Assembly: GCA_964522435.1 (NCBI GenBank)
Contig: CAZFUL010000001.1
Coordinates: 11,612 to 75,611, forward strand
Direction of reading: 5' to 3'
Source of the DNA: an uncultured Gammaproteobacteria bacterium
GTDB lineage: Bacteria; Patescibacteriota; Patescibacteriia; Magasanikbacterales; UBA922
DNA length: 64,000 nt
Of this stretch, positions 1-64,000 are shown piece by piece. How positions within the stretch are numbered: the first letter of the stretch is position 1; every line of letters starts with the position of its first letter. The position numbers were made by a program, and so were the translations under genes. Below the pieces are notes generated by a model. The model did no database searches. It was not told where the DNA came from and saw only the letters and a program-made list of their open reading frames with translations.

Positions 1-37
1 TGCCACCACGCTGCTTGATTCGTTCATCTATTTTAAT

Positions 38-346
38 ATGCACGCCTCTCATCCTGCTGCAAATTTTTCTGAACGGGCACGTTGGCTTGAGTCTTGTTCA
101 CTTTTGGCTGAACCAAAAGCCTTTGCAACTTGTTTAAAATATACGCCCTATGGTGACGTACAACGGTTTATTTTTTTCCGAGAGAGTGAACAAGATTTTT
201 ATCAAGTAATCCTCCATGAAGATGCTTATCCAAATGGTATTCGGGACAGGGTGATCCGTCTGCCTAAGGCATTGTTTGATATGCCATATTTTGATACAGT
301 ATATACAAATGATCGTTATATTGTGTTTGAACCGCAGGGCGTATGA
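38..346 (+). CDS. hypothetical protein, possibly 5'-truncated at the window edge
   Basis: ORF from the track. The reading frame stays open upstream to position 2, so the gene may start outside the window. No recognisable motif. Confidence 0.3.
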   Translation: MHASHPAANFSERARWLESCSLLAEPKAFATCLKYTPYGDVQRFIFFRESEQDFYQVILHEDAYPNGIRDRVIRLPKALFDMPYFDTVYTNDRYIVFEPQGV

Positions 347-1035
347 TAGCTGTACAATTATCTCAATTTTCTGGTCCTTTGGACATCTTGTTATCTCTTA
401 TCCAAGAAAAGAAAATTCATATTACCGAAATTTCTCTTTCTGAGGTAACCGAACAATATCTCCACTATGTGGAACAACTGGATGATTCACGAGCGCATGA
501 GCTTGCTGATTTTTTAACCGTCGCTTCTCAATTGCTGGTATTAAAGGCCAAGCGCTTATTGCCTGATTTTTTTCCAGATGAAGAAGAAAGTGGGCCGAGT
601 TTAGAAGAACAATTACGCTTATATAAACAATTTGTTGATGCAAGTAAAGATATTCAAAAACGCTGGCTCGCAGCCTATGGATCACACGGGCGTATTGAAC
701 CCCCACGTGCCTCGGAAACGTTTATCCCGCCAGGAAATGCAACAAAAGAGTCTTTGTATACCTTAATGCACCATATTATTGAGCGTCGTACACCACCAAA
801 AGCATTACCGAGTGTGCGAATTGATAAAACCGTTTCCATTAAAGAAAAAATTGCTTCTATTCAAGAAATACTCAAAAAAGTAGATAGATTATTTTTGCAT
901 GATATGTACCAAGGAACAGAAAATAAAACAGATATGATTATGGCTTTTTTAGCGGTTCTTGAATTAGTAAAACAAGAATCCGTTGCATTAAGCCAGTCAA
1001 ACATATTTGGAGATATACTTTTGACTCGTGTATAA
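343..1035 (+). CDS. scpA: segregation and condensation protein A (ScpA)
   Basis: N-terminal 'LSQFSGPLDILLSLIQEKKIHITEISLSEVTEQYL' is typical of ScpA. It sits immediately upstream of scpB, the conserved gene order. Confidence 0.85.
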   Translation: MIAVQLSQFSGPLDILLSLIQEKKIHITEISLSEVTEQYLHYVEQLDDSRAHELADFLTVASQLLVLKAKRLLPDFFPDEEESGPSLEEQLRLYKQFVDASKDIQKRWLAAYGSHGRIEPPRASETFIPPGNATKESLYTLMHHIIERRTPPKALPSVRIDKTVSIKEKIASIQEILKKVDRLFLHDMYQGTENKTDMIMAFLAVLELVKQESVALSQSNIFGDILLTRV

Positions 1036-1044
1036 TATATTGCT

Positions 1045-1590
1045 ATGAAGCATACAACGCAGATTGAAGCCATTTTGTTTGTTGCATCAAAACCGCTTTC
1101 TTATAAAAAAATAGCGGCTGGTTTAGGTATTGAAACAGCCCTGGTAGAAGAAAGTATTGAAGTGTTAAAAACACGGTATAATCACGAAGAATCTGGTATT
1201 CATATCCTCGAGAGTGATACGGGAATACAAATGGCGAGTAACCCTTTTGCAGAAGAGGGTATCCGTCAGTTTATGACCTTTGAAGTTCGTGAAGAGTTAA
1301 CCAAAGCACAATTAGAAACATTAACGGTTATTGCCTATCAAGGGCCTATTACCCGTCCGGAGATAGAGCAAATTCGTGGGGTAAATTGTTCTGTTATTTT
1401 GCGAACATTACTCATTCGAGACTTAATTGAACAGGAGGCACATACAGAAAAATTAGTTGATGTGTATACGCTTTCTGTAAACGCGCTCGCGCATTTAGGC
1501 ATTCAATCAGTCACAGAACTTCCTAACTATGAAGAGTTACATAAACATCCACATCTTAAAGAAGATGATCAATCACAAACAACAACATAA
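1045..1590 (+). CDS. scpB: segregation and condensation protein B (ScpB)
   Basis: 'IEAILFVASKPLSYKKIA...LETLTVIAYQGPITRPEIEQIRGV' are ScpB winged-helix repeats, and the gene is adjacent to scpA. Confidence 0.85.
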   Translation: MKHTTQIEAILFVASKPLSYKKIAAGLGIETALVEESIEVLKTRYNHEESGIHILESDTGIQMASNPFAEEGIRQFMTFEVREELTKAQLETLTVIAYQGPITRPEIEQIRGVNCSVILRTLLIRDLIEQEAHTEKLVDVYTLSVNALAHLGIQSVTELPNYEELHKHPHLKEDDQSQTTT

Positions 1591-1602
1591 AAAAAGCATA
1601 GC

Positions 1603-2652
1603 ATGGGAAATTTTTTAGAAATACAAAAAATAAAACGACCACAACAATTGAGCAAATTTTTGGGTGGCTTATTATTGTTAGTGAGTCTTGGTACTGGTAT
1701 TGCGGTATATAGTGTGGGGATCTATTTGTTTGATCAGCATAACATTACTATCAGTGGTCGGCTGATTCCATTTGATATTTCCGGACTTTCTTCTGTGCAA
1801 GCAGGGGATGTTATTATTGATCAGCCCCGTATCGAACCGCCTGCCTTACCCAAACAAGTAGGTGAGTTACCACCTCCAGAGAACTTTAGCGCGGTGAGTA
1901 TATTGGTTAAAGATAAAGAAACAGGAGCCGTGCTGTATCAAAAGAATCCATATGAACCTCGTTCTATTGCAAGTATCACCAAACTTATGAGTGCCTTGGT
2001 GGTCTTAGAAAAACAAGGGGATTGGTCTGCGACTACCACCGTAGTGACCGATGCCTTGGTTGATAGTCATATGGTTGGACAAGATATATATACTCGAGAT
2101 GAATTGTGGAATAGTGCGCTTATTGGTTCTTCGAATAAAGCAATTATGACTATTGCTGACAGTGTTGGATGGGAGAGAGAGGCCTTTGTTGCTCGTATGA
2201 ATGAACGGGCGGTAGAATTAGGCATGAGTGATACACATTTTGTAGAACCAACAGGGCTTGATGCCGGCAATATTTCCACGGCATCTGATATTAGTTTGTT
2301 GCTTGCCGAAGCCTTACGCCAGGATAGAATTGTGCAATCATTGCTTACTCCAGAATATACGCTGTATTCCACAGAAAAAAAATCAAACAGTCATATGTGG
2401 AATACAAATTGGTTATTGTTAGGTTGGGTACCACATAGCTTTCAACAAATCATTGGAGGAAAAACTGGATATATTGATGCCTCATTATATAATTTTACCG
2501 TACAGATTCTTAGTGACGAGGGCCAAGCACTTGAGGTCGTCGTTCTTGGTGCAAAAACGCATGAAGCCCGGTTTACTGAAGCACGAGACGTGGTGCAGGC
2601 TGTTGTTGATGCCTATATCTGGCCACATGAAGAAGACTATGCAAAAGAGTAA
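1603..2652 (+). CDS. D-alanyl-D-alanine carboxypeptidase (peptidase S11, PBP5-like)
   Basis: Has the SxxK motif 'SIASITKLMSALV', the SxN motif 'SSNKAI' and a KTG-like 'GKTGY'. The N-terminus has a transmembrane anchor. Confidence 0.8.
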   Translation: MGNFLEIQKIKRPQQLSKFLGGLLLLVSLGTGIAVYSVGIYLFDQHNITISGRLIPFDISGLSSVQAGDVIIDQPRIEPPALPKQVGELPPPENFSAVSILVKDKETGAVLYQKNPYEPRSIASITKLMSALVVLEKQGDWSATTTVVTDALVDSHMVGQDIYTRDELWNSALIGSSNKAIMTIADSVGWEREAFVARMNERAVELGMSDTHFVEPTGLDAGNISTASDISLLLAEALRQDRIVQSLLTPEYTLYSTEKKSNSHMWNTNWLLLGWVPHSFQQIIGGKTGYIDASLYNFTVQILSDEGQALEVVVLGAKTHEARFTEARDVVQAVVDAYIWPHEEDYAKE

Positions 2653-3226
2653 CCCTACCCCCCGGTATCGAGGAGTGTTAAAGATTTTTGCTGTTATTCT
2701 TGCAATTATTTTTGTATTTTGGATAAATACCTTCAATGTTGAAGGAACTCTTTTTGCACACTATGCAGAACGTCTTGGCTATGTAGGATTGTTTTTTGTT
2801 GCTGTGGTGAGTGGATTTAATGTGCTTCTTCCTGTTCCTGTGGCTGCATTGTATCCGTCCCTGCTTTCTCTGGGGTTTCATCCTTTTTGGACAATTGCGG
2901 TTATCTCATTGGGAATGGTGATCGGAGATGTTGTCGGATATTTTTTGGGATATATCGGAAGGGGAATGATGACTGATACAAAACAACGATCGTTAACCAT
3001 CATGCGCTATGTTGATACGCTTGCCAAGAAACATCGTTTTCTTCCTGTTATCGCATTATTTATTTTTGTGGCATTTGTGCCATTGCCAAACGAACTCATT
3101 GTCGTACCCTTAGGGTTTTTACGCGTGAGCTTTTGGAAAATTATTATCACGGTATTTTGTGGAAATATTCTTTTTAATACACTTATTGCCCTAGGATTTT
3201 TTCATATTCCAGGGTTATTTTTATAA
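2639..3226 (+). CDS. DedA/VTT-family-like membrane protein
   Basis: Multi-pass hydrophobic protein with '...LGMVIGDVVGYFLGYIGRG...'. The track ORF (2453) overlaps the dac gene, so I moved the start to the ATG at 2639, just before the upstream stop. Confidence 0.5.
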   Translation: MQKSNPTPRYRGVLKIFAVILAIIFVFWINTFNVEGTLFAHYAERLGYVGLFFVAVVSGFNVLLPVPVAALYPSLLSLGFHPFWTIAVISLGMVIGDVVGYFLGYIGRGMMTDTKQRSLTIMRYVDTLAKKHRFLPVIALFIFVAFVPLPNELIVVPLGFLRVSFWKIIITVFCGNILFNTLIALGFFHIPGLFL

Positions 3227-3232
3227 GCATCT

Positions 3233-3730
3233 ATGGATTATCTTCTTACCTCTATTTCGTCATTACCACCAGGAGTAGCAGTCTTTTTATTATCGATGTT
3301 GCCTATTGTAGAGTTACAGGCAGCTATCCCTATTGGTATTCATATTTATGAGCTTCCTGTGTTCCTCACTCTTATCTATGCGATATTAGGGAATATGGTA
3401 CCTATTGTTCCGTTATTATTGTTGTTGCCCTACATGCATGATTGGTTGCTGCGTCAGCCGTTTATTGGTGCCGTATTAAAAAATAGATTACAAGCTGCTG
3501 AACAAGTATTTTCTGGAAAGTATGCAAAATATGGTGCTATCGGGTTAATACTCTTTATTGCACTTCCCGGGCCCTTTACTGGCGCGTGGACTGCTTCTTT
3601 GGCGGCATTAATTTTTCGTATTCCATTTAAAAAAGCGTTTCCCTTAATCTTTATTGGGGTAACCTGTGCTGCGATAGTGGTATTACTTATTACGCTCTTT
3701 GCGGGAGAAACACTAGGCTGGCTTCTGTAA
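3233..3730 (+). CDS. small multi-pass membrane protein (COG2426-like small exporter family)
   Basis: 165 aa with four or more hydrophobic helices and 'LPGPFTGAWTASLAA'. The family assignment is tentative. Confidence 0.4.
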   Translation: MDYLLTSISSLPPGVAVFLLSMLPIVELQAAIPIGIHIYELPVFLTLIYAILGNMVPIVPLLLLLPYMHDWLLRQPFIGAVLKNRLQAAEQVFSGKYAKYGAIGLILFIALPGPFTGAWTASLAALIFRIPFKKAFPLIFIGVTCAAIVVLLITLFAGETLGWLL

Positions 3731-3743
3731 TGAATACTATACA

Positions 3744-3779
3744 TAAAAAAATCCATGATTGAGTATCATGGATTTTTTT
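3744..3779. terminator. bidirectional intrinsic terminator
   Basis: A-run, then hairpin 'atccatgat-tgagt-atcatggat', then a T-run, lying between convergent genes. Confidence 0.6.
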
Positions 3780-3785
3780 ATTGCT

Positions 3786-4547
3786 CTATGATCGGATACG
3801 CCATCCAATATGAAAAAGATATAAGGTAAGGCCCCCAAACATACAGATAAAGAAAAGCATGACAAATACGCCAAGCCATAAGGATGCTTCTGTCACTCCT
3901 GTCATTGCATAGCGCAGACCATTCACAAAATAAAAAAATGGATTCCAACGAACCACTGTTTGGACTGCGTCTGGTAGCATGGTAATCGAGTTAAACATGC
4001 CACCCAAAAAGGTAAATGGCGTAATCACAAAGGTATTCAATAGTGACAGTTGTTCAAAATTTTTCGCCCATAACGCAACCAAAAGTCCTAAAAATGCAAA
4101 CACCATCGAAACACCAATAAGATACAGCAAAAACCAGCCGAGATGTAAAATTTGTGCTGCATCAAACAAAATAGCAATGGCAAAAATTCCTGCTCCCACA
4201 ACCATCGCACGGATAACCCCGGCAAGCACATAGCCAAAAATCATTTCAATGTTTGAAATTGGCGCTACCAATATTTCTTCAATATGCTTGGTAAATCGTT
4301 GAAAATATAACGATGACGAGGTGTGTGAAAATGCCGAACTAATCACATTCATCATCACAATTCCAGGCAACACAAACATAATATAGGGGATGCCAGCAAT
4401 AGTATCTATTTGCGTTCCCACCACAAAGCCAAAAATAAAAATATACAACACGGCATTAATCCAAGGACTAATCAGTGTTTGTATTGCTACACGAGAGAAG
4501 CGTTGGACTTCGCGTGAAATAAAGGTGTACAAGGGAATGCCAATCAT
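3786..4547 (-). CDS. ABC-2 type transporter permease
   Basis: Six-TM protein directly downstream of, and co-oriented with, an ABC ATPase. The pattern is ABC-2 family. Confidence 0.7.
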   Translation of the reverse strand: MIGIPLYTFISREVQRFSRVAIQTLISPWINAVLYIFIFGFVVGTQIDTIAGIPYIMFVLPGIVMMNVISSAFSHTSSSLYFQRFTKHIEEILVAPISNIEMIFGYVLAGVIRAMVVGAGIFAIAILFDAAQILHLGWFLLYLIGVSMVFAFLGLLVALWAKNFEQLSLLNTFVITPFTFLGGMFNSITMLPDAVQTVVRWNPFFYFVNGLRYAMTGVTEASLWLGVFVMLFFICMFGGLTLYLFHIGWRIRS

Positions 4548-4552
4548 AAATA

Positions 4553-5308
4553 TTATTTTTTTGTGAGGCTTAAGTATTTTTTTTCTAAGCTACTGCCATC
4601 TGCGGTAAACGCACTCGTGGTATCAAGTGCAATCAATTTGCCCGCATCAATAATACCAATACGAGTACAGAGCATTTCTACTTCTTCTAAATAATGCGAG
4701 GTGAACAAAATTGTTTTGCCTTCGCTATTTATTTTTTTTAAATACTCCCATAATTCATGCCTGAGTTCTACATCCACCCCCGCAGTCGGTTCGTCTAAAA
4801 TAAGGAGGTCTGGGTTATGCATCATTGCGCGTGCCAATAATACTCGGCGTTTCATACCACCCGAGAGTTCACGGAATGATTTAGAGGTATGTTGTTTTAA
4901 ATCAAAAATATCAAGTAATTCTCGTATTCTTTTTTTGCGTTCGTCCCTCGTCATTCCGTAATACCCGCCCACATACCAAAGAATTTTTTCAATCGGTGCA
5001 AAAATATCTACATTAAATTCCTGGGGCGAGAGGCCAATTTTTTTTCGTGCTTGCTTGTATTCTTTCTTTACATCTAATCCAAACACCTCAATCGATCCAG
5101 TTGTAAACATGTTAATGCCCGTAATTGCATGAATGGTGGTTGTTTTGCCAGCCCCATTTTTGCCCAAAAAGCCAAAAAATTCCCCCGGCTCTATGGAGAG
5201 GTTCAACCCGTCTACGGCGGTAACACTGCCGTATTTTTTGGTAAAATCAGTAATAGCAAGCGCTGGAGTATTCATATATTTGTCAGTAAGGTGTGTATAG
5301 AGTAACAA
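4553..5308 (-). CDS. ABC transporter ATP-binding protein
   Basis: Walker A 'GKNGAGKTT', signature 'LSGGMKRRVLLA', Walker B 'LLILDEPT'. Confidence 0.9.
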   Translation of the reverse strand: MLLYTHLTDKYMNTPALAITDFTKKYGSVTAVDGLNLSIEPGEFFGFLGKNGAGKTTTIHAITGINMFTTGSIEVFGLDVKKEYKQARKKIGLSPQEFNVDIFAPIEKILWYVGGYYGMTRDERKKRIRELLDIFDLKQHTSKSFRELSGGMKRRVLLARAMMHNPDLLILDEPTAGVDVELRHELWEYLKKINSEGKTILFTSHYLEEVEMLCTRIGIIDAGKLIALDTTSAFTADGSSLEKKYLSLTKK

Positions 5309-5365
5309 AAAAAAACGATCTCGCCTAGTGTTTGAGATCCTGTTAAAAAAAGTTAACTGTTAATT

Positions 5366-5450
5366 GGGTGCCCAGAGAGAGAATCGAACTCTCACTCCCG
5401 AAGGAACACGATTTTGAGTCGTGCGCGTCTACCAATTCCGCCATCCGGGC
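5366..5450 (-). tRNA. tRNA-Leu (anticodon CAA)
   Basis: The reverse complement folds as a type-II tRNA. Acceptor stem is GCCCGGA/TCTGGGC, the anticodon loop is 'CTCAAAA' (anticodon CAA), there is a long variable arm and a T-loop 'GTTCGATTC'. The 3' CCA is not cleanly encoded. Confidence 0.8.
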
Positions 5451-5529
5451 ATATGCTATATAATAATTCGCATTGAACCTTTTGTCAATGTAGGGTATAC
5501 TAGCTCCATATCATATATGTATTATATAT

Positions 5530-6294
5530 ATGTCCCGTATTATTGCTGTCGTCAATCAAAAAGGTGGGGTGGGTAAAACCACGACTGCCGTAAATCTTGC
5601 CGCTGGATTATCAGAAATGGGAAAATTTGTGTTATTGGTGGATATGGATCCTCAAGGGAATGCAAGCAGCGGATTAGGTCTTACAAAAGAACAAGTGAGT
5701 CAAGGTATTTATGAAGCGTTGTCACGTCAACGTCGTCTTCATGATGTCGTACATAATACTGCCCATGAAGGATTACGAGTGATACCGAGTACCTCGGATC
5801 TCGCTGGAGCAAATGTTGAGTTAGTGACGGTAGAACATCGAGAACATCAATTACGTTTGCTTCTAGACGAAGCAAAGCATGCCTATGATTATATTATTAT
5901 TGATTGTCCACCATCGTTGGGATTATTAACTATTAATAGTTTAGTGGCTTCTGATGAAATTCTTATTCCCGTACAGGCAGAATATTATGCGCTCGAAGGG
6001 TTAGGGCAACTATTATCTACCATTGCCCTTATTCAAGAACATATTCGCCCAAACATGAGTATTTTGGGGGCGGTTATTACGATGTTTGATAAACGAACAC
6101 GCTTATCAGAAGATGTTATGCGCGAGTTATATCAATATTTTCCCAATAATATTTTCCGGGCCGTTATTCCAAGAACCGTGCGCTTAGCAGAAGCACCGAG
6201 TTTTGGTCAATCAATTTTTCATTACGAACCCAGAGGAAAAGCAAGCAAGGCCTATAGTCGTTTGGCAAAAGAAATTTTAGAAAAACATCAATAA
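5530..6294 (+). CDS. parA: chromosome partitioning ATPase ParA/Soj
   Basis: Deviant Walker A 'KGGVGKTTTAVNLAAGL'; followed by parB. Confidence 0.9.
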   Translation: MSRIIAVVNQKGGVGKTTTAVNLAAGLSEMGKFVLLVDMDPQGNASSGLGLTKEQVSQGIYEALSRQRRLHDVVHNTAHEGLRVIPSTSDLAGANVELVTVEHREHQLRLLLDEAKHAYDYIIIDCPPSLGLLTINSLVASDEILIPVQAEYYALEGLGQLLSTIALIQEHIRPNMSILGAVITMFDKRTRLSEDVMRELYQYFPNNIFRAVIPRTVRLAEAPSFGQSIFHYEPRGKASKAYSRLAKEILEKHQ

Positions 6295-6308
6295 TTATTT
6301 TATACTGT

Positions 6309-7172
6309 ATGGCGTTAGGAAAAGGATTACATTCACTTATTCCCCAAGATATATCGGGAAGAACAAGAATACGAAAAGAAACAACCCTTGCTGGTCAACA
6401 AATTGATCAAGTATGGCATATTCCTGTTTCTGAAATTGTGCCCAATCCTCATCAGCCAAGAAAACATTTTTCTCATCAAGAATTAGAAGATTTGGTTGCT
6501 TCTATTAAACAACATGGCGTCATGCAGCCACTGGTTGTGACAGAAAGACTCGATGGGGGATATGAGCTTATTGCAGGGGAACGACGTTTGCGTGCGAGTA
6601 CTATTGCAGGATTACCCACTGTCCCTGCTATTGTGCGTCAAGCAAGTGAACAAGATAAATTAGAATTAGCGTTAATAGAAAATATTCAACGACAAGATCT
6701 TAACCCCATGGAAGAGGCATTTTCGTATAAGCGCTTAGTGGATGAATTTGGGTTAACCCAGCAGGATGTTGCAACAAAAGTGGGTAAAAGTCGTTCACTT
6801 ATTGCTAACACGATTCGGTTGCTTGATCTGCCAACAGAAATTCAACAAGCCTTAATGCAAGGAGATATTAATACCGGGCAAGCGCGAGCGATTCTTAGTT
6901 TAAAAGAAGAAAAAGATCAATTATCTATATTTCGTGAGATGATGCAAAAAAGTGTCAGTGTTCGCGATGTTGAAAAAAGTGTTGCAGAAAAAGGGCAAGC
7001 CTCTCGAAAAGGATCTGTTCGACGGGATCCCAATGTTATGGCAAAAGAACAAGAGCTAGAAGAAAAATTTGGAGCTCCGGTACGCATTACCGAACGCGGG
7101 GAAAAAGGAATTATTACTATTTCATTTTTCTCTAAAGATGAGTTAAAACGATTATTACAGCTTCTTTCTTAA
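6309..7172 (+). CDS. parB: chromosome partitioning protein ParB/Spo0J
   Basis: ParB box 'LIAGERRLRAS', HTH 'QQDVATKVGKSRSLIANTIRLL'. Confidence 0.9.
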   Translation: MALGKGLHSLIPQDISGRTRIRKETTLAGQQIDQVWHIPVSEIVPNPHQPRKHFSHQELEDLVASIKQHGVMQPLVVTERLDGGYELIAGERRLRASTIAGLPTVPAIVRQASEQDKLELALIENIQRQDLNPMEEAFSYKRLVDEFGLTQQDVATKVGKSRSLIANTIRLLDLPTEIQQALMQGDINTGQARAILSLKEEKDQLSIFREMMQKSVSVRDVEKSVAEKGQASRKGSVRRDPNVMAKEQELEEKFGAPVRITERGEKGIITISFFSKDELKRLLQLLS

Positions 7173-7242
7173 TATCAGATTCATCGTCAGAAATAGGTCG
7201 CCTTCGTTTTTGCACAAGATATAGCAAAGGGAGGCGATTTTT

Positions 7243-8739
7243 TTATTTCGGCAACACAGATTTTAGCCAACCAGAAAGGTTTCGTTTGGTTTTTGTATAA
7301 TTTTTAATATGGTTTTTAGCAGTGTGGGTTTTGACAAACTCAAGCCAGTCTTCATTTGGGCCTTTTCTATTTTTATCGGTAATAATGTCTACGACATCAC
7401 CATTTTTTAATTCCGTATTTAAACTCACCATTTTATCGTTTACGACAGCACCGCTACATTTATTCCCAATCTCTGTATGAATGTGGTATGCAAAATCCAC
7501 TGCGGTGGCTTGTTCTGGTAGGTCAATAACATCTCCTTTGGGAGTAAATACAAAAATACGTGTTTGTAAAAAATCAATTTTTATTTCTTCTAAGTCAGAT
7601 AATTTATTGAGGACATCTTTTTGAATATCTGCTAATTCTTTTGCCCAAACGATTTCTCTTTTTGGACGATGCACTCCTTTTTCATCATAATACCAATGCG
7701 CAGCAATACCAAAATTTGCTTCTTCATCCATTTCTTTGGTACGGATTTGGAATTCAACGATCTGGCCATCGTCAGCAAATACGGTGGTGTGCAATGATCT
7801 ATAGCCATTCGGTTTTGGTTGCGAAATATAATCTTTAATACGACCTTGCATGGGTTTCCATAATTTATGCAAAATACCTAACGCCGCATAACAATCTGCA
7901 ATTGTTGGGACAATAATTCGGATAGCAATAAGATCGTATACTTTATTAATTTCGTTATTTTTTCTTTGTAATTTTTGATAGAAACTATAGAGGCGTTTAT
8001 TGCGTCCTAAAATTGTGGTAACGGGAATTCCAGCTTTTTCTAATTCTTGTTCTGCAAAAGATTGTAACTGTTGGTAATATTCTTCTTTTCCTTTAATTTT
8101 TTCATCACGCATTTGTTTAATACGTTGATATTCTTTTGGATAGACATATTGAAAGGAGAGATCTTCTAATTCTCCTTTGATTTCTTCCATACCTAAGCGT
8201 CCGGCAATAGGGGCATAAATTTCAAGACTCTCCAAGGCAATACGGTATGATTTTTGTGGGGGCAGAGCACCAAGCGTTTGCAGGTTATGAATACGATCAG
8301 CAAATTTAATAATCATGACCCGAACATCCTCTGCCATGGCAACAAACATTTTTCGAAGATTTTCTATATATCGTTCAACACCACGGTATTTTAATTTTCC
8401 TAATTTGGTAATTCCTCCAACTAACGAACCAATTTCTTGACCAAAATTTTGTTCTATTTCTTCCAGTGTTATTGCAGTGTCTTCGGGGACGTCATGCAGG
8501 AGTGTTGCGACGAGAATAACAGGATCAATGCGCATATCAGCAAGAATATAGGCTGCAGCCAGGGGGTGCACGATATACGGTTCTCCAGATTTTCTGAATT
8601 GTCCATCATGCGCTTTTTCTGCAAAGTCATACGCCAGTCGAATACTGTCGGTATCTGCTGTTGGCGCGTAGGTCATGACTTTTTCAATTAAGCCGTCAAT
8701 TGTTTGCTTTTTTTGTGCCATATATTCATTATATACCAC
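7243..8739 (-). CDS. rel: bifunctional (p)ppGpp synthetase/hydrolase, RelA/SpoT family, short form
   Basis: HD hydrolase motif 'HDVPEDT', synthetase motif 'YISQPKPNGYRSLHTTV', TGS-like 'RIFVFTPKGDVIDLP'. At 498 aa it ends after the TGS domain, with no ACT/RRM region. An alternative start is the Met 6 codons in. Confidence 0.85.
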   Translation of the reverse strand: MVYNEYMAQKKQTIDGLIEKVMTYAPTADTDSIRLAYDFAEKAHDGQFRKSGEPYIVHPLAAAYILADMRIDPVILVATLLHDVPEDTAITLEEIEQNFGQEIGSLVGGITKLGKLKYRGVERYIENLRKMFVAMAEDVRVMIIKFADRIHNLQTLGALPPQKSYRIALESLEIYAPIAGRLGMEEIKGELEDLSFQYVYPKEYQRIKQMRDEKIKGKEEYYQQLQSFAEQELEKAGIPVTTILGRNKRLYSFYQKLQRKNNEINKVYDLIAIRIIVPTIADCYAALGILHKLWKPMQGRIKDYISQPKPNGYRSLHTTVFADDGQIVEFQIRTKEMDEEANFGIAAHWYYDEKGVHRPKREIVWAKELADIQKDVLNKLSDLEEIKIDFLQTRIFVFTPKGDVIDLPEQATAVDFAYHIHTEIGNKCSGAVVNDKMVSLNTELKNGDVVDIITDKNRKGPNEDWLEFVKTHTAKNHIKNYTKTKRNLSGWLKSVLPK

Positions 8740-8795
8740 AAATATGGCCTTTTTGCAAATAAAAAGGTGATTTTTTTAGCTAAAATAAGCCATTC

Positions 8796-8824
8796 TTGAC
8801 AAAACCCCTAAAATGTGATATAGT
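8796..8824 (+). promoter_or_regulatory. consensus sigma70-like promoter (TTGACA-N17-TATAGT)
   Basis: 'ttgaca aaacccctaaaatgtga tatagt' read directly from the sequence, in the rel/topA intergenic region on the strand opposite to both genes. Confidence 0.45.
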
Positions 8825-8830
8825 ATGTTC

Positions 8831-8899
8831 GTGATACAAAGGTACAACACCTTAGTGCTAAAAGACAAACCCCACTGTAACAAGTGGGGTTTATCTTTT
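8831..8899 (+). ncRNA. candidate small RNA
   Basis: Starts about 7 nt after the -10 box and ends at hairpin 'ccccactgtaacaagtgggg' followed by 'tttatctttt'. No plausible ORF. A further structured stretch runs to 9049 with a long-range stem 'gtaacgag...ctcgttac' and a terminal hairpin 'catccgacatattgtcggatg'+T-run. Confidence 0.35.
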
Positions 8900-9048
8900 C
8901 TCATGAGGCCTACCATACTTGCGAAAATGCTGTCTATTTGATATAGTTACTCTTGTAACGAGCCTTGGGGACCTTTGTATCACCATAGGCAATGAGGGAA
9001 CCCCTCCTCGTTACATCAAAACATCCGACATATTGTCGGATGTTTTGT

Positions 9049-11361
9049 TTATGCTGTTGCCTTTTTCTTTCGTGGGAATTTTCTTTTGGGTTTTGCATTT
9101 TTGAGGAGGTCTTCGCATTGTTCTTGGGTTAACTCTTCTGGCTTTTCACAATCTTTTGGAATACGCGCATTTTTTGTTCCATCGGTGATATAAGCGCCAT
9201 ACGGGCCTCGTAAGAGTTTAATGGTTGTATCAGGAAATTCTTTAATAATTTTTTTTGCTTTTTCTTCGCGTCCTTGGGTAATAACTTCCTGGGCTTCATT
9301 AAAGGTAATTGTATAGGGGCTTTTTTCTGATTTTTTTAGTGAAAAATATTCTTTTGCGACTTGCACATACGGGCCAAATCGTCCTGTATTTGCAATAACC
9401 GCTTGTCCTTCCCATTCCCCAAGGGTACGAGGAAGAGATAAAAAGACCAGCGCTGTATCAAGGGTGACCGAATCCATCGGTACCTCTTTTGGAATGGCTG
9501 CAAATCGTGGTTTTTCTTCATCATCTTTGGTGCCCAATTGGACAAAAGGACCATAGCGACCAATGCGGACACTAATTGGTTTTCCTGTTGCTGGATCAAT
9601 GCCTAATTCTCGGGCATGCGCAATTTCTTGTTTGCTTAAGGCATCTGTTTTTTCTACAATGGTATTGTGAAAGGGTTGATAAAACGTTGCAATAATGGGT
9701 TGCCAATGTTTTTGTCCTAAGGCAATCGCATCTAAATTTTCTTCCATTTGTGCGGTGAAATGATAATCAACAATATCTGGAAAATGTTCAGATAATAACT
9801 CAGTAACAATGGTTGCCATGAGCGTGGGAGCAAAGCGTTTATCATCGTCTCGGGTAACATATTCTCTTGCCTCGATGGTGGCTATTGTTGGCGCATAGGT
9901 ACTTGGACGACCAATACCATAGGTTTCCATTATTTTAATAAGCGTGGCATCGGAATATCGTGCCGGAGGTTGTGTTTCATGCTTATTGTGTTGCATGGCA
10001 GTGGCAAACACAGGCATACCCTCTGTTAACACAGGTAGGGCCTGTTCTTTAGCAAATTCTGGATATAACAATAACCATCCATCAAAGCGGATTTGTTGCC
10101 CTGTTGCATGAAAACGATACATTTTTTTTGATATACCCGTTGCCTCAATATCAATACTGGTTTTTGCGAGAACTGCTTCTGCCATTTGCGTTGCAATGGT
10201 TCGTTTCCAAATAAGCGTATATAGCTTTAATTGTTGTGGATCTAAATACGCTGCAAGGCTTTCTGGCGTTTTGTTTGGATCTGTCGGACGAATTGCTTCG
10301 TGTGCTTCTTGCGCTCCTTTGCTGGTATTGGTATAACGCCGTGCTTTTTCAAGCGCATAGGTATTTCCGTATGTCTTTGTAATAAACGCTTGCGCGTCTT
10401 CTAAAAATTTATCAGATAAATTCGTAGAGTCAGTACGCATGTAGGTAATTAATCCCACTTGCTCATTGTTACCAACATGAATTCCTTCGTACAGTTGTTG
10501 GGCAAGTCGCATGGTTTGTTTGGAAGAAAAGCCATGCTTTTGGTTTGCTTGTTGTTGCATGGTTGAAGTTCTAAATGGGGGAGGAGGCGTTCGTTTTGCA
10601 TCTTTTTGTTCAATAGTGCTTACGCTATAGCTTGTTTTTTCTAGATCCTGAACAATATTTGTTGCTTTTTCTTCGGTATCAATATCAAATTTTTCTATTT
10701 TTACGGTATCAATCGCCTGGAGTGTTGCCGGAATAAGAATATCGGATGTTTTTTGTGTATCAACCGAAAATTGCGCATCAATGGTCCAGTATGCTTGAGA
10801 AATAAATGCTTCTCGTTCTTTTTCTCGTTCAACAATTAATTTTACGGCAACAGATTGTACACGACCGGCAGATAAACCACGAGCTACTTTTTTCCATAGT
10901 AGAGGAGAGAGCTCGTATCCAACTAAACGATCAACAATACGACGTGCTTGCTGAGCGTCGACTAATTGTTGATCAATCGCGCGAGGATGGGCAAGCGCAT
11001 GTTCTATGGCTGTTTTAGTAATTTCATGAAACACAATCCGCTCTGCTTTATCCGTAGGAATACCTAATACTTCGGCAAGATGCCAGGAAATTGCTTCTCC
11101 TTCTCTATCTTCGTCAGTTGCAAAAATAATACCACCACTTTTTTTGGCGAGTTCTTTTAATTTTTTTACTTGTTCTGTTTTTTCTTTGGGTATTTTGTAG
11201 GTAGGTAAAAATGTACCGCCTTCAATATCTACCCCCATCTTACTTTTTGGAAGATCGCGAATATGTCCAAAAGAAGAAGTAACGGTGAATTTACTGCCTA
11301 AGAATTGAGAAATAGTTTTTGCTTTTGTAGGAGATTCGACAATAATAAGGGGTTTTGCCAT
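9049..11361 (-). CDS. topA: DNA topoisomerase I
   Basis: Toprim N-terminus 'LIIVESPTKAKTISQFLG', 770 aa, Lys/Arg-rich C-terminal tail. Confidence 0.9.
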   Translation of the reverse strand: MAKPLIIVESPTKAKTISQFLGSKFTVTSSFGHIRDLPKSKMGVDIEGGTFLPTYKIPKEKTEQVKKLKELAKKSGGIIFATDEDREGEAISWHLAEVLGIPTDKAERIVFHEITKTAIEHALAHPRAIDQQLVDAQQARRIVDRLVGYELSPLLWKKVARGLSAGRVQSVAVKLIVEREKEREAFISQAYWTIDAQFSVDTQKTSDILIPATLQAIDTVKIEKFDIDTEEKATNIVQDLEKTSYSVSTIEQKDAKRTPPPPFRTSTMQQQANQKHGFSSKQTMRLAQQLYEGIHVGNNEQVGLITYMRTDSTNLSDKFLEDAQAFITKTYGNTYALEKARRYTNTSKGAQEAHEAIRPTDPNKTPESLAAYLDPQQLKLYTLIWKRTIATQMAEAVLAKTSIDIEATGISKKMYRFHATGQQIRFDGWLLLYPEFAKEQALPVLTEGMPVFATAMQHNKHETQPPARYSDATLIKIMETYGIGRPSTYAPTIATIEAREYVTRDDDKRFAPTLMATIVTELLSEHFPDIVDYHFTAQMEENLDAIALGQKHWQPIIATFYQPFHNTIVEKTDALSKQEIAHARELGIDPATGKPISVRIGRYGPFVQLGTKDDEEKPRFAAIPKEVPMDSVTLDTALVFLSLPRTLGEWEGQAVIANTGRFGPYVQVAKEYFSLKKSEKSPYTITFNEAQEVITQGREEKAKKIIKEFPDTTIKLLRGPYGAYITDGTKNARIPKDCEKPEELTQEQCEDLLKNAKPKRKFPRKKKATA

Positions 11362-11407
11362 ATGGAAGAGAATAGGGCGATATAATAAAGGAGGCCGCCC
11401 CTATTTG

Positions 11408-12775
11408 TCAACTGTCTTTTACTATAGCACGAATTTGACCAGATAAAAATATGGAGCCGGTAACAAGAAGCAGGTCTTTTGTTTTTTGTTGAGAGCGACT
11501 CCAGGCGAGTGCTTCTGTTGGATTAACAAAGGCTTGTATGCGTGCGTTTGGAAGTTTTTTCTTACACATACGGGCAACGTCAGCAGGAAACGCAACTGCC
11601 CGAAACGGGTTCATCGTATCTCTGGTACAGGCAATACTTTTTGGTTCTAAACGTGCAAGTAATGTAATGAGGGTGGTAATTTTTTTATTTTCCGAAAAAC
11701 AAATAATAAGGTGAAGTTCTTTCCACAATTTGGGTTGTCTATTTTTTATCGAGAGCAGTGTTTCTACGGTTGAACGTATTTTTTCATTGTTATGCGCACC
11801 ATCTACCATAAAAAGAGGGGTGCTGGTCAATAGCTCTAGACGCAACGGCTGGACTGCGTTCTGTAATCCTTTTTGGATTGATGGAAGGGGAATCCCTAAT
11901 TTTTTTGCTGCTTCAATACAGACGAGTGCATTTTCTATTTGATGTGTTCCTGAAACAGGAAGATGGTAGCGTTGTTGTTCATACAGAAAATCAATACCTT
12001 GTAATTCTTGAGTAATGATCTGTGCCTGTTTTAAAGAAATGGCGGTAAAAGAAGCTGCATGTTGTTTGGTATATTCACTTTCAAACATACTGCGAAGATT
12101 TTTTTGTTTTTCTGCAGTAATAACATGACTGTCTTTTTTTATAATGCCTGCTTTTTCATAGGCAATTTTTTCTTTGGTATCTCCGAGAAGGTCAAGATGG
12201 TCGAGTCCGATATTGGTGATAATGGCCACATCAGTATATGGAAGAACATTGGTTGCATCGTATCTTCCACCACAGCCAACTTCTATAACAGCGTAGTCTA
12301 CCTTCTGTTGTGCAAACCAGAGAAATGCAATAGCATGACAAATTTCTAAAAATGTTGGTACGTCATATGGGGCTTGTTGAATACAACGATCAAGAATAGG
12401 TTGCAGTTGTTGTATGAGAGAAACAAATTCTTTTTCACTCATGAATGTATTATTGATACGCCATCGTTCTCGGATAGTACTTGGGTGAGGGGAATAGGTT
12501 GATCCGACCTTGTACCCTGCTGCATGAAGGATGCTATGCATGTAGGCGGTGGTAGAACCTTTGCCGCTTGTTCCGGTAACATGCACATAGTGGGGAATAT
12601 TGTGTTGTGGATTGTTAAGTAAAGACAAAAAATGTCGCATCTGTTTGATGCTTTGGGTACCTTGTGTTGTTCCTGCTTTGCGTTTTTTACGACGAAGGTT
12701 ATTAAAGGATAACACGTAATTGTAGGCATCTTGATAGGTCATAAGAGATATAGGTAATGTTGTAGAGGATAACAA
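11408..12775 (-). CDS. Mur-ligase family protein, FolC-like (folylpolyglutamate/dihydrofolate synthase-like)
   Basis: Has a P-loop 'VTGTSGKGST'. The Mur ligase middle and C-terminal domain architecture is present. Confidence 0.6.
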   Translation of the reverse strand: MLSSTTLPISLMTYQDAYNYVLSFNNLRRKKRKAGTTQGTQSIKQMRHFLSLLNNPQHNIPHYVHVTGTSGKGSTTAYMHSILHAAGYKVGSTYSPHPSTIRERWRINNTFMSEKEFVSLIQQLQPILDRCIQQAPYDVPTFLEICHAIAFLWFAQQKVDYAVIEVGCGGRYDATNVLPYTDVAIITNIGLDHLDLLGDTKEKIAYEKAGIIKKDSHVITAEKQKNLRSMFESEYTKQHAASFTAISLKQAQIITQELQGIDFLYEQQRYHLPVSGTHQIENALVCIEAAKKLGIPLPSIQKGLQNAVQPLRLELLTSTPLFMVDGAHNNEKIRSTVETLLSIKNRQPKLWKELHLIICFSENKKITTLITLLARLEPKSIACTRDTMNPFRAVAFPADVARMCKKKLPNARIQAFVNPTEALAWSRSQQKTKDLLLVTGSIFLSGQIRAIVKDS

Positions 12776-12796
12776 GTCTCTCCATTCACGTCAATT

Positions 12797-13879
12797 TCAT
12801 CTTTTTTGTATATAGTGCATGCCACCTATTTGTGTAATAAATTGTTGCAGCTCTAAAAGGGTAAGACTGGATGCGATGATTGATTTTTTTTCTGGGAATG
12901 CACGCAACATATCATCAATATGCATAGGAATTTCTGGATCAAGATACGAAAATAGTTTGGCATGAAACGGATCACTAGGCATCCGTTTTGGGGGAGTCTG
13001 TTGTTCTTTTTTTGTGCGTAATCCCAATAAAGAAACAATATCATCGACTTGTTGTATCACCTGCGCTCCTTGTGAAATTAAGCGATTTACACCGATGCTC
13101 GTTTCGGAAGTAATATTTTGAGGAATAGCAAGAACATCTTTTCCTTGTTCGAGTGCATAGCTTGCGGTAATAAGTGCACCAGAGGTTTGGGCTGCTTCTA
13201 TGACTAATGTTGCCTGAGAAAGTGCTGCAATAATGCGATTTCTTTCTGGGAATGCATACGGGGTAATGGGTGCATTGATTGGTTTTTCTGATATAAGTGC
13301 GCCTTGGTGGCTAAGGATGTTCTCTGCAAGCGGCAGGTGTTTTTGTGGAGCAATACCATGGTTGTTTACACCGCCGGGGACGACCGCAATAGTATGGCCT
13401 CCATGAGTAATAGCTGTTTGATGGGCGATAGAATCAACGCCAAAGGCTAAGCCACTGACTATAGATAACTGGTGGTTGGTCACCAATTCTTTTACAAATT
13501 GTTGTGTGATATGTTTTGCGTAGGCACTGGGTTTGCGTGGCCCAACAACCGCAAGACGGGGAAGATGAGACAGTCCTCCACGAATAAATAGACAAAATGG
13601 GGCGTCGTTGAGGACTAAAAATTCTTTTGGATACTCAGGTTGGTGAATTGATATCACCTGAATCTGTTCTTGCGCCAATTGTTTTTCTATTTCTGTTTCA
13701 TTAAGCTGTTCTCGCCAACGGATAAACGCGGCAATAAGCGCTGTGTCCCACTGTGTTGCGCTGAGTTCTTTTGCATTTGCTTGCCAAGCACTATCCAAAG
13801 AAGAAAATAAACGGATAAGTGTTTGGTATCGTGCGCGAGTTGCTCGTGGAAAACATGCAAAAAGTCCCTCCTTATGCAT
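12797..13879 (-). CDS. dprA: DNA processing protein DprA/Smf
   Basis: Rossmann core 'LAVVGPRKPSAYAKHITQQFVKELVTNHQLSIVSGLAFGVDSIAHQTAI'. Confidence 0.85.
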   Translation of the reverse strand: MHKEGLFACFPRATRARYQTLIRLFSSLDSAWQANAKELSATQWDTALIAAFIRWREQLNETEIEKQLAQEQIQVISIHQPEYPKEFLVLNDAPFCLFIRGGLSHLPRLAVVGPRKPSAYAKHITQQFVKELVTNHQLSIVSGLAFGVDSIAHQTAITHGGHTIAVVPGGVNNHGIAPQKHLPLAENILSHQGALISEKPINAPITPYAFPERNRIIAALSQATLVIEAAQTSGALITASYALEQGKDVLAIPQNITSETSIGVNRLISQGAQVIQQVDDIVSLLGLRTKKEQQTPPKRMPSDPFHAKLFSYLDPEIPMHIDDMLRAFPEKKSIIASSLTLLELQQFITQIGGMHYIQKR

Positions 13880-13891
13880 ATAAAAAAATAA

Positions 13892-14443
13892 TTAAGGTGA
13901 TGATAAGCGTTTTTCTATGATAAGGAGGGTGTCTTTTATAAGCGTATCAACAATTGGTCTTTCTAATATGCCAAATTTTCCTAATACAAAAGAAGAGGTA
14001 TCTTCCATTTTTTTTATATTTTTTGAGGCAATACCAATACGGATTCTGGTATATGCGTTTGTTCCAATATGTTCGGTAATTGATTTAATGCCATTATGTC
14101 CTGCGTCGCCACGTTTTTCTTGCACTTTAATTTCTCCCAAGGGAATATCTTTTTCATCTTGTATCACAATAATATCTTTAGGCAAGATGTGATAATAATG
14201 TGCAATTAACCCAACTGCTTCACCAGAATGGTTCATAAAGGTGGTGGGTTTCGCGAGAAATATTTTTTCGCCACTAATAACACAACCAGCGATATTGGCA
14301 TTAAATTTTTTACTTAATTCCCATTCAGAAATATCTGCGCTTTGTAAACGCGCATGCAGTGCGTCTAAGACCATAAACCCGATGTTGTGTCGAGTTTTTT
14401 CGTATTGTTTTCCGGGATTTCCCAGTCCAACAATCAATTTCAT
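13892..14443 (-). CDS. pth: peptidyl-tRNA hydrolase
   Basis: 'MKLIVGLGNPGKQYEKTRHNIGFMVLD'. Confidence 0.9.
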   Translation of the reverse strand: MKLIVGLGNPGKQYEKTRHNIGFMVLDALHARLQSADISEWELSKKFNANIAGCVISGEKIFLAKPTTFMNHSGEAVGLIAHYYHILPKDIIVIQDEKDIPLGEIKVQEKRGDAGHNGIKSITEHIGTNAYTRIRIGIASKNIKKMEDTSSFVLGKFGILERPIVDTLIKDTLLIIEKRLSSP

Positions 14444-14472
14444 ATGAGAGAGACGAAGAGGCGAGTAAAAAA

Positions 14473-15924
14473 TTATCGTTTTACTTTGGTGAGTTTGATA
14501 ACAAGAGGCGTACCAAGAAAGTTAAATTGTTCACGCAATTTATTTTCTAAATAATTTAAGTACGATCGGTGCAGCGATGTTTTTGCTTTGACAAATAATT
14601 CAAATATCGGTGGAGATTCATGAATTTGTCTGATGCCCATGAGTTTTGGATGTTTTGTTCCTTTTCCTCGTGCAGGACGATGTTCACTTGTTACTTGTCG
14701 TAAAAAGTATTCAAGCGCTTTTACGGGAATTTTGGTATGGCGTGCTTCCCAAATACGCATAATTAATGGAAATATTTTGTGTATACCTGTTCCTTTTTTT
14801 CCGCTGACAAAAAGAAGTTCTGCAAAATCTAAGTGGGGGAATTGGGTATAGATACGTCGTTTAATTTCTTGTTGTTGTTTATCGCTAATATCATCACTTA
14901 AATCCCATTTATTTATTAAAATAATAACGCTTTTTGAACGACGCTCAATTAAACCACCCAATTGCATGTCTTGGGAGCTAATATCTTCTGTGCTATCAAC
15001 GACAAATAAAATAATATCAGATTTTTCTAGGGTTTCCACACTTTTGTGAATCCCTTGTTTTTCTAAGGTACCTCGCACGTGTGATTTTCTGCGAATACCG
15101 GCAGTATCAATAAAATTCATTAATTGTGTTTTGTCTTCTCTTGTTTTTTCTAGTACACCCTCTACGTCAGATTCATTCATTTGAGAATAGGTATAGGTAA
15201 CTAAGGTATCATGTGGTTCTCGAGTAGTATGAGCAACATCACTAACAATTACTTTTTCTTCACCAATGAGTTTGTTGAATAATGATGATTTACCCACATT
15301 TGGTTTTCCAATAAGCGCAATTTGAATGGTGTCTGCTTGTTCTTGAGGTAAGGTTGGTTGTTTATTTGCTAATTGGAGTTGTTCGTAGATAGTATCTAAT
15401 AAGTCTCCAATGTTTCTTCCATTGCTGGCTGAAATAGGGAATGGTTCTCCCATGCCAAGTTTATACCATTCTGGTTCACTTAAATTTCCGGAAATTCTTT
15501 TATTGTCTACTTTATTGGCAATAAGAAGAATAGGTTTTTGTTTTTTTCTTCGTAGCCGTTTTGCGAGCTCAAATTCTTGTGGCATCGGACCACTTTTTGC
15601 ATCAATAATAAACAAAATCAAATCTGCTTTTTTCATTGCTTGTTCTGATTGTTCAACAATTTCTGTTTCAAAAGCGACATCTTTTTCTAATGACAATCCA
15701 CCCGTATCAATAAGCCGAATATAATGTCCACGCCATAAGACCATGCCTTCATTATTGGTTCTTGTTGTTCCAGGAATATCTGATACCATGGCTTTTTGCG
15801 ATTCTATAAGACGGTTAAATAAGGTAGATTTACCAACATTCATTCTGCCAACAATCGCGACGGTTGGCATGGGGAGGGGAAATTGTTCTTTACTAGTAGC
15901 CATATTATTCAATAAAATCATCAC
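14473..15924 (-). CDS. der: ribosome-associated GTPase Der/EngA
   Basis: Two tandem GTPase domains, 'GRMNVGKSTLFNRL' and 'GKPNVGKSSLFNKL', plus a KH-like C-terminus. Confidence 0.9.
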   Translation of the reverse strand: MMILLNNMATSKEQFPLPMPTVAIVGRMNVGKSTLFNRLIESQKAMVSDIPGTTRTNNEGMVLWRGHYIRLIDTGGLSLEKDVAFETEIVEQSEQAMKKADLILFIIDAKSGPMPQEFELAKRLRRKKQKPILLIANKVDNKRISGNLSEPEWYKLGMGEPFPISASNGRNIGDLLDTIYEQLQLANKQPTLPQEQADTIQIALIGKPNVGKSSLFNKLIGEEKVIVSDVAHTTREPHDTLVTYTYSQMNESDVEGVLEKTREDKTQLMNFIDTAGIRRKSHVRGTLEKQGIHKSVETLEKSDIILFVVDSTEDISSQDMQLGGLIERRSKSVIILINKWDLSDDISDKQQQEIKRRIYTQFPHLDFAELLFVSGKKGTGIHKIFPLIMRIWEARHTKIPVKALEYFLRQVTSEHRPARGKGTKHPKLMGIRQIHESPPIFELFVKAKTSLHRSYLNYLENKLREQFNFLGTPLVIKLTKVKR

Positions 15925-17344
15925 CTAATATAATGAGCAAATCACTTGTAGAACTTGCTGATTCCCCTGGGGGCAGGGCAGTATCTTCAAAAGGGATCTG
16001 TAATTTAGTTGCAATTGCCTTCACCATGGCAGGATCTATAGTATTTGTCAAGACATAGAGGCCACTTTTTGGCAGCGGACGCTCCTTCGTATTGCTCACA
16101 ATTGCTCCTGGGTATTGTTCATCTAATTGGCTTTTTACTCGGGCTGCCAGGCCAACTCGCCAGGTAGCATTTTGAATTTCTATTTGCGGGGTTTTGACTA
16201 TTGCCGCGACAGAGGTGGTGACAATAGCTGTCTGAGGTGGCGTTGTATCTAATACCGTTGCTGGAGGATCATCAAATAATTGTTCAACGCGAGATTGAAT
16301 TTGTTCAAACGTTCTATCTGTCGGTAATAAAATAAATGATCCATCTGCACCAGTAGCATTTTCTAAGTAGCCATTGGGTCCATTATCGAGTGTCAGGTTA
16401 ATAATATTGTCCGTATTAAGATCTTTGCCAGTTTTGAGAAAGGCAATCATGTCTGAAAAGGTCATGTTGGTCACAATATTCTTATTTAGTGAGTCGGCAA
16501 TATCTTTCATGGTGTTTGGACTCGTAACCGTGGAAAAAGAAAGAATTTTATCTTTAAGTGCTAATAATACTTTTTGCTGTCTTTGCGAACGAGCAAAATC
16601 AGATCCTTCACCATTATTTCCATGACGAGAGCGTACAAACATTAACGCGGTTTCTCCATCCATAACTTGGGTTCCTTTTTTGAAAGAAATGGTTTGATAT
16701 TCGTAATTCTCGGCAGGGTATTCTTGATCAACAAACGAGCGTTCTACATTAACGCTAATCCCATTTACGGCATCAATCACGTCGACGAATGCTTGAAAGT
16801 CTACACGAATGTAATAATGAATTTCTTCTTTCAATATGTCTTCAACAATTTTTTTGGTAAGGAGTGGACCAGAATTTTTTTCTTCTACTTCACCAAACGC
16901 ATTGGCATGATTAATTTTTTTCTCACCATGTCCCGGAATAGTGACCGCAAGATCTCGGGGAATAGACACAAAACCTATTTGCCCAGTAGATGGTTTTATA
17001 CTTGCAAGAATAATCGTATCCGTAAGAAATGGGCCATCATGACCTGGGCCGCCTTGTCCGGTAATAAGAAAATTGATTCTATCTTGTCGTTCACCTTCTA
17101 AGCTAATATTTTTTGTAAAAATAAAATGTTTAATTTTATTAAAAATGCCTTTTGGGGCAAGTGGTTCTAGCGTTACCGGATCGTATTCAATAGGGATATT
17201 ACTACTCGAATTTCTCGCTTTGTGAATGCAGCCGCCGATTCCAATAACCAGGAGTATGGCAACAATAAAAAAAATAACGCGAGTATAGCGGGGTTTAATA
17301 TATTCTGTTTCTCGTTCAAGAAAGTTTACTGGGTATTTATCCAT
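15905..17344 (-). CDS. LytR-CpsA-Psr (LCP) family cell-envelope protein
   Basis: N-terminal TM segment. LCP core 'FLITGQGGPGHDGPFLTDTIILASI...VSIPRDL'. Confidence 0.75.
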   Translation of the reverse strand: MDKYPVNFLERETEYIKPRYTRVIFFIVAILLVIGIGGCIHKARNSSSNIPIEYDPVTLEPLAPKGIFNKIKHFIFTKNISLEGERQDRINFLITGQGGPGHDGPFLTDTIILASIKPSTGQIGFVSIPRDLAVTIPGHGEKKINHANAFGEVEEKNSGPLLTKKIVEDILKEEIHYYIRVDFQAFVDVIDAVNGISVNVERSFVDQEYPAENYEYQTISFKKGTQVMDGETALMFVRSRHGNNGEGSDFARSQRQQKVLLALKDKILSFSTVTSPNTMKDIADSLNKNIVTNMTFSDMIAFLKTGKDLNTDNIINLTLDNGPNGYLENATGADGSFILLPTDRTFEQIQSRVEQLFDDPPATVLDTTPPQTAIVTTSVAAIVKTPQIEIQNATWRVGLAARVKSQLDEQYPGAIVSNTKERPLPKSGLYVLTNTIDPAMVKAIATKLQIPFEDTALPPGESASSTSDLLIILGDDFIE

Positions 17345-17439
17345 ACGTATAGGCTAGTATACTAAACAATAGGGTGATTGTGCAATTATTGAATGGGGAG
17401 GGGAGAGTATGATATACTCTCTGTATCATTATTTTTTTC

Positions 17440-17952
17440 TTGAGTGCTATGCCACAACCTATTACGCGTCACATGGTCGCTGGGGATGTTTTGCATGAAT
17501 GGTCATTTCAGGAATATCAACAATATCAACGGACAACCGCGTGGTTTGTTATTATTGGGACGATAAGCGCCTTACTCTCTTTATTAGCACTGTGGCGAGG
17601 AAACTTTTTGTTTCTTGTGGTATTACTGTTATTTGGTATTATTTTATTTCTTCAATCTCAACACCCACCATTGCGTATTCCTTTTAAAATCACGACGCTC
17701 GGGATTGCTATTGGAGAAAAATTTTATCTCTATTCTGAGCTGAAAACATTTTATATTGTGTATCATCCAGATATTGTTCAGTCGTTATATTTTGAGGCAA
17801 CAGCACTGTATCGTCCGCATATTCATGTGCCCCTTATTGATCAGAATCCTATTGAGATACGAGACAGTCTATTACAGTTTTTATCAGAAGATATAGAAAA
17901 AGAACAGGAACCATTAAGCGAACGGGTAGCAAGGGATTTGCAACTCCATTAA
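17440..17952 (+). CDS. hypothetical membrane protein
   Basis: 170 aa with two hydrophobic helices. No recognisable motif. Confidence 0.4.
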   Translation: MSAMPQPITRHMVAGDVLHEWSFQEYQQYQRTTAWFVIIGTISALLSLLALWRGNFLFLVVLLLFGIILFLQSQHPPLRIPFKITTLGIAIGEKFYLYSELKTFYIVYHPDIVQSLYFEATALYRPHIHVPLIDQNPIEIRDSLLQFLSEDIEKEQEPLSERVARDLQLH

Positions 17953-18100
17953 TCGCTTAAACATTCGTCATATTGACAAACTGTCTAAAATTTTTTATTA
18001 TAGTCCCGCGATGATATAACAATTAACACGTGACTAGTAACAGTTAACGTCTTTTTAAAGCCTTGTTAATTGTAAATGGTTAACTGTTAAAAGTTAAGAT

Positions 18101-18172
18101 GCACTCGTCGTTCAATGGATAGGACGCCAGTTTGCGGAACTGGCAATCTAAGTTCGATTCTTAGCGGGTGCA
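18101..18172 (+). tRNA. tRNA-Arg (anticodon reads GCG)
   Basis: Cloverleaf folded by hand. Acceptor is gcactcg/cgggtgc, D-loop 'aatggata' has A20, anticodon stem is ccagt/actgg with loop 'ttgcgga', T-arm is ctaag-ttcgatt-cttag, discriminator is A. No CCA is encoded. Confidence 0.7.
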
Positions 18173-18444
18173 CTGCGCCTCGCCGTAGCGTTAGCGAAGG
18201 CGGGCTATCTGGCTACCATCAGACAAGCACGGGGTAAGCTCCCTCGTTGCGTAAGATAATTTTAATTCAAAGAATAAGCTTTTAAGTATGTACAAAAAGA
18301 AAAAAGTGGCAGAAAAGAAACATCGAAAAAATAAAGGAAAAAAATTAGCAACCTTACGATTTCGATAAATTGCTCATAAAAAATCCTCGATACGCTCGAG
18401 GGTTTTTTATTTGAGAAAATAGGCAATAGTGGTACAATTTTTGT

Positions 18445-20544
18445 ATGAACCTGACCACCCCCATTACACAACTATCTGGTGTTGGCATAACCATGCAAAA
18501 ACGTTTGGCAATGTTAGGTATTCATACCGTAGAAGAGTTGTTATATTATTTTCCCTTTCGCTACGAAGATGTGCGACATGTTGCCTGTATTGACCAGCTG
18601 GTGACGGGGACGCAAGTGCGTATAGAAGCGCAAATTGAGGCTATTGCAAGTCGTCGGGCACGCAAACGCCGTACCTACATTACAGAAGCCGTCGTGTCTG
18701 ATAGTTCTGGGCAATTGCGTGTGGTATGGTTTGGTCAACCGTATATAAGCAAAACCCTAAAAGTAGGGGATAGTGTGGTGCTTTCTGGGGTGGTGAAAGA
18801 AGACATGATTGGTTTGCAGCTGGTATCACCCAGTTATGAAAAAATACGGGCGCAGAAAGAAGAACAGACACTAGCGTCCGGAGAAATTTTTCCTATCTAT
18901 TCTCTTACTGCTGGCATGACCCAAAAGCAGCTGAGAAGCTATGTCAAAGAAGCATTACCGGCAGTTGTTGATATTGAAGAATGGCTTCCAGAAGAGATAC
19001 GAGATCGGGCAGATATTATGCCCTTGGTTGAGGCACTACAGGCAATTCATGTCCCAACGAGCTTGGAAGAACTCCATCATGCTGAGCGTCGATTAAAATT
19101 TGATGAAATATATATATTACAATTACGCGCGGAATTATTGCGTCAATCATTAGCGAGTGTGACGGCCAAGCAAATTATTTTTAAAGAAAAAGAAATAAAA
19201 GACATGGTAGCTGCATTACCATTTACCTTAACCAAAGATCAGAAGGTTGCTGCCTGGAACATATTTACTGATATGCAAGCGGCTCGTCCAATGAACCGGT
19301 TGTTAGAAGGGGACGTTGGTTCTGGAAAAACAGTGGTAGCAGCACTGTGTGCCTATAATACGATATTGAATGGCTATCAGGTCGCCTGCATGGCGCCAAC
19401 AGATATTTTGGCACGGCAGCATTTTCGCACCTTTCAATCCTTATTGCCAGGAGTGTCGATTGCCTTAGTCACGGGGGCGGGGGTTGAATTGTCTGCTCCA
19501 ACAACGAGTGATGTTGCGCTTGCCTTTGATAAGATAAAAACTAAAAAAGGAAAAAAAGACCGTATACGAACCTGGCTGCAAAGCGGAGAGATTTCTTTGG
19601 TTATTGGAACGCATGCATTACTCACAGAAACCGTGCAGTTTCATGAATTGGCTTTTGTTATTGTGGATGAGCAACATCGTTTTGGGGTAGAACAGCGAAA
19701 ACTGTTGAGAGAAAAATCTGGGAGTACGGCTATGCCACATTTTTTAAGTATGACCGCAACCCCGATTCCCAGATCCTTTGCCCTAACTTTGTATGGTGAT
19801 TTGGATGTGTCCTTTATTAAAGAAAAGCCACAAGGGAGAAAAGAGATTTATACGAAATTTGTGCAAGCCCATGAACGGCAAAAAGCCTATGATTTCATTC
19901 GTGGCCAAATAGATACAGGAAAACAGGTGTTTGTGGTCTGTCCTATGATTCACGTAGCTACGGACGGAGCAGAAAAAAAATCTGTTATGGCAGAGTACGA
20001 AAAACTGTCAACAAAGGTATTTGCTGATAAACGTATTGCGGTGTTGCACGGCAAAATGAAAGCAGAAGAAAAAAAAGAAATCATGCGCGCGTTTAAGGAA
20101 AAAGAACTTGATATTCTGGTATCTACCTCTGTTATTGAGGTTGGTATTGATATTCCAAACGCGAGTGTCATGATGATAGAAGGCGCTGAATCGTTTGGTT
20201 TGGCACAGCTGCATCAATTTCGAGGCCGTGTGGGGCGAAGCGATGCGCAAAGTTATTGTTTTGTCTTAACAGAGAGTGACAGCGATAGCGTGAAAAAACG
20301 ATTAGCGTTTTTTGAACAATGTCATGATGGCTTTGCCTTAGCGGAATTTGATTTAGAAGAACGTGGGCCAGGAGAAGTGTATGGCGTAAACCAAAGTGGC
20401 ATGATGCAGTTTCGACTGGCGTCTATGAAGGATAGAGAGCTTATTGTATTAGCCAGAGAGTTAGCCAAAGATATTGATTTTACGACATATCCCTTACTCA
20501 AAGAAAAGGTACACGAGTGGGAGCAGCGGGTGCATTTGGAATAA
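18445..20544 (+). CDS. recG: ATP-dependent DNA helicase RecG
   Basis: Wedge/OB N-terminus. Helicase motifs 'GDVGSGKTVVA', 'VIVDEQHRFGV', 'QLHQFRGRVGR'. Confidence 0.9.
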   Translation: MNLTTPITQLSGVGITMQKRLAMLGIHTVEELLYYFPFRYEDVRHVACIDQLVTGTQVRIEAQIEAIASRRARKRRTYITEAVVSDSSGQLRVVWFGQPYISKTLKVGDSVVLSGVVKEDMIGLQLVSPSYEKIRAQKEEQTLASGEIFPIYSLTAGMTQKQLRSYVKEALPAVVDIEEWLPEEIRDRADIMPLVEALQAIHVPTSLEELHHAERRLKFDEIYILQLRAELLRQSLASVTAKQIIFKEKEIKDMVAALPFTLTKDQKVAAWNIFTDMQAARPMNRLLEGDVGSGKTVVAALCAYNTILNGYQVACMAPTDILARQHFRTFQSLLPGVSIALVTGAGVELSAPTTSDVALAFDKIKTKKGKKDRIRTWLQSGEISLVIGTHALLTETVQFHELAFVIVDEQHRFGVEQRKLLREKSGSTAMPHFLSMTATPIPRSFALTLYGDLDVSFIKEKPQGRKEIYTKFVQAHERQKAYDFIRGQIDTGKQVFVVCPMIHVATDGAEKKSVMAEYEKLSTKVFADKRIAVLHGKMKAEEKKEIMRAFKEKELDILVSTSVIEVGIDIPNASVMMIEGAESFGLAQLHQFRGRVGRSDAQSYCFVLTESDSDSVKKRLAFFEQCHDGFALAEFDLEERGPGEVYGVNQSGMMQFRLASMKDRELIVLARELAKDIDFTTYPLLKEKVHEWEQRVHLE

Positions 20545-20654
20545 ATAAGAAGATTTTATTTTTACCTATCCCTGCTCAGCATACAAGCACGAAAGCAACT
20601 CGCTTCGGGTGCCAAGATGCACCCTGCGCTGCGACTGCTTTCTTTGCTTGTAGC

Positions 20655-20688
20655 TTTTAGGGGGATAGTATTAATTTTATCCCCCCAG
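20655..20688 (+). terminator. recG intrinsic terminator
   Basis: 'agggggatagtattaattttatccccc' hairpin just after the recG stop. Confidence 0.5.
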
Positions 20689-20693
20689 CCTGA

Positions 20694-20722
20694 TTGACAA
20701 AATAGCCAAAATCGGCTAGGGT
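20694..20722 (+). promoter_or_regulatory. sigma70-like promoter (TTGACA-N17-TAGGGT) with an internal palindrome
   Basis: 'ttgaca aaatagccaaaatcggc tagggt'. The spacer contains the inverted repeat tagcc-aaaat-cggcta. The promoter lies about 90 nt upstream of the island's first ORF. Confidence 0.4.
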
Positions 20723-20812
20723 CACTCGAATCGCTTTTTTTAAAGAAGGCGATTTGGTGGTCTTTCACAACGGAATTTTATATGCCCTTAGGTAGGGCGA
20801 AAGGGGATGATC

Positions 20813-22576
20813 ATGAAAGATTGGAATTGGAAAAAGTTGTCTTTTGTTGGGTCGCTCGTCATCATCGGCCTCACGGCCGTGGCTGGGCTGAGCCTGTTTT
20901 GGCACAACCTGCTCTGGAGCACGGTGTTTCCCGTGCCCTGGGCTGCCTGGATGGCGTCGGCCTTGATCGCCTTTGCGTCGCTCACCTTGCTGTCCTTCGG
21001 TGTTACCGGGACGCCTTTCCTTTTTTTGGCAGAGAAGATCTGCCTGCTGCCTTACAGCAAGGAGCAGACGTCCGAGCGGACCAAAGAGATTGAGCAGATC
21101 GCCGCCATTTTTGCATTCGCATTTTTGGCAGCCTTTTCGCTCAGCATCATTGGGACCAGCAAGTTCTGGTCATACCTGTTTCCAAAGCCATGGCACTGGA
21201 TTCCAGCGGTCGCAACCGCTGGGTTGGTGATTGCGCTTGAAATCATGGTTTTTCGCTCGGTGAAGGCGGGAATGAAGAAACGGATTGCCACCATCGTGAT
21301 GATGGCGTCGTTTCTGACGTTCTGTTTCGCGATCGAGATTATGGACAAGGACATCCTGCGTGAGAAAAAAATCATGCTGGATGAACAAGTTGCTCAAGCG
21401 CAGCATGATCAAGACCGGCGTGTTGCCCAGGCGAAAGAACTGAAAGAAGGAGAAATTCTTCGGCAGTTTGACGCCAAAGTGGCTGAAGCGCAGCAAAGCG
21501 CTGATGCTGCGGGCACACGGGCGCAAGCGGCAAATGCGAATCGGATTGCTGTGGTGACGCAGCAGTTTGAAGCGCAGATCGCGGCCGCAACATTGCACAT
21601 GAACTGTGCTCGGCAGCGGCTGTCGAACTGTTTGCCCGGATCACTCATGAAGCCGGGCAGCACTGAACGCGAAATCGCCGCAGCAGTGCGGCATCGCGAC
21701 GCCGCGGTGAAGCGCTTGGAAGTAGCTCGCAATACCGCGCTCATGAACGCTGGCGTTGCCGCCGGCGGGTCTGAAGGCGAGTCGCCTGCTCTGGCGCAAG
21801 CCCGGCAGGATCGAGACCAAGCCTTGGCCGCGTTGAACGGCCTGAGCAAAGAAGCGTTGCTCTCCGGGAGTGGCAACGTCCCCCTTCGCTTTGACGCGAC
21901 GGACTTTGACGGATTTCAGTCGACCATGAAGGCCTTTGGACGAGTTCTTTGGAACTCCCCGGCGACCTGGCCATGGTTTTTGCTGATGTTCTGCTTTGTC
22001 CTGTCCCTCGAGGCGATTCCTATCATTATGTTGTCCTTGCGCTCCTCTGCCTACCTTCGCTACTTGCTTTCGCAAGAGCCCAGCCTGGATCAGCTCGTGG
22101 CGCATGCCATGAACCTCAAGGTTGCGCAAGTAGACCTTGAGGAGCAGATCCCTGCTTCCGTGTTCAAAGCCGCGATGATGGGCGCGCTGTTTGCCAAACA
22201 GATCGCACAGATCGAGGCCTACCGTGAGCAGCTGGGCCAGGTCTTTGGCATGATCAAGCAAGGAGAGTTCAAGACTTTGCTTGATGTGACTCTGTTTCTC
22301 ATGCCAAGCTATAGCCTGGTAAAAGGTGCTCTCTGCGATATGCAGGTAGGGGGATACACATTCCCCAAGATCTTTTATCTGGATGCGGACATGTTTGATG
22401 GGTACAAGCCGCTTATTGAAGATTGCCTCGTCGATGCAGAAGCGGAGCGTGAGCGAGAAAAGCTCGCGGCTGCCAATCGTCCTGCTGGAGCAAACGGTCA
22501 TGTCCTCCGATCTGCCGGAGGCTTCGATGCCTCTGGTGCTGATGCGGTGAGCCTTTCTGCCGCCCCCGCCACCTGA
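20813..22576 (+). CDS. novel multi-pass membrane protein with a long coiled coil (GC-rich island gene 1)
   Basis: 587-589 aa. The start is the ATG at 20807 or at 20813; 20813 sits 5 nt after an 'aagggga' SD. Five N-terminal hydrophobic helices, a ~150-aa Ala/Gln/Glu-rich heptad-like segment, a sixth helix 'WPWFLLMFCFVLSLEAIPIIMLSL', and a ~180-aa C-terminal soluble region. No known catalytic motif. Confidence 0.6.
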   Translation: MKDWNWKKLSFVGSLVIIGLTAVAGLSLFWHNLLWSTVFPVPWAAWMASALIAFASLTLLSFGVTGTPFLFLAEKICLLPYSKEQTSERTKEIEQIAAIFAFAFLAAFSLSIIGTSKFWSYLFPKPWHWIPAVATAGLVIALEIMVFRSVKAGMKKRIATIVMMASFLTFCFAIEIMDKDILREKKIMLDEQVAQAQHDQDRRVAQAKELKEGEILRQFDAKVAEAQQSADAAGTRAQAANANRIAVVTQQFEAQIAAATLHMNCARQRLSNCLPGSLMKPGSTEREIAAAVRHRDAAVKRLEVARNTALMNAGVAAGGSEGESPALAQARQDRDQALAALNGLSKEALLSGSGNVPLRFDATDFDGFQSTMKAFGRVLWNSPATWPWFLLMFCFVLSLEAIPIIMLSLRSSAYLRYLLSQEPSLDQLVAHAMNLKVAQVDLEEQIPASVFKAAMMGALFAKQIAQIEAYREQLGQVFGMIKQGEFKTLLDVTLFLMPSYSLVKGALCDMQVGGYTFPKIFYLDADMFDGYKPLIEDCLVDAEAEREREKLAAANRPAGANGHVLRSAGGFDASGADAVSLSAAPAT

Positions 22577-22596
22577 AACACCATCCCACCGATTTA

Positions 22597-22670
22597 CGGA
22601 ACACGAACTGCCTTGGGCAACCAGTTCGTGTTCCTTCCCACCCCCTCACATAGGAGGTTTTTTTATTTTA
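22597..22670 (+). terminator. intrinsic terminator(s) after island gene 1
   Basis: 13-bp stem ggaacacgaactg/cagttcgtgttcc, then 'cctcacataggagg' followed by a T-run. Confidence 0.5.
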
Positions 22671-22831
22671 TGCGCATAATATAGGTATTGAGTAACTATT
22701 CTGTCCACCTATCCTACTTGATTTTTTTCATACAATATGTACTATCCTCCTTAACCGCTTGTGTAGAGAAACACAGATCCTCGTACGTTGCTGGCGGCTG
22801 CAAAGATACAGGAGACAAAGGAGCAAAGGCC

Positions 22832-23113
22832 ATGATTGATAAATCACTTGAACAGGTAGAGATCCTTATTTCTGCCATCGAGGCCGTGGGCCTCTCGGTT
22901 GAAAAGATCCTGCGCCGAGGGCAGGTGCATGGTTTTGTCCTGGATAATCAGCCCCCGCAGGGCTACCGCTATGATGAGCTGCTCACCTCCCGGGCACGGG
23001 AGTTGCGTGATGCCAAGAATCTGGGAGACTTCATCACTCGGATGGAGCATCTTCTGGGAACGAGCTACAATGCGGTTTTGAACCGCAATCTCTACATCGT
23101 GGCGTATCGGTAG
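22832..23113 (+). CDS. small paralog A (GYRYD-motif family, island gene 2)
   Basis: 93 aa from the ATG at 22832, preceded by 'aggagcaaagg'. The track ORF begins at 22688 but its N-terminus lies in AT-rich non-coding-looking DNA. Confidence 0.5.
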   Translation: MIDKSLEQVEILISAIEAVGLSVEKILRRGQVHGFVLDNQPPQGYRYDELLTSRARELRDAKNLGDFITRMEHLLGTSYNAVLNRNLYIVAYR

Positions 23114-23236
23114 CAAGGGGGCTTGCATTTTTTGCAAAAGTCTGTAGAATGGCTTCTAACCGCTTGAAACCAACAGAGAGGGAATTCCCAATGTATCTCG
23201 TGTGGCGGTTGCGAGATTGGGAAAAGGGAGAAATTC

Positions 23237-23527
23237 ATGAATTCGGCATACTTGGCGGCTTTGATGGCCGCGGTCAAGGCTTTGGGTAGCAACGCCCGAG
23301 CCTTCTCCGAGAACCCCGACATCGCCGGACTCAAGACCGGCACCAAGGCACCGACTGGGTATCGCTACGACCTCGCTGCTGGGGTCGCGTTCTCGAGCAG
23401 CCCGGAAGCGCAGCGTTTCTTCGACAAGATGAAGACGTTGCTCGGCTCCAGCTTCCTCCCCGTGGTGAAGCGCGAGATTTTCATCACCGAGATCGTCTTC
23501 AAGAAAGAAGAGGCCGCTTCCGCCTAG
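23237..23527 (+). CDS. small paralog B (GYRYD-motif family, island gene 3)
   Basis: 96 aa with SD 'aagggag'. The 'PTGYRYDL...KMKTLLGSSF' core aligns with paralogs A and C. Confidence 0.5.
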   Translation: MNSAYLAALMAAVKALGSNARAFSENPDIAGLKTGTKAPTGYRYDLAAGVAFSSSPEAQRFFDKMKTLLGSSFLPVVKREIFITEIVFKKEEAASA

Positions 23528-23751
23528 GCCTTCGGCGCCACGGGCAAGCAACCCCTCTTGTGCGAAGAGGAACAACCAACCAGGTCAACAGTGAGGAGCT
23601 GTTGACACCCACCAACAAAAAGACTCACCTACGCCCTTCGGGCTTCGGTGAGGAAGCGAGGGAAGCTGTTGGTCGCACCAGTGCACGCATCCGCGTTGCC
23701 TGCCAACAGATTCCATTCCAAGGGATAGTAGACATACTGTATCTTGGAATA

Positions 23752-23790
23752 TAAAAAACCTTGCACCAGAACGGTGCAGGGTTTTTTATT
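23752..23790 (+). terminator. intrinsic terminator after paralog B
   Basis: 'aaaaaaccttgcaccagaacggtgcagggtttttt'. Confidence 0.6.
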
Positions 23791-23913
23791 GCGCTTGATT
23801 TTTTTTTCTAACTTGTTTAGTATGAGCTACAACCGTTCTACCAAAGGAGTACCACGTTGCTATTGATGACTTGAACGGGCGTCACAATGGCAGTACGCTC
23901 TGAGGAGAGAAAA

Positions 23914-24210
23914 ATGTCAGGCGATCTCATCGATCAAATTGCGCGCCTCATTGCCGCGCTCGAGGCTTTTCAGCTGACTCCGGATCAGGTGATCCGTCAA
24001 ACGGACATCACCGGGTTCGAGGTCGGGGAGCGGGTGCCAGCGGGCTATTACTGGAATGCGATTCGGCATCGTGCCCAGGCGCAGGAGTTGAAGGACGCGC
24101 AAGGGGTACCCGCGTTCCAGATTCGGATGGAAGACCTCTTGAAGCACGACTACCAGTCTGTGGTTGAGGGGAAGCTCTTCATCAAGGCCGTCATTCGCCT
24201 GCGTGGGTGA
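23914..24210 (+). CDS. small paralog C (GYRYD-motif family, island gene 4)
   Basis: 98 aa from the ATG at 23914, which has the strong SD 'gaggagag' 5 nt upstream. The track start at 23887 is probably too far upstream. Core 'PAGYYWNAI...RMEDLLKHDY'. Confidence 0.5.
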   Translation: MSGDLIDQIARLIAALEAFQLTPDQVIRQTDITGFEVGERVPAGYYWNAIRHRAQAQELKDAQGVPAFQIRMEDLLKHDYQSVVEGKLFIKAVIRLRG

Positions 24211-24329
24211 CACATCCAACAAACAAGACCTGCCTGCTGGCAGGGAAGTGAGGGAAACTGTTGCTTGAAGGAGGTAAGCAACAGATCCCATTCAAGAATA
24301 GAGTATGTGAAAATAGTCTGTTGTTGAAT

Positions 24330-24365
24330 AAAAAAAATCCCGACTCAGTCGAGGATTTTTTTGTT
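24330..24365 (+). terminator. intrinsic terminator after paralog C; right edge of the island
   Basis: 'aaaaaaaatcccgactcagtcgaggattttttt'. Confidence 0.55.
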
Positions 24366-24469
24366 TATGAAGGGATGCCGGCAGCGTCAGTCAACAAATA
24401 GTTGACCTCGGCTGCCAGACATCATGCCCACATCATCGTGTCAGTTTTTTCCTCCGGTTGGTGCCACTT

Positions 24470-25813
24470 TTAACCGGTATGTTTAATTAACTCAGCAATA
24501 TTTTTTACCTGAAGGACGGTTGCTTTTGTTTTGGTCTTGGTAGCATTGCGTACTGTGGTAATGACTCGTTGTATGCCTAAGGCTTCGCATTCTTTTATGC
24601 GTTTTTCCAAAAAGCGTACGGAACGAATTTCTCCACCCAACCCTACTTCGCCAAATACCGCCAGGTCATTGCCTAACACTTTATCTTTATATGCGCTCGC
24701 AATGGCTAAACAGACTGCCAAATCAACACTGGGTTCTTGGGCTTTAATACCACCAACAATATTGACGTGCACGTCATATTGCCCCAACGTTAATCCCGCT
24801 CGTTTTTCTAATACGGCAATTAACACGTGTAGGCGGTTTAAATCAAAGCCACTGGCTTTACGCACGGGATAACCAAAGCTGGTTTTATTTACTAAGGCTT
24901 GTACTTCTACCAACAAGGGGCGAGAACCTTCCATCAAGCAGGTAACCACTGAGCCAGGCATTGCTTCTCCTCGTTCAGAAAGAAGGAGGGCAGAAGGGTT
25001 GGCAATTTGATGCAAGCCGGCCTCGTCCATATCAAACATGCCAATTTCATCGGTTGAGCCAAAACGATTTTTTACCGAACGAAGTAAGCGGATGTTATGA
25101 TAGCGATCACCTTCTAAATATAAAACCGTATCAACCAAATGTTCTAAGGTGCGTGGTCCTGCCACAGCGCCATCTTTTGTCACATGACCAATAAGAAGAA
25201 TGGCGGTTTGTTGTTCTTTTGCTGCGCCTAATAACTTTGCTGCGCAGGCGCGAATTTGAGACACATTGCCAGGTTCTCCCATAACCTCATCAGAGAAAAT
25301 GGTTTGAATAGAATCAACAATGGCGAGCGTTGGTTGTTCTTTTTTTATGGTGGCAATAATGCGTTCAACAGAGGTTTCATTACTCAACAGTAAGGTAGAG
25401 GTTTTTTTGTGTATGCGATCAGCACGTAATTTTATCTGTCCAATAGATTCTTCTCCAGATAAGTACAATGTTTTTGGAATAGCAAGCGCCATTTGTAACG
25501 AAAGGGTGGATTTTCCAATCCCAGGTTCTCCACCTAAGAGAATAAAACTCCCCGGAACAATGCCACCACCAAGAACACGATTGAGTTCTTCAATATTGGT
25601 TGAGACGCGGTTGACACTGTTGGTATCAATATCTTGTAGGGCAGTTGTTTTTGCGGTTGGATAGGCAGCGAGATCCGTTTGTTGCTTATGCACCGCAGTG
25701 ACTTGTTCTTTTATCGTTCCCCATTTACCACAAGTTAAACAACGGCCAGACCATTTTATATACTGGGCGTCACAATGATCGCAGACAAAAAGAGTGTCTA
25801 TTTTTTTATTCAT
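24470..25813 (-). CDS. radA: DNA repair protein RadA/Sms
   Basis: N-terminal zinc finger 'CDHCDAQYIKWSGRCLTCGKWG', Walker A 'GEPGIGKSTL', KNRFG motif, Lon-like C-terminus. Confidence 0.9.
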   Translation of the reverse strand: MNKKIDTLFVCDHCDAQYIKWSGRCLTCGKWGTIKEQVTAVHKQQTDLAAYPTAKTTALQDIDTNSVNRVSTNIEELNRVLGGGIVPGSFILLGGEPGIGKSTLSLQMALAIPKTLYLSGEESIGQIKLRADRIHKKTSTLLLSNETSVERIIATIKKEQPTLAIVDSIQTIFSDEVMGEPGNVSQIRACAAKLLGAAKEQQTAILLIGHVTKDGAVAGPRTLEHLVDTVLYLEGDRYHNIRLLRSVKNRFGSTDEIGMFDMDEAGLHQIANPSALLLSERGEAMPGSVVTCLMEGSRPLLVEVQALVNKTSFGYPVRKASGFDLNRLHVLIAVLEKRAGLTLGQYDVHVNIVGGIKAQEPSVDLAVCLAIASAYKDKVLGNDLAVFGEVGLGGEIRSVRFLEKRIKECEALGIQRVITTVRNATKTKTKATVLQVKNIAELIKHTG

Positions 25814-25843
25814 ATATTTGCTATGTAAGAAGAGGGGATGCCG

Positions 25844-27886
25844 TTAAAATGCGGCATTCGTAATGCGTTCGGCTAATAATTCTTGTGCTTGTTTATTCAA
25901 GTGGATTTTATCTGAAGAATAAAGAGTATTCAAGGCGTCTTGGTTATTGGGATCTTCAAATAGATTATATACATCAATCACAACATCTGTAGCATCTAAA
26001 GCCCCGCCACCGAGTTGTCGTATCCATGTATTTGTTTCGTCTGTTTTTTCTTGGAGCGCAGGTCTCCAACTATCGTATCCTTTCCATGGGGTCACCACGA
26101 CCGCAATAACACGCAGATCATTGGCTTTGGCTTTTTGATAAATACGGCGTAGTCCCGATTGTGCATTATTTATATCATTCACCCCAGCCCAGACAATAAT
26201 ATCCGTAAAGCCTTCTCGTTTTAAATTTTTGTTTTTTATTTGGTCATACACAAAGGCTGCACTCCTGCCGGTAAATCCTCGTTTATCAACTATGATGTTC
26301 GCACAAGAAGCGGCAATAATATCCGCATAAGAGGTATTTGATTCTGTATTAGAATCTCCGACGGCCAATATTTTTTTTCCATTTCCATTGGGACAGTCAA
26401 CGCGCGCAGATGCTAAGTTTCCTTGGCCAGGCACGCTGCCTTTTTCTAAAATACGTTTTCCTGTTTTTGCCGGACAAAGGGCGTCATCTTTTGCATTGCT
26501 TGGATAAATGGGTGTTTGGTCACCGAGCCCCATTTTTGATAAGGTTGCAATAACTTTTTGTTCACCATAGTCATGTTTTTTTAAGCCATGCTCAGTGGTA
26601 ACCCCATTATTATTGCCGCCACGAGAAACATAAAATGCTTGAACCCCATTGCGAATTGCGGGCTGGGTACAGCCTCGTCCTCGTAGCACTTCTGCCATGA
26701 CTGATGGACCGTTATTGTGTCCAACATAGAGTAAGGTCATGGCGTCTTTTACCGAAATACCGGGGCATTTTTTTTGTATACTCGATAAATTAATTTGAAT
26801 GGTTGCTGCTGCTGTTGCGGTGTTCGTTTCTGCATCTATTCTGCTCGTACAGTCAAATCCTAAGGATGCGGGAAATTTTCCATAGCCTAATCCCCCTTGG
26901 CAATACTCATAATTCATTTGGAATAATCCATGATATTGGCTTCCTGGACGACGGGCATTAACATCTAAACCACTTTCTGCCGCAGCAAAGGCTTTGAGGA
27001 CACGCCAGTCATAGCCATAACAAGCGGCATAGCCTTTAAATAAATTATCAAGATCTGTATTGGATACATCAATATTCAAGTTAAAGTCTGTCTCTTTATT
27101 AAAGAACAAGTCTTCAATATTTTTCGTATTAATATAGCGTACTTTCAAATAGCTAAAATCTACCAAGCTGGGATTAACGGTATATAAAATAGTATAGGAT
27201 CCTGCTGCTAATACTATCCCAATAAGTGCATTCCCAATCATTTTTTTCGCTTCACTAATACTGCCACTATCACCACCAGAAAGTGTCCAGCGTAAGCCTG
27301 CAACAATAATAATGATTACAGAGATAATCCCCATAATCATAATAAGATATTTGTAGATGGCAGCAATATATTCTCCAAGAAAGGGAATGTATAAAAATGT
27401 TCCATCAGGATCTTCTTGGATTTTTACATCAGAAAAAGAGACGCCTGGAATGGATATTCTCGTTACTGGTTTTCCTGTGGCATTTTGGATTTCATCTAGG
27501 TTGATGTGTGGGTCAAGTAATTGATCAGTAAGAGAGCTTTGTCTTGGGTCAATAGGGTATTTTACGCCACGAAGATTACTGACGCAATAATCTAAATCAT
27601 AGGTCGCGTAGGCACCATCTTTACAATCCCATTGTTCACCTGGTTGCTCAGTATATTCATCAGTGCAGGCATTATCATCATCACAGTCACAATAACTTTT
27701 GCCATCATTTTGGCTGCTTTCACAATCACCAGAGCGACAATCAGCATTGGCTTGGCATTCTGCCCCAATCGGTAAGTCTGCTGCAATAACTCCTGTTGTA
27801 CTAAAAAAACAGAGCGATGCGACTATGAAAAACAAAATAAAAATATGGTTTAGTGTTTTTTTCACAAGCCTAAAAGCGTTTTCCAT
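25844..27886 (-). CDS. membrane-anchored multidomain envelope enzyme: Cys-rich N-domain, two TM helices, lytic transglycosylase (SLT) domain, SGNH/GDSL hydrolase domain
   Basis: SLT motifs 'AAAESGLD' ... 'YHGLFQMNYEY'. GDSL block 'ILAVGDSNTES' and 'VWAGVNDI'. Acidic Cys-rich segment 'CQANADCRSGDCESS...CDCDDDNACTDEY'. Twin hydrophobic helices near aa 180-240. Confidence 0.6.
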   Translation of the reverse strand: MENAFRLVKKTLNHIFILFFIVASLCFFSTTGVIAADLPIGAECQANADCRSGDCESSQNDGKSYCDCDDDNACTDEYTEQPGEQWDCKDGAYATYDLDYCVSNLRGVKYPIDPRQSSLTDQLLDPHINLDEIQNATGKPVTRISIPGVSFSDVKIQEDPDGTFLYIPFLGEYIAAIYKYLIMIMGIISVIIIIVAGLRWTLSGGDSGSISEAKKMIGNALIGIVLAAGSYTILYTVNPSLVDFSYLKVRYINTKNIEDLFFNKETDFNLNIDVSNTDLDNLFKGYAACYGYDWRVLKAFAAAESGLDVNARRPGSQYHGLFQMNYEYCQGGLGYGKFPASLGFDCTSRIDAETNTATAAATIQINLSSIQKKCPGISVKDAMTLLYVGHNNGPSVMAEVLRGRGCTQPAIRNGVQAFYVSRGGNNNGVTTEHGLKKHDYGEQKVIATLSKMGLGDQTPIYPSNAKDDALCPAKTGKRILEKGSVPGQGNLASARVDCPNGNGKKILAVGDSNTESNTSYADIIAASCANIIVDKRGFTGRSAAFVYDQIKNKNLKREGFTDIIVWAGVNDINNAQSGLRRIYQKAKANDLRVIAVVVTPWKGYDSWRPALQEKTDETNTWIRQLGGGALDATDVVIDVYNLFEDPNNQDALNTLYSSDKIHLNKQAQELLAERITNAAF

Positions 27887-28503
27887 CCATCCACACTCAG
27901 GGGTGGTTGGATTTGTTTATGATTAACAAAAAATGCAGGAACTGATTGAATACCCAATTGGCGGGCAATACTTTTGTTTTGTTCTAAGTAATCATCGGGC
28001 AAAGAGGAGGCAAGACAGTCATCAAAGGCAGATTGCTTAATATCGATGTTTCCTACAATGGTGGTTAAAACAGCTTCTGATAAATTTTGGTAATTTACCA
28101 AAACGTAGTCTTTATATGCATCGAATTGTTTTTGTTCTTGCATACATACGGCATAGCGATGCGCTTGCGTGGAATCTTGGGGGAATCGGGTAACAGATAA
28201 GCCTTTAAAAATAATTTTTACTTGATCAGGGTAGGCAGTTTGTAGTTCTTGTAAGAGGAGAAGTTGTGTATGACAATTATCACAAGCAAAATCTGCAAAG
28301 GCAATAATTGTTTTTGGTGCACGAGCATTGCCGAGTATTGGATCATTGGGAAGGATGGGAATTTGTAAGAGGGAAGAGGTTGCTTGTTGTTCAGGTGCTT
28401 TGGGATAGAGTGGCTCATATTGCACGATACGAATAAACAAAAATAATCCAACAAGAGCGCAGGCAATAACGAGAAGGAAAATCATCTGACGATTGTGTGA
28501 CAT
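27862..28503 (-). CDS. DsbA-family thiol:disulfide oxidoreductase (membrane anchored)
   Basis: N-terminal TM segment. Thioredoxin-fold active site 'FADFACDNCH' (CxxC). Confidence 0.7.
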   Translation of the reverse strand: MSHNRQMIFLLVIACALVGLFLFIRIVQYEPLYPKAPEQQATSSLLQIPILPNDPILGNARAPKTIIAFADFACDNCHTQLLLLQELQTAYPDQVKIIFKGLSVTRFPQDSTQAHRYAVCMQEQKQFDAYKDYVLVNYQNLSEAVLTTIVGNIDIKQSAFDDCLASSLPDDYLEQNKSIARQLGIQSVPAFFVNHKQIQPPLSVDGWKTLLGL

Positions 28504-28509
28504 AGTGGC

Positions 28510-29748
28510 TTATAATGCTACTTCAAATAATCCATCTTCTTGGGTATCGGTAAAAAACAGTGAACTCCCATCGTCAGAGAGAAACAGAGATTCAATCGTA
28601 TGCGTTTGATCATCATCAAACATAATTTCTGTTTGTATGCCCGTTTGTGTGTCAATGCGATAGAGCCGATCCGGAATAGTATTCGCAATTGCTGGTTGGA
28701 ATCCTGCCCCTGTTTCTAATTGTTCAGGTACCCCGCAGTAAACAAAACGTTGATTGGTGGGATTAAAATCACATTTATGTGCCCAGGTATCGACATTCAA
28801 TACTTGTCTGCCTGCACCAATACTTGTTGGATCAGTACTCACAATCCATAACTGTGGTTTAAAGTCGTTTTCTGCATTATACACACTATAGAGCAATTGA
28901 TTGCCATTAGGTGCCCAGCGAGATTCCATGCCTCGTCCTTCTACTATAAGAGAGGGAAAGTTTTCTCCATTTTGTCCAATAAGCAGGACTTCTTCTCGGT
29001 TTCCTCCTAAGGCATCTCCTGTGCGAGATAAGGCAAGCATTTGTTGGTTTGGTGACCAATCAACCGTTACTTTGTCAGCATTTGTTCCAAGCGGTTCTAC
29101 TAAACGGGTGTTGCTTCCATCGGGGTTACTTACAATGAGCCAACGATTTTCAGGAGATTGTCCAATACTTTTTGCAACGATTTGATTTCCTTGGTCTGAA
29201 AAAGAAAAATTTTCCCAATGTCTTGGTAACGTTACTTGTTTTTTTGTATCAAAGTTGTAATAAATATTTGCTTGATCAGGATATTCGAGAATGGCTTCAT
29301 TGCCTGTTCCAGACCAAGTAACGGTTTCCACATTAAAAAAAACGGTATCACTTAATGGAAGAATATTTCCTTGTTCATCTCGACGGTAAAATTTTCCATC
29401 TTGTTGATTATAAAATTGTACTTGTGACCCATTGACCAGTTGTGGATTCAAAATATCATCGGCAATAAGTTGTTGTGTACGTTGGTCTATTGTGGGAGGG
29501 GATAATTCTGACGGTCTTGGTATTTCTCCTATAGGCGGTAAGGTATCAGGACCTCCATCAATAATGACACCGCCTTGCCCTAGTCCTGCATTCGGGAACG
29601 CTTGTCCGTCACCAAGCGGCGCACCATCTCTTGGTGGAATCGTATCGTCTGTCGTTGGTTGTTTAAAAAATACAAAAAACAAGGCAATGGCAAATGCAAT
29701 ACTACTAGCAATAAATAGAAGGACAAAGAGAATGCGGCGAGTATTCAT
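28510..29748 (-). CDS. TolB-like beta-propeller (PD40 repeat) exported protein
   Basis: N-terminal TM/signal segment, Gly/Pro-rich linker, repeated 'DWSPNQQ.LA / S.DG...' PD40-like blades. Confidence 0.5.
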   Translation of the reverse strand: MNTRRILFVLLFIASSIAFAIALFFVFFKQPTTDDTIPPRDGAPLGDGQAFPNAGLGQGGVIIDGGPDTLPPIGEIPRPSELSPPTIDQRTQQLIADDILNPQLVNGSQVQFYNQQDGKFYRRDEQGNILPLSDTVFFNVETVTWSGTGNEAILEYPDQANIYYNFDTKKQVTLPRHWENFSFSDQGNQIVAKSIGQSPENRWLIVSNPDGSNTRLVEPLGTNADKVTVDWSPNQQMLALSRTGDALGGNREEVLLIGQNGENFPSLIVEGRGMESRWAPNGNQLLYSVYNAENDFKPQLWIVSTDPTSIGAGRQVLNVDTWAHKCDFNPTNQRFVYCGVPEQLETGAGFQPAIANTIPDRLYRIDTQTGIQTEIMFDDDQTHTIESLFLSDDGSSLFFTDTQEDGLFEVAL

Positions 29749-29776
29749 AGGAAATAATAAGATATGGGGTGGCTAT

Positions 29777-30316
29777 CTATTTTTTTCTTGACATCATATA
29801 GGTGAGAACAACATCGAGTGTACAAGCAGGCAGAGAAGAAAAAAATCCTTCTGCTAAAAAAACCATTCCAGAAACGATTAGGGTACTGCCTTTTTTGAGC
29901 CGAAACCATTTATATGCCGCAAAGCAGACAACAAATGGCCAGCTGAATATAATACCGATAACCGGCACTAATGACAGTATATCACTTAGTATAGCAAAAA
30001 ATAACCATAAAAACATCTGTGCTAAAGACATGCTTCCTTCTTTGCTGCTTGTTTCTGTTTGTGTAATGGGGTTTTGTGTATTTTTGATCTGTGGTTGAGG
30101 AGGTTGTGGGGGTGGGCTATATTGTTTTTTTCTTTCAGCAGCGCTGTTGGTTTGCTGTCGTTGAGCTGGTTGTTGTCCTTGTTGTGGCGTTGTCGTAAGA
30201 GTATCTATTTCCTGTTGTTGCATGTCTGTCATCAGTTGTTGCAAATAGCGGGCGCGTGCTTGCTCTTCAGAAAGTTGATGAGACCATTCGCGTTGTTGAG
30301 ATGATGATACAGGCAT
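29777..30316 (-). CDS. hypothetical Gln/Pro-rich protein with C-terminal TM helices
   Basis: Low-complexity Q/P-rich N-terminus followed by two hydrophobic helices. Confidence 0.35.
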   Translation of the reverse strand: MPVSSSQQREWSHQLSEEQARARYLQQLMTDMQQQEIDTLTTTPQQGQQPAQRQQTNSAAERKKQYSPPPQPPQPQIKNTQNPITQTETSSKEGSMSLAQMFLWLFFAILSDILSLVPVIGIIFSWPFVVCFAAYKWFRLKKGSTLIVSGMVFLAEGFFSSLPACTLDVVLTYMMSRKK

Positions 30317-30334
30317 ACAGTAATATATGATTGT

Positions 30335-32896
30335 TTATTGAAGAAGGTATGCACCATTATGCTCTTGCAATTGATATTCTTTTTTATGACGACGTAAACG
30401 CACCACACGGAAAATTTCTGAATCAAGTAATTGTGCGAGTGTGTGGGCAATGTAGCGAGCGCCGTTATGGGTTGTATATGCTTTTTTTGCTAATTGTGGC
30501 AACAGTTGTTTGGTATAGGTAATACGAATACCCTCGGCAACAAGACTCTGGTTTATTTCTTGTATATACGCTTCTACCATTTTTTCTACCGCAGCCTCGC
30601 TGAGGGGTTCAAAGAAACACACTTTTTGAATACGGCCAATAAGTGCTCGGCTAAAGGTGTCAATAAGTTTTTGTTCAATTGCTTTTTTTCTATCTTGATT
30701 GGCTGTTTGGGATTGACCAAATCCTAAACCAGAAGAGCGATAAAATTCTTCCCCAATATTACTGGTGAGGACAACGGTTGCATGGTGAAATGATATTTTT
30801 TTCCCAGCACTATCGGTGAGTTCGCCTTCATCTAAAATCTGCCAAAGTAATTTAATGACATCGGGATGGGCTTTATCTATCTCATCAAACAATACCACGC
30901 TGTAGGGGCGTTTTTTTAATTGTTCGGTAAAACGATTACGTTCCTTATGGCCAATGTATCCAGCAGGAGAACCTAAAAGTTTTGAAATACTATGTCCTTC
31001 TGCAAATTCACTCATATCAAACTTAATAAGAGACTGCGTGTCTTTGTACAAGGTGTTCGCGAGTTCTTTTGCTAAGGCTGTTTTTCCTACTCCACTTGGG
31101 CCAACAAATAAAAATGAGGCGGCTGGTCGTTTAGGGTCATGACGAATTTGTGCGTGTTTGAGTGTTTGGACAATGTCTTGTATCACCGCAGATTGTCCAA
31201 AGATCCGTTGTTCTAGTTGGGCAGCTAAGGCATCTAATTTTTCCCAACGGTCATATAATAATTCATCTGCACTTACGCCAATTCTGGCGCCAAGAGTTTC
31301 TGCAATATCACGTTTTTTCATTGCGGCTTGTTTGCCTCGTTTTTTCTTTGCTTGTTTTTGTAAAAGCACAAAGCGTTTTTGTAAGGCAGCCTCTTTTTTC
31401 TTGAGTATTTTTGCGTTATCAAACTGTTCTTTGCTAATAGCCACTTCTTTTTGTTTTTGAATATCTGCTAACTGATCAGTAATGCTGTACATTTTTTTTG
31501 TTTCCGGATCCATGGGTTGGCGCATGCGTACGCGTGCCGCTGCCTCGTCCAAAATATCAATTGCTTTATCAGGTAAATAATTATCGTGAATATAATTAAT
31601 ACTTAAATCAACCATAAATGGAATGAGCGCTGCGCCAATACGCACACTATGATATTGCTCATAATAGGGACGCAGGCCACTTAAAATAGCAATGGCTTCT
31701 TCTCGTGAGGGCTCTTTAACAAAAATAGATTGGAATCGTCTTTCGAGCGCCGCATCATTACTAATATATTTGTTATATTCATCAAGGGTGGTTGCCCCAA
31801 TACAGCGGAGTTTTCCGCGTGCTAGAGCAGGTTTTAAAATATTTGCCGCATCCATGGTGCCTTGATTTGACCCTGCGCCAATAATATTATGTAGTTCATC
31901 AATAAATAATATGGCATCTGGCATGGCAGAAATTTCATCGATCAATTGTTTAATGCGCGCTTCAAATTCTCCTCGATAAATAGTGCCAGAAATGAGCATG
32001 GTTAAATCCAAAGAGTAAATGTGTTTTCTTTTTAAATGATCAGGGACGGTGCCTTGAACAATACGTTTTGCCAACCCTTCAATAATAGCGGTTTTTCCCA
32101 CCCCGGGTTCACCAACAAGAACGGGGTTATTTTTTGTTCTTCTTGATAAAATATGAATAAGGCGGTCGACTTCTGTTTCGCGTCCCACAACCGGATCAAT
32201 ATTTTTTTGTATTTTTTTATCAGTGAGTTTGGTGGTAAAGACCTCGATAGCCTTGATGGCCCTTTTTTGTTTGCTCATTTTTTGTGTGCCTGGTTGTGTA
32301 GAACCAGTATCATCTGATTGCATATCTTGCAGTTCTTCCATAAATTCTTGCACATCATCAATGCGGGGGAATTTGCTGGTGCTTTGAATACTAATCTGTA
32401 CTTGTTCAAGAACATAAGCACGAGTAGTATTTGCTTTCTTTAATACCGCACTAATGCGGGGATCTTGACTATGCAAAATACCATAGAGCAAATGTTCTGT
32501 GCCGACATAACTGTGAGATTGTTCGTAGGCGAGCACCATTGCTTTTTCTAATGCTGCACGAGATTTATTATCGAGTTCTGGTAACAGCGCTGTGACGGTG
32601 CCATCTTTGGGAATTTTTTTTGGTGCATCATCAATACGGCTGAGATAGGGAGTAATCCGTTCTTTGGTAATGCCAACTTTTTGTAAAATATCACAGCCAA
32701 GAGCGCCTTGTTGCTCGGATAAGGCAGAGAGTAAATGAATGGTAGACACATGCGCATGGTTGAGTGAGGTTGCCAAGGCAATAGCCCGCGCAATGGTATT
32801 TTTTAAGTGGGTGGAAAGATTATCCAGAATATGATGTGGTTTCATACAAAAAACAGAGCCATATTGCATTAGAGATGGCTTTATTATATACTCCAA
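30335..32896 (-). CDS. Clp/Hsp100 AAA+ chaperone (ClpC/ClpB family)
   Basis: Clp_N repeats. Two AAA+ modules, '[10 protein letters not shown]' and '[15 protein letters not shown]'. Sensor-2 'GAR' region. Confidence 0.85.
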
Positions 32897-32931
32897 AGAC
32901 TCGTTATGTCAAAATATAATTTGCTATTTTT

Positions 32932-34305
32932 ATGCTATTTCCTGCACATATTTTTAAAGCGTACGACATTCGCGGCTTAGTAGAAGGAGAGTTGTCAGAA
33001 CAATTGGCATACTATATTGGGAGAGCCTTTATTAGGGTGTTACGCGAACGAAACATTTCTCTTGAACAAAAAGCCATTGTGGTAGGCTATGACATGCGTC
33101 CGAGTAGCAGCATGTTTACCAAAGAAATTATTCGCGCTATTACCGACGAAGGAATAGACGTGGTGAACATTGGTATGACCACGACACCAGTATTTAATTT
33201 TGCTTGTGCGCATTTTGACGACTATGCGGGAGGAATCATGATTACCGCAAGTCATAATCCTGCAGAATATAATGGATTTAAATTAACCATGGATGACGGA
33301 TTACCTATTGGAAAAGAAACCGGCATGGAGAGAATTCGGGAACTGGTTGAATTACAACAATTTTCCGTCGCCGCAACAGAAAAAGGAATCGTCATTGAGC
33401 GAGATGTTCGCAAAGATTATATTGAACAAATTTTTTCATTAGTAGATACCTCTATTATTAAACCCCTCAAAATTGTGATTGATGCGGGAAACGGTATGGG
33501 AAGTGCTATTTTTCCCTTGTGGCTACAAGAACTCCCTGTAGAGGTTGAGTATTTATATTTAGAACCAGATGGACGATTTCCCAATCATGAAGCGAATCCG
33601 TTGAAAGTAGAAACATTACAAGATTTACAAAAAGCAGTTATTGCTCATGGTGCGGATTTTGGCTTTGCGCTTGATGGCGATGCTGATAGAGTTGGCTTAG
33701 TTGATGAAAAGGGGCAGGTGGTTGATGCCTCATACGTCAGTGCCTTGATTGGCCAAGAATTTTTACGCGATTATCCGCATGCGCACATGTTATATGATTT
33801 GCGATCGAGTCAGGTGTTAGCAGAGGTATTTGAGGAAGCAGGGGCAAGCACCCAGATGTGTATGGTGGGACATGCAAATATTAAAAAAATGATGCGTGAA
33901 ACGGACGCACAGTATGCGAGTGAATTATCTTTACACATCTTTTTTGAATCCATGTATTATTTAGAGTCAACAGATTTGTGTTTATTATATTTGCTCCATC
34001 TTCTTTCTCGGGAGCATCAGCCTATGAGTACCTTAGTAAAACCACTGCAGCGCTACGCCCATTCCGGAGAAATTAATTTCGAGGTGGCCAAAAAAGACGC
34101 TGCTATTTCTCGTATTCGCAAAGCGTATGAATCTTCTGCTGAAGAAGTATCAGAATTAGATGGTATTTGGATGAAATTTGATTGGGGCTGGATGAACGTG
34201 CGCAAATCGAATACCGAGCCCGTGTTGCGACTGAATTTGGAAACACGCTCAAAAAAGGAAACAGAAGAGAGAGTCGCCGAGCTGCGTGCGCTTATTGAAC
34301 ACTAA
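32932..34305 (+). CDS. phosphomannomutase/phosphoglucomutase (alpha-D-phosphohexomutase)
   Basis: Active-site 'ITASHNPAEYNGFK', metal loop 'DGDADR'. Confidence 0.8.
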   Translation: MLFPAHIFKAYDIRGLVEGELSEQLAYYIGRAFIRVLRERNISLEQKAIVVGYDMRPSSSMFTKEIIRAITDEGIDVVNIGMTTTPVFNFACAHFDDYAGGIMITASHNPAEYNGFKLTMDDGLPIGKETGMERIRELVELQQFSVAATEKGIVIERDVRKDYIEQIFSLVDTSIIKPLKIVIDAGNGMGSAIFPLWLQELPVEVEYLYLEPDGRFPNHEANPLKVETLQDLQKAVIAHGADFGFALDGDADRVGLVDEKGQVVDASYVSALIGQEFLRDYPHAHMLYDLRSSQVLAEVFEEAGASTQMCMVGHANIKKMMRETDAQYASELSLHIFFESMYYLESTDLCLLYLLHLLSREHQPMSTLVKPLQRYAHSGEINFEVAKKDAAISRIRKAYESSAEEVSELDGIWMKFDWGWMNVRKSNTEPVLRLNLETRSKKETEERVAELRALIEH

Positions 34306-34308
34306 CAT

Positions 34309-35370
34309 ATGGAAAGGTTGACATGCATTATTTTTGCGGGAGGAGCAGGAACACGGCTCTGGCCGATGAGTCGGAAAAATTCTCCGAAACAATTTGCGAG
34401 TATTAAACAGAATCAATCTACCTTACAAATGGCTGTAGAGCGTATTTCCTACTTTGGTTTGGAAAATTTATATATTTCAACCAACGCGGCCTATGCCCAT
34501 TTAGTTAAAGAGCAAGTTCCTGACCTGTTAGACAGCCAGGTATTTCTAGAACCTGCGAAACGAGACCAAGGACCTGCGGTTGGCTTAACCCTTTTGCGAT
34601 TAAAACAGCAGGGTATTACTGGCCCCATTGCAATATTATGGTCCGATCATTTAATGGATCATCCAGATTCTTTTCGCGATGCCCTTAGTCATGCGGGGAA
34701 ATTAGTTGAACAGCAACCAAATCGCTTTATTTTTTTGGGCGAAACACCACGCTTTCCCAATCATAACTTGGGCTGGATGCATATTGGGAAAAAAACAGCA
34801 GAGGGGACACATGAATTTTTAGGATGGAAGTATCGGCCAGAAGTTCCTGCGTGTAAAGAACTGTTTGAGAGTAAAGAATGGTTATGGAATACTGGCTATT
34901 TTGTCACGGATATCGATTTTTTACTTGATCTGTATAAACGCCTTCAACCAGAATTATATAGTGCATTGCTGACTATGGCAGGGGATGAGTCTCTTGTTGA
35001 GCGCGACTATGGAACATTGCCAGCTATTTCTTTTGATAATGCTATTATAGAAAAAACCGATCTATCAGAAGGGGCGGTACTCTCCTTGAATTTGGGTTGG
35101 AGTGATCCAGGAACCTTATATGCCTTTAAAGAGGCGTTTGCTCCCGATGAAAAATCGAACTATGCGGTAGGCCAAACAATCGATTTAGGAAGTACTGATT
35201 CATTTATCTATAATGAAGAACCAAAAAAATTGGTCAGTACCATTGGGTTAGAGGGTATGATTGTGGTGAATACCAAAGATGCGATACTCGTCTGTAAAAA
35301 AGAAGACGTTCCTCGGTTAAAGGAATTATTGAAAAAAATAGAAGAAGAAAAAAAAGAGTCGTACTTATAG
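34309..35370 (+). CDS. mannose-1-phosphate guanylyltransferase-like nucleotidyltransferase
   Basis: 'IIFAGGAGTRLWPMSRKNSPKQF' sugar-1-P nucleotidyltransferase signature. Adjacent to the PMM gene. Confidence 0.7.
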   Translation: MERLTCIIFAGGAGTRLWPMSRKNSPKQFASIKQNQSTLQMAVERISYFGLENLYISTNAAYAHLVKEQVPDLLDSQVFLEPAKRDQGPAVGLTLLRLKQQGITGPIAILWSDHLMDHPDSFRDALSHAGKLVEQQPNRFIFLGETPRFPNHNLGWMHIGKKTAEGTHEFLGWKYRPEVPACKELFESKEWLWNTGYFVTDIDFLLDLYKRLQPELYSALLTMAGDESLVERDYGTLPAISFDNAIIEKTDLSEGAVLSLNLGWSDPGTLYAFKEAFAPDEKSNYAVGQTIDLGSTDSFIYNEEPKKLVSTIGLEGMIVVNTKDAILVCKKEDVPRLKELLKKIEEEKKESYL

Positions 35371-35387
35371 ATACGACTCTTTTGTAT

Positions 35388-35609
35388 TTATAGTTTTCCA
35401 ATTTCTCGTAAATCTTTGTCAGGAAGATAGAGAAGGAGTAATCCTAATATAATGCCTGCAACCGCCAACAGAATATGACTTCCATTAAATATGACCACAT
35501 CGATATAATCAAGAACATACCAGACTCCTCGCCAGATAAGCACTAAACCAATAACCACGTTTAAATTTTTTATTACGTAATGAATTGTTTTTTTTGTTTT
35601 TCTTTTCAT
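35388..35609 (-). CDS. small hypothetical membrane protein
   Basis: 73 aa with two hydrophobic helices. Confidence 0.3.
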   Translation of the reverse strand: MKRKTKKTIHYVIKNLNVVIGLVLIWRGVWYVLDYIDVVIFNGSHILLAVAGIILGLLLLYLPDKDLREIGKL

Positions 35610-36139
35610 ATATATAAATTGCTATGAACAAAGGGAATGCAGGCAAGGATGACTGCTTCGCGATAATAATCTGTGCGCGTAATGGCATTATTGGTGAGTG
35701 TCCCTACAGACCCTGCTTCTTGTTTTGAATTTATTTTTCCAAAAACAATATCATCTGCGTCACCTAATTCTTTTCCTTGCTCAATAAGGGTGATGATTGC
35801 TGGTGGAAGAAAAAACACGCCAGTTTTTGCGTTGCCTGTTTGGGTTAACGAACGAATAACAATCCAAGCAAAGCATTCCATACCCTGTTCTGTTTTTTCA
35901 ATGCCTCCTTCAATCCCTACCCAAAAATCAGCCTCCGGCATAGCGGTTTGTGCCCCTTGTGCACGGTTCATGGCGCCGAGAAGCGTTTCATCACTACTCA
36001 TTGGTTGATCACTCACCAAAGAAGGAACAGATATACCGATGTAATTCGCCTGCATATGAGGAAACATGGTCTCAAATCCTTCGGTAACGGCGGCTATTTT
36101 TACGGGATTTTTTGAAGCAATAATAACCTGTGTATTCAT
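35606..36139 (-). CDS. inosine/xanthosine triphosphatase YjjX-like (non-canonical NTPase)
   Basis: 'IIASKNPVKIAAV...DFWVGIEGGIE...GMECFAWIVI' matches the YjjX/DUF84 pattern. Confidence 0.6.
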   Translation of the reverse strand: MNTQVIIASKNPVKIAAVTEGFETMFPHMQANYIGISVPSLVSDQPMSSDETLLGAMNRAQGAQTAMPEADFWVGIEGGIEKTEQGMECFAWIVIRSLTQTGNAKTGVFFLPPAIITLIEQGKELGDADDIVFGKINSKQEAGSVGTLTNNAITRTDYYREAVILACIPFVHSNLYI

Positions 36140-36149
36140 GTAATGGGTA

Positions 36150-36920
36150 TTATGTTTTTTTTAAAAATGTTGCCATAGTTTTTCGTATAATACGCCGTGG
36201 CAATAGGCGTAATAAGAAAACAAACAATGTATTTTTCATCCCTGGAATAATAATCACCTTGTTGGCCATAAGCCCATCATATGCCGCTTGCGCAACTCGC
36301 TCCACGGGCATTGGGTCTTTAAACATAAATAACGATTCTTTTGATGCCTGTTGTTCAAATTCTGTTTTGGTTGGCCCTGGACATAGGGTAGAAACGGTCA
36401 CGGTGCTTCCTTTAAGTTCTTCAGAAAGTGCTTCTGAAAAAGAGAGGACATAGGATTTACTTGCAAAATACACCGCCATATAGGGGCCGGGTTGAAAAGC
36501 TGCCGTAGAGGCAACATTAAGTATTTTGCCAAAACCACGTTTCTTCATATGCGGTAACAGCAAGCGAGAAAGTTCTGTGAGGGCAATAATATTTACCAGT
36601 AACAAAGAATTATTTTTTTGCATGTCAGTTGCATCAAACGCCCCATAATCACCAAAGCCTGCATTATTAACTAATATATCCACAGCAATTTTTTGGTCCC
36701 CTAATTGTTTATAGAGCATGTCTGCTGCATGCGGGAGCGCAAGATCTTGGCACATAACCTGCACCTGTACATGGTAGCGCTTACCCAACTCTGCCGCAAT
36801 GCCCTGCAGTATGTCTTCACGTCGTGCAACTAATACCAAATTATATCCATTTGCGGCAAATAGGCTTGCAAGAGATTTTCCAATACCACTGGAGGCACCG
36901 GTAATAAGAACTGTTTTCAT
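36150..36920 (-). CDS. short-chain dehydrogenase/reductase (SDR)
   Basis: 'LITGASSGIGKSLA' Rossmann motif. Catalytic 'YFASKSYVLSFSEAL' (YxxxK). Confidence 0.8.
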   Translation of the reverse strand: MKTVLITGASSGIGKSLASLFAANGYNLVLVARREDILQGIAAELGKRYHVQVQVMCQDLALPHAADMLYKQLGDQKIAVDILVNNAGFGDYGAFDATDMQKNNSLLLVNIIALTELSRLLLPHMKKRGFGKILNVASTAAFQPGPYMAVYFASKSYVLSFSEALSEELKGSTVTVSTLCPGPTKTEFEQQASKESLFMFKDPMPVERVAQAAYDGLMANKVIIIPGMKNTLFVFLLRLLPRRIIRKTMATFLKKT

Positions 36921-36944
36921 AAAAATAGAAAGAGTAAATAATAA

Positions 36945-39893
36945 TTATTTTTTTTCAATATCTAATACCAACCCTTTGCTTGTCATGATGTACCCTCGAA
37001 TAATGAGTGTTCCTTGGTGTACTTGACTATGGCATGCTTCACACAAAGCGACGAGATTTGCTTTATTATTTTTATGAATATGCGCAATATTGCCATGGTC
37101 ATCTGCCTGTTGCTGCGGAACAATATGATGTGTTTCTTGTACCTTTTTTTTGCATACCGCACAGACCGTTAAGTACATATCTGTATGATACGGGCTTTGT
37201 TGCTTTTGCGTCAATAATTCAACCGTATCTAATTCACCTGCCAATTCTCGTCTAATTTTCATGGCCGTTTTTAAAAATTGCTCATCCATATGTAGGGATT
37301 GCGCAAACTCTAATCCATACACAGAACTACCGCTCCCTGATTGTAATTGGCGATCAAAGATAAGCCGATCTTCTTGTTCATCGTAGCGAACGGACATATG
37401 TACGCTGATCACATGAGGTAATTGCTGCATGTAGGGGAGTTGTTGGAGTTGATGCAAATGGGTGGTAAACACAAATAAGCTCCCGCTTTGGGATAATCGC
37501 ATCATGGTTGATAACACAATCGCTAAAGAAGAAAGGGTTTCTGTGCCATGACTAATTTCATCCCCAAGCAGTAAACTTTTTTCTGTTGCTCGCGCAAAAA
37601 TATGTTTTAATTCCATCATCTCTACGGCAAAAGAAGAAAGGCCTCGAGCAAAGTTATCTTTGCCAACAATACGGGTAAAGAGTTCATGAAATAACGAAAA
37701 ACGCATTGAGGCTGCTGGGACGTATAATCCGGCTTGCGCTAATATCACTGCAATCCCAATACTTTTCATGAGAGAGGATTTTCCACTGGAGTTGATGCCA
37801 TACAGTAATACGCCACGAATATCATCACTGGGTATATCTGAAGTAACACAGGATTGTTGTGCATACGTTTTGTTTCCCAGCACCAAATTATTGGGGACAT
37901 ACACCCCCTGTTCTTCACGAAGTTCTACCAGTGGGTGGCGTAGTTGTTGTATATCAAGAATATGCTCATGTGGTGCTGTGTCTACAATCTCTGGCCGTTG
38001 CAAGCGTAAAGCAATAGAAGAGCGTATGGTGCTTGCCGCCACATCAATGGCTGAAATAAATTGGATACTGTGTGCGATGATGTCATGAAATTTCGTATCG
38101 ATAATATGCAGTTCCTGAACAAAGAGTTCTTTTACCATGGCACGTATTTTTGTTTGTAAGAGCAAGAGCTCTTCGGATATACGATCAATACTGTCACTCG
38201 TTATTTTAATATTGGTTGTTTGTACTTTATAGCGAAAGTCACTCAAGGCATACACTGTCCCATCAAGAGAAATAAATGTTTTTTTGAGAGCGTCTTGAAT
38301 AAGCGCATAGCGACTTTTGGTCATACTAATATAATGACCTTCTTTGTCTAATTGTTTTATGTGGATATACTCAGGTTCTTTTTTTCCGGTTTGTTCTTCG
38401 AGTACAGAAACAATATGATCTTTAATAGATAGTAATTTACTGTATGCCGCGTGTTGTTTTTGAACTAAATCATCGAGTGGGGTATGCGTGTTTGGTTGAA
38501 AAAACGTTCCATCAATAGTGGATAGCGACATGCCTGCGGTATCTGATAAAAGAAAAATGTGTTGTATGTAATGTATTGCCGCGTCAATATCTTTTTCTTT
38601 TTGTTGCATATCAACAATAACCGCATGTGGCGTCGTTGTTGTGCGAAGAATAGTAATACATGTTTTTGCTGCAACCAACGAATCATATAAAAAATTAATT
38701 TCAAAGGGATGCAGCCTTGCCAATTGTACCCGACGTAACAAGCGCTCCATGTCGTATACATTGGTAAGCGCTTGTTCAATATCTCCTAAAAAAGGACGAA
38801 CCGCTTCTGCTAAATGATAGCGTTGTTCAATCTGCTGTTTATCAACAATGGGGTGGAGGAGTCTATCTTTGAGTAAGCGTCTGCCCAGACTGGTCTTCGT
38901 ATAATCAATTACATCTAATAACACGCGTTCATTTGGATCACGAGAAATAATGTTGAGTTGTTCAAGGGGATTATTTCCTAAATATAAAAAGCGGCGCGGT
39001 TCAATTGATACCGGCATACGAAGTTTTTTCATGATGCTATATTCATGATCAATAATAAACTCAATAAGAACGGCCAGTGCCTCTCCGGTAAGGGGCGTAT
39101 GTTCTAAATTAAGATATTCTATGGGACTTAAAAAAGATTCAATGGCAAAGGTTTGTTTAAACAATTCATTTTGATACGCAATAGGAGGCCGTGAGGTCGT
39201 GTGGTGCACTTTATGCTGTTGCTGTATTTCAAGATATTCGAGAAGCTCTTGTTTTGAAACACGAGGATTCAGCGTGGTAATGAGTATTTCTGTTGTTCGA
39301 TGGCTATGAACCACAGAAAACAACTCATCGAGTGCTGCTGTTTTATCTTCTTTGCTCCCACTTGCGTGGAGTGTATAGCAGATGCCGGTCGTTACGTCGA
39401 TTGCTGCATAGCCAATCGTAAAAACACCTTGTTGTTCATCTACCGTGATAGATGCAATAAGGGTTTCATCATGGTCAACGGTATAATCAAAATTCACTCC
39501 AGGAGATAATATACGATCTACATATCGAGTGACCGCAGGTGGTTCTCCTTTTTGACGGACAATAGCAATGGTATATTTTTTTTCTTGCACCAGCCGAGAT
39601 ATGTAGCGATCAAAGGTTGCGGTAGGAAAGCCACATAAGAGGGGATTTTTGAGAGAATTTTCTGCAATATGTTTATTTCTTCTGGTGAGTTGGAGGTTAA
39701 GAATTTCTGCAATTTCTTTTGGTTTTCCAAGACTCATTTCTTTATTATCAACCCCATACACTTCAAAGAATGAACCAACTTCAATAACCACAACGGTGTT
39801 GTTTCCGTAGCGTTGTTCAAGGAGTGTTTGAAGTTCAAAATAAACATCTACCAAGGATTTGTCTTCTTGCGCAAGAATCTCATGTATATCCAT
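36945..39893 (-). CDS. MutS-family protein with C-terminal HNH endonuclease domain (MutS7-like)
   Basis: MutS domain I-like N-terminus 'GSFFEVYG', ABC ATPase 'GINSSGKSSLMKSIG' ... 'LLGDEISHGTE', C-terminal HNH 'HHIVPQQQADDHGNIAHIHKNNKANLVALCEACHSQVH'. Confidence 0.8.
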   Translation of the reverse strand: MDIHEILAQEDKSLVDVYFELQTLLEQRYGNNTVVVIEVGSFFEVYGVDNKEMSLGKPKEIAEILNLQLTRRNKHIAENSLKNPLLCGFPTATFDRYISRLVQEKKYTIAIVRQKGEPPAVTRYVDRILSPGVNFDYTVDHDETLIASITVDEQQGVFTIGYAAIDVTTGICYTLHASGSKEDKTAALDELFSVVHSHRTTEILITTLNPRVSKQELLEYLEIQQQHKVHHTTSRPPIAYQNELFKQTFAIESFLSPIEYLNLEHTPLTGEALAVLIEFIIDHEYSIMKKLRMPVSIEPRRFLYLGNNPLEQLNIISRDPNERVLLDVIDYTKTSLGRRLLKDRLLHPIVDKQQIEQRYHLAEAVRPFLGDIEQALTNVYDMERLLRRVQLARLHPFEINFLYDSLVAAKTCITILRTTTTPHAVIVDMQQKEKDIDAAIHYIQHIFLLSDTAGMSLSTIDGTFFQPNTHTPLDDLVQKQHAAYSKLLSIKDHIVSVLEEQTGKKEPEYIHIKQLDKEGHYISMTKSRYALIQDALKKTFISLDGTVYALSDFRYKVQTTNIKITSDSIDRISEELLLLQTKIRAMVKELFVQELHIIDTKFHDIIAHSIQFISAIDVAASTIRSSIALRLQRPEIVDTAPHEHILDIQQLRHPLVELREEQGVYVPNNLVLGNKTYAQQSCVTSDIPSDDIRGVLLYGINSSGKSSLMKSIGIAVILAQAGLYVPAASMRFSLFHELFTRIVGKDNFARGLSSFAVEMMELKHIFARATEKSLLLGDEISHGTETLSSLAIVLSTMMRLSQSGSLFVFTTHLHQLQQLPYMQQLPHVISVHMSVRYDEQEDRLIFDRQLQSGSGSSVYGLEFAQSLHMDEQFLKTAMKIRRELAGELDTVELLTQKQQSPYHTDMYLTVCAVCKKKVQETHHIVPQQQADDHGNIAHIHKNNKANLVALCEACHSQVHQGTLIIRGYIMTSKGLVLDIEKK

Positions 39894-39901
39894 ACGATCA
39901 A

Positions 39902-40786
39902 TTACATCCCTCGTAATTTTGCAATTCGATCTTCAATAGGAGGATGTGTGGAGAACAAATTTTTTATTCGCGCGCCTTTTTGTGGATTGGAAATAAACAA
40001 ATGCGCCGTTGCCGCATTTGCCGTAGTAAGCGGTGTAGAGGAAGCAGCTATTTTTTCTAGCGCCCGGGCAAGTCCCTCGGGATAGCGAGTAAGCAATGCT
40101 CCAGATGCGTCAGCCAAATATTCTCGTTTTCGAGAAATAGCGAGTTTAATGAGTTCAGAAATAATCGGTGAGAGAATTAATAGAACCACTCCTGCAATCG
40201 CAAGAATCGTTCCCAATTGGCCGCTTGGACGACGATCATCATCGCTGCCACCACCCAGCAGTCGAAAACGAAAGAAAAAGTCAGATAATAACGCAATGGT
40301 GCCAACCAACACGACAACAATGGTCATCACTCGAATATCATAATTTTGAATATGGGATAATTCATGAGCAATAACCCCTTCTAATTCTTCATTCTCGAGG
40401 GCCTCAATTAACCCAGTTGTTAAGGCAATAGAGGCGTGTTCGGGGTCTCTTCCTGTGGCAAAGGCATTTAATGCAGGGGAGTTGATAATATGTACTTTTG
40501 GGACAGGGATCCCCGCGGTAATACACAAGTTTTCTACCATGCGAAAAACATAAGGATTATCTTCTTTTTGTATACGTACTGCAGCACTTGCGTGTAAGGC
40601 CAATTTGTCAGAATGATAATAACTGACAATGGAGGTGACAGAAGAAAATATGACCGCAAACACCAGTGCGCCATACCCAGCTTCGGTATATAGGCTAAGG
40701 AGATACCCAATTCCAATAATAAAGGCAAGAAAAATGCCAATAAGAATACGAGTTTTTCGTTTGTTTGCGTCAATCTGAGAATACAT
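39902..40786 (-). CDS. htpX: zinc metalloprotease HtpX (M48)
   Basis: 'HELSHIQNYD' HExxH motif with four TM segments. Confidence 0.85.
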   Translation of the reverse strand: MYSQIDANKRKTRILIGIFLAFIIGIGYLLSLYTEAGYGALVFAVIFSSVTSIVSYYHSDKLALHASAAVRIQKEDNPYVFRMVENLCITAGIPVPKVHIINSPALNAFATGRDPEHASIALTTGLIEALENEELEGVIAHELSHIQNYDIRVMTIVVVLVGTIALLSDFFFRFRLLGGGSDDDRRPSGQLGTILAIAGVVLLILSPIISELIKLAISRKREYLADASGALLTRYPEGLARALEKIAASSTPLTTANAATAHLFISNPQKGARIKNLFSTHPPIEDRIAKLRGM

Positions 40787-40788
40787 AA

Positions 40789-41382
40789 TTACAATGAAAC
40801 CACGACATTTTTTCTTTCTGCGGCGTCTTCTATTTCAAAGAATTCGTACTTCGTGAATTTGAGCATTGTTGCAAAGACATTATTTGGAAAGCTTTCCATT
40901 TTGGTATTAAAGTCTCGTACCATGCCATTGTAAAAGCGACGAGAGGCTTGAATTTTATTTTCTGTGTCAGACAATTCATCCATAAGTTGTGACACATTGT
41001 TGTTTGCTTTTAAATCTGGATATGCTTCTACGGCAATTTGTAATTTAGATAACATACCGCCAAGCATACTTTCGCTGGTTGCTAAGGCTTTTGTATCTCC
41101 GGCTTGTTGCGCATCCATCGCTTGTGAACGAGCTTTGGTAATATTTTCCAACAGCGTTTTTTCATGGGTCATGTAGCCTTTGACACTGTTGATTAAGTTG
41201 GGAATCAAATCATGGCGGCGTTTTAGCTGCACGTCAATATCGCTCCAAGATTCTTTGGTGCGATTATTGAGTTTTACTAAGCCATTATAGAGGGCAATAA
41301 GCCAGAGGGCGAGCACAATAAGAATGGCTAATACGATATACAATGCGATCATAGTCATAAAAAATATAGCCCAGAGATGCAA
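40789..41382 (-). CDS. lemA: LemA family protein
   Basis: N-terminal TM segment plus 'LYNGLVKLNNRTKESWSDIDVQLKRRHDLIPNL'. Confidence 0.8.
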   Translation of the reverse strand: MHLWAIFFMTMIALYIVLAILIVLALWLIALYNGLVKLNNRTKESWSDIDVQLKRRHDLIPNLINSVKGYMTHEKTLLENITKARSQAMDAQQAGDTKALATSESMLGGMLSKLQIAVEAYPDLKANNNVSQLMDELSDTENKIQASRRFYNGMVRDFNTKMESFPNNVFATMLKFTKYEFFEIEDAAERKNVVVSL

Positions 41383-41503
41383 GATGCCTCAGGGCATCTA
41401 TAACGGGCGCTGAATTAAAAAATATGTCTTGATAGAAGAGGATATATCTTGTATACTCTTATGACTATAGTAACGTAAATAACCCCTTTTCGTCAATAAA
41501 AGT

Positions 41504-42685
41504 ATGAGTACGATTATTCTGTTTATTGTGGTATTGAGTATTTTAGTCTTTGTTCATGAATTTGGGCATTTTATTGCGGCAAGAAAAGCGGGCATGAAAG
41601 TATATGAATTTGCTATTGGTTTTCCTCCCTTATTGATTGGGGTATATAAAGATCCTAAAACGAAGAAATTTGTTTGGGTAAGAGGAAAACGTCGCAATGC
41701 GGTTGCTGCTGGAGGAGGAAAACAAACACAAGAAGAGCAAGAATATCCGGCAACGCTCTATTCATTAAATATGTTGCCTTTGGGAGGATTTTGCAAAATC
41801 AAAGGAGAAAATGGAGAAGAAATGAATGATTCAGATAGTTTTGGCTATCAAAAAATTTGGAAAAAGATACTCGTGCTCATTGCTGGTGTGGTCATGAACA
41901 TTGTATTGGCAGCAGTTCTCTTGAGCATTGGCTTTATGATTGGCTTACCGAGTGACGTCAGCCGGGGTGTTCCAAAAGGCGCGGTGCTGGTAAATGAACC
42001 TGCCTTGCTTATTCAAGCGACAGAACCAGGCTCAGCGGCAAGTGACGCTAATTTAGATATTCAACCAGGCGATAGTCTCCGTTTTATTAATGGTATGCCC
42101 GTAACAACGGTTGCTGATGTTGTTGCTGCGGTACAAGGATTAGAAGGACAGCCAGTAGAATTACGGCTTGTTCGTGGAGATATAGAACAAATAAAAACCA
42201 TTGTTCCTACGATTATAAAAGAAGGAGAATCTGCTCGTTTAGGATTATTACTTTCTGAAGCTGCGATGGTACGCTATCCGTGGTATAGTGCGATTTGGCA
42301 AGGCTTTTCTGCTGCGATGTTTGGATTGGCTGGTATTTTTGTGTCATTTTTCTTGTTAATAAAGAATCTTATGTTTGGCACTGGGATGGCATTGAATGTG
42401 GCGGGCCCTGTTGGTATTGCGACTATTATTGGACAAAGTGCTGATTTGGGGATTCAATATTTAATTAATGTTACGGCGATGATTTCGTTAAGTTTGGCAG
42501 CCATTAACATTTTACCTATTCCTGCGCTTGATGGAGGAAGATTGTTATTTGTATTGATTGAAGGTGTTTCTGGAAAAAAAGTACCCTTGCGCTATGAACA
42601 AACAGCCCATACTATTGGTTTTGTGCTCTTGCTTCTTTTGCTTGTGGTTGTTACGATTCGTGATATTGGGGGATTATTGTTATAG
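41504..42685 (+). CDS. rseP: RIP metalloprotease RseP (site-2 protease, M50)
   Basis: 'HEFGHFIAAR' and 'NILPIPALDGG' M50 motifs, with a PDZ domain in the middle. Confidence 0.85.
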   Translation: MSTIILFIVVLSILVFVHEFGHFIAARKAGMKVYEFAIGFPPLLIGVYKDPKTKKFVWVRGKRRNAVAAGGGKQTQEEQEYPATLYSLNMLPLGGFCKIKGENGEEMNDSDSFGYQKIWKKILVLIAGVVMNIVLAAVLLSIGFMIGLPSDVSRGVPKGAVLVNEPALLIQATEPGSAASDANLDIQPGDSLRFINGMPVTTVADVVAAVQGLEGQPVELRLVRGDIEQIKTIVPTIIKEGESARLGLLLSEAAMVRYPWYSAIWQGFSAAMFGLAGIFVSFFLLIKNLMFGTGMALNVAGPVGIATIIGQSADLGIQYLINVTAMISLSLAAINILPIPALDGGRLLFVLIEGVSGKKVPLRYEQTAHTIGFVLLLLLLVVVTIRDIGGLLL

Positions 42686-43108
42686 ATGGTTATGAGAGAA
42701 GGATTACCCAAAACAATTGAGCAGCAACAAGGTTTGTTTATAGAAATGCAACGAGAGGCATATACAAAAACAGCTGAACGTATAGCACGAGCATTTACTT
42801 ACGATTTGCTTGAGTCATCAAAAGTACCAATTGCCGAGGCACAAGCAATTTCGTCCAAACGAACAGAGATCATGACAACCTTTTTACATAAAAAATTTAC
42901 TCAAAAGCACGAAGGTACTGACACGGAAATTTTTTCAGAAGCGGTCGAAGAGGTATTGCTCACATTGAGAGATTTGCCTGTCGCACACATACCAGAATTA
43001 GTGAGGAGAGCACAACAGGTGTATGACGAAGATGCTGCGATAAGGAATACCGTAGCTGCGACAAAAGGAAAGGGACGCCTTGGTATGTTTCCCGAAGTTG
43101 ATTCATAA
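42686..43108 (+). CDS. hypothetical protein
   Basis: 140-aa ORF with no recognisable motif, wedged between rseP and pheS. Confidence 0.35.
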   Translation: MVMREGLPKTIEQQQGLFIEMQREAYTKTAERIARAFTYDLLESSKVPIAEAQAISSKRTEIMTTFLHKKFTQKHEGTDTEIFSEAVEEVLLTLRDLPVAHIPELVRRAQQVYDEDAAIRNTVAATKGKGRLGMFPEVDS

Positions 43109-43115
43109 TCGTTGT

Positions 43116-44150
43116 ATGTTAGAAAAACAATTAGCACAAATAAAAAAAGAAATAACAGAGGCGCTTGCAGAGGTACAGCAACTGTCTGATTTAGATATAT
43201 TAAATCAGCGGTTTTTTTCTAGAAAATCTGGGGTGTTTACGGAGCTCATGAAAGAGTTAGCGACTGTCTCAGGAGAGGCAAAAAAGAATCTGGGCATGCG
43301 TATGAATGAAACAAAAAAAGAATTAGAAGGGTTATTTCAACAAACACAACAAGCCTTAGAAACGCTACAGCAAGACGCGCAAATGAAAGATGAACAGATA
43401 GATATTACTGCTCCCGCGCTTCCTGAACCCCTGCGAGGGCATTTGCATCCCATGACACAAATTCATCGTGATTTGGAAGAGTTGTTTCGTTCCATGGGAT
43501 TTATGGTATTGGATGGTCCAGAACTCGAAAGCGATTATTTTAATTTTGAAGCCTTACATATTCCTAAAGATCATCCAGCACGAGATACGCAAGATACTTT
43601 TTTTATTGCAGATCATCCAGAATGGGTGATGCGTACGCATACGTCTCCAGTGCAAGTGCGGGCAATGATAAAATATGGTGCACCGCTCCGCGCTGTTGTT
43701 CCTGGCCGGGTCTTTCGTAATGAGGCCACAGACAGCACGCATGAACATACCTTTTATCAAATGGAAGGTTTAGTCGTTGATAAAGATATTTCAATTAGCC
43801 ATTTAATTGGCGTGATGAAAGGATTGTTAGAGGGCATGTTAAAACAATCCGTGACCGTCCGGTTACGTCCTGGATTTTTTCCTTTTGTTGAACCTGGATT
43901 TGAATTAGATATGCGTTGTTTAGTCTGTACTGGCAGCGGCTGTTCTGCTTGCAAACACGCGGGTTGGATAGAAATGATTCCCTGCGGACTCGTGCACCCA
44001 GAAGTATTAAAAGCTGGTGGACTTGATCCCGAGATATATAGTGGATTTGCCTTTGGGTTGGGGTCAATGCGCTTAGTTATGCAGCGCTATCATATAGAAG
44101 ATATTCGACACTTTATGTCCGGAGACCTTCGTTTCTTAAAGCAATTTTAA
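43116..44150 (+). CDS. pheS: phenylalanine--tRNA ligase alpha subunit
   Basis: 'FRNEATDSTHEHTFYQMEG' class II motifs. Start placed at the ATG at 43116, after the upstream stop. Confidence 0.9.
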   Translation: MLEKQLAQIKKEITEALAEVQQLSDLDILNQRFFSRKSGVFTELMKELATVSGEAKKNLGMRMNETKKELEGLFQQTQQALETLQQDAQMKDEQIDITAPALPEPLRGHLHPMTQIHRDLEELFRSMGFMVLDGPELESDYFNFEALHIPKDHPARDTQDTFFIADHPEWVMRTHTSPVQVRAMIKYGAPLRAVVPGRVFRNEATDSTHEHTFYQMEGLVVDKDISISHLIGVMKGLLEGMLKQSVTVRLRPGFFPFVEPGFELDMRCLVCTGSGCSACKHAGWIEMIPCGLVHPEVLKAGGLDPEIYSGFAFGLGSMRLVMQRYHIEDIRHFMSGDLRFLKQF

Positions 44151-44152
44151 GT

Positions 44153-46600
44153 ATGCGTATTTCAAAAAAATGGTTACATGAGTATGTGTTTCTTCCTGAT
44201 TCATTAACTCCCAAAGAGTTTATGGAACAGCTGACGCTCCATACGGTAGAGGTAGATGGGTATGTGGATCAACAACAGGCCTTTGAGCATATGGTTGTTG
44301 TGCGAATTGAAGATATACAACAACATCCAAATGCCAATGCGCTGCAGGTTTGTATTGTGTTTGATGGACAAGAACGCTATACCATTGTTTGTGGAGGATC
44401 TAATCTTACGGTTGGTATGCTTGTTGCCTTAGGAAAAGTAGGGGCAAAGGTCCGTTGGCATGGAGAAGGAGAGCTCATTGAACTACAAGAGACCGCTATT
44501 CGTGGTGTTGTGTCGCAAGGCATGATTTGTGCTGCGAATGAAATTGGCTTGGGACAGCTATATCCACAGGCGGGAGAAAAAGAAATTCTTGACTTATCTC
44601 ATTTAAAAGTAAAACCAGGAATGCCACTTGCAGAAGCGTTGGGGATGACCGATGTATTATTTGATATTGATAATAAATCCATGAATCATCGTCCTGATTT
44701 ATGGGGGCATTATGGAATGGCACGAGAAGTGGCCGCGGTGTATGGAAAAAAATTAACGCCCTATGAACCTCGATCAATCACAGAAGGAAAGGGGACGGGT
44801 ATTACGGTGCATATTGAAGAACCAGAATTATGTTCTCGCTACATGGCCGTTGCTGTTTCACATGTCGTTGTCGCGCCATCACCTGCATGGTTACAAGAAC
44901 GGTTACGTGCCGTTGGGTTGACGCCGATAAATAATGTGGTTGATATTACCAACTATGTTATGTTTGATTGTGGTCAACCGCTGCATGCGTTTGATGCGGA
45001 AAAAATACAGTCAAAAAAAGGGGGTATTGATATACGCGTTCGTAAAGCAAAAGAAGAAGAAACACTCATAACGCTCGATGGCAAACAACGGCTGCTTCGT
45101 CCTGCAGATCTTATTATTGCCAACAAAGAACGACCACTTGCGTTAGCAGGTATTATTGGAGGAATGGATTCTGCTATTGATACTAATAGCACGACGATTA
45201 TGTTTGAAGCCGCCACATTTCATGCTGTTTCTGTGCGTCGTAGTGCCATGGCATTTGGGGTACGCACGGAGTCGTCTGCTCGGTTTGAAAAAACATTAGA
45301 TCCGTATTTACCAGAAATAGCTTTACGCAAAGCCGTAGAACTATTGCAGCAAGTATGTCCAAGCGCTACCGTCTGTAGTACTGTTGTTGATAAAGGGTTT
45401 AAGAAAAAAACAGTACCTACCTTACGCATAAGTTATGCGTATTTGGCAAAAAAAATAGGGCAGGATATTGCACATAAACAAATTATTACTATTTTAGAAC
45501 GGTTGGGATTTGGGGTAGTAGAAAAAAAGAATGAGATGCTTATTCAAATACCGAGTTGGCGTACAAAAGATATTACGCAGAGAGAAGATATTGTGGAAGA
45601 AGTTGCGCGTATGTACGGCTATGATCATATTACTGCCACACTACCATTATTTCCTGTCGTGGCACCAGAGCAACATCCTGTTCGGTCACTTGAACATCGC
45701 GTAGAAGATACGCTTGCTATGGAGTGTGCATATAGCGAAGTATATAATTATTCTTTTGTCTCTCCTGTTTGGTTAGAACAGCTGGGCATGTCTTTGGATG
45801 GACATCTTCGTTTACAAAATCCGATGCAACAAGATCGTCCATTGTTGCGTCGTAGTTTATTACCAAATTTATTAAAAAGTGCTGAACAAAATGCGCATAA
45901 AGAATCACGCGTAGCGTTATTTGAAATCGGAAAAACATTTTTACAAGAAGAAGCGGGTGATCGTCCAGGCGATGATGGGGAATTACTGCCTCGTCAACAA
46001 AGTATGTTGGGGATCATATATATGAACAAGGGAGAAGACACGCCATTTTTTGGAGCGAAAGCGGCGTTAACCACCTTAGCCAATCGATTAGGGAGTACGC
46101 TTGAATATACGCGACTTGATGCGGGTTCTCGTTCTTATATTCATGCAGGTCGAGCCGCTACGCTTAGTATTAATGGAAGAAACATAGGAGAAATATATGA
46201 ACTCCATCCTCGTACGCTGCAATCCGTCGGTATTTCTTTGCGCTTGTGCTATGCAGAAGTATCGTTAACAGAATTAAGTGAGTGTATTGTATCTGATACC
46301 CATCACTATACTGCCTTGCCCGTATTTCCGTCTATTATGAGAGATATTGCGTTTGTGGTGGATAAATTAGTAACACACCAAGAGCTCATGATCGCACTGC
46401 AACAAGTGAATCCCTTAATTGTTTCTGTCACCTTATTTGATGTATATGAAGGAGAACATGTGCAACAAGGAAAAAAGAGTATGGCCTATAGTATTGTCTA
46501 TCAGTCAAAAGAAAAAACATTAACTACACAAGATATTGATGTGATACATACTTCTTTGCGCAGCATGTTGGAAAAACATTTTTCTGCGCAACTGCGATAA
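44153..46600 (+). CDS. pheT: phenylalanine--tRNA ligase beta subunit
   Basis: 815 aa with tRNA-binding, B3/B4, B5 and FDX-ACB-like regions. Immediately downstream of pheS. Confidence 0.9.
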   Translation: MRISKKWLHEYVFLPDSLTPKEFMEQLTLHTVEVDGYVDQQQAFEHMVVVRIEDIQQHPNANALQVCIVFDGQERYTIVCGGSNLTVGMLVALGKVGAKVRWHGEGELIELQETAIRGVVSQGMICAANEIGLGQLYPQAGEKEILDLSHLKVKPGMPLAEALGMTDVLFDIDNKSMNHRPDLWGHYGMAREVAAVYGKKLTPYEPRSITEGKGTGITVHIEEPELCSRYMAVAVSHVVVAPSPAWLQERLRAVGLTPINNVVDITNYVMFDCGQPLHAFDAEKIQSKKGGIDIRVRKAKEEETLITLDGKQRLLRPADLIIANKERPLALAGIIGGMDSAIDTNSTTIMFEAATFHAVSVRRSAMAFGVRTESSARFEKTLDPYLPEIALRKAVELLQQVCPSATVCSTVVDKGFKKKTVPTLRISYAYLAKKIGQDIAHKQIITILERLGFGVVEKKNEMLIQIPSWRTKDITQREDIVEEVARMYGYDHITATLPLFPVVAPEQHPVRSLEHRVEDTLAMECAYSEVYNYSFVSPVWLEQLGMSLDGHLRLQNPMQQDRPLLRRSLLPNLLKSAEQNAHKESRVALFEIGKTFLQEEAGDRPGDDGELLPRQQSMLGIIYMNKGEDTPFFGAKAALTTLANRLGSTLEYTRLDAGSRSYIHAGRAATLSINGRNIGEIYELHPRTLQSVGISLRLCYAEVSLTELSECIVSDTHHYTALPVFPSIMRDIAFVVDKLVTHQELMIALQQVNPLIVSVTLFDVYEGEHVQQGKKSMAYSIVYQSKEKTLTTQDIDVIHTSLRSMLEKHFSAQLR

Positions 46601-46734
46601 GTGTTTTAAGTTATCCCCATCATCACAAAGCTTCGATACTCCGCAAACAGGCATGCATGTGCTATAATAAAAAAAAGCCTGTTATTTTTAAATCGCATTG
46701 TACACTTTCTTGTGCTCTGTGATCGGAGGACATT

Positions 46735-47091
46735 ATGCTTCTCACTTCCAGTCAAGAATTATTATATCTTGTTCTTGCTATTTGTCTTGTGTGGTTTACT
46801 GTATTTTTATGTTGGTTGTTATACCAAGCCGGAAAAGTATTACAAAATGCAAATCGTATTATTGAATCTCTCGCGCATAAGTTAGAACTTATTAATGAAG
46901 CGGTACAATACATGCGTTCAAAAGTAGATGGCGTATCAAAAAATATGGGTGTGGTAAGTTCTATGATCTCTGGCCTTGCAGAAAAATTTGTGATGGGAAA
47001 GTTAGCCAGTCGTTTTGAACAAAAAGTAAGCTCCGCCATGAAACCAATGACAGAAAAAAAAGGAGTAAAAAAAAGAGTAAAAGCAAAATAG
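46735..47091 (+). CDS. hypothetical membrane-anchored protein
   Basis: N-terminal TM segment, predicted helical remainder, Lys-rich tail. Confidence 0.35.
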   Translation: MLLTSSQELLYLVLAICLVWFTVFLCWLLYQAGKVLQNANRIIESLAHKLELINEAVQYMRSKVDGVSKNMGVVSSMISGLAEKFVMGKLASRFEQKVSSAMKPMTEKKGVKKRVKAK

Positions 47092-47100
47092 TTACCTAAT

Positions 47101-47130
47101 AAAAAACCCCGAATCATTCGGGGGTTTTTA
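47101..47130. terminator. bidirectional intrinsic terminator
   Basis: 'aaaaaaccccgaatcattcgggggttttta' between convergent genes. Confidence 0.65.
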
Positions 47131-47140
47131 TTAATGAAGA

Positions 47141-48187
47141 TTACCACCATCGCTTATCGTAATCTACGTTCCAATATTCAGATTTTATAACCTCTTGAAT
47201 ATAGTCAAGGGTTGATTGTGTCGCGCCTATATTACTGAGCGCATCGTGTTGCATATCAAGACATTCAGCTTCTGCATTTTTTCCTGAATATACTTCTGCG
47301 GGAACAGCTGTTGTCCCTTGGGTCAAGACATAATCATTATATTGTTTTGAGTGCCAGGCATCATGAACTATTGTTCCTGCATACCAAATCGTCCCGGCAT
47401 TCCTTGTTGCGTTTCCTACTTGAAATCGCGGTGGCTTTTCCCATGCATGCATACCGGATTGCGTGTCAGTACATTCTATAACACCAATGTAGGTGATAAC
47501 GATATCATAATGCGTTTTTGATTTGTTTCTTAACAGACTAAGTGCCTCATTTGTTTGTGTCACACAGTTATCTGTGCCAATTATTTGTATCGGGTGGGGT
47601 GCCTCAACCAAAACCTCTGGAAGCGGTTCATTCTTTGTTAGCGTACAAGTTTGAGATTCTTTGGGTTTTTGTTGATCTGTCCCACAGCGATGAATATCAA
47701 TACAAGTTCTTATTTGGTTTCCTTCCTCACTACATTCAGACCACACACCACATTCCCAATTGGGAGTGCATACGATTTGTTTCTCTTGGGGAGGTTGTGG
47801 GATTTTTGATGGTTGTGGTGCTGGTACATCTTTTTTTGGTTCTGGTTGGACTACTATTGGCACGGGTATTTTGTCTTGTTTTGCTTCTTTCACTATGACT
47901 ATTGGTGTTTTGGTTACTGTTGACGTTACCACTTTCGATGTGTGCTTTTCTTGTCCTTGTGATTCTTCCACAGGAATGAAAAGTTCTTCTTTTGGTGCTG
48001 ATTCTTCCTCTACTACTGGTACTACGGCTTGCTCTGTTTCAGAAACAAGAAGGGGAGCTTGCTCTTGTTTATTATTGAATACAATAATTGTTGCAATCAG
48101 CAACAAGAGCAATAGGGAACCGTATGCTAGGTTGATAGAAAATTTTGACATATGCAGAATATAAACAAGACCCTCATAATAATACAA
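47141..48187 (-). CDS. exported protein with Pro/Glu-rich linker and a Cys/Trp-rich thrombospondin-type-1-like module
   Basis: N-terminal anchor. 'CTPNWECGVWSECSEEGNQIRTCIDIHRCG' resembles the WSxWSxCS...G.Q.R.C pattern. The C-terminal domain is unassigned. Confidence 0.4.
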   Translation of the reverse strand: MYYYEGLVYILHMSKFSINLAYGSLLLLLLIATIIVFNNKQEQAPLLVSETEQAVVPVVEEESAPKEELFIPVEESQGQEKHTSKVVTSTVTKTPIVIVKEAKQDKIPVPIVVQPEPKKDVPAPQPSKIPQPPQEKQIVCTPNWECGVWSECSEEGNQIRTCIDIHRCGTDQQKPKESQTCTLTKNEPLPEVLVEAPHPIQIIGTDNCVTQTNEALSLLRNKSKTHYDIVITYIGVIECTDTQSGMHAWEKPPRFQVGNATRNAGTIWYAGTIVHDAWHSKQYNDYVLTQGTTAVPAEVYSGKNAEAECLDMQHDALSNIGATQSTLDYIQEVIKSEYWNVDYDKRWW

Positions 48188-48222
48188 TTATGAGGGTCTT
48201 GCAATATGAGAGACGATATTCT

Positions 48223-48708
48223 TTATTTTTGCGTTAAGGTAAAGGTCACCGCAGGCATGCGATCAAACGGTCGGTCTTCTTCGGGGAAGCCAAAGAATTT
48301 TTCTCTTCCTTGATCAACATGTAGAAGTGCGGATACGGTATCACCATAGGTACTATTTGGAAGAGATATCGCTATATTAAAGGCTTCATCTTTTTCCAAT
48401 AAGACATAATTGAGTGGTCGAGTCGGTCTTCCAAGGTCATCATGTTCGTATATAACGATCCACGCAGGATATTTTGAGGTACTTGCTTGTTCAATAAAAA
48501 CCGTATTGCCATCAAAGTTTTTTTCTCCAATAAAGATCGCACCATTCTCTGTGGGTGGTGTTTCATTTCCTTCAGCAAAAATAATAGGTGCACCATCGGT
48601 AGAACCGTCTATTTGTGGTGAGAGCGTCGTATCAATTTTTTTGCCACAACCTGCACCGGTTAATACCAAGGTAAGCAGAAGCAGCATGGGGAGGGTATAT
48701 TTTTTCAT
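48223..48708 (-). CDS. putative lipoprotein
   Basis: Signal peptide with lipobox 'LTGAGCG'. Confidence 0.45.
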   Translation of the reverse strand: MKKYTLPMLLLLTLVLTGAGCGKKIDTTLSPQIDGSTDGAPIIFAEGNETPPTENGAIFIGEKNFDGNTVFIEQASTSKYPAWIVIYEHDDLGRPTRPLNYVLLEKDEAFNIAISLPNSTYGDTVSALLHVDQGREKFFGFPEEDRPFDRMPAVTFTLTQK

Positions 48709-48774
48709 AGCTATGCTGTATTTACCCAGAGGATTGCCTGGGGATGAATATATATATACTATAGCACGATATCC

Positions 48775-49596
48775 TTAGGAGCGTCTAATGAGTTGTTTCC
48801 AAAGCAATCGTGGAAGGGTAAGGAGAAAGCAGACAAGTATATAGTGCAGGAGTGATATTGCTATCGCATAGACAAGGACAGCAACCGATATTGATTGATA
48901 TTGATACACATAGGAAAGCAGGGGGGTGTTTGGGGAAAATAATAAGAGGGCTGCTTGGGCAATGATAATGACGATCGTTAGGTACAATAAGCCTTTATAC
49001 ATATGTTTTCTGTCTTGTTTGCTTGGCGCCATGTGAGACACGACACAAAAAGAGAGATATACAAAAAGCCAAAACGTAAAAGGAAGCATGCGAATTTCTG
49101 CCATGCTGTGAGGAATCGCTGCTTGTAGACTAGCGAGTATGGGTGATATATCTGTTATAGACCAGGCAACAATAGCGGCGAGTATGCTCTGTCCGTTTGG
49201 TACAAGAAATCGTAAAAGAAGAACAAGAACAAGGGTGCCACCAATAAGGGGAGCTGCACCAATAAAAAATAAGCCAATTTTTTGGTACAGACTTTTTTTA
49301 TTGTAGCTATGTTCCACATGCCCTAGGCCGCCAGTCTCTTTATTAGGAGAAAATAATGACACTTGTTCTATGTTATGGCGAAACAGTTTTGCCATAATGA
49401 TGTGCATGCACTCATGGATAGGGGTTCCAATCCAGGCAGTAAGGTATATTCCTTTCCATCCAATGCTCTGCACATATTGGCGTTGGGTTGCTTTTTGAAT
49501 GTGATAGAGAATATATCCAAGTATAAAATATATACCAAAAAAAGTGATATATTCATGGATAAGAATAGTGCTGAGTTGAATGAAGAATTCTCTCAT
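48775..49596 (-). CDS. polytopic membrane protein with HExxH motif (putative membrane metalloprotease)
   Basis: 'GTPIHECMHIIMAKL' inside a six-or-more-helix membrane protein. Confidence 0.4.
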   Translation of the reverse strand: MREFFIQLSTILIHEYITFFGIYFILGYILYHIQKATQRQYVQSIGWKGIYLTAWIGTPIHECMHIIMAKLFRHNIEQVSLFSPNKETGGLGHVEHSYNKKSLYQKIGLFFIGAAPLIGGTLVLVLLLRFLVPNGQSILAAIVAWSITDISPILASLQAAIPHSMAEIRMLPFTFWLFVYLSFCVVSHMAPSKQDRKHMYKGLLYLTIVIIIAQAALLLFSPNTPLLSYVYQYQSISVAVLVYAIAISLLHYILVCFLLTLPRLLWKQLIRRS

Positions 49597-49679
49597 ATTC
49601 TTTTATAGTATACACTATCCCTATTGAACAGAGAAAAAAATAAAAATCCCGATTAGATCGGGATTTTTAGAGAAGAAGG

Positions 49680-49964
49680 TTAGGCGTCTTTTTTTAAGAC
49701 ATTTACGAAGGTGGTCATTTTTAAACGACCATCAAATCGTTTGCGTCTTTTATGAGTGAATCGGACGATCCCCGCAATTGCAGCGTAAAGTGTATCGTCT
49801 TTTCCTTTTTTTACATGTTGTCCGGGATAAATTTTTGTACCGCGTTGACGAACCAAGATCATACCGGCGTCAATGGCCTGGCCATCTGCTCGTTTCACAC
49901 CTAAGTATTGTGGATTTGAGTCGCGGACGTTTCTTGTTGAACCTTGCGCTTTTTTGTGTGCCAT
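49680..49964 (-). CDS. rpmA: 50S ribosomal protein L27
   Basis: '[24 protein letters not shown]' plus a C-terminal extension. Confidence 0.85.
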
Positions 49965-50109
49965 AGGTCAAACGCCTTATTAATCATTAAACTAGTCAAG
50001 CGGAGCATTTTTGGTAAAAAAAAGCCACATATAACCAGTGGTCATCAGTATAGACAATATCCCTTTTCTTGTCAAGAGCCTCTTTATTCGGGTATACTGT
50101 GCATAGTAT

Positions 50110-50460
50110 ATGTATCCTATAAAATTATTTATCAAAAAACTCCCCATGTCCTCGTTGCTTGGCGCAACCCTTATTCTTCATGTTGCCGTGTGGGTTTGGT
50201 TGGCGTGGTATATTCGTCCGCAATCGGGACAGATTTTTTTGCATTATAATGTATTATTTGGCGTTGATTTAACAGGGGATTGGTATGAGGTCTTTTTACT
50301 GCCCTTGGTTGGCTTAGTTATTATCGTACTCAATACTTTTTTAGCCTTACTCCTCTATAACAAAGATCGTTTTGCCAGCCTCGTATTATTAACCACGACG
50401 CTCATTGTTCATTGTATCCTGCTCATCGTGGCATCACTTTTAGTATTTTTAAACATATGA
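50110..50460 (+). CDS. hypothetical small membrane protein
   Basis: Three hydrophobic helices. Its stop overlaps the ftsW start (ATGATG). Confidence 0.3.
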   Translation: MYPIKLFIKKLPMSSLLGATLILHVAVWVWLAWYIRPQSGQIFLHYNVLFGVDLTGDWYEVFLLPLVGLVIIVLNTFLALLLYNKDRFASLVLLTTTLIVHCILLIVASLLVFLNI

Positions 50461-51569
50461 TGCGTCGCAGCGTTGCTACGCGTTCTGTTGATGTTGTTTT
50501 GTTGGTGTATATTGGCATACTGCTATTATTTGGTTTGATTATGCTTACCTCAGCAAGTAGTGTGATTGCTTATGATAAATTTGGGGATGCCTATTTTTTT
50601 GTCAAAAGACAATTATTATTTGGTGTCGTACCGGGGCTTATTGGCTTTTTATTTTTTGCAAAAATGCCCTATGAGTGGTTAAAAAAATTTGGCAGTATCT
50701 TATTTTATAGCTCACTTGCCTTGTTAATTTTGGTACTTATTCCTGGGATTGGCGCAACCTTTAATACAGGCGCGCGCAGCTGGATTGCTTTGGGTGCATT
50801 TTCTTTTCAACCAGCAGAATTAGCTAAGCTTGGACTGATTTGTTATTTGGCATATTACATGAGTGTCATTGGGCATAAAATTCAAGACCTCAAACAAGGC
50901 TTTATTCCGGTACTCATTGTTGGCATGTTGCCTATAGGCCTTACCATGCTACAACCAGATATTGGGACAGCATCCATTTTATTTGCAACACTGTTTAGTC
51001 TCTTATTTATTGGACATGCAAAAGCAAGTCATTTAAGTTTACTTGCTGCTTTGGCGGTGTTTGCCTTTATTATTCTTATTGCCGTTGCTCCATATCGTGC
51101 GGCACGACTTACCACATTTTTACATCCAGAACTTGATCCGCAGGGGATAGGGTATCATATTAATCAATCCTATTTGGCTATTGGTTCTGGAGGCTGGTTG
51201 GGCTATGGTCTTGGGCATTCGCGACAAAAATTTCAATATTTGCCCGAGGTACATGCGGATAGTATTTTTGCTGTTATTGCCGAAGAATTAGGGTTTATTG
51301 TCACCAGTGGATTTTTATGTTTATTGGTATTATTTGCCTGGCGCTGTGTATCTATTGCAAAACGCTGCCGCGATGAATATGGAAGATTACTCGTCATGGG
51401 GATTATTTCTTGGTTTATGATTCAATCTTTTTTTAATATTGCTGCCATGGTGGGGCTTATGCCAATTACTGGGGTACCACTCCCATTTGTGAGTCATGGT
51501 GGAACATCGTTGGCAATTGCGTTGTCTGCTGTGGGCATTATTGCTAATGTGTCTAAACAATCATCATAA
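50457..51569 (+). CDS. ftsW: SEDS-family peptidoglycan glycosyltransferase FtsW/RodA
   Basis: 'LQPDIGTAS', 'GHSRQKFQYLPE', 'HADSIFAVIAEELG'. Start moved to 50457. Confidence 0.85.
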   Translation: MMRRSVATRSVDVVLLVYIGILLLFGLIMLTSASSVIAYDKFGDAYFFVKRQLLFGVVPGLIGFLFFAKMPYEWLKKFGSILFYSSLALLILVLIPGIGATFNTGARSWIALGAFSFQPAELAKLGLICYLAYYMSVIGHKIQDLKQGFIPVLIVGMLPIGLTMLQPDIGTASILFATLFSLLFIGHAKASHLSLLAALAVFAFIILIAVAPYRAARLTTFLHPELDPQGIGYHINQSYLAIGSGGWLGYGLGHSRQKFQYLPEVHADSIFAVIAEELGFIVTSGFLCLLVLFAWRCVSIAKRCRDEYGRLLVMGIISWFMIQSFFNIAAMVGLMPITGVPLPFVSHGGTSLAIALSAVGIIANVSKQSS

Positions 51570-51570
51570 T

Positions 51571-52650
51571 ATGAAAATATTTTTTTCTGGAGGGGGTACC
51601 CTTGGCCCTGTTACACCATTACTTGCTATTTATGAAAGTATTCGTCTTCATGATGCGACTGCCACTGCGTTATGGATAGGGACAACAAATGGGCCTGAAA
51701 AAGAATTAGTAGAAAAAGCCGGTATTCGATTTCGCACTATTTCTGGAGGAAAATTTCGTCGCTATATGTCGTTATGGAATATCGTCGATATCGTGCGTAT
51801 TAGTATGGGATTCTTTCAATCACTGTGGTTGTTATGGAAGGAAGATCCGGATATCTGTATCTCGGCAGGGGGATTTATTTCTGTTCCCTTACACCTTGCC
51901 GCTTGGGTAGTGGGTGTTCCCACCTGGGTGCATCAACAAGATGTGCGTGTGGGATTGGCCAATAAACTAATGGCGCCCTATGCAACACGTATTACCACGG
52001 CGTTGGAGCAATCTATTATATCTTTTCCCAAAAGAAAAACGCTTTGGCTCGGCAATCCCATACGAAAAGAATTATATGCCGGAGATAAAAAACGTGCCTA
52101 CAGTCTGTTTCCTGTATCCCCGCAGCTTCCGGTTGTGTTTGCGACTGGCGGTGGCACGGGCTCTATGAAAGTCAATCAAATGGTAACCCAGGCAGCGCAG
52201 CATTTAAGGGGAAGTTGTTCGCTTATTCATTTATCAGGAAAAGAACGGCCACAAGAGTTAATTCAACCAGCAGCACGACAATTTTCGGCATATTATTTTC
52301 CGTATCCATTTTTTACGCATGAAATGAAGGATGCCTATGCCATTGCTGACATTGTTATTTCTCGGGCAGGTTTTGGCACCTTGAGTGAAGCCGCTGCTTT
52401 AGAAAAAGTGCTTATTCTTATTCCTAAACCTGGACACCAAGAAGAGAACGCGTCTTTTTTAGAAGCGCATGATGCGGCGATTGTGTTATCAGAGGAGACC
52501 AGTGATGGCAATCATGTGACACAAGAAATTAAATTACTCCTTGCAGATAGTGATAGAAGAAAGACTATTGCAAAAAATTTACACCAGTTATTACCTCCTG
52601 CGACCGATGAACGTATTATGGAAATAGTACAACTTCTTTTGGGTGATTAA
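51571..52650 (+). CDS. murG: UDP-GlcNAc:lipid I N-acetylglucosaminyltransferase MurG
   Basis: 'MKIFFSGGGTLGPVTP', GT28 C-terminus. The ftsW-murG order is conserved. The ATG at 51571 sits 2 nt after the ftsW stop. Confidence 0.85.
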   Translation: MKIFFSGGGTLGPVTPLLAIYESIRLHDATATALWIGTTNGPEKELVEKAGIRFRTISGGKFRRYMSLWNIVDIVRISMGFFQSLWLLWKEDPDICISAGGFISVPLHLAAWVVGVPTWVHQQDVRVGLANKLMAPYATRITTALEQSIISFPKRKTLWLGNPIRKELYAGDKKRAYSLFPVSPQLPVVFATGGGTGSMKVNQMVTQAAQHLRGSCSLIHLSGKERPQELIQPAARQFSAYYFPYPFFTHEMKDAYAIADIVISRAGFGTLSEAAALEKVLILIPKPGHQEENASFLEAHDAAIVLSEETSDGNHVTQEIKLLLADSDRRKTIAKNLHQLLPPATDERIMEIVQLLLGD

Positions 52651-52720
52651 CGCAAAAGTATGTTATACTGAACAACGGAGGTTGTTATTGATATATTTTT
52701 TTCTCTTTTAGCAGTGATTT

Positions 52721-54622
52721 ATGCCCGCACCATACTTGCGTAAAATTGGGACAGCTCCTATTGTAAAAGATGAAATTTGTTTATTTGCGCAAACCAATTT
52801 TCGTAATTCGTTGCGTCGTTTTGGTATTAAAACAGACGATCGACGACGACACATGTATATTATTGGAAAAACCGGGATGGGAAAATCAACCATGATGGAA
52901 AACATGATTTTGCATGATATTTATTCTGGGCACGGTGTCGCCTTGGTCGATCCCCATGGAGATTTTGCAGAAAAAATTATTAATTTTATTCCTCCTAATC
53001 GCGTCAATGACGTGGTCTATTTTAATCCTGCTGACTTAGCTAACCCGATTGGCTTTAATATCTTAGAAGTGATTAATGAAGAACAAAAACATTTGATTGC
53101 TGCTGGGCTTTTGGGGACCTTTAAAAAGATTTGGCCAGACGTATGGTCATCTCGTATGGAATATATTTTAAATAATACCTTGTTAGCATTATTAGAGTAT
53201 CCTGGTTCTACCTTGCTTGGAATTAATCGGCTCATGTCTGACGCAAAATATAGAAAAAAAGTAGTCAAACAAGTAAAAGATCCTGTGGTAAAGGCCTTTT
53301 GGAATGTGGAATTTGCGAGCTATTCTGAACGCTATGCCCAAGAAGCGACATCATCTGTTCAAAATAAGATTGGGCAATTTTTATCAACAACACTTATTCG
53401 TAACATTGTCTCGCAAACAAAGTCTACGGTTGATATTAGAAAGGTCATGGATGAAAAAAAGATTTTGATCATGAATTTGTCAAAAGGACGCATGGGAGAA
53501 GATAATAGTCGGTTGATGGGGGGCATGCTTATTACAAAAATTCAATTAGCAGCTATGGAACGCGTGGATACACCAGAAGCTGAACGAAAAGATTTCTTTT
53601 TATATGTAGACGAGTTTCAAAATTTTGCCACACCATCATTTGCGAACATTTTATCAGAAGCGCGCAAATACCGTTTAAGTTTAATTATGGCGCATCAATA
53701 TGTTGCTCAGTTGGATGAGGTCGTGGCTGATGCCGTGTTTGGAAACGTGGGAACCATTGTTACCTTTCGAGTTGGCGCGGCTGATGCGGAAGTGTTGGCA
53801 AAAGAGTTCGCCCCCTTATTTTTGGAAGAAGATATTGTGAATTTGAGTAAATATTCTGTATTATTAAAATTAATGATAGATGGTGTTGCGTCACAACCGT
53901 TTAGTGCCGTGACCATGCCTCCTATTGGCTCGCCAACCGGATCATCTGAAAAAGTGATTCGTGTATCTCGTGAACGCTATGGTCGGCCTCGTGAAGAAAT
54001 TGAAGAGAAAATTTTGCGCTGGAGTGGTTTGGGAGATGATCCTGATGCTGATTCATTTGACGAAGATGAGGGCGCAGGATTTTCTGCACTGCCAAAAGAG
54101 GCTGTGGTAAAAAAAGAAGAAAGACGACCTGACCAAAAACCACAAATGCCGAGAAGTACTGATAGACCGCGAGGAGATCGTCCAGGACAAAAGAGATCCG
54201 ATGCTCCACAGCGGCAATCTGCAACAGCACGGCAGGGGGATAGGCGAGGGCCGGTATCTTCGCCTAAACCACCCGCAGTCGTAGCCGAGGTTGTACCACC
54301 CCCAATACCAGCCGTGAGTATTTCTTTAGATGTATTACGTGAGGATACAACGGGAGCTTCTGATACAACGGTCAAACAAGATGATAGCTTATCTGTTGGT
54401 ATTGTATCTCGTATGGATGTTGCCAAGCGAAGCCCTCTTGTTGATGGCTTAATCGTCCCAAATACTGCAACGGTTGATACACCTGTGGTTGGAGTCTCAG
54501 AAGGAAATGATCAGACCATAAGTCATCCAGAAAAAAAGAAAAGAAGACGCCGTCGTCGTAAAAGTAATGGGGGAGGGCAGCAAGGCGCTCTGCCTTCTGC
54601 TGCAGCACCTGCTCAGGAATAA
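52721..54622 (+). CDS. TraD/VirD4-like (TrwB_AAD_bind/DUF87-type) P-loop ATPase with Arg/Pro-rich disordered tail
   Basis: Walker A 'IIGKTGMGKST'. 'VDPHGD'. Walker B 'FLYVDEFQNFAT'. C-terminal ~180 aa of low complexity ending 'KKRRRRRRKSNGGGQQG'. Confidence 0.55.
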   Translation: MPAPYLRKIGTAPIVKDEICLFAQTNFRNSLRRFGIKTDDRRRHMYIIGKTGMGKSTMMENMILHDIYSGHGVALVDPHGDFAEKIINFIPPNRVNDVVYFNPADLANPIGFNILEVINEEQKHLIAAGLLGTFKKIWPDVWSSRMEYILNNTLLALLEYPGSTLLGINRLMSDAKYRKKVVKQVKDPVVKAFWNVEFASYSERYAQEATSSVQNKIGQFLSTTLIRNIVSQTKSTVDIRKVMDEKKILIMNLSKGRMGEDNSRLMGGMLITKIQLAAMERVDTPEAERKDFFLYVDEFQNFATPSFANILSEARKYRLSLIMAHQYVAQLDEVVADAVFGNVGTIVTFRVGAADAEVLAKEFAPLFLEEDIVNLSKYSVLLKLMIDGVASQPFSAVTMPPIGSPTGSSEKVIRVSRERYGRPREEIEEKILRWSGLGDDPDADSFDEDEGAGFSALPKEAVVKKEERRPDQKPQMPRSTDRPRGDRPGQKRSDAPQRQSATARQGDRRGPVSSPKPPAVVAEVVPPPIPAVSISLDVLREDTTGASDTTVKQDDSLSVGIVSRMDVAKRSPLVDGLIVPNTATVDTPVVGVSEGNDQTISHPEKKKRRRRRRKSNGGGQQGALPSAAAPAQE

Positions 54623-56913
54623 TGTTATACCCTATGCTTCGTGTATTGTCTCTTAAAGACAGGATCATTGATATACTTCCATATCTTTTTCTTTTGTTGG
54701 CTCCAGCGCTCATACCATTGATGATACTACCGTCACTTGATCAGCCATTATTGTTTTCTAAAGAAATAGTAGTATTTGTCTCTATAAGTGGTGCTGCAGT
54801 TTGTTGGTTGTTACGGGGTATTTTGCATAAACGATTTTTTCTTCGTCGTACTATTATCGACATTCCACTACTGGTCATTTTTTTCTGTAGTCTCGTATCG
54901 CTTATTTTTGCGGCTGATAAATCGATTGCGTTTTTTGGTGCGAGTACGAATTTTGTGTTACATGGGACGCTGCTGATAAGTTTTCTTATCTATGTGTGGT
55001 TGTGTTTACAGGAAATCCGAACCTTGGCTCGGACCAGAGCTATGATTGCTGTGTATTGTTTCTCAAGTGCGCTTGCTGCTGCTCTTTTCCTAATTCGTTC
55101 ATTTGGATGGGGGGGTGAATCTCTTATAGGAATAGGATTATCACCTGGACTTACCAATACCGTAACGCTGTTGAATTCAGGATTTGGTATATATATGCTT
55201 ATGGCTCTCGTGATTAGCCTTGGGATTGTCGCAACACAGCAATCATCACGATTGCTCGTGGTTGCTGCTTTTGCAGCAATTTTTTTGGAAGTTGTTGTGT
55301 TGTTGCGAATAGATTTTTCAGTATTGTGGGTATTGTGTATTATTACTTGTGTTGCGTTGGCAATACTCTCTTGGTATGTTCGATCTTCTTCGCGGATTCT
55401 TGTCCTATCGTTGGTTGTGGGAGTGTCTTTTTTTGGGCTTTTTGCATTCTTTTCTCCTTGGTCTATTCTTCAAAAAGAAACACTACCCGCAGAAGTAAGT
55501 GTGAGTAGTGCTGTTTCTTGGCACATTATTTCAGAAGCTGCGCAAGCCGTGCCTAAATTTTTTTTGATTGGTGCGGGGCCGGGACATTTTGAATCACTCT
55601 TTTTATTATATCGTCCGGATTCATTTAATTTAGATCCACTTGCTTGGTCTATTCGCTTTCAACAACCGTATAATACGCTATTTGATATTATGGTAAGTAT
55701 GGGCTTGTTTGGTATTTCAAGCATGGCTATGCTGTTGTTTATGACACTCGGAAGTATTTTTGCGGCAATCAAAGCGTATCTACGTCATGAACGTCATCCG
55801 TATATGCTTGGATTTAGTGATGAAAAAAAACAAGTGGTGCAGCAAGCATTTTTTTTGGTTATTGCCTGGATCATCCTCACTATTGGTATGGGGATATTGT
55901 ATTATGATATCGCGTTGTGGTTTAGTTGGTGGTTTTTATTAGCACTCATCATTATTGGTCTAGGCGTTATATCACCTGCATTGATAAAAGAAAAAAAACC
56001 AACACGCAGGTTTTCAGAGCAATATGTATTATTGCTTTGGCTCTTGTTTGTTGTTTGTCTGTTGTTTGTCTCTATACGAGGCGTATTTATGTATCGACAC
56101 CTCAATGCTGCATATTGGTATAGCATTGCCACAAACAGTGTCTCTGTTGATAAAAAAGAACAGGCAATAGCGCAAGCACTCACATTTCGTCCTAATTATC
56201 CCGTCTATCAAATTGCATTGGCACAAATTCTTTTAGAAAAAGCGCAACAAGAAGCCAGAAGTACAGCTGCTAATGAACAACTCATTGCTCGTTTACTCGC
56301 AGGGGGGATTGATAGCATGAAGACGCTTACCGCAAAACATCCAACTTCTGTGAATGGTTGGGAAACGCTTGCTTTGTTGTATATGAATTCTCGTACGTTT
56401 GCTCCAAATGCCATAACTTGGGCAATTGACGCGTGGTTAGAAACAATTTCTTTAGATCCGCATAACCCACTATTTTATTGGCAACTCGGTCGTTCGTATG
56501 AAGCTGCAGAACAATACAGCGAAGCAATAAATGCCTACGAACGGGCTATTGAAGAAAAAAAAGATTATGTTCCTGCGTATATGAGTATAGGTCTCGTATT
56601 TGAAACACAAACACAATATCATGCCGCGATTGATACCTATCTTCAATTATTAGAAGAACAACCACGCTATGCCTTGGGATGGTATCAGCTTGGTCGCGTG
56701 TATTTTAATCGTGCTGAACGTGGTGATTACACCCTCGCGCAAGATGCCTGGCAAGAGGCTATTCGTATTGACCCGTTGTATGTTGATGCCCTCTACAGTT
56801 TGGGATTATTAAAAGAACAACAAGGAAAACCACAAGAAGCAAGAAGGTATTATCAAAATATACTGCAAATTGATCAAACAAATAAACAAGCACAGGAGCG
56901 TTTATCTCAATAA
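54622..56913 (+). CDS. O-antigen-ligase-like polytopic membrane protein fused to C-terminal TPR repeats
   Basis: About 12 hydrophobic helices, then TPR-like repeats 'WQLGRSYEAAEQYSEAINAYERAIEE...YMSIGLVFE...GWYQLGRVYF'. Confidence 0.5.
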   Translation: MLYPMLRVLSLKDRIIDILPYLFLLLAPALIPLMILPSLDQPLLFSKEIVVFVSISGAAVCWLLRGILHKRFFLRRTIIDIPLLVIFFCSLVSLIFAADKSIAFFGASTNFVLHGTLLISFLIYVWLCLQEIRTLARTRAMIAVYCFSSALAAALFLIRSFGWGGESLIGIGLSPGLTNTVTLLNSGFGIYMLMALVISLGIVATQQSSRLLVVAAFAAIFLEVVVLLRIDFSVLWVLCIITCVALAILSWYVRSSSRILVLSLVVGVSFFGLFAFFSPWSILQKETLPAEVSVSSAVSWHIISEAAQAVPKFFLIGAGPGHFESLFLLYRPDSFNLDPLAWSIRFQQPYNTLFDIMVSMGLFGISSMAMLLFMTLGSIFAAIKAYLRHERHPYMLGFSDEKKQVVQQAFFLVIAWIILTIGMGILYYDIALWFSWWFLLALIIIGLGVISPALIKEKKPTRRFSEQYVLLLWLLFVVCLLFVSIRGVFMYRHLNAAYWYSIATNSVSVDKKEQAIAQALTFRPNYPVYQIALAQILLEKAQQEARSTAANEQLIARLLAGGIDSMKTLTAKHPTSVNGWETLALLYMNSRTFAPNAITWAIDAWLETISLDPHNPLFYWQLGRSYEAAEQYSEAINAYERAIEEKKDYVPAYMSIGLVFETQTQYHAAIDTYLQLLEEQPRYALGWYQLGRVYFNRAERGDYTLAQDAWQEAIRIDPLYVDALYSLGLLKEQQGKPQEARRYYQNILQIDQTNKQAQERLSQ

Positions 56914-56942
56914 TGTGCTATAGTATTTATACTTTTCATTAA

Positions 56943-57293
56943 TTGATTGTTATGCATCTTTCTCGTGATTATCGTCAACCATTTTGGCATGGATTTTTTC
57001 ATGCCTCTCTCGTTATGATCTATACGTTATTTTTGGCCTTACTCCTTCGACAGCTCGATGTGTTGTTTTCTGGGGGTATTGCTCCGGTGATTCGTCTCGC
57101 CTTTCAATTATTTTTACTTATTTTTTCTGTGGCAGTCTGCGCGGGACTTATTTTTTACGAACCAGTAAAAAAATTACTGCATTTTCATTTTAAAGCAGCA
57201 ACCGTGATGTTGTTATCAACGTTTGGTTGGTTGTTTATCTATTTGATCATTTTTATTTACGGGTTATTATTAACCGCTCCGTCGCTATCTTAG
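56943..57293 (+). CDS. hypothetical membrane protein
   Basis: 116 aa with three hydrophobic helices. Confidence 0.3.
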   Translation: MIVMHLSRDYRQPFWHGFFHASLVMIYTLFLALLLRQLDVLFSGGIAPVIRLAFQLFLLIFSVAVCAGLIFYEPVKKLLHFHFKAATVMLLSTFGWLFIYLIIFIYGLLLTAPSLS

Positions 57294-57298
57294 TGGGG

Positions 57299-57736
57299 AT
57301 GAAGAATAAAAGACTTATGCTAAACAAAAAACGAGCCTTTCTTTTTAGTCTGTTTTTGTACCTAAGTTCATTTATTATCTATACAATACTCTTTGTATTG
57401 CCATTTTCTTTTTTTTCTCCTGATAATTCCCAAGCGCTGCGGAATTATGTATTTACCTGGGTGGTAAATATTCCCATCGTGTTGCTGTTAGCAAAGTGGT
57501 ATTTTAAAAAAGCAACGGCCTCTGTACAACACGGCTTTCGTTTGGGCTGTGTCGCGATTATTTTCGCTATTGTCTTTGATGCGTTGTTTATGCTTATTAC
57601 TGTCCTTGCTGGGCAATCAATTGATCAGGTTGCACTCTTTTCTGATTGGAAACCCTTCGTCACATTGGTTGAAATTATTGCGCTCACTACGATAGCAGGA
57701 GGAGAATTTGATAAAACCTATAGTGCAACCATGTAG
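57299..57736 (+). CDS. hypothetical membrane protein
   Basis: Start moved to the ATG at 57299 (MKNKRL...). Four hydrophobic helices. Confidence 0.3.
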   Translation: MKNKRLMLNKKRAFLFSLFLYLSSFIIYTILFVLPFSFFSPDNSQALRNYVFTWVVNIPIVLLLAKWYFKKATASVQHGFRLGCVAIIFAIVFDALFMLITVLAGQSIDQVALFSDWKPFVTLVEIIALTTIAGGEFDKTYSATM

Positions 57737-57814
57737 CTACCATCGGTATATACGCGGTTGTTAGCGTAAACCTATTATTGACAAACAGGTTTTTTTCATA
57801 TATAGACAAGTGAT

Positions 57815-58441
57815 ATGAGAACAGCAGAACAAGAGCATCATCTTATTGCAGCCGTACGCGAACGAGTGACCGCTTTTTTTGGCGAATTTCCCGCACCAGC
57901 GCATGGTATTGAACATGTGGCACGGGTAGCCACCTATGCAAAACGCATTGCCCACAGTGAAGGCGCAGCAAGTCCTTTTTTGTGTGAACTTGCTGGACTG
58001 TTGCATGATATTGGTCGTGTTCCGGAACATTTTGAAAAAAAATCTGGTGGGCATCATGAATTGTCGTATCAATTATTACAAGAGTGGTTTCGAGAAGGAT
58101 TTTTAGATAATGACCTTACGGAAGAAGAAAAAAAAGAATTGTTATACGCGGTACGTTACCACTGGAATAATGTTGCGGATGACTATGAAAGTGCGTGGAT
58201 ACTGAGAGATGCAGATAAACTCGACTCGTTTGGAACCATTGGTATAGAACGCATGGAAGAATTTTTTGGTACGGATAATCACGAAGGCATTAACCAAAAT
58301 TTGCGAAATGTGTTTGATATGCATTATTGGGTACGAACTGCTGCGGCAAAAAAGATTATGGAAGAAGATGAGCTTATGGAGCCTATAGAAGCGTATTACA
58401 AAGAATTTCTCGCGAAAAAGATATCTCCGATTTCGTTATGA
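57815..58441 (+). CDS. HD-domain phosphohydrolase
   Basis: 'HGIEHVARVA' ... 'LLHDIGR' ... 'RDADKLD'. Confidence 0.7.
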   Translation: MRTAEQEHHLIAAVRERVTAFFGEFPAPAHGIEHVARVATYAKRIAHSEGAASPFLCELAGLLHDIGRVPEHFEKKSGGHHELSYQLLQEWFREGFLDNDLTEEEKKELLYAVRYHWNNVADDYESAWILRDADKLDSFGTIGIERMEEFFGTDNHEGINQNLRNVFDMHYWVRTAAAKKIMEEDELMEPIEAYYKEFLAKKISPISL

Positions 58442-59517
58442 TAAATAAACCGGTGCGAGTATTGGTTGGTATGAGTGGCGGCGTAGACTCGAGTGTGGCT
58501 GCGGCTCTTTTAGTAGAACAAGGCGTTGATGTTACGGGGGCATTTATGAAGCAATGGAGTGATACGAAAGATGTCTCCGGCTTGTGCAGCTGGAAACAAG
58601 ATCGCCGCGATGCGTTACGAGTTGCTGCCCATTTGGGTATTCCCTTACTTACCTTAGATTTTGAACAAGAATATCGTGAGAGCGTGATGTCATATTTGTT
58701 TACTGAATATAGTGCTGGGAGAACACCGAACCCGGATGTGCTCTGTAATAAAGATATTAAATTTGGCGCCTGGTTACGAACCGCACAGCGTTTAGGATTT
58801 TCGCATCTTGCCACCGGACATTATGCGCAGATACAAAGCAGCACCAAAGAGGGGATAACGCAGTATCAATTACTCTCCTCTGTAGATGAAGAAAAAGACC
58901 AAACCTATTTTTTACATCAGCTGAATCAGGAACAATTAGCCCATACCTTGTTTCCGATTGGTGGCTATACCAAAAAACAGGTACGAGAATTAGCAAAAAA
59001 ATATCATTTGCCTACTGCTGATAGGGCAGAAAGCATGGGGATTTGTTTTGTGGGAGAAATGCCTATGAAACAATTTTTAGAACAAAAAATACCGCATACC
59101 CCTGGAGATATCCGTATGAGTACCGGAGAAATTATTGGAACGCACGATGGATTGGCTTTTTATACTATTGGTCAAAGACATGGTTTTGAACAAGTGGGTG
59201 GTGGACGGCCTTTATTTGTTGTTCAAAAAAAATTTGCTGAAAATCAGCTTATTGTTGGTTATGATGATGATCCCTTGTTATATACCAAAGAGGTACTGCT
59301 TGATACGATGGATTGGGTGAGTGGACAGACACCCACGCTTCCGCTACACTGTAGGGTAAGAACCCGACATCGACAGCCGCTTCAAGAGGCGACAATCGTC
59401 TGGTCAGAAGAAAAATATTCTCTTCTCTTTTTAGAAAAACAAAAAGCCATTACTCCTGGGCAGTTTGCCGTTTTGTATCATAGAGACGCCTGTTTAGGGG
59501 GTGGCATTATTAGCTAA
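58438..59517 (+). CDS. mnmA: tRNA 2-thiouridylase MnmA
   Basis: PP-loop 'VLVGMSGGVDSSVAAALL' and catalytic Cys residues. Confidence 0.9.
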   Translation: MINKPVRVLVGMSGGVDSSVAAALLVEQGVDVTGAFMKQWSDTKDVSGLCSWKQDRRDALRVAAHLGIPLLTLDFEQEYRESVMSYLFTEYSAGRTPNPDVLCNKDIKFGAWLRTAQRLGFSHLATGHYAQIQSSTKEGITQYQLLSSVDEEKDQTYFLHQLNQEQLAHTLFPIGGYTKKQVRELAKKYHLPTADRAESMGICFVGEMPMKQFLEQKIPHTPGDIRMSTGEIIGTHDGLAFYTIGQRHGFEQVGGGRPLFVVQKKFAENQLIVGYDDDPLLYTKEVLLDTMDWVSGQTPTLPLHCRVRTRHRQPLQEATIVWSEEKYSLLFLEKQKAITPGQFAVLYHRDACLGGGIIS

Positions 59518-60349
59518 CCTGTTTAGGAGTATGGCAATATATTCAGACCCAAAAGAACTGGTGGATTGGTACGATAACCAAGAACGAGTACTGACCAAAG
59601 ACTTTTTAGCCACTATTCCTTGGGAAGATGTGAGTAAATATGAAGTAGATCCGTCATTTTTGCCGGTTTTGATTTACTTTCGGGATGTAGAAAAATTTAC
59701 CGAAATTTACTTTCAAAAAATGTTACAAACACCCACGGGACGCGATGGCGTGGTGAGACAATTTATGGATAAATGGCGAACAGAAGAAGATTTGCATGGA
59801 GAACTCATGAATCGCTTTATCAATGAATTAGGCTATAAAACTGATGATAATTGGTTTGAAGAAGCAAAACGTAACATTCCTTTTCGTTGGCGTTTTTCTA
59901 GTGCCATGAGTTCTGTGCTTGCCAATATGGTGGGAAAGCGTTTTACCGCAGTGCACATGACCTGGGGCGCCATTAATGAAATGACGACGTTAACCGGCTA
60001 TCGCCGGTTGTGGACTCTCGCCAAACATCCCGTTCTTGAATATATTTTGCGCGCTATTGCCCGCGAAGAAGCCAACCATGCCTTTTTCTATAGTAGTTTA
60101 GCAAAATTAAAACTTGCCCAATCCAAATCAGCGCAAGACATTACGCGCTATATTATTAAAACGTTTTGGTCTCCCGTAGGAGAGGGAACCAAGCCGCCAT
60201 CAGATACGAACTATGTGATTAAACATTTGTTTAATGGCCAAGAAGGGGTAGATATTATGGATCAGTTTGTGAATAAACGCTTGGAGGATTTTCCTGGATT
60301 TAAAGGATGTAAAGCAATTACTGATCGTATTGCGCAAGTAGTAACCTAA
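59501..60349 (+). CDS. ferritin-like di-iron carboxylate protein (acyl-ACP desaturase-like)
   Basis: Two ExxH motifs, 'TEEDLHGE' and 'REEANHAFF', in a helical protein. The assignment is tentative. Confidence 0.45.
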   Translation: MALLANLFRSMAIYSDPKELVDWYDNQERVLTKDFLATIPWEDVSKYEVDPSFLPVLIYFRDVEKFTEIYFQKMLQTPTGRDGVVRQFMDKWRTEEDLHGELMNRFINELGYKTDDNWFEEAKRNIPFRWRFSSAMSSVLANMVGKRFTAVHMTWGAINEMTTLTGYRRLWTLAKHPVLEYILRAIAREEANHAFFYSSLAKLKLAQSKSAQDITRYIIKTFWSPVGEGTKPPSDTNYVIKHLFNGQEGVDIMDQFVNKRLEDFPGFKGCKAITDRIAQVVT

Positions 60350-60359
60350 TTTTTTAGTG

Positions 60360-60460
60360 TAACTCACTGGTCATTCCCGCGAAGGCGGGAATCCACTCAA
60401 TAATTATAAAGAGTGGACCCCCGCTTTCGCGGGGGTGACATCTCTTTAATGCTATTTAGG
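60360..60460. repeat. GC-rich palindromic intergenic element (three hairpins)
   Basis: 'tcccgcgaaggcggga' ... 'ccactcaataattataaagagtgg' ... 'cccccgctttcgcggggg'. The outer arms are near-identical inverted copies. GC-rich in an AT-rich spacer. Confidence 0.5.
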
Positions 60461-60462
60461 CT

Positions 60463-62400
60463 ATGATGTTAACAACAAATCAAATACGACAAAAATATCT
60501 TGAATACTTTAAAAAGCATGAGCACGAAATACTGCCCTCTGCTTCGTTATTACCAGAAAATGACCCAACCACCTTGTTTACTGGCTCAGGCATGCAGCCC
60601 ATGCTGCCATATTTATTAGGACAAAGTCATCCAAAAGGCAAACGCCTCGTTGATTCACAAAAATGTTTTCGCGCCGTTGATATTGAAGAAGTTGGAGACA
60701 ACCGTCACACCACGTTTTTTGAAATGCTGGGAAATTGGTCCCTTGGTGATTATTTTAAACAAGAACAAATTCTCTGGATGTGGACATTTTTAACCAAAGA
60801 AATAGGGTTAAATCCACAGCATTTATATATTACCTGTTTTCGTGGCAATGAGGCCTTAGGTATTCCTCGCGATACGGAGGCTGCAGAACTCTGGCAAGGC
60901 TTGTTTAAAGAAGTAAATATTGATGCCAAGATTGGCGAAAATCCTGAACAAGATGGTATTCAAGAAGGAGAACGTATTTTTTATTATCCGGAAAAGAAAA
61001 ATTGGTGGAGCCGAGCGGGTGTGCCAGGCAATATGCCAGTAGGAGAACCGGGCGGACCCGATGCAGAAATGTTTTGGGATTTTGGCAGTGAGAGGGGATT
61101 GCATGAACAATCACCATGGAAAGAGGAACCTTGTCATGTAAATTGCGATTGTGGTCGATTTATGGAAATCGGCAACAATGTGTTTATGATGTATCAAAAA
61201 ACAGATGCTGGATTTGTGGAATTACAACAAAAAAACATTGATTTTGGTGGTGGTCTGGAGCGTATTGCGGCAGCCCTCAACAATGATCCGGATATGTTTA
61301 TGATTGATGTGTTTGCAGAGGTGAAAAAAACAATTGAGGCCTTGAGTGGAAAATTATATGGACAGCAGCCAAAAGAAACCTATGCCTTTCGAGTTATTCT
61401 TGATCATATTCGTGCCGCAACCTTTTTAATTGCGGATGGCGCCGTTCCGTCAAATAAAGATCAAGGGTATTTTACTCGTCGTCTTATTCGTCGGGCAGTG
61501 CGCTATGGGCGTGATCTTGGTATTCATAGCAATTTTTGTGCGGATATTGCGAACAGCTATATTGCTACCTATACAGAAGCCTATAAAGATTTGGCAGATA
61601 AACAATCCATTATTATTGCTGAATTGCAAAAAGAAGAAGAAAAATTTAGAAAAACCTTAGATGCGGGGATAAAAGAATTTGAGAAATTGTTAGCAGGTTT
61701 TGCGATTGCGTTTGAAAAAACAGGGCGTAAAATCACGGAAATTTCTGGAAAACAAGCGTTTCAATTATATGATACCTTTGGTTTTCCTATTGAGATTACG
61801 CAAGAATTAGCAGCTGAACATGGCTTAACCATTGATAGTGCTGGGTTTACGCAGGCGTTTGATCAGCATAAAGATATGTCTCGCGAGGCCTCTGTAGGCA
61901 AATTTAAAGGTGGTTTGGCTGACCATAGTGATATGAGTCTCAAATACCATACAGCAACGCATTTGTTGCATATTGCTCTTAGAAAAGTATTAGGGAATCA
62001 CGTGGAACAAAAGGGAAGCAATATCACGCCAGAGCGTCTACGCTTTGACTTTAATCATGCAGAAAAAATGACCGCAGAACAAATCAAACAGGTTGAGGAT
62101 TTGGTCAATGCCGCTATTCAAAAAGATTATCCCGTGAGTTGGCAAGAGATGCCCGTACAACAGGCCTTTGATCAAGGCGTTATTGGGGTATTTCCAGATC
62201 GGTATGACGATGTGATTAAAGTGTATACCATTGGCGACCCTGCTCACTCAGGGAATGCCAATCCGACTGAGCCTACCTTTAGTCGAGAAATTTGTGGTGG
62301 CCCACATGTGGAGCACACCGGAGTGCTTGGGGTATTTAAAATTAGCAAAGAAGAATCATCAAGTGCCGGTATTAGACGGATTAAAGCCATATTGCAATAA
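60463..62400 (+). CDS. alaS: alanine--tRNA ligase (short form lacking the C-terminal C-Ala domain)
   Basis: Class II catalytic N-terminus 'FTGSGMQPMLPY...FEMLGNWS', editing-domain 'HTATHLLHIALRKVLG'. Ends at 645 aa. Confidence 0.9.
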   Translation: MMLTTNQIRQKYLEYFKKHEHEILPSASLLPENDPTTLFTGSGMQPMLPYLLGQSHPKGKRLVDSQKCFRAVDIEEVGDNRHTTFFEMLGNWSLGDYFKQEQILWMWTFLTKEIGLNPQHLYITCFRGNEALGIPRDTEAAELWQGLFKEVNIDAKIGENPEQDGIQEGERIFYYPEKKNWWSRAGVPGNMPVGEPGGPDAEMFWDFGSERGLHEQSPWKEEPCHVNCDCGRFMEIGNNVFMMYQKTDAGFVELQQKNIDFGGGLERIAAALNNDPDMFMIDVFAEVKKTIEALSGKLYGQQPKETYAFRVILDHIRAATFLIADGAVPSNKDQGYFTRRLIRRAVRYGRDLGIHSNFCADIANSYIATYTEAYKDLADKQSIIIAELQKEEEKFRKTLDAGIKEFEKLLAGFAIAFEKTGRKITEISGKQAFQLYDTFGFPIEITQELAAEHGLTIDSAGFTQAFDQHKDMSREASVGKFKGGLADHSDMSLKYHTATHLLHIALRKVLGNHVEQKGSNITPERLRFDFNHAEKMTAEQIKQVEDLVNAAIQKDYPVSWQEMPVQQAFDQGVIGVFPDRYDDVIKVYTIGDPAHSGNANPTEPTFSREICGGPHVEHTGVLGVFKISKEESSSAGIRRIKAILQ

Positions 62401-62403
62401 GTT

Positions 62404-62793
62404 ATGATGCGCATATCTCGTCAAACACTCTCCCAATTTATTCGCTATGCCGTTGCGGGTGCGCTTGGGGTGACACTTGATCTTGCCATACTTTCTTATT
62501 TTAAAGAGGTACAAGAATTTTCAGTAGTCACTGCGGTTATGCTCAACCAGTCGATTATGGTTATGGTTATGTTCATGCTCCATAAACACTGGTCATTTAA
62601 AAATAAACAAATTCCTCATGCCCAATTTGTTCGCTATTTGCTTTTATTGGCATTTAATTATATAGTAGCGGTAGTATTGATGGGAATAGTCACCGAACTC
62701 TTTGATATCGACTATCGTTTCGTCCGATTAGGAACCATTGCACTATCAGCGTCGTGGAACTTTTATCTCTATCGACATTGGGTGTATACCTAA
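62404..62793 (+). CDS. GtrA-family membrane protein
   Basis: 'QFIRYAVAGALGVTLDLAILSYF' plus four TM segments. Confidence 0.7.
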   Translation: MMRISRQTLSQFIRYAVAGALGVTLDLAILSYFKEVQEFSVVTAVMLNQSIMVMVMFMLHKHWSFKNKQIPHAQFVRYLLLLAFNYIVAVVLMGIVTELFDIDYRFVRLGTIALSASWNFYLYRHWVYT

Positions 62794-62925
62794 GAATCCT
62801 GAAACAAGCATGCCTGCGGGTAGGCAAGTTCGGGATGATAATAGCTACAGATCTAACGTTATTCACACTGGGCAGAAAGAATTCCTTGACAAATATTCTT
62901 TCTTCTTATAAAATACGCCCAGTTA

Positions 62926-63156
62926 ATGTACATTTTAAGAATGGCTAAACAAGACAAAATCGTCTTTGAAGGAACTGTTGATGAAGTACTTCCAGGAGCA
63001 AAGTTTCGTGTTCGCTTAGAAAGTGATCATGAAATCATTGCCTACTTGGGAGGAAAAATGCAAAAGTTTCATATTCGTTTAGGGGTTGGAGATAAAGTCA
63101 AAGTAGAGATGACCCCATACGATTTGACAAAAGGACGAATTATCTATAGAATATAG
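62926..63156 (+). CDS. infA: translation initiation factor IF-1
   Basis: '[24 protein letters not shown]...' S1-like fold. Confidence 0.9.
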
Positions 63157-63250
63157 CAAGTATCAATCAGTGCGGTGGAGCCTCCTCCTTTTATTGGAAG
63201 CTAAGATATCGCGGCAGTGGTTGATATTTTTTGTTTGAAAGAAACCTTTT

Positions 63251-63388
63251 ATGAAAGTCCAAGCATCGGTAAAATCTCGTTGTAAAAATTGTAAAGGCGT
63301 TCGTCGACGTGGTGTTTTGTATAATATTTGTGAAAATCCTCGACATAAACAACGTCAAGGAACAAAACAACGGTCAAAAGCAGCCTAG
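63251..63388 (+). CDS. rpmJ: 50S ribosomal protein L36
   Basis: Translates as '[37 protein letters not shown]...' with a zinc ribbon. It is absent from the ORF track because it is short. It follows infA, as in the conserved infA-rpmJ-rpsM-rpsK order. Confidence 0.85.
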
Positions 63389-63460
63389 AGGTTGTCAGAC
63401 GTGATACTCACGTCTGCAAATCTCTCCATTTAGTTAACATAGTATTATTTAATAATCGGT

Positions 63461-63847
63461 ATGCGTGTAGCAGGTATAACCATTCCAACCAATAAACGAG
63501 TCGTGATTGCGCTGACCTATGTATTTGGTATTGGATTAACCATGTCAAAAAAGATTTTGACCAGTGTAAAGATTGATGAATCAATCAGAGTAAAGGATTT
63601 ATCTCGTGAACAAGAAGATGCGATTCGTGCATTTATTGAAAAAGGGTTAACTACCGAAGGAAACTTACGCCGAGAAATTTCTGCAAATATTAAACGATTA
63701 AAAGATATTAAATCATATCGTGGAATTAGACACACAAAACGATTACCTGTTCGTGGGCAACGCACAAAAACAAATTCTCGAACCCCACGTGGTAATAAAC
63801 GGAATTTGGCAACAAGTGGTAAAAAACCTGCGGCACAAAAGACTTAA
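63461..63847 (+). CDS. rpsM: 30S ribosomal protein S13
   Basis: '[25 protein letters not shown]'. Confidence 0.9.
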
Positions 63848-63885
63848 TATACACTCGATTATCAGTACTTACGAATTTTTCACGT

Positions 63886-64000
63886 ATGGCTAAAACTCTT
63901 CTTAAGAAAAAAAAGAAAAAAGTTATTAAACAAGTCGGTAGTGGCCGAGCTTATGTTCAAGCTAGTTTTAATAACACAATTGTTACGTTCACTGATCAAA
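63886..64000 (+). CDS. rpsK: 30S ribosomal protein S11 (3'-truncated at window end)
   Basis: 'MAKTLLKKKKKKVIKQVGSGRAYVQASFNNTIVTFTDQ' from the ATG at 63886. The frame runs off the window. Confidence 0.85.
   Translation, partial: MAKTLLKKKKKKVIKQVGSGRAYVQASFNNTIVTFTDQ

Follow-up and report, generated by a model that had tools for sequence, protein, structure and literature searches.

What is a GC-rich block of DNA doing between recG and radA in a chromosome of much lower GC content, and how did it come to lie there? The window analysed here, a stretch of 64,000 nucleotides, derives from an uncultured, ultra-small CPR bacterium (Patescibacteria) of the Magasanikbacteria-like kind. We consider it probable that the block represents a true island of accessory genes at a recG-radA hotspot of this chromosome, with horizontal acquisition as its most likely origin.

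Base composition and codon usage

A sequence-only reading had described a GC-rich island of about 3.6 kb between the two genes, and the step is borne out by the sliding GC profile: positions 20780-24370 have a computed GC content of 0.538 vs 0.400 in the remaining window. The hand counts of that reading were correct (0.633 at 20861-20920, 0.283 at 1621-1680), but the levels it took from them were not: the host lies near 40% rather than 30%, 1621-1680 being an unrepresentative 60-nt sample, and the island averages 54% rather than 60%, with 200-nt peaks of 65%. Host windows of 1.5 kb have a mean GC of 0.400 (sd 0.016, maximum 0.437), all 1-kb bins outside 20-25 kb fall at 0.355-0.444, and the one other 300-nt GC outlier in the 64 kb is at 54001-54450. 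Over 200 nt, GC rises at the left edge from 0.465 (20700-20899) to 0.57 (20800-20999), runs at 0.50-0.655 in the interior, with two AT-rich dips (22600-22800 and 23700-23900), and falls at the right edge from 0.53 (24100-24299) to 0.44 (24200-24399). The tetranucleotide distance in 1.5-kb windows also sets the island apart, with z = 10-16.

Codon usage is shifted as well. GC3 is 0.65-0.81 in the island ORFs vs 0.22-0.42 in the host, TTA drops from 34% of leucine codons in the host to 0% in the island and AAA from 90% to 33% of lysine codons, and the host-preferred ATA and AGA are not used in the island at all. The island ORFs follow the pattern GC3 > GC1 > GC2, and three of the four proteins are enriched in the GARP amino acids (Gly, Ala, Arg, Pro; z = 2.3-3.3). 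Base composition and codon usage are foreign, as of another genome, and the earlier description of a functional, multi-unit and compositionally foreign module is supported.

Four transcription units and their products

The four co-oriented units with terminators that had been proposed were recovered on the + strand by a terminator scan and by reading of the sequence (Table 1); hairpin-plus-T-run sites number 17 in 20-25 kb, against 6.0 ± 2.6 expected. The promoter-like box ascribed to each unit fared less evenly: a pattern search returns four, whereas the automatic scan placed no + strand promoter within the island. The transcribed parts are GC-rich from the 5'UTR through the terminator, with AT-rich sequence at promoters and terminators only. 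The box CTTGAYTTTTT...-10 is common to the island and to cassettes in relatives, in which it is also found outside GC-rich cassettes, and by this likeness the island promoters appear to be of the lineage's own type.

Table 1. Features of the recG-radA interval and its flanks (positions in the window)
Feature	Position	Strand	Remarks
tRNA-Arg(GCG)	18101..18173	+	conserved synteny upstream of recG
recG	18445..20544	+	intact, 699 aa, left hotspot flank; Pfam RecG_wedge, DEAD, Helicase_C
Spacer recG-ORF1	20545..20812	+	44% GC; hairpin 20726-20757, promoter-like box
ORF1 promoter-like TTGACA-17-TAGGGT	20694-20722	+	pattern search; putative promoter
ORF1	20813..22576	+	587 aa, DUF4407-like; SD AGGGGA ahead of 20813; GC3 0.65
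ORF1 terminator region	22598..22669	+	13-bp perfect hairpin (inverted repeat I11), short second hairpin, T-run
ORF2 promoter-like TTGATT-16-TACTAT, shared 5'UTR motif	22718..22759	+	pattern search; box 22718-22745
ORF2	22832..23113	+	93 aa, soluble, paralogue 1; SD GGAG; GC3 0.65
ORF2 terminator overlapping ORF3 promoter-like TTGCAT-16-TAGAAT, 5'UTR motif	23113..23164	+	terminator 23113-23133; box 23123-23150 (pattern search)
ORF3	23237..23527	+	96 aa, paralogue 2; SD GGGAG; GC3 0.81; alignment A1
ORF3 3' region	23528..23793	+	highly structured, fold z = -7.3; terminator 23751-23793
ORF4 promoter-like TTGATT-17-TAGTAT, then shared 5'UTR motif	23795..23837	+	pattern search; box 23795-23823
ORF4	23914..24210	+	98 aa, paralogue 3; SD GAGGAG 8 nt upstream; GC3 0.73
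ORF4 3' structured module	24222-24333	+	homologous to ORF3 copy; fold z = -8.2; alignments A3, A4
ORF4 bidirectional terminator	24330-24362	+	faces radA; minus-strand terminator match also
radA	24470..25813	-	intact, 447 aa, right hotspot flank; Pfam AAA_25, Zn ribbon, Lon_C

ORF1, for which an alternative ATG lies at 20807, begins with five predicted transmembrane (TM) helices, followed by an Ala/Gln-rich coiled coil of about 200 aa, a sixth predicted TM helix and, over about 170 aa, a helical C-terminal region; by the positive-inside rule the C-terminus is predicted to lie in the cytoplasm. Its residues 88-411 align with positions 7-283 of the 297 in the Pfam profile DUF4407 (PF14362) at E = 5.4e-5 and 23.1 bits, below the gathering cut-off of 31.3 bits.

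ORF2, ORF3 and ORF4 stem from tandem duplication of a gene for a soluble protein of 93-98 aa and have diverged since, with ORF2 matching ORF4 at E = 6e-17 and ORF3 at E = 2e-10. The AF2 model of ORF2 has a pLDDT of 84.5, ORF3 is annotated in the Logan gene calls only, and for ORF4 an in-frame ATG further upstream, at 23887, is the less likely start, the NCBI gene call (P0006) having 98 aa. The duplication took in the promoter and a shared 5'UTR motif, made up of the -10 box, N and TTAACCGCT; the 64 kb contain three occurrences of this motif, all of them upstream of small genes. For ORF3 and ORF4 the duplication also took in a structured 3' RNA module, about 115-140 nt long. The region behind ORF3 comprises two additional hairpins, of which one has a CAACAG/CTGTTG stem, and the conserved three-hairpin module at 23617-23754, then a bidirectional terminator. 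In the consensus of the ORF3 and ORF4 modules 8 of 39 pairs are compensatory, and the covariance model R1 gives 156.5 bits for the ORF3 copy and 130.2 bits for the ORF4 copy; the stems are near-identical or compensatory, while the proteins have diverged to 25-33% identity. With this model, no copy beyond these two full ones was found in the window, nor any in the loci of 53 relatives.

Could the GC-rich stretches then be genes for structured non-coding RNAs rather than for proteins? GC-rich segments of AT-rich genomes often are RNAs, and both 3' regions are much more stably folded than shuffled sequences. However, no Rfam family matches in the island, the ORFs do not include the structured parts, and the codon-position GC pattern, the SD sequences, the paralogy of the small proteins, the length of ORF1 with its TM helices and near-full-length DUF4407 alignment, and the confident AF2 model make this reading hardly credible. 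As proteins, the products stand by themselves: about 15 billion proteins and viral, plasmid, metagenome and genome scans yielded no homologue of ORF1-4, the sole match of ORF1 being ORF1 itself, and searches for folds and domains returned neither a structural match nor a toxin, secretion or immunity domain.

A hypervariable site in the lineage

The flanks had been read as recG and radA, and Pfam agrees. RecG aligns over its full length with its relatives at 50-57% identity, and RadA is 51-72% identical to its relatives; the two genes are convergent, and the island fills their 3'-to-3' gap. The relatives share the order up170-tRNA-recG, then radA-dn680-dn213-dn412. The tRNA-Arg, which has an equivalent in relatives L002, L004, L040 and L017, forms part of this conserved synteny and was rejected as an insertion target.

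If the segment is an insertion, related genomes should offer an empty site, as the sequence-only reading had anticipated, and they do: recG and radA lie 18-150 bp apart in 19 of 38 Magasanikbacteria-like relatives, 0.2-1.1 kb apart in 14 and 1.7-4.5 kb apart in 5. The fillings are mutually unrelated, often GC-rich, and often single GC3-rich orphan genes. Gap sizes and unrelated fillings together therefore mark the recG-radA gap as a lineage-wide hypervariable hotspot, with different cargo in different genomes rather than a one-off insertion, in a comparison that spans genomes only 50-57% identical in RecG. The gap makes up 4.1% of the sequence and holds 11 of 41 GC-high segments (binomial p = 5e-7). 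The cassettes of the relatives are built in like manner, from a promoter through an SD and a GC-rich ORF to a terminator, and those of anomalous GC are always richer and never poorer than their own genomes. Cargo at host GC also occurs in the hotspot (guaB, mpg and a NUDIX-like gene).

Analogous GC-rich cassettes at the identical site in independent MAGs from other studies count against a further alternative, namely that the MAG contig contains a mis-joined piece of a GC-richer organism. The source is a metagenome assembly. Only one independent assembly was found, a Logan contig of SRR12762285; it matches at 100% identity over 22482-24076, an interior part of the island, and therefore crosses neither junction. 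However, an internal insert of 3.6 kb requires two mis-joins at the boundary of two intact syntenic genes, the junctions share no repeat, and the last terminator is bidirectional, toward radA. Promoters and terminators are of lineage type, and such promoters speak against a mis-join with DNA of an unrelated organism; they favour exchange inside the lineage or adaptation to it. We regard an assembly chimera as very unlikely.

Origin of the island

The accessory-gene island that we favour would have come from another genome of about 55-60% GC, plausibly that of another Patescibacterium, since the island promoters are of the lineage's own type. Its DNA may have been taken up and then integrated through double homologous recombination within the core genes on either side, which would be the hotspot mechanism that Oliveira et al. 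(2017) describe as independent of mobile genetic elements (MGEs). After entry, the small-gene unit would have been amplified in place. As neither a donor nor a homologue of the four proteins was found, we infer the transfer from composition and empty sites only.

That the cassettes are only ever GC-richer is not obviously expected of random donors, which leaves room for a local process: native genes of the lineage, GC-enriched in place either because a recombination hotspot favours GC-biased gene conversion or through selection on the transcript, with no GC-rich donor. Such a process would fit the lineage-type promoters, an excess that appears at every genomic GC from 0.37 to 0.53, the restriction of AT-rich sequence to promoter and terminator, and the recombination genes at the flanks. 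However, GC1, GC2 and amino-acid usage are shifted too, which points to a long stay in a GC-richer background; recG and radA, both at 0.43 and in the host range, have no marked gradient toward the island; and guaB, mpg and the NUDIX-like gene show no enrichment at the same site. Local GC enrichment thus appears improbable.

Could the island instead be what is left of an integrative element (a decayed prophage, an IME or a cassette array like that of an integron) after loss of its integrase? Cargo at the site varies, orphan genes are typical cargo of mobile elements, and the hairpin modules, whose stems are conserved, bear a superficial likeness to attC or REP-type sites. However, the absence of integrase, transposase and flanking direct repeats noted earlier holds: Pfam, PHROGs and PADLOC found none of these genes, nor phage genes, in the island, and the longest word shared by the flanks is 7-8 nt vs 7-12 in shuffles. 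Viral and plasmid collections contain no match, the cassettes have their own promoters and terminators, the module is absent from the loci of 53 relatives, and its stem words (GAGGGAA/TCCC and CTGTTG/CAACAG) are not attC R boxes, the consensus of which is RYYYAAC/GTTRRRY. We give this origin only a slim chance.

Comparison with known systems

Proteins of the DUF4407 family, itself without known function, typically consist of a TM segment, a long coiled coil and a second TM segment. ORF1 shares this layout, but in addition to its sub-threshold score it differs by two extra N-terminal TM helices, with a duplicated FW..FP.PW unit, and by its extra C-terminal region. Toxin and effector loci can have an array of small immunity genes, paralogous and diverged, behind a large gene, and the island recalls these: the large ORF1 stands ahead of several tandem, strongly diverged paralogues that are small, soluble and of the same orientation. 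It departs from them in having no detected toxin, secretion or immunity domain, in the predicted cytoplasmic C-terminus of ORF1, and in the separate promoter and terminator of each small gene. Our joint guess, which we hold to be doubtful, is a role in cell-envelope conflict or host interaction, in which the coiled coil of ORF1 would lie outside and its C-terminal domain inside, the small cytoplasmic paralogues would act as partners, regulators or immunity-like proteins, and the 3' hairpin modules would stabilise mRNAs or bind protein. With REP-like 3' stabiliser hairpins and attC sites these modules share palindromic structure, conserved stem words and variable loops, as well as CAACAG/CTGTTG stems in both orders; they differ in their two full copies only and in the absence from the island of an R-box consensus, an integrase or a RAYT/TnpA gene.

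Patescibacteria harbour many compositional islands, with gene transfer mostly within the phylum (PMC12455944). Ours, likewise in the genome of an ultra-small CPR bacterium, was recognised by GC and tetranucleotide content out of the ordinary, but the examples described there have recognisable functions, among them R-M systems and translation genes, whereas the cargo here has neither annotation nor homologues. Many hotspots of horizontal transfer lack mobile elements, rely on recombination at flanking core genes and tend to have recombination or repair genes as flanks (Oliveira, Touchon, Cury and Rocha, 2017; PMC5635113). The recG-radA site has two such flanks and likewise combines core-gene bounds, variable occupancy, turnover of unrelated content and the lack of integrase and transposase. 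However, the definition of that concept rests on many close genomes of single species, whereas the genomes compared here are only 50-57% identical in RecG, and the concept does not include a strong one-directional GC excess of orphan cassettes. Since related genomes carry other inserts or none at this site and the four proteins lack detectable relatives, we regard the island as of an ordinary type, its cargo being unusually obscure.

A Compositionally Foreign Island between recG and radA

What can be discerned about the nature of the GC-rich stretch between recG and radA? Our analysis identifies it as a genuine accessory island, made up of four units of foreign composition, at a recG-radA hotspot that extends across the lineage and lacks an integrase. 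In 200-nt windows, the GC content climbs at the left edge from 0.465 (20700-20899) to 0.57 (20800-20999), lies at 0.50-0.655 in the interior except for AT-rich dips at 22600-22800 and 23700-23900, and falls at the right edge from 0.53 (24100-24299) to 0.44 (24200-24399), with all 1-kb bins beyond 20-25 kb at 0.355-0.444. In 1.5-kb windows, the host has a GC content of 0.400 ± 0.016 (maximum 0.437), compared to 0.54 for the island, in which tetranucleotide distances are 10-16 sd over the host mean; in 300-nt windows, 20701-24350 is the sole large GC outlier of the 64 kb. Thus, the step claimed in the sequence-only reading is borne out in GC at both edges and, within the island, in tetranucleotides (z up to 16), whereas its figures of 60% versus 30% GC have to be replaced by about 54% versus 40%: both of its 60-nt hand counts were accurate (0.633 and 0.283), but the host sample was atypical. 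The only other GC outlier in the window, 54001-54450, lies within the ORF 52721-54622, which encodes a type IV coupling protein-like ATPase (TrwB_AAD_bind, TraG-D_C), and corresponds to its Pro/Arg-rich, low-complexity C-terminal tail.

As is characteristic of genomic islands, codon usage is atypical along with composition. GC3 is 0.65-0.81 in the island genes versus 0.22-0.42 in the host genes of the window, the Leu codon TTA drops from 34% in the host to 0% in the island genes and the Lys codon AAA from 90% to 33%, while ATA (19%) and AGA (13%) both go to 0%. This shift reaches beyond synonymous sites, because GARP amino acids are enriched in three of the four island proteins (z = 2.3-3.3). 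Genes for rRNA, RNase P, tmRNA or similar RNAs were rejected as a source of the GC rise, as Rfam, run at gathering and at E-value thresholds, identifies no RNA other than tRNAs, either in the window or in the loci of 15 relatives.

Domain searches on both strands of 20545-24469 (Pfam, PHROGs, PADLOC) revealed no integrase, recombinase, transposase, relaxase or phage gene, and the longest word common to both edges has 7-8 nt, compared to 7-12 nt in shuffles. This agrees with the initial impression that integrase, transposase and flanking direct repeats are absent, and the nearest tRNA, a tRNA-Arg, is indeed set apart from the island by recG. The island therefore has neither of the two hallmarks of an integrase-mediated element, an integrase and att sites or flanking repeats at a tRNA, and phage, plasmid and IMG/VR collections hold no DNA or protein match to it. 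That it is the decayed remnant of an integrative element, an explanation without any positive sign, is accordingly very improbable.

Coordinates of features in the window and, with the prefix L, in the recG/radA loci of relatives
Feature	Position	Strand	Remarks
tRNA-Arg	18101-18173		syntenic in relatives
recG	18445-20544	+	full-length (Pfam)
ORF1	20813-22576	+	587 aa; SD AGGGGA ahead of 20813
ORF2	22832-23113	+	93 aa; SD
ORF3	23237-23527	+	96 aa; SD
ORF4	23914-24210	+	98 aa; SD
radA	24470-25813	-	full-length (Pfam)
680-aa protein gene	25844-27886	-	beside radA
Sigma-70-like boxes	20694-20722; 22718-22745; 23123-23150; 23795-23823
Terminators, hairpin + T-run	22598-22669; 23113-23133; 23751-23793; 24330-24362		one per gene; last two bidirectional
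CTTGAYTTTTT, island	22717-22727; 23794-23804		ahead of ORF2; ahead of ORF4
CTTGAYTTTTT, relatives	L040 12065, 12444; L034 16612; L006 13972; L092 5403; L018 8595; L022 6045	L034: -
NUDIX-like protein genes	L029 4967-7387; L034 12225-14627; L095 12087-14654		800-855 aa; in gap
Small-gene pair	L003 12290-13011; L005 12414-13139		about 100-117 + 85-112 aa; in gap
GC-high islets	L013 3000-3659; L017 251-781; L022 4007-4561; L025 3349-3783; L016 3463-3777; L046 3374-3700		GC3-rich orphan ORFs outside recG/radA

Four Orphan Genes

Plausible island genes are found on the plus strand only, and all four show a Shine-Dalgarno (SD) sequence and the order GC3 > GC1 > GC2. Long antisense ORFs, such as 21641-22501 and 23156-23575, were discarded as the usual shadow ORFs of GC3-rich genes. 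The converse alternative, that the island carries non-coding RNA genes instead of ORFs, is rejected by the SD sequences, the codon-position GC order, the paralogy of the small proteins and the AlphaFold2 (AF2) model described below, such that we assign it a next to negligible probability.

The N-terminus of ORF1 comprises five hydrophobic helices, including a duplicated FW..FP.PW unit; an Ala/Gln-rich helix of ~200 residues then leads to a sixth TM helix (386-412), behind which lies a helical tail of ~170 residues. Its sole family signal is the Pfam family DUF4407 (E = 5.4e-5), with residues 88-411 aligned to profile positions 7-283 of 297 and TM segments at 92-118, 128-151, 156-179 and 386-412 enclosing a helical stretch at 180-380. 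While this corresponds to the TM - coiled coil - TM architecture of DUF4407 over nearly its full length, the score of 23.1 bits falls below the 31.3-bit gathering cut-off; the literature mentions DUF4407 only incidentally and provides no function for it. The NCBI gene call is a truncated version of 411 aa starting at M177, but the 587-aa form is supported, because the DUF4407 alignment begins upstream of that start codon. By the positive-inside rule, the N-terminus would be cytoplasmic, with the coiled coil predicted outside and the C-terminal domain inside. A word-indexed search of 5.8 billion clusters (~15 billion proteins) returned only ORF1 itself. Masking the coiled coil in a second search did not change this, and tblastn found no homologue in phages, plasmids, IMG/VR or 160 retrieved loci.

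ORF2-ORF4 are paralogous small proteins (ORF2 versus ORF4, E = 6e-17, 33% identity; ORF2 versus ORF3, E = 2e-10, 25% identity), which have a P-x-G-Y-[RY]-[YW] loop and an F..[RK]M..LL helix in common. Based on an alignment of the three sequences, AF2 models ORF2 with an H-H-E-H-H-E layout (pLDDT 84.5), for which no fold match was found. Kinship between these proteins and the C-terminus of ORF1 was considered and dismissed (hhalign probability 0.6%). A profile search of the 5.8 billion clusters retrieved the family itself only, and a full HMMER pass over 1.84 billion representatives yielded the three paralogues and four giant proteins; the latter, taken to be putative repeat proteins with a YD-like motif, are matched via several short stretches and were regarded as spurious. 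Homologues of the small proteins were likewise absent from the metagenome and viral locus scans and, by sequence, from the PDB. None of the four island proteins matches a PADLOC-DB v2 defence family at E <= 0.1, or PHROGs or NCBIfam models. Thus, protein, viral, metagenome, plasmid and phage searches point to no donor and no homologues elsewhere, and four expressed-looking genes without relatives among ~15 billion proteins constitute functional dark matter. ORF3 is on record from a Logan assembly (SRR12762285) and absent from NCBI, and public annotation appears incomplete at both ORF1 and ORF3.

What could these proteins do? Going by the architecture, and by comparison with effector loci that have diverged small paralogues downstream of them, ORF1 might be a membrane-anchored surface protein and ORF2-ORF4 its cytoplasmic partners, regulators or immunity-like proteins, with a role in conflict or host interaction; we would at best call this a tentative proposal, and rather doubtful.

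Transcription Signals and a Structured 3' Module

Each of the four units had been described as carrying a promoter-like box and a hairpin/T-run terminator, and both kinds of signal could be located. An automatic promoter scan found no plus-strand promoter in the island; the sigma-70-like boxes emerged from our own pattern search. Terminator-like sites number 17 in 20-25 kb, compared to 6.0 ± 2.6 expected. ORF2-ORF4 are preceded by a common motif, a -10 box followed after N6-7 by [TC][TA]ACCG[CT]T, which occurs exactly three times in the window; the duplicated unit thus included the promoter and 5'UTR. Ahead of ORF2 and ORF4, a -35 box with a T-tract, CTTGAYTTTTT, is found, as it is ahead of GC-rich cassettes in three relatives (L006, L034, L040), and at these sites a -10 box lies about 11-12 nt downstream. 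In relatives, the motif also occurs without GC-rich sequence downstream, as in L018. It looks like a strong promoter typical of the lineage and, as it precedes relatives' cassettes as well as other sites, the island promoters would be of the lineage's own type.

The regions 3' of ORF3 and ORF4 are homologous to each other and fold far better than shuffled sequences (z = -7.3 and -8.2, respectively). In their consensus, which forms four hairpins with the terminator counted, both partners differ between the copies at 8 of the 39 pairs while pairing is kept; its stem words GAGGGAA[GA]CTGTTG and CAACAGAT[TC]CCATTC are nearly invariant, whereas the adjacent proteins are only 25-33% identical. The module contains the REP-like words GAGGGAANCTGTTG...CAACAGATNCCATTC. 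Between 23171 and 24323, the intergenic DNA has 8 occurrences of CAACAG/CTGTTG, compared to ~0.9 per kb across the window. Searching the window and 53 relatives' loci with a covariance model of the module, R1, recovered only the window's two copies, and viral contigs scanned for the exact pattern gave no match. Rfam 15 has no family in the island, matching only the two tRNAs of the window; the best hit in 20400-24600, a Thr leader over a terminator, reaches 34 bits against a cut-off of 55. With two copies, the covariation is suggestive, though no proof, of a functional RNA, which may be an mRNA-stabilising or protein-binding element, or may represent REP-like palindromes carried over from a donor. 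In the 5'UTR of ORF3 (23165-23200), we further noted CCAACAGAGAGGGAATTCCCAATG, which has the module words CAACAGA, GAGGGAA and TCCCAAT in other order and may be what is left of a third, degenerate copy downstream of ORF2.

The recG-radA Interval in Relatives

The best RecG relatives among GTDB representatives and JGI metagenomes stem from Magasanikbacteria and Parcubacteria-group MAGs, at 50-57% identity; with the best RecG at 56-57%, these collections offer no closer strain in which the site could be seen to be empty or filled. Gene order at the locus is conserved, with a 170-aa protein, the tRNA and recG followed on the opposite strand by radA and genes for 680-aa, 213-aa and 412-aa proteins. 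The 680-aa protein, whose synteny holds across relatives, has a Cys-rich N-terminus, a weak T4SS-pilin-like TM segment, a weak SLT lytic transglycosylase match and a GDSL lipase domain. In L024, L030 and L032, radA is absent here and recG is directly followed by a homologue of the 680-aa gene; the flank itself is thus not fully stable across the lineage.

The gap between the stop codons of the convergent recG and radA genes varies widely. Of 38 non-redundant relatives, 19 have a gap of 18-150 bp, 14 one of 0.2-1.1 kb and 5 one of 1.7-4.5 kb; the median is 177 bp, compared to 3,925 bp in the window. Half of the relatives (19/38) thus present an empty site with recG and radA adjacent, and no relative encodes ORF1-ORF4 at the locus. 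Neither blastn nor tblastx detected similarity among the fillings or between them and the island; the fillings include guaB, a 3-methyladenine glycosylase (mpg), DksA/TraR-like and NUDIX-like proteins, small-gene pairs and several GC3-rich orphan ORFs. ORF listings show a few recurrent families: a protein with a weak N-terminal NUDIX match; a ~200-aa protein, which is found beside the former in L029 and without it in L031; and the small-gene pair of L003 and L005, homologous by eye and missed by tblastx at 1e-4, whose second gene in L003 has a faint match to EACC1 (effector-associated constant component, E = 0.007).

Of the 41 GC-high segments in these loci (more than 3 MAD in 300-nt windows), 11 are located in the gap, which makes up 4.1% of the examined sequence (binomial p = 5e-7). 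The cassettes of L002 and L040 are built as in the window, with an AT-rich promoter, an SD sequence, a GC-rich small ORF and an intrinsic terminator. Isolated GC-high islets made of GC3-rich orphan ORFs (GC3 0.7-0.9) also lie outside recG/radA in Magasanikbacteria-like genomes; those of L022 and L025 encode a homologous 144-aa protein, and no Rfam family lies inside the GC-high islets of relatives.

These comparisons bear on two further explanations. An assembly chimera, against which the sequence-only reading had cautioned, would require that the assembly went wrong twice, precisely between intact syntenic genes, and both the native-type signals in the island and analogous cassettes in independent MAGs contradict it. 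The only independent contig, a Logan contig of 1,595 bp from SRR12762285, is 100% identical and spans the island interior (22482-24076) only; in Logan look-ups, neither the window's RecG nor ORF1 was on record, and a predicted adjoining fragment was not found. On balance, we deem a chimera highly improbable. Alternatively, the cassettes could be native, their GC content having been raised locally by biased gene conversion or selection, which would accord with the native-type promoters and with each anomalous cassette at the site being GC-richer than its genome. However, amino-acid usage is also shifted, recG and radA show no GC gradient, and cargo of host GC occupies the same hotspot, rendering this scenario unlikely. 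The previous interpretation, that of a functional, horizontally acquired module, is thus supported and extended by the foreign composition, the empty sites and the four units.

Implications and Relation to Known Systems

Judged from sequence, the island would neatly illustrate that streamlined CPR genomes continue to acquire and express foreign or fast-evolving genes, and the recG-radA hotspot could be used as a landmark when accessory and conflict genes are sought in Patescibacteria MAGs. Unusual features are the wholly orphan cargo of the island, its triplicated small-protein unit with a conserved structured 3' module, and, at the hotspot, the recurrent one-directional GC excess of the cassettes. 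As a long shot, the island may be one instance of an undescribed class of minimal self-contained cassettes in Magasanikbacteria-like CPR genomes, each consisting of a CTTGAYTTTTT promoter, 5'UTR, SD sequence, GC3-rich orphan ORF and intrinsic terminator. The GC content of such cassettes would always exceed that of the resident genome, and they would reside preferentially between recG and radA, and also at a few other sites. If so, either a dedicated mechanism would move or generate the cassettes, or biased gene conversion at a recombination hotspot would account for their GC, and both would differ from ordinary one-off HGT; the small-protein family and its 3' RNA module would then represent a new kind of cassette-borne protein-RNA system.

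How does the island compare to known systems? Integron attC sites have outer boxes of the form RYYYAAC ... GTTRRRY; set against this consensus, the 3' module has outer stems GAGGGAA/(T)TCCC and inner stems CTGTTG/CAACAG. Unlike the promoterless cassettes of integrons, the island units carry their own promoter-like boxes and terminators, and an integrase, optional for a CALIN, is absent; in these features, the island differs from integron cassette arrays and CALINs. In MGE-free hotspots, by comparison, mobile elements are lacking, homologous recombination is elevated in the core genes on either side, and these neighbours tend to be recombination/repair genes (Oliveira et al., 2017; PMC5635113). 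The recG-radA interval matches them in the absence of mobile elements, in its recombination/repair flanks and in its variable, unrelated content between the same two core genes, with gaps of 18 bp to 4.5 kb. Likewise, the island matches the report of many compositional islands in Patescibacteria, where exchange is mostly intra-phylum (PMC12455944).

What the first reader, a model, noticed from the sequence alone, without database searches (positions are those of the whole stretch)
20807..22576. Island gene 1: 589-aa polytopic membrane protein with a long coiled coil and no recognisable enzymatic domain
The architecture, read from the translation, is five hydrophobic helices in the first ~180 aa, then a ~150-aa Ala/Gln/Glu/Arg-rich segment with heptad-like periodicity ('DEQVAQAQHDQDRRVAQAKELKEGEILRQFDAKVAEAQQ...'). 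A sixth hydrophobic helix follows ('WPWFLLMFCFVLSLEAIPIIMLSL'), then a ~180-aa soluble C-terminal domain. I recognise no Walker, nuclease, peptidase or sensor motif. Membrane proteins with long coiled-coil stalks act as signal-transducing or effector components in several phage-defence and envelope-stress systems. Here the protein is the lead gene of a foreign island, followed by three paralogous small-protein cassettes.
Basis: partly seen in the sequence, partly recalled or inferred. Interest (0 to 1): 0.7.

Follow-up and report, generated by a model that had tools for sequence, protein, structure and literature searches.

The report
Rare DUF4407-like membrane protein, foreign islet
The gene is real and encodes a six-helix membrane protein that is a very divergent, horizontally acquired relative of the uncharacterised DUF4407 family in a Candidatus Magasanikbacteria (CPR) genome, but nothing I could run shows that it is a defence protein or that it works with the three small genes next to it.

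Summary
The 589-aa ORF (20807-22576, +) is a real gene. It has six hydrophobic helices, a roughly 200-aa Ala/Gln/Arg/Glu-rich helical middle segment and a roughly 145-aa helical C-terminal domain. Its only family match is DUF4407 (PF14362): below Pfam's cut-off, but covering 277 of 297 profile positions.

An exhaustive search of 1.84 billion representative proteins found one relative, P0003 (28-32% identity, full length). P0003 passes Pfam's DUF4407 cut-off and also sits beside radA, in a second Magasanikbacteria genome.

Both genes have GC3 of about 0.6-0.66, against 0.26-0.39 for their hosts. They lie in the recG/radA convergent junction, which varies from 8 bp to 8.5 kb across about 28 related genomes.

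- **Not confirmed:** heptad periodicity is no better than in shuffled sequence.
- **Not supported:** the second locus lacks the small paralogs, there are no PADLOC hits, and hairpins separate the island genes.
- **Small paralogs:** they are real genes with a confident but unmatched fold and no relatives elsewhere.

My best guess, at low confidence, is a stand-alone envelope-acting protein of exclusion or abortive-infection type. This is a new variant of a known but uncharacterised family, of moderate interest.

The parts
20545..24469 (.). Whole variable insert between the stop codons of recG (18445-20544, +) and radA (24470-25813, -). It is a compositional islet.
   Evidence: GC is 52-56% against about 40% for the surroundings, and GC3 is 0.62-0.81 against 0.26-0.38. 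recG and radA were confirmed by Pfam. The same junction is 8 bp to 8.5 kb long in about 28 Magasanikbacteria loci. There is no tRNA, integrase or long flanking repeat.
20807..22576 (+). Gene for the 589-aa DUF4407-like polytopic membrane protein. The probable true start is the ATG at 20813.
   Evidence: ORF. DUF4407 match E=5.4e-5, 23.1 bits, residues 88-411 on profile positions 7-283 of 297. Full-length homologue P0003, E=7.7e-47. GC3 0.66. AAAGGGG at 20800-20806.
20834..21349 (+). N-terminal membrane bundle, aa 10-181, with five hydrophobic helices. TM3-TM5 fall inside the DUF4407 profile. TM1-TM2 and the conserved 'LLPYS' loop lie outside it.
   Evidence: Hydropathy. Invariant positions shared with P0003 include W45, W48, P70, L80-S84, P128-W129 and E145. 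Profile mapping.
21350..21961 (+). Ala/Gln/Arg/Glu-rich predicted helical segment between TM5 and TM6, aa 182-385. Its middle varies in length and its last ~25 aa are conserved (ALAQAR.DRDQAL.ALN, aa 328-344).
   Evidence: Composition. Helices with breaks at 229-238, 276-286, 319-326 and 345-365 in a low-confidence model. About 32-aa indel relative to P0003. No significant heptad signal. An extracytoplasmic location is my inference from Lys/Arg counts in the loops of both homologues.
21962..22048 (+). Sixth transmembrane helix, aa 386-414, with Glu402 and Pro405 conserved within the membrane.
   Evidence: Highest hydropathy peak, 2.49. E402 and P405 are invariant with P0003. The DUF4407 match ends here.
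22049..22573 (+). C-terminal soluble region. A helical domain of about 145 aa (aa 415-560) is the part best conserved with P0003. A disordered tail follows (aa 561-589).
   Evidence: The best phmmer stretch, 320-557, includes it. No Pfam match even when scanned alone. No solved-structure relative by sequence. Predicted helical, with the tail pLDDT below 50.
22598..22634 (+). Stable 13-bp stem-loop just after the stop codon of the large gene. It is a probable transcript end, although no U-tract follows.
   Evidence: Minimum free energy -26.7 kcal/mol, z = -3.85, and 0 of 200 shuffles fold as well. L002 has a comparable hairpin after its homologue (sequence).
22832..23113 (+). Small paralog 1, 93 aa.
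   Evidence: ORF with GGAG-type ribosome-binding site. NCBI and Logan call it as 93 aa. GC3 0.65. AF2 model pLDDT 82.7.
23237..23527 (+). Small paralog 2, 96 aa.
   Evidence: 24% identical to paralog 1 in the alignment. GC3 0.81. The identical gene is present in an independent Logan contig, L001.
23751..23789 (.). Strong bidirectional intrinsic terminator between paralogs 2 and 3.
   Evidence: Inverted repeat I3, 17-nt arms, 94% complementary. -26.5 kcal/mol, z = -6.26. Terminator scan. The weak Rfam Thr_leader hit is this hairpin.
23914..24210 (+). Small paralog 3, 98 aa. An alternative start lies at 23887.
   Evidence: GAGGAGAG ribosome-binding site before 23914. NCBI calls it as 98 aa, P0004. 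GC3 0.73.

Best explanation
**Shown.** This is a horizontally acquired accessory gene in a Candidatus Magasanikbacteria (CPR/Patescibacteria) chromosome. It encodes a very divergent member of the uncharacterised DUF4407 (PF14362) membrane-protein family. The DUF4407 core (three TM helices, a long helical segment, one TM helix) is extended by two extra N-terminal TM helices and by a conserved helical C-terminal domain of about 145 aa with no known relatives. It sits in a variable spot between the convergent core genes recG and radA. Its only detectable relative occupies the same spot in a second Magasanikbacteria genome.

**Inferred.** Lys/Arg counts in the loops of both homologues favour a topology with the N-terminus inside. 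That places the 160-200-aa helical segment, which must fold back as a hairpin because both ends are in the membrane, outside the cell, and the C-terminal domain in the cytoplasm. Glutamates conserved inside TM4 and TM6 suggest that charge or ions are handled within the bilayer.

**Most likely mechanism (low confidence).** I think it acts alone at the cell envelope as a conflict protein of the superinfection-exclusion or abortive-infection type. It would be a membrane-embedded oligomer that either blocks entry of foreign DNA or, when triggered through its cytoplasmic domain, leaks ions and collapses membrane potential. The three small paralogs are most likely independent cargo of the same islet rather than obligate partners.
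For: **Family and architecture**
- DUF4407 match over profile positions 7-283 of 297.
- P0003 is homologous over its full length and scores 38.7 bits against Pfam's cut-off of 31.3.
- Six hydrophobic helices.
- E145, E402 and P405 are invariant between the two homologues.

**Foreign origin and accessory status**
- GC3 is 0.66 against 0.26-0.38 in the window, and 0.60 against 0.37-0.39 in L002.
- The junction varies from 8 bp to 8.5 kb in about 28 relatives with conserved flanks. Its contents are unrelated between genomes.

**Fast divergence or exchange**
- The two homologues are 28-32% identical while the adjacent RadA proteins are 69% identical.

**Stand-alone action**
- A stem-loop follows the gene in both loci.
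- L002 lacks the small paralogs.
- No other gene is shared by the two islands.

**No enzymatic alternative**
-.
Against: - There is no positive evidence for defence or exclusion. PADLOC gives no hits. The protein is absent from phage, plasmid and viral-contig collections.
- The same junction in relatives holds metabolic, regulatory or unknown genes, not recognisable defence genes.
- DUF4407 has no experimentally known function in the searchable literature.
- The topology rests on the positive-inside rule applied by hand, not on a trained predictor.
- The structural model is poor, pLDDT 46.5.
- 'Conserved' residues rest on only two sequences.
Confidence: 0.3

Rival explanations
1. It is the membrane component of a four-gene conflict system. 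The three diversified small cytosolic paralogs would act as sensors, regulators or antidotes that bind its cytoplasmic C-terminal domain.
For: - The four genes share the same foreign composition and strand and make up the whole islet.
- The paralogs are real, diversified (24-32% identity) and fold confidently.
- All four are orphans or near-orphans.
Against: - The only other homologue locus has no such paralog in 5.9 kb.
- Stable hairpins or terminators separate the genes.
- Profile-profile comparison shows no relation between the paralogs and the large protein.
- No PADLOC hits.
- The small family was not found in the 5.8-billion-protein database, in viral contigs or in about 1 Mb of related loci.
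Confidence: 0.15
2. It is an envelope or cell-surface structural protein. A membrane-anchored helical hairpin would project through the wall of this monoderm episymbiont to tether a surface layer, pilus apparatus or host cell. Its rapid divergence would then reflect surface variation, not defence.
For: - The predicted extracytoplasmic location of the 160-200-aa helical segment (my inference).
- The exposed middle part varies in length and sequence while the membrane-proximal part is conserved.
- Conserved neighbours include envelope proteins: LytR-CpsA-Psr, and a protein with a weak T4SS-pilin-like match plus a GDSL domain.
- The junction is not a recognisable defence hot spot.
Against: - The gene is absent from nearly all related genomes, so it is not part of the conserved envelope machinery.
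- No adhesin, wall-binding or S-layer domain.
- The best-conserved part is the cytoplasmic C-terminal domain, which points to an intracellular interaction.
Confidence: 0.2
3. It is leftover cargo of a mobile element, such as a prophage remnant (holin- or spanin-like lysis protein, or tape-measure fragment) or a conjugative element's entry-exclusion gene, with no current role for the host.
For: - Foreign GC3.
- It lies in an insertion-prone junction.
- Weak PHROG hits for P0003 to lysis and virion proteins, E about 0.14.
Against: - No integrase, transposase, att-like repeats or any phage or plasmid gene in either island.
- No match in phage, plasmid or viral-contig collections.
- Both homologues are intact along their full length at about 30% identity, which argues for continued selection.
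- The PHROG hits are not significant.
Confidence: 0.12

Closest known systems
DUF4407 (Pfam PF14362), an uncharacterised bacterial membrane-protein family
   Same: Residues 88-411 align to profile positions 7-283 of 297. This covers three TM helices, a long helical segment and a final TM helix. The sister protein P0003 passes Pfam's own cut-off.
   Different: - The window protein itself scores 23.1 bits, below the 31.3-bit cut-off.
- It has two extra N-terminal TM helices plus a conserved 'LLPYS' loop, and a conserved C-terminal domain of about 145 aa outside the profile.
- The subfamily has only two members among 1.84 billion representative proteins.
- It is found in a CPR bacterium.
- The family has no known function.
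Membrane effectors of abortive-infection and defence systems, such as RexB, Hailong HalA and Zorya ZorA. This is an analogy from general knowledge; HalA is as described in PMC13434031.
   Same: Polytopic membrane protein with no enzymatic domain, a long helical extension and a soluble cytoplasmic domain that could gate it. It is encoded in horizontally acquired DNA.
   Different: - No sequence relation to any solved structure, and HalA and ZorA structures should be in the PDB copy searched.
- No MotA/ExbB or other channel domain in Pfam.
- No PADLOC hit.
- No partner enzyme such as HalB's nucleotidyltransferase or ZorB-D is encoded nearby.
YueB, EsaA and PIP-type proteins of monoderm bacteria: several TM helices anchoring a long extracellular helical stalk. 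This is an analogy recalled from general knowledge and was not tested.
   Same: TM helices on both sides of a long, predicted extracytoplasmic helical segment in a monoderm envelope.
   Different: - Those proteins are much larger, and their ectodomain sits between one N-terminal and five C-terminal TM helices.
- No YhgE/Pip or EsaA Pfam match here.
- The outside location here is only inferred.

Membership tests
DUF4407 (PF14362) | Score at or above Pfam's gathering threshold (31.3 bits) | tested here: not met
   The window protein scores 23.1 bits, E=5.4e-5. Its only homologue, P0003, scores 38.7 bits and passes. Membership therefore rests on transitivity: window to P0003 at E=7.7e-47, full length.
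DUF4407 (PF14362) | Match spans the profile rather than a fragment of low-complexity helix | tested here: met
   Profile positions 7-283 of 297 align to residues 88-411 as one stretch.
DUF4407 (PF14362) | Architecture of a TM cluster, a long helical segment and a final TM helix | tested here: met
   Hydrophobic helices at 94-120, 130-153, 158-181 and 386-414 flank a predicted helical segment.
DUF4407 (PF14362) | The single invariant arginine mentioned in Pfam's description (recalled from memory) | not testable with these tools
   The Pfam alignment is not available here. Arginines conserved between the two homologues in the signature stretch are R333 and R336.
Canonical coiled coil | Heptad (3.5-residue) hydrophobic periodicity above chance | tested here: not met
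   Power at 3.4-3.7 residues over aa 182-385 is reached by 279 of 500 shuffles. Occupancy of a/d positions in each helix is reached by 171-470 of 1000 shuffles. P0003 behaves the same. No trained coiled-coil predictor was available.
Known or candidate anti-phage defence systems (PADLOC-DB 2.0) | A match of any island protein to a defence-system model | tested here: not met
   No families at E<=1 for the large protein, the three paralogs, P0003 or its neighbours.
Defence island or hot spot | The same chromosomal spot carries recognisable defence genes in related genomes | tested here: not met
   Pfam on the gap ORFs of relatives gives Nudix, peptidase M19, nitroreductase, ThiF, hydrolase and His kinase. 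An IMPDH-like ORF in L007 and L054 was identified by reading its translation. No PADLOC hits for ten gap ORFs.
Conserved gene pair or system with the small 'GYRYD' paralogs | The small paralogs recur next to homologues of the large gene | tested here: not met
   The one other locus, L002, has none by tblastn or by HMM on six-frame translations. Caveat: n=1, and the contig ends 440 bp upstream of the gene.
Hailong HalA, Zorya ZorA and other solved membrane effectors | Detectable sequence relation to a solved structure | tested here: not met
   The profile of the two homologues against all PDB chains gave nothing below E=0.58. A fold comparison was not attempted because the model has pLDDT 46.5.

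The most novel reading that the evidence does not exclude
The islet could be a previously unrecognised conflict module specific to CPR bacteria. It would combine a DUF4407-type membrane effector, with an outward helical hairpin and a cytoplasmic gating domain, and a diversifying array of small proteins with no matched fold that tune or antagonise it. The module would move by recombination into the recG/radA junction from a high-GC gene pool that is almost unsampled. If so, it would give the first functional handle on the DUF4407 family.
Probability: 0.12. Interest if true: 0.65.

Novelty: new variant of a known kind. Interest (0 to 1): 0.4.

Why it matters
DUF4407 is a widespread bacterial membrane family with no known function. 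This very rare branch adds a new cytoplasmic domain and sits in an insertion-prone junction of a roughly 1-Mb episymbiont genome, where accessory genes are few and presumably useful. If it proves to be an exclusion or abortive-infection protein, it would assign a role to DUF4407 and add a defence type for CPR bacteria, whose immunity is poorly known.

The persistent foreign codon composition at the same site in two distantly related genomes also raises a question about how CPR genomes exchange DNA. As it stands, this is a well-delimited uncharacterised gene, not a demonstrated system.

Tried and rejected
**Searches for relatives**
- Word-indexed homology searches with the protein and with the two-sequence profile found only the protein itself. 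The second search did not even return P0003, so that database appears to lack it.
- Scans of GTDB genomes, IMG/VR and JGI metagenome contigs with the profile's conserved peptides found no relatives.
- A back-translated signature motif (AQAR..RDQAL) gave four chance hits in viral contigs, which an HMM check rejected. A longer version (AQAR..RDQAL.ALN) gave none in metagenome contigs.
- tblastn against phage and plasmid records gave nothing, or one meaningless 22-aa hit.

**Structure**
- The afdb50 library was unavailable.

**Ideas tested and dropped**
- Hailong HalA as a relative was recalled from memory and checked. The description in PMC13434031 differs, and there is no PDB sequence match.
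- A structured RNA as the explanation for the high-GC inserts: Rfam found only tRNAs and a terminator look-alike.
- MAG assembly chimera: the same gene-next-to-radA arrangement is found in an independent assembly, L002.
- A lipoprotein-like 141-aa version of small paralog 1, starting at the TTG at 22688: the extension is AT-rich, has no ribosome-binding site, is absent from the other paralogs, and both NCBI and Logan aa.
- The source record could not be identified by exact look-up.
Full report
**What is there**

The + strand carries an uninterrupted ORF from 20807 to 22576, 589 aa. It opens a compositional islet that fills the space between the stop codons of two convergent core genes. These are recG (18445-20544, +) and radA (24470-25813, -), both confirmed by Pfam.

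The islet is 52-56% GC in a window of about 40% GC. The difference lies in codon third positions. GC3 is 0.66 for the large gene and 0.65, 0.81 and 0.73 for the three small genes, against 0.26-0.38 for eight flanking host genes.

GC3 is equally high in the first 178 codons (0.73) and in the rest (0.62). An AAAGGGG sequence sits just upstream, best spaced for the second ATG at 20813. The single homologue aligns from residue 29 to 544. The long ORF is therefore the gene, and the 411-aa call in the NCBI record, which equals residues 179-589, is truncated.

**Anatomy**

Hydropathy gives helices at about 10-36, 43-75, 94-120, 130-153 and 158-181, and a sixth at 386-414.

Residues 182-385 are 19% Ala and rich in Gln, Arg and Glu. 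A low-confidence single-sequence AF2 model (pLDDT 46.5) predicts them as helices, with breaks at 229-238, 276-286, 319-326 and 345-365.

Residues 415-560 are predicted helical, and the last 30 residues are disordered.

Fourier power of hydropathy at 3.4-3.7 residues over 182-385 is matched by 279 of 500 shuffles. Occupancy of a/d positions in each predicted helix is matched by 171-470 of 1000 shuffles. No other period is significant, and the homologue behaves the same. The segment is a helical, Ala-rich linker, and 'coiled coil' is unverified.

Because both ends of the segment are anchored in the membrane, it must fold back on itself. The Pro/Gly-rich stretch at 276-286 is the likely turn. This is my inference.

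Lys/Arg counts in short loops (sequences) run 3, 0, 4, 2, 5 along the chain, followed by 2 after TM6. The pattern is the same in the homologue. This favours a topology with the N-terminus inside, which puts the helical segment outside the cell and the C-terminal domain in the cytoplasm. That is also my inference, with no trained predictor behind it.

**Family**

Pfam gives one hit, DUF4407 (PF14362): E=5.4e-5 and 23.1 bits, below the 31.3-bit cut-off. It runs as a single stretch from residue 88 to 411 over profile positions 7-283 of 297. NCBIfam, PHROGs and PADLOC give nothing. The C-terminal domain scanned alone gives nothing either, and no solved structure is related by sequence.

An exhaustive phmmer search of 1.84 billion representative proteins found exactly one relative, P0003. 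It is 546 aa, E=7.7e-47, and 28-32% identical over the full length. P0003 passes Pfam's DUF4407 threshold at 38.7 bits.

The window protein is therefore a very divergent DUF4407 member by transitivity. It carries two additional N-terminal TM helices, a conserved 'LLPYS' loop and a new C-terminal domain. Conserved positions include E145 in TM4, E402 and P405 in TM6, and the stretch ALAQAR.DRDQAL.ALN just before TM6.

Searchable literature mentions DUF4407 only in gene lists.

**Genomic setting**

RadA relatives identify the host as Candidatus Magasanikbacteria, Patescibacteria. In about 28 species-level genomes the order lytR, a 170-aa gene, recG, then radA and the 680-aa gene on the opposite strand is conserved. 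The recG/radA gap, however, ranges from 8 bp to 8.5 kb. Its contents are mostly unrelated between genomes.

The contents include an IMPDH-like gene (identified by reading its translation), large Nudix-domain proteins, a block with peptidase M19, nitroreductase, ThiF, hydrolase and His kinase genes, small unknown ORFs, and short inserts of 54-62% GC with no convincing ORF or Rfam match. None of ten gap ORFs hits PADLOC. The junction is a general variable spot, not a recognisable defence hot spot.

There is no integrase, tRNA or long flanking repeat at the window's islet.

P0003 lies in the same place, convergent with radA, in a second Magasanikbacteria assembly (L002, GCA_964575905.1). There it also stands out in composition, with GC3 0.60 against 0.37-0.39. 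This independent assembly rules out a chimeric contig.

A RadA neighbour-joining tree puts the two genomes in one clade but not as exclusive sisters. Another clade member, L054, carries the IMPDH-like gene at the site. RadA is 69% identical between the two genomes, while the DUF4407-like proteins are about 30% identical. I cannot tell one old acquisition from repeated acquisitions. The unameliorated GC3 in both favours recent or repeated input from a donor pool that is virtually absent from public data.

**The small genes**

The three paralogs are at 22832-23113, 23237-23527 and 23914-24210. They are 24-32% identical and share P.GY(R/Y)(Y/W) and F..(R/K)M..LL motifs. They have very high GC3, and paralogs 1 and 3 have GGAG-type ribosome-binding sites of their own. 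With only three sequences they give a confident AF2 model, pLDDT 82.7 and pTM 0.75, so they are real genes.

In L002 the homologue is followed by a hairpin and then a separately promoted 67-aa gene of a different family, with a weak DUF3892-like match at E=0.049. No member of the paralog family is present there.

In the window a stable stem-loop at 22598-22634 (z = -3.85) follows the large gene. A strong bidirectional terminator at 23751-23789 (z = -6.3) separates paralogs 2 and 3. The islet therefore reads as three or four transcription units.

**Interpretation**

What is shown:
- The gene is real and intact.
- It encodes a polytopic membrane protein.
- It is a divergent DUF4407 relative with a new C-terminal domain.
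- It is foreign in composition.
- It lies in a variable junction.
- Its subfamily is extremely rare.

What is inferred:
- The topology, with the helical hairpin outside and the C-terminal domain inside.
- Any function.

The features weakly favour a stand-alone envelope-acting conflict protein of the superinfection-exclusion or abortive-infection type. Those features are accessory status, foreign origin, fast divergence relative to the flanks, absence of enzymatic domains, conserved glutamates within the membrane, and a conserved cytoplasmic domain that could receive a signal. I put this at about 0.3.

The rivals are:
- an envelope or surface scaffold of this episymbiont (0.2);
- leftover mobile-element cargo (0.12).

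None can be excluded with the tools available.

**Verdict**

The defence-system interpretation is unsupported but not refuted. This is a new variant of a known but uncharacterised family, and it is of moderate interest.

Noticed in passing
window 20545-24469; loci L006-L032, L054, L057, L058 downstream of radA: The convergent recG/radA junction is a variable spot across Candidatus Magasanikbacteria. The gap is 8 bp to 8.5 kb in about 28 genomes. Its contents are mostly unrelated: an IMPDH-like gene, Nudix-domain proteins of 807-819 aa, a six-gene metabolic and His-kinase block, and a 127-132-aa ORF conserved in L014, L016 and L017. No integrase, tRNA or repeats mark the window's junction, which suggests exchange by recombination through the conserved flanks.
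   Followed up: partly
L012 8181-8833; L029 1053-1651; L032 11236-12101; L009 11443-12094: These are short inserts of 600-870 bp at the same junction. They have 54-62% GC against 44-48% in the flanks, no convincing ORF, no Rfam match and no similarity to each other or to the window's islet. They could be decayed foreign DNA or undescribed RNAs.
   Followed up: partly
window 20807-22576 and L002 440-2080: Both members of the subfamily keep GC3 of about 0.60-0.66 in hosts with GC3 of 0.26-0.39, although the hosts' RadA proteins are only 69% identical. Neither a single ancient acquisition (no amelioration seen) nor independent acquisitions (no donor in 1.84 billion representative proteins) explains this comfortably.
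   Followed up: partly
window 20807-21340: The public NCBI gene call for this protein is 411 aa, starting at Met179, and so omits all five N-terminal transmembrane helices. Small paralog 2 (23237-23527) appears in the protein collection only from a Logan assembly, not from NCBI, so the record may not annotate it.
   Followed up: yes
window 23528-23913: A 386-bp stretch at 50% GC between small paralogs 2 and 3 has no convincing ORF and no Rfam family. It contains a very stable bidirectional terminator at 23751-23789. It could be a long 3' UTR, a small RNA or a decayed gene.
   Followed up: no
window 20694-20722 and L002 about 2190-2220: A similar promoter-like motif, TTGACA followed by 16-17 nt and then TAGGGT, lies upstream of the large gene in the window and upstream of the 67-aa gene that follows the homologue in L002. 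I read it by eye. It falls below the promoter scan's threshold because the -10 hexamer matches only 3 of 6 positions.
   Followed up: no
window 25844-27886 (-): The conserved neighbour of radA is a 680-aa protein with a Cys-rich N-terminal region, a weak match to T4SS pilin (PF18895, E=8.5e-4) and a C-terminal GDSL lipase/acylhydrolase domain. Its N-terminal part is conserved next to radA in most Magasanikbacteria loci, while the C-terminal domains differ; L002 has a different C-terminal region.
   Followed up: no

Follow-up and report, generated by a model that had tools for sequence, protein, structure and literature searches.

A GC-rich recG-radA islet in a Candidatus Magasanikbacteria genome carries three diverged paralogs of a new orphan family

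The recG-radA islet and its origin

In a genome of Candidatus Magasanikbacteria (Patescibacteria/CPR), the convergent housekeeping genes recG and radA enclose four further genes, encoding a membrane/coiled-coil protein and three small proteins, here termed s1, s2, and s3. Coordinates are those of the window, i.e., the whole 64-kb stretch of DNA that was analyzed.

18445-20544, plus strand: recG, flanking the islet
20545-24469, no strand assigned: GC-rich islet of 3.9 kb, in all likelihood foreign, holding the membrane-protein gene and s1, s2, and s3
20813-22576, plus strand: membrane/coiled-coil protein, 587 aa (589 aa if the start is at 20807)
22832-23113, plus strand: s1, 93 aa, pI 6.7
23237-23527, plus strand: s2, 96 aa, pI 9.4
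23914-24210, plus strand: s3, 98 aa, pI 6.1
24470-25813, minus strand: radA, flanking the islet

The original prediction had placed three tandem ORFs here, and all three were present at their positions, as was each peptide segment quoted from them. It had overlooked the compositionally foreign four-gene islet between recG and radA.

The coding sequences of the islet have GC3 values of 0.62-0.81, versus a mean of 0.315 ± 0.044 for host genes, and no other high-GC segment occurs in the window. The flanks consist of housekeeping genes (dprA, pth, der, LCP, tRNA-Arg, and recG; then radA, a GDSL-domain gene, a DsbA-like gene, and clpC), and no phage, integrase, or mobility gene was found near the islet. 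In 27 of the related loci that we fetched, mostly from Magasanikbacteria/Patescibacteria MAGs, recG and radA are likewise convergent neighbors, with a gap between them that ranges from 8 bp to 8.5 kb; in eight independently assembled relatives, GC-rich DNA overlaps this gap. In the related loci, tblastn, hmmsearch, and blastn searches of the gap returned no homologues. The presence of GC-rich orphan cassettes in the radA-recG gap of several relatives suggests a lineage-wide hotspot. We regard it as very probable that the islet is foreign, and we infer that its four genes were transferred as one unit from a GC-richer, unsampled source.

A segment whose GC content departs so sharply from the rest of its contig could also be an assembly chimera, the more so as the locus comes from a single MAG and an independent Logan contig (22482-24076) stops short of the islet junctions. 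However, that contig agrees with the islet at 100% identity over 1.6 kb; a chimeric assembly would require two exact joins within a single intergenic gap, whose flanking genes are neighbors in 27 related loci; and the eight relatives with GC-rich DNA overlapping the same gap were assembled independently.

A family of small cytoplasmic proteins

The claim that s1, s2, and s3 are diverged tandem paralogs was borne out by BLASTP and by frame-specific shuffle z-scores. More specifically, BLASTP matched s1 to s3 (E = 6e-17, 33% identity) and s1 to s2 (E = 2e-10, 25% identity); it returned no match for s2 and s3, a pair that is nevertheless joined via s1 and reaches z = 12.7 against shuffles by Smith-Waterman alignment. 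In the annotated frame, the shuffle z-scores of the three pairs were 16.4, 23.5, and 12.7, and not one of 200 shuffles attained the observed scores in this comparison with shuffled controls, which the original prediction had named as a refuting test. Alignments in all other frames and strands gave z ≤ 5.4. The homology asserted earlier thus stands, and the accompanying figure of 25-30% identity is corrected to 24-32% (MAFFT alignment), with 33% for s1-s3 by BLASTP. In the codon alignment, nucleotide identity was highest at second positions (0.49-0.62), lower at first positions (0.38-0.49), and lowest at third positions (0.33-0.40), as is typical of protein-coding DNA that evolves under purifying selection.

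The other form of artefact, chance ORFs in GC-rich noncoding DNA, might draw on the long antisense ORFs that also occur in the region and on the database records: s2 is represented in the protein collection by a Logan assembly only, lacking an NCBI source, and the NCBI entry for the membrane protein has only 411 aa. In contrast, similarity confined to one frame (z = 12.7-23.5 versus ≤5.4 elsewhere) and the coding pattern of codon positions speak against chance ORFs, and a GC3 of 0.73 in the N-terminal transmembrane part supports the long form of the membrane protein. Taking chance ORFs and chimeric assembly together, we consider an artefact extremely improbable, and the three small genes are almost certainly real paralogs. 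For s3, an alternative start at 23887 is possible, with a Shine-Dalgarno (SD) sequence only at the ATG at 23914. No further copies were found elsewhere in the window.

Saturated third codon positions together with 24-32% identity mean that the family must be old, and, because GC3 has not shifted toward that of the host, that the duplications predate the acquisition.

The MAFFT alignment contains 14 invariant columns (M1, L12, A15, A18, G34, P42, G44, Y45, F67, M71, L74, L75, V82, and I89) and a central motif, PxGY[RY][YW][DN]. All invariant residues are hydrophobic or turn residues and no polar residue is conserved, so the three proteins are most likely non-enzymatic binding modules. AlphaFold2 (AF2) modeling built on the three sequences gave two confident models out of five (s1: pLDDT 82.7, pTM 0.75), with the predicted order alpha-alpha-beta-loop(PxGYRYD)-alpha-alpha-beta. 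This fairly confident model had no structural neighbor, and a BFVD fold search was also empty; the predicted fold may therefore be new. Hydropathy is low (GRAVY −0.21 to 0.07), and no signal-peptide-like N terminus is visible in the three sequences. Accordingly, s1, s2, and s3 are small cytoplasmic alpha/beta proteins of a previously unseen family, and they probably act as non-enzymatic binding proteins that share one core but have diversified at the surface. We also considered that they might be copies of a domain of the membrane protein, which was ruled out by an hmmsearch score of just 4.9 bits, i.e., nothing.

That all three ancient paralogs have been kept intact suggests nonredundant roles, and they could form a hetero-oligomeric structural or exported complex, comparable to WXG100 pairs, with the membrane protein as anchor or exporter. 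Such an arrangement would suit their length of ~95 aa and the conserved motif in their central loop, and their C-terminal beta strand might pair from one subunit to the next. However, there was no Pfam match to WXG100 (PF06013) or any other family, the motif is PxGY[RY][YW] rather than WxG, and the predicted fold contains beta strands rather than a helical hairpin. Moreover, signal peptides are absent, and no secretion component was matched in Pfam among the islet proteins and ten flanking proteins. We therefore judge a hetero-oligomeric complex to be highly unlikely.

The original prediction could place the small proteins in no recognizable family, and we likewise found no homologue outside the locus. 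Each of the four islet proteins forms a singleton cluster. Against 5.8 billion clusters, word-indexed searches with the three-sequence profile, and with the membrane protein either whole or without its coiled coil, returned self-matches only. An exhaustive hmmsearch of 1.84 billion representatives with the profile gave self-matches and four extra matches to giant repeat proteins of the DUF11/MucBP-like type, which were rejected because their scores are sums of ~6-bit contributions from the PxGY motif or from a short helix. Scans of IMG/VR and JGI metagenomes with the profile, the membrane protein, and a 3'UTR hairpin pattern found nothing, and neither did a sequence search of the PDB. The small proteins had no match at E ≤ 1 in Pfam, NCBIfam, or PADLOC, and a single stray match in PHROGs (E = 0.039, 30 residues, a 'lipoprotein' family). 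A tblastn search of GenBank phages and PLSDB plasmids yielded a single match, to a Streptomyces plasmid (E = 0.4), which was rejected because it lies antisense to an annotated CDS. A match of a family profile to a known single-copy housekeeping family, the other outcome named beforehand as refuting, was not seen in the profile searches. The three proteins thus constitute a genuine new orphan family, which is known from one genome and is invisible in about 15 billion public proteins. For a family that is old, this points to an unsampled gene reservoir, such as CPR phages, plasmids, or their hosts.

Expression signals and conserved untranslated regions

20694-20737, plus strand: promoter-like site, TTGACA-N17-TAGGGT, for the membrane-protein gene, where a 5' hairpin, AATCGCTTT..., also begins
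22598-22666, plus strand: likely terminator of the membrane-protein gene, a 13-bp hairpin (GGAACACGAACTG/CAGTTCGTGTTCC) followed by a T-run, read from the sequence
22718-22761, plus strand: s1 promoter, TTGATT-N16-TACTAT, with conserved leader box AACCGCTTG
23113-23133, plus strand: weak terminator after s1, GCAAGGGGGCTTGC and a T-run, 5-bp stem
23145-23166, plus strand: s2 -10 box, TAGAAT, with leader box AACCGCTTG and a poor -35
23600-23789, plus strand: structured 3'UTR of s2, with a CA-rich box, hairpins A, B, and C, and a bidirectional terminator (23751-23789)
23795-23839, plus strand: s3 promoter, TTGATT-N17-TAGTAT, with leader box AACCGTTCT
24211-24363, plus strand: structured 3'UTR of s3, repeating the hairpin series of the s2 3'UTR, with a bidirectional terminator (24330-24363)

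As had been proposed, each small gene has expression signals of its own, comprising an SD sequence (AAGGAG for s1, AAGGGAG for s2, and GAGGAG for s3, located 6-8 nt 5' of the ATG), a -10 box, and a terminator. The accompanying claim of a promoter-like box for every gene holds for s1 and s3 (TTGATT-N16/17-TAnTAT) and in part for s2, which has a good -10 box but a poor -35. The terminators of s2 and s3 are strong and bidirectional, that of s1 is weak, and the one at 24330-24363 probably also serves radA. The promoter-like site of the membrane-protein gene was read in the sequence and matched by regular expression, and the 5' leader of that gene (20727-20826) gave a folding z-score of −4.4. By eye, the membrane-protein gene and the small genes seemed to share flank boxes; at z of at most 2.7, this impression was unsupported.

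The original prediction had also overlooked the untranslated flanks of the small genes, which are better kept at the DNA level than the coding sequences. The 3'UTRs of s2 and s3 are homologous (DNA z = 6.3) and strongly folded (z = −7.3 and −6.8, respectively), and they share 39 consensus pairs, 8 of which show compensatory double changes; hairpin B of s2 reads GAGGGAA-CUGUUG...CAACAG-AUUCC. The upstream regions are also similar at the DNA level (s1-s2, z = 5.5; s1-s3, z = 3.8), whereas the coding sequences gave lower values (z = −0.7 to 3.3). The 5'UTRs of the small genes had no significant structure (z between −0.2 and 0.8). Hence, untranslated parts of the small genes are constrained, and their suggested role lies in coordinated expression and/or stable mRNAs.

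Rfam 15 identified no known RNA family in the islet at gathering score, and its only matches at that score in the window were two tRNAs; a subthreshold match to Thr_leader (34.4 bits versus 55) fell on hairpin C and the terminator. We rejected integron attC sites as an explanation of the hairpins, because their arms are GTTG...CAAC rather than RYYYAAC...GTTRRRY and there is no integrase.

The membrane protein and possible roles of the module

Hydropathy analysis divides the membrane protein into five N-terminal transmembrane (TM) segments, a helical/coiled-coil region of ~200 aa, a sixth TM segment (residues 388-412), and a C-terminal helical domain of 175 aa. The positive-inside rule, applied to these hydropathy segments, puts the C-terminal domain in the cytoplasm, the compartment in which the small proteins would also lie. 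Residues 88-411 match positions 7-283 of the 297 positions of the DUF4407 profile (PF14362) collinearly, with E = 5.4e-5 and 23.1 bits, below the gathering cut-off of 31.3. Remote homology to DUF4407 is possible on this sequence match, and the similarity could also be driven by TM and coiled-coil composition. As DUF4407 is a family without known function, membership would explain nothing, and a literature search for it yielded passing mentions only and nothing informative. For the membrane protein, AF2 run on the single sequence gave an all-helical model that, at pLDDT 46.5, was too poor for a structure search.

For the islet as a whole, we favor, at a probability of roughly 40%, a horizontally acquired accessory module in which the small proteins bind or modulate the membrane protein. 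On this interpretation, a 3.9-kb module comprising the 587-aa protein and s1, s2, and s3 would have been acquired as a unit and landed in the variable recG-radA gap. Each of the four genes forms its own transcription unit, the small genes with a common promoter/leader layout and s2 and s3 with a shared multi-hairpin 3'UTR. The small proteins might then act on the cytoplasmic parts of the membrane protein as modulators, adaptors, or inhibitors, either as alternatives to one another or in cooperation; speculatively, such a module could be of accessory, conflict, or envelope-associated type. Taken by itself, the partnership of the small proteins with the membrane protein is doubtful. The link between them consists of adjacency and shared foreign composition, and separate promoters and terminators would fit functionally independent genes equally well. 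Our best guess at the function of the small proteins is accordingly held at low confidence.

The original prediction had offered immunity or antitoxin arrays, modulators, and adaptors as readings of the tandem paralogs; these gained no support from the adjoining membrane protein, in which Pfam, NCBIfam, and PADLOC revealed neither a toxin nor a defence domain. If they formed an immunity or antitoxin array, s1, s2, and s3 would neutralize a toxic membrane protein or the toxins of competitors, in keeping with tandem diverged small paralogs adjoining a large membrane protein, a retained hydrophobic core with varying surfaces, and a context of foreign DNA. However, toxin-antitoxin and toxin-immunity pairs are normally cotranscribed and tightly spaced, and the small genes are monocistronic, with spacers of 123-386 bp and terminators between them. 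These spacers contain structured UTRs and are free of remnants of orphan toxin C-terminal domains, s1, s2, and s3 have no DNA-binding antitoxin domain, and searches of the same three databases for a toxin, trafficking, or defence domain were negative. An immunity or antitoxin array is thus quite unlikely.

Somewhat unlikely, too, is that an unsampled mobile element, such as a CPR phage or plasmid, supplied the islet with independent, moron-like cargo, with each small gene autonomous (e.g., in anti-defence, host takeover, or regulation) and without a tie to the membrane protein. This would agree with an SD sequence, a -10 box, and a terminator for each gene, with the deviant composition, and with the complete orphan status of the small proteins, which is typical of phage accessory genes; deep divergence around a conserved core would also fit arms-race proteins. 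Against it stand the housekeeping flanks, which have no phage, integrase, or mobility gene nearby, and the phage searches, in which PHROGs gave one marginal match (E = 0.039) and BFVD, IMG/VR, and GenBank phages were empty. In addition, the retention of three deeply diverged paralogs with a membrane-protein gene in a compact islet suggests coinheritance.

We also entertain, as an improbable reading, a self-contained RNA-protein module of an undescribed kind, together with an undescribed route of gene capture in CPR bacteria. Here, a new fold in three specialized copies would operate with a DUF4407-like membrane protein, and the mRNAs would carry a conserved 5' box together with a multi-hairpin 3'UTR, which is better kept than the coding DNA and might be bound by the small proteins or act as a 3'UTR-derived RNA. 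CPR bacteria are naturally DNA-scavenging. Across Magasanikbacteria, the radA-recG gap repeatedly contains GC-rich orphan cassettes, with integrases absent in the stretches examined, which hints at such a capture route, one that might depend, for example, on transformation and recombination.

If the accessory-module reading is true, the islet would be a compact case of ultra-small CPR bacteria acquiring and keeping foreign accessory modules. As it stands, the finding is a well-defined orphan family, without an assigned function and from one genome, that opens no long-standing question by itself.

Several known systems invite comparison. Hendrix and colleagues reportedly described morons as autonomous promoter-gene-terminator units in prophages. 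Like morons, the islet genes have their own SD sequences, -10 boxes, and factor-independent terminators, and a deviant base composition (GC3 of 0.65-0.81 versus 0.32 in the host), with promoter-like sites at 22718 and 23795 and a -10 box only at 23145; unlike morons, they have no prophage or mobile-element context and resemble no phage protein or fold. With polymorphic-toxin immunity arrays and type II antitoxins, they have in common diverged cytoplasmic paralogs, a conserved core, and a location in acquired DNA, and they differ in having no toxin or antitoxin domain, no operon, and long structured spacers with terminators. WXG100/Esx proteins resemble s1, s2, and s3 in length (~95-100 residues), in tandem paralogy, and in an aromatic-Gly motif in the central loop, whereas the PxGY[RY][YW][DN] form of that motif, the two predicted beta strands, and the lack of a PF06013 match set the small proteins apart. 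Finally, compared with DUF4407 proteins, the membrane protein adds two N-terminal TM segments and a C-terminal domain of 175 aa, but it shares with them, in collinear order, N-terminal TM segments, a long helical/coiled-coil region, and a further TM segment.

Three small paralogous genes between recG and radA

The three small genes (s1, s2, and s3) lie with a large gene in a GC-rich islet (20545-24469), arranged as follows:

18445-20544, + strand: recG, left flank of the islet, convergent with radA
20813 (or 20807)-22576, + strand: large gene, ORF of 587/589 aa
22832-23113, + strand: s1, ORF of 93 aa
23237-23527, + strand: s2, ORF of 96 aa
23914-24210, + strand: s3, ORF of 98 aa
24470-25813, - strand: radA, right flank of the islet, convergent with recG

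All neighbors are housekeeping genes, both on the recG side (dprA, pth, der, an LCP protein, tRNA-Arg, and recG) and on the radA side (radA, a GDSL-domain protein, a DsbA-like protein, and clpC). The window RadA shares 54-72% identity with RadA of Candidatus Magasanikbacteria/Patescibacteria MAGs, which places the organism in that group of CPR bacteria.

The original prediction was that the three ORFs are diverged tandem paralogs, and all of the peptide segments quoted for it are present in their translations. Their homology is backed by BLASTP, shuffled controls, and codon-position identity. More specifically, BLASTP linked s1 to s3 (E = 6e-17, 33% identity) and s1 to s2 (E = 2e-10, 25% identity), and returned no match between s2 and s3; for this last pair, Smith-Waterman alignment against 200 shuffles gave z = 12.7, and the other pairs scored z = 16.4 and 23.5. 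The observed scores were reached by 0 of 200 shuffles for all three pairs, i.e., the alignments are clearly better than shuffled controls, and the remaining five frames gave z ≤ 5.4. In a protein-guided codon alignment, nucleotide identity peaked at position 2 (0.49-0.62) and fell to its minimum at position 3 (0.33-0.40), where s1-s3 are saturated. The frame-specific z scores and this codon-position pattern indicate that s1-s3 are translated genes under purifying selection, and they rule out chance ORFs in GC-rich DNA, despite the long ORFs also found on the antisense strand of the islet. The same evidence marks s1-s3 as coding against the very improbable alternative that the locus is an artefact. 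These results demonstrate that s1-s3 are genuine genes that descend from ancient duplications and make up a new family.

Encoded proteins and searches for relatives

The small proteins are not hydrophobic (GRAVY -0.21 to 0.07), and their pI values are 6.7 (s1), 9.4 (s2), and 6.1 (s3). No signal-peptide-like N-terminus is visible in their sequences, and we consider it improbable that they form a hetero-oligomeric or exported complex. All 14 invariant columns (M1, L12, A15, A18, G34, P42, G44, Y45, F67, M71, L74, L75, V82, and I89) hold hydrophobic or turn residues and none is polar or charged, which counts against an enzyme and favors a conserved core with diversified surfaces. From these sequence features, s1-s3 would be non-enzymatic binding proteins. 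AF2 run on the three-sequence alignment (pLDDT 82.7, pTM 0.75; 2 of 5 models confident) predicted helix 2-18, helix 23-27, strand 35-38, a PxGYRYD loop, helix 52-60, helix 64-83, and strand 88-92.

From its N-terminus, the large protein comprises five TM segments, ~200 aa of helical, Ala/Gln-rich sequence, a sixth TM segment (residues 388-412), and a C-terminal helical domain of 175 aa; by the positive-inside rule, its N-terminus and C-terminal domain are predicted to be cytoplasmic and the long helical region to lie outside. Its NCBI-sourced entry in the protein collection has only 411 aa and lacks the five N-terminal TM segments; the DNA that encodes these has a GC3 of 0.73, in support of the long form. 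The NCBI-sourced entries for 20807-22576 and 23237-23527 appear incomplete; s2 has no NCBI source there and comes from a Logan assembly only. The sole database signal of the large protein was a collinear DUF4407 match (E = 5.4e-5) that, at 23.1 bits, is below the cut-off of 31.3 bits. We also considered s1-s3 as copies of part of the large protein and found no relation.

In line with the original prediction, s1-s3 belong to no known family, with no meaningful match in Pfam, NCBIfam, PHROGs, or PADLOC. A family profile searched against 5.8e9 clusters returned only s1-s3 themselves, and an exhaustive HMM scan of 1.84e9 representatives returned s1-s3 plus four giant repeat proteins, which were rejected because they became significant through the sum of numerous ~6-bit hits, each to the PxGY motif or a short helix. 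The large protein, whole or minus its coiled coil, likewise matched only itself. Searches of IMG/VR and JGI metagenome contigs and of PDB sequences yielded nothing, and those of GenBank phages and PLSDB plasmids no real match. Among ~15 billion sequences, each of the four islet proteins is a singleton cluster.

Transcription signals and untranslated flanks

An SD lies 6-8 nt 5' of the ATG in all three small genes. The s1 and s3 promoters read TTGATT-N16/17-TA(C/G)TAT, and s2 has a -10 TAGAAT with a poor -35. About 7 nt 3' of each -10 lies a common box, AACCG(C/T)T(T/C)(G/T), which is probably the transcript 5' end:

22753-22761: box of s1
23158-23166: box of s2
23831-23839: box of s3

The s2 and s3 boxes can pair with a GCGGUU or GAACGG segment ~40 nt downstream; taken whole, the 5'UTRs of the small genes show no significant structure. 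DNA similarity of the upstream regions is significant (z = 5.5 for s1-s2, 3.8 for s1-s3), whereas that of the coding DNA is not (z = -0.7 to 3.3). Two of the flanks are multi-hairpin 3'UTRs:

about 23600-23789: s2 3'UTR, folding z = -7.3 versus shuffles
24211-24363: s3 3'UTR, folding z = -6.8 versus shuffles

These are homologous (DNA z = 6.3, exceeding the 3.3 of the s2-s3 coding sequences) and share a CA-rich box, hairpins A, B (conserved arms GAGGGAA-CUGUUG / CAACAG-AUYCC), and C, and a bidirectional terminator; 8 of the 39 base pairs in their consensus are kept by changes on both sides. No other copy was found in the window or IMG/VR. The s1 terminator is short and weak. A promoter-like site of its own precedes the large gene, whose 5' leader forms a stable hairpin (z = -4.4); downstream come a 13-bp hairpin and a T-run. 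Similarity between the flanks of this gene and those of the small genes is not significant. No Rfam family matched the islet untranslated regions.

Thus, the small genes carry separate transcription-unit signals and conserved, structured untranslated flanks. The original claim of an SD, a promoter-like box, and a terminator for every copy holds, with the poor -35 of s2 and the weak s1 terminator as caveats. Another suggestion, an immunity or antitoxin array, appears unlikely given the monocistronic layout of the small genes and the lack of a detectable toxin.

An imperfect inverted repeat, ACAAGCACGAAAGCA ... TGCTTTCTTTGCTTGT, occurs just 3' of recG (20575-20650), with ~40 nt of GC-rich sequence between its arms and then a GGGGGATA...TATCCCCC hairpin; it had no Rfam match at E ≤ 1.

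Origin of the islet and possible function

The stretch at ~20.7-24.3 kb is the sole high-GC part of the 64-kb window (~40% GC overall). GC3 is 0.65, 0.81, and 0.73 in s1, s2, and s3, respectively, and 0.62-0.73 along the large gene, versus a host mean of 0.315 ± 0.044 (n = 9 genes). The islet is a compositionally foreign four-gene segment in a variable intergenic gap. Since the paralogs are synonymously saturated and their GC3 is still not host-like, the duplications are older than the entry of this DNA into the genome; most likely, all four genes arrived together as one transferred unit. Neither an integrase, transposase, or phage gene among the neighbors scanned nor flanking direct repeats were found. 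That s1-s3 are independent, moron-like cargo of an unsampled mobile element is a possible, if doubtful, explanation.

The locus is known from a single metagenome-assembled genome; an independent Logan assembly (run SRR12762285) matches 22482-24076 at 100% identity, the junctions lying outside its span. In 27 of the fetched related loci (mostly Magasanikbacteria/Patescibacteria MAGs; L numbers below), radA and recG are convergent neighbors separated by 8 bp to 8.5 kb, and tblastn, hmmsearch, and blastn detected no islet homologues in these gaps. Of these loci, 26 were long enough to profile, and a GC-enriched segment overlaps the gap in 8 of them:

L008:11443-12094, islet-like miniature
L011:8181-8833, islet-like miniature
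L028:1053-1651, islet-like miniature
L031:11236-12101, other GC-enriched segment
L056:11323-12863, other GC-enriched segment
L057:10601-12836, other GC-enriched segment
L013:11335-11909, other GC-enriched segment
L053:8506-10612, other GC-enriched segment

The first three look like the islet in miniature: the radA terminator comes first, then a TTGATTTTT...-10 promoter, then an SD and an ORF of 62-77 aa (GC3 0.84-0.91), and last ~200 nt of GC-rich hairpins plus a terminator. These cassettes had no Pfam or Rfam match and no homology to the window islet. Their recurrence makes the gap look like an accumulation site, and possibly a hotspot, for GC-rich orphan cassettes throughout the lineage, and it speaks against a chimeric assembly in the window. 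We regard the locus as real and cleanly delimited.

Two further observations concern these gaps. In L008, the sequence at 11510-11545, GTCATTCTGAGCGAAGCGAAGAATC, appears similar to a short repeat element recurring in CPR genomes. Three related MAGs share a conserved orphan ORF of 127-132 aa, located in the radA-recG gap on the recG strand (MP..S....TAA.AV.ALFKKA.PCR.RELKG.EAACHLTQVG...; no Pfam match for the L013 copy), their gap DNA being 72-87% identical:

L013:11335-11909, region with the orphan ORF
L014:11338-11885, region with the orphan ORF
L015:5755-6299, region with the orphan ORF

As to function, we speculate, with a probability of about 0.3, that s1-s3 act on the membrane protein in an accessory conflict-type or envelope-associated module; the small proteins would engage cytoplasmic parts of their co-transferred partner as modulators, adaptors, or inhibitors. 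The locus is unusual in the following aspects: (i) the lack of any relative among 15 billion proteins, although s1-s3 have diverged deeply from one another; (ii) untranslated regions conserved better than coding DNA; and (iii) a GC-rich radA-recG site recurring across relatives.

Among known systems, DUF4407, itself without known function, was compared with the neighboring large protein only, and the match is sub-threshold. Prophage morons are alike in unit layout and deviant composition, but the islet lacks a phage context. The features tested that define immunity arrays and TA systems are absent from s1-s3, as are those of WXG100. While not demonstrably a new type of system, s1-s3 are a new family that falls into a familiar category, namely, clusters of orphan paralogs that are restricted to a lineage and lie in a small acquired islet.
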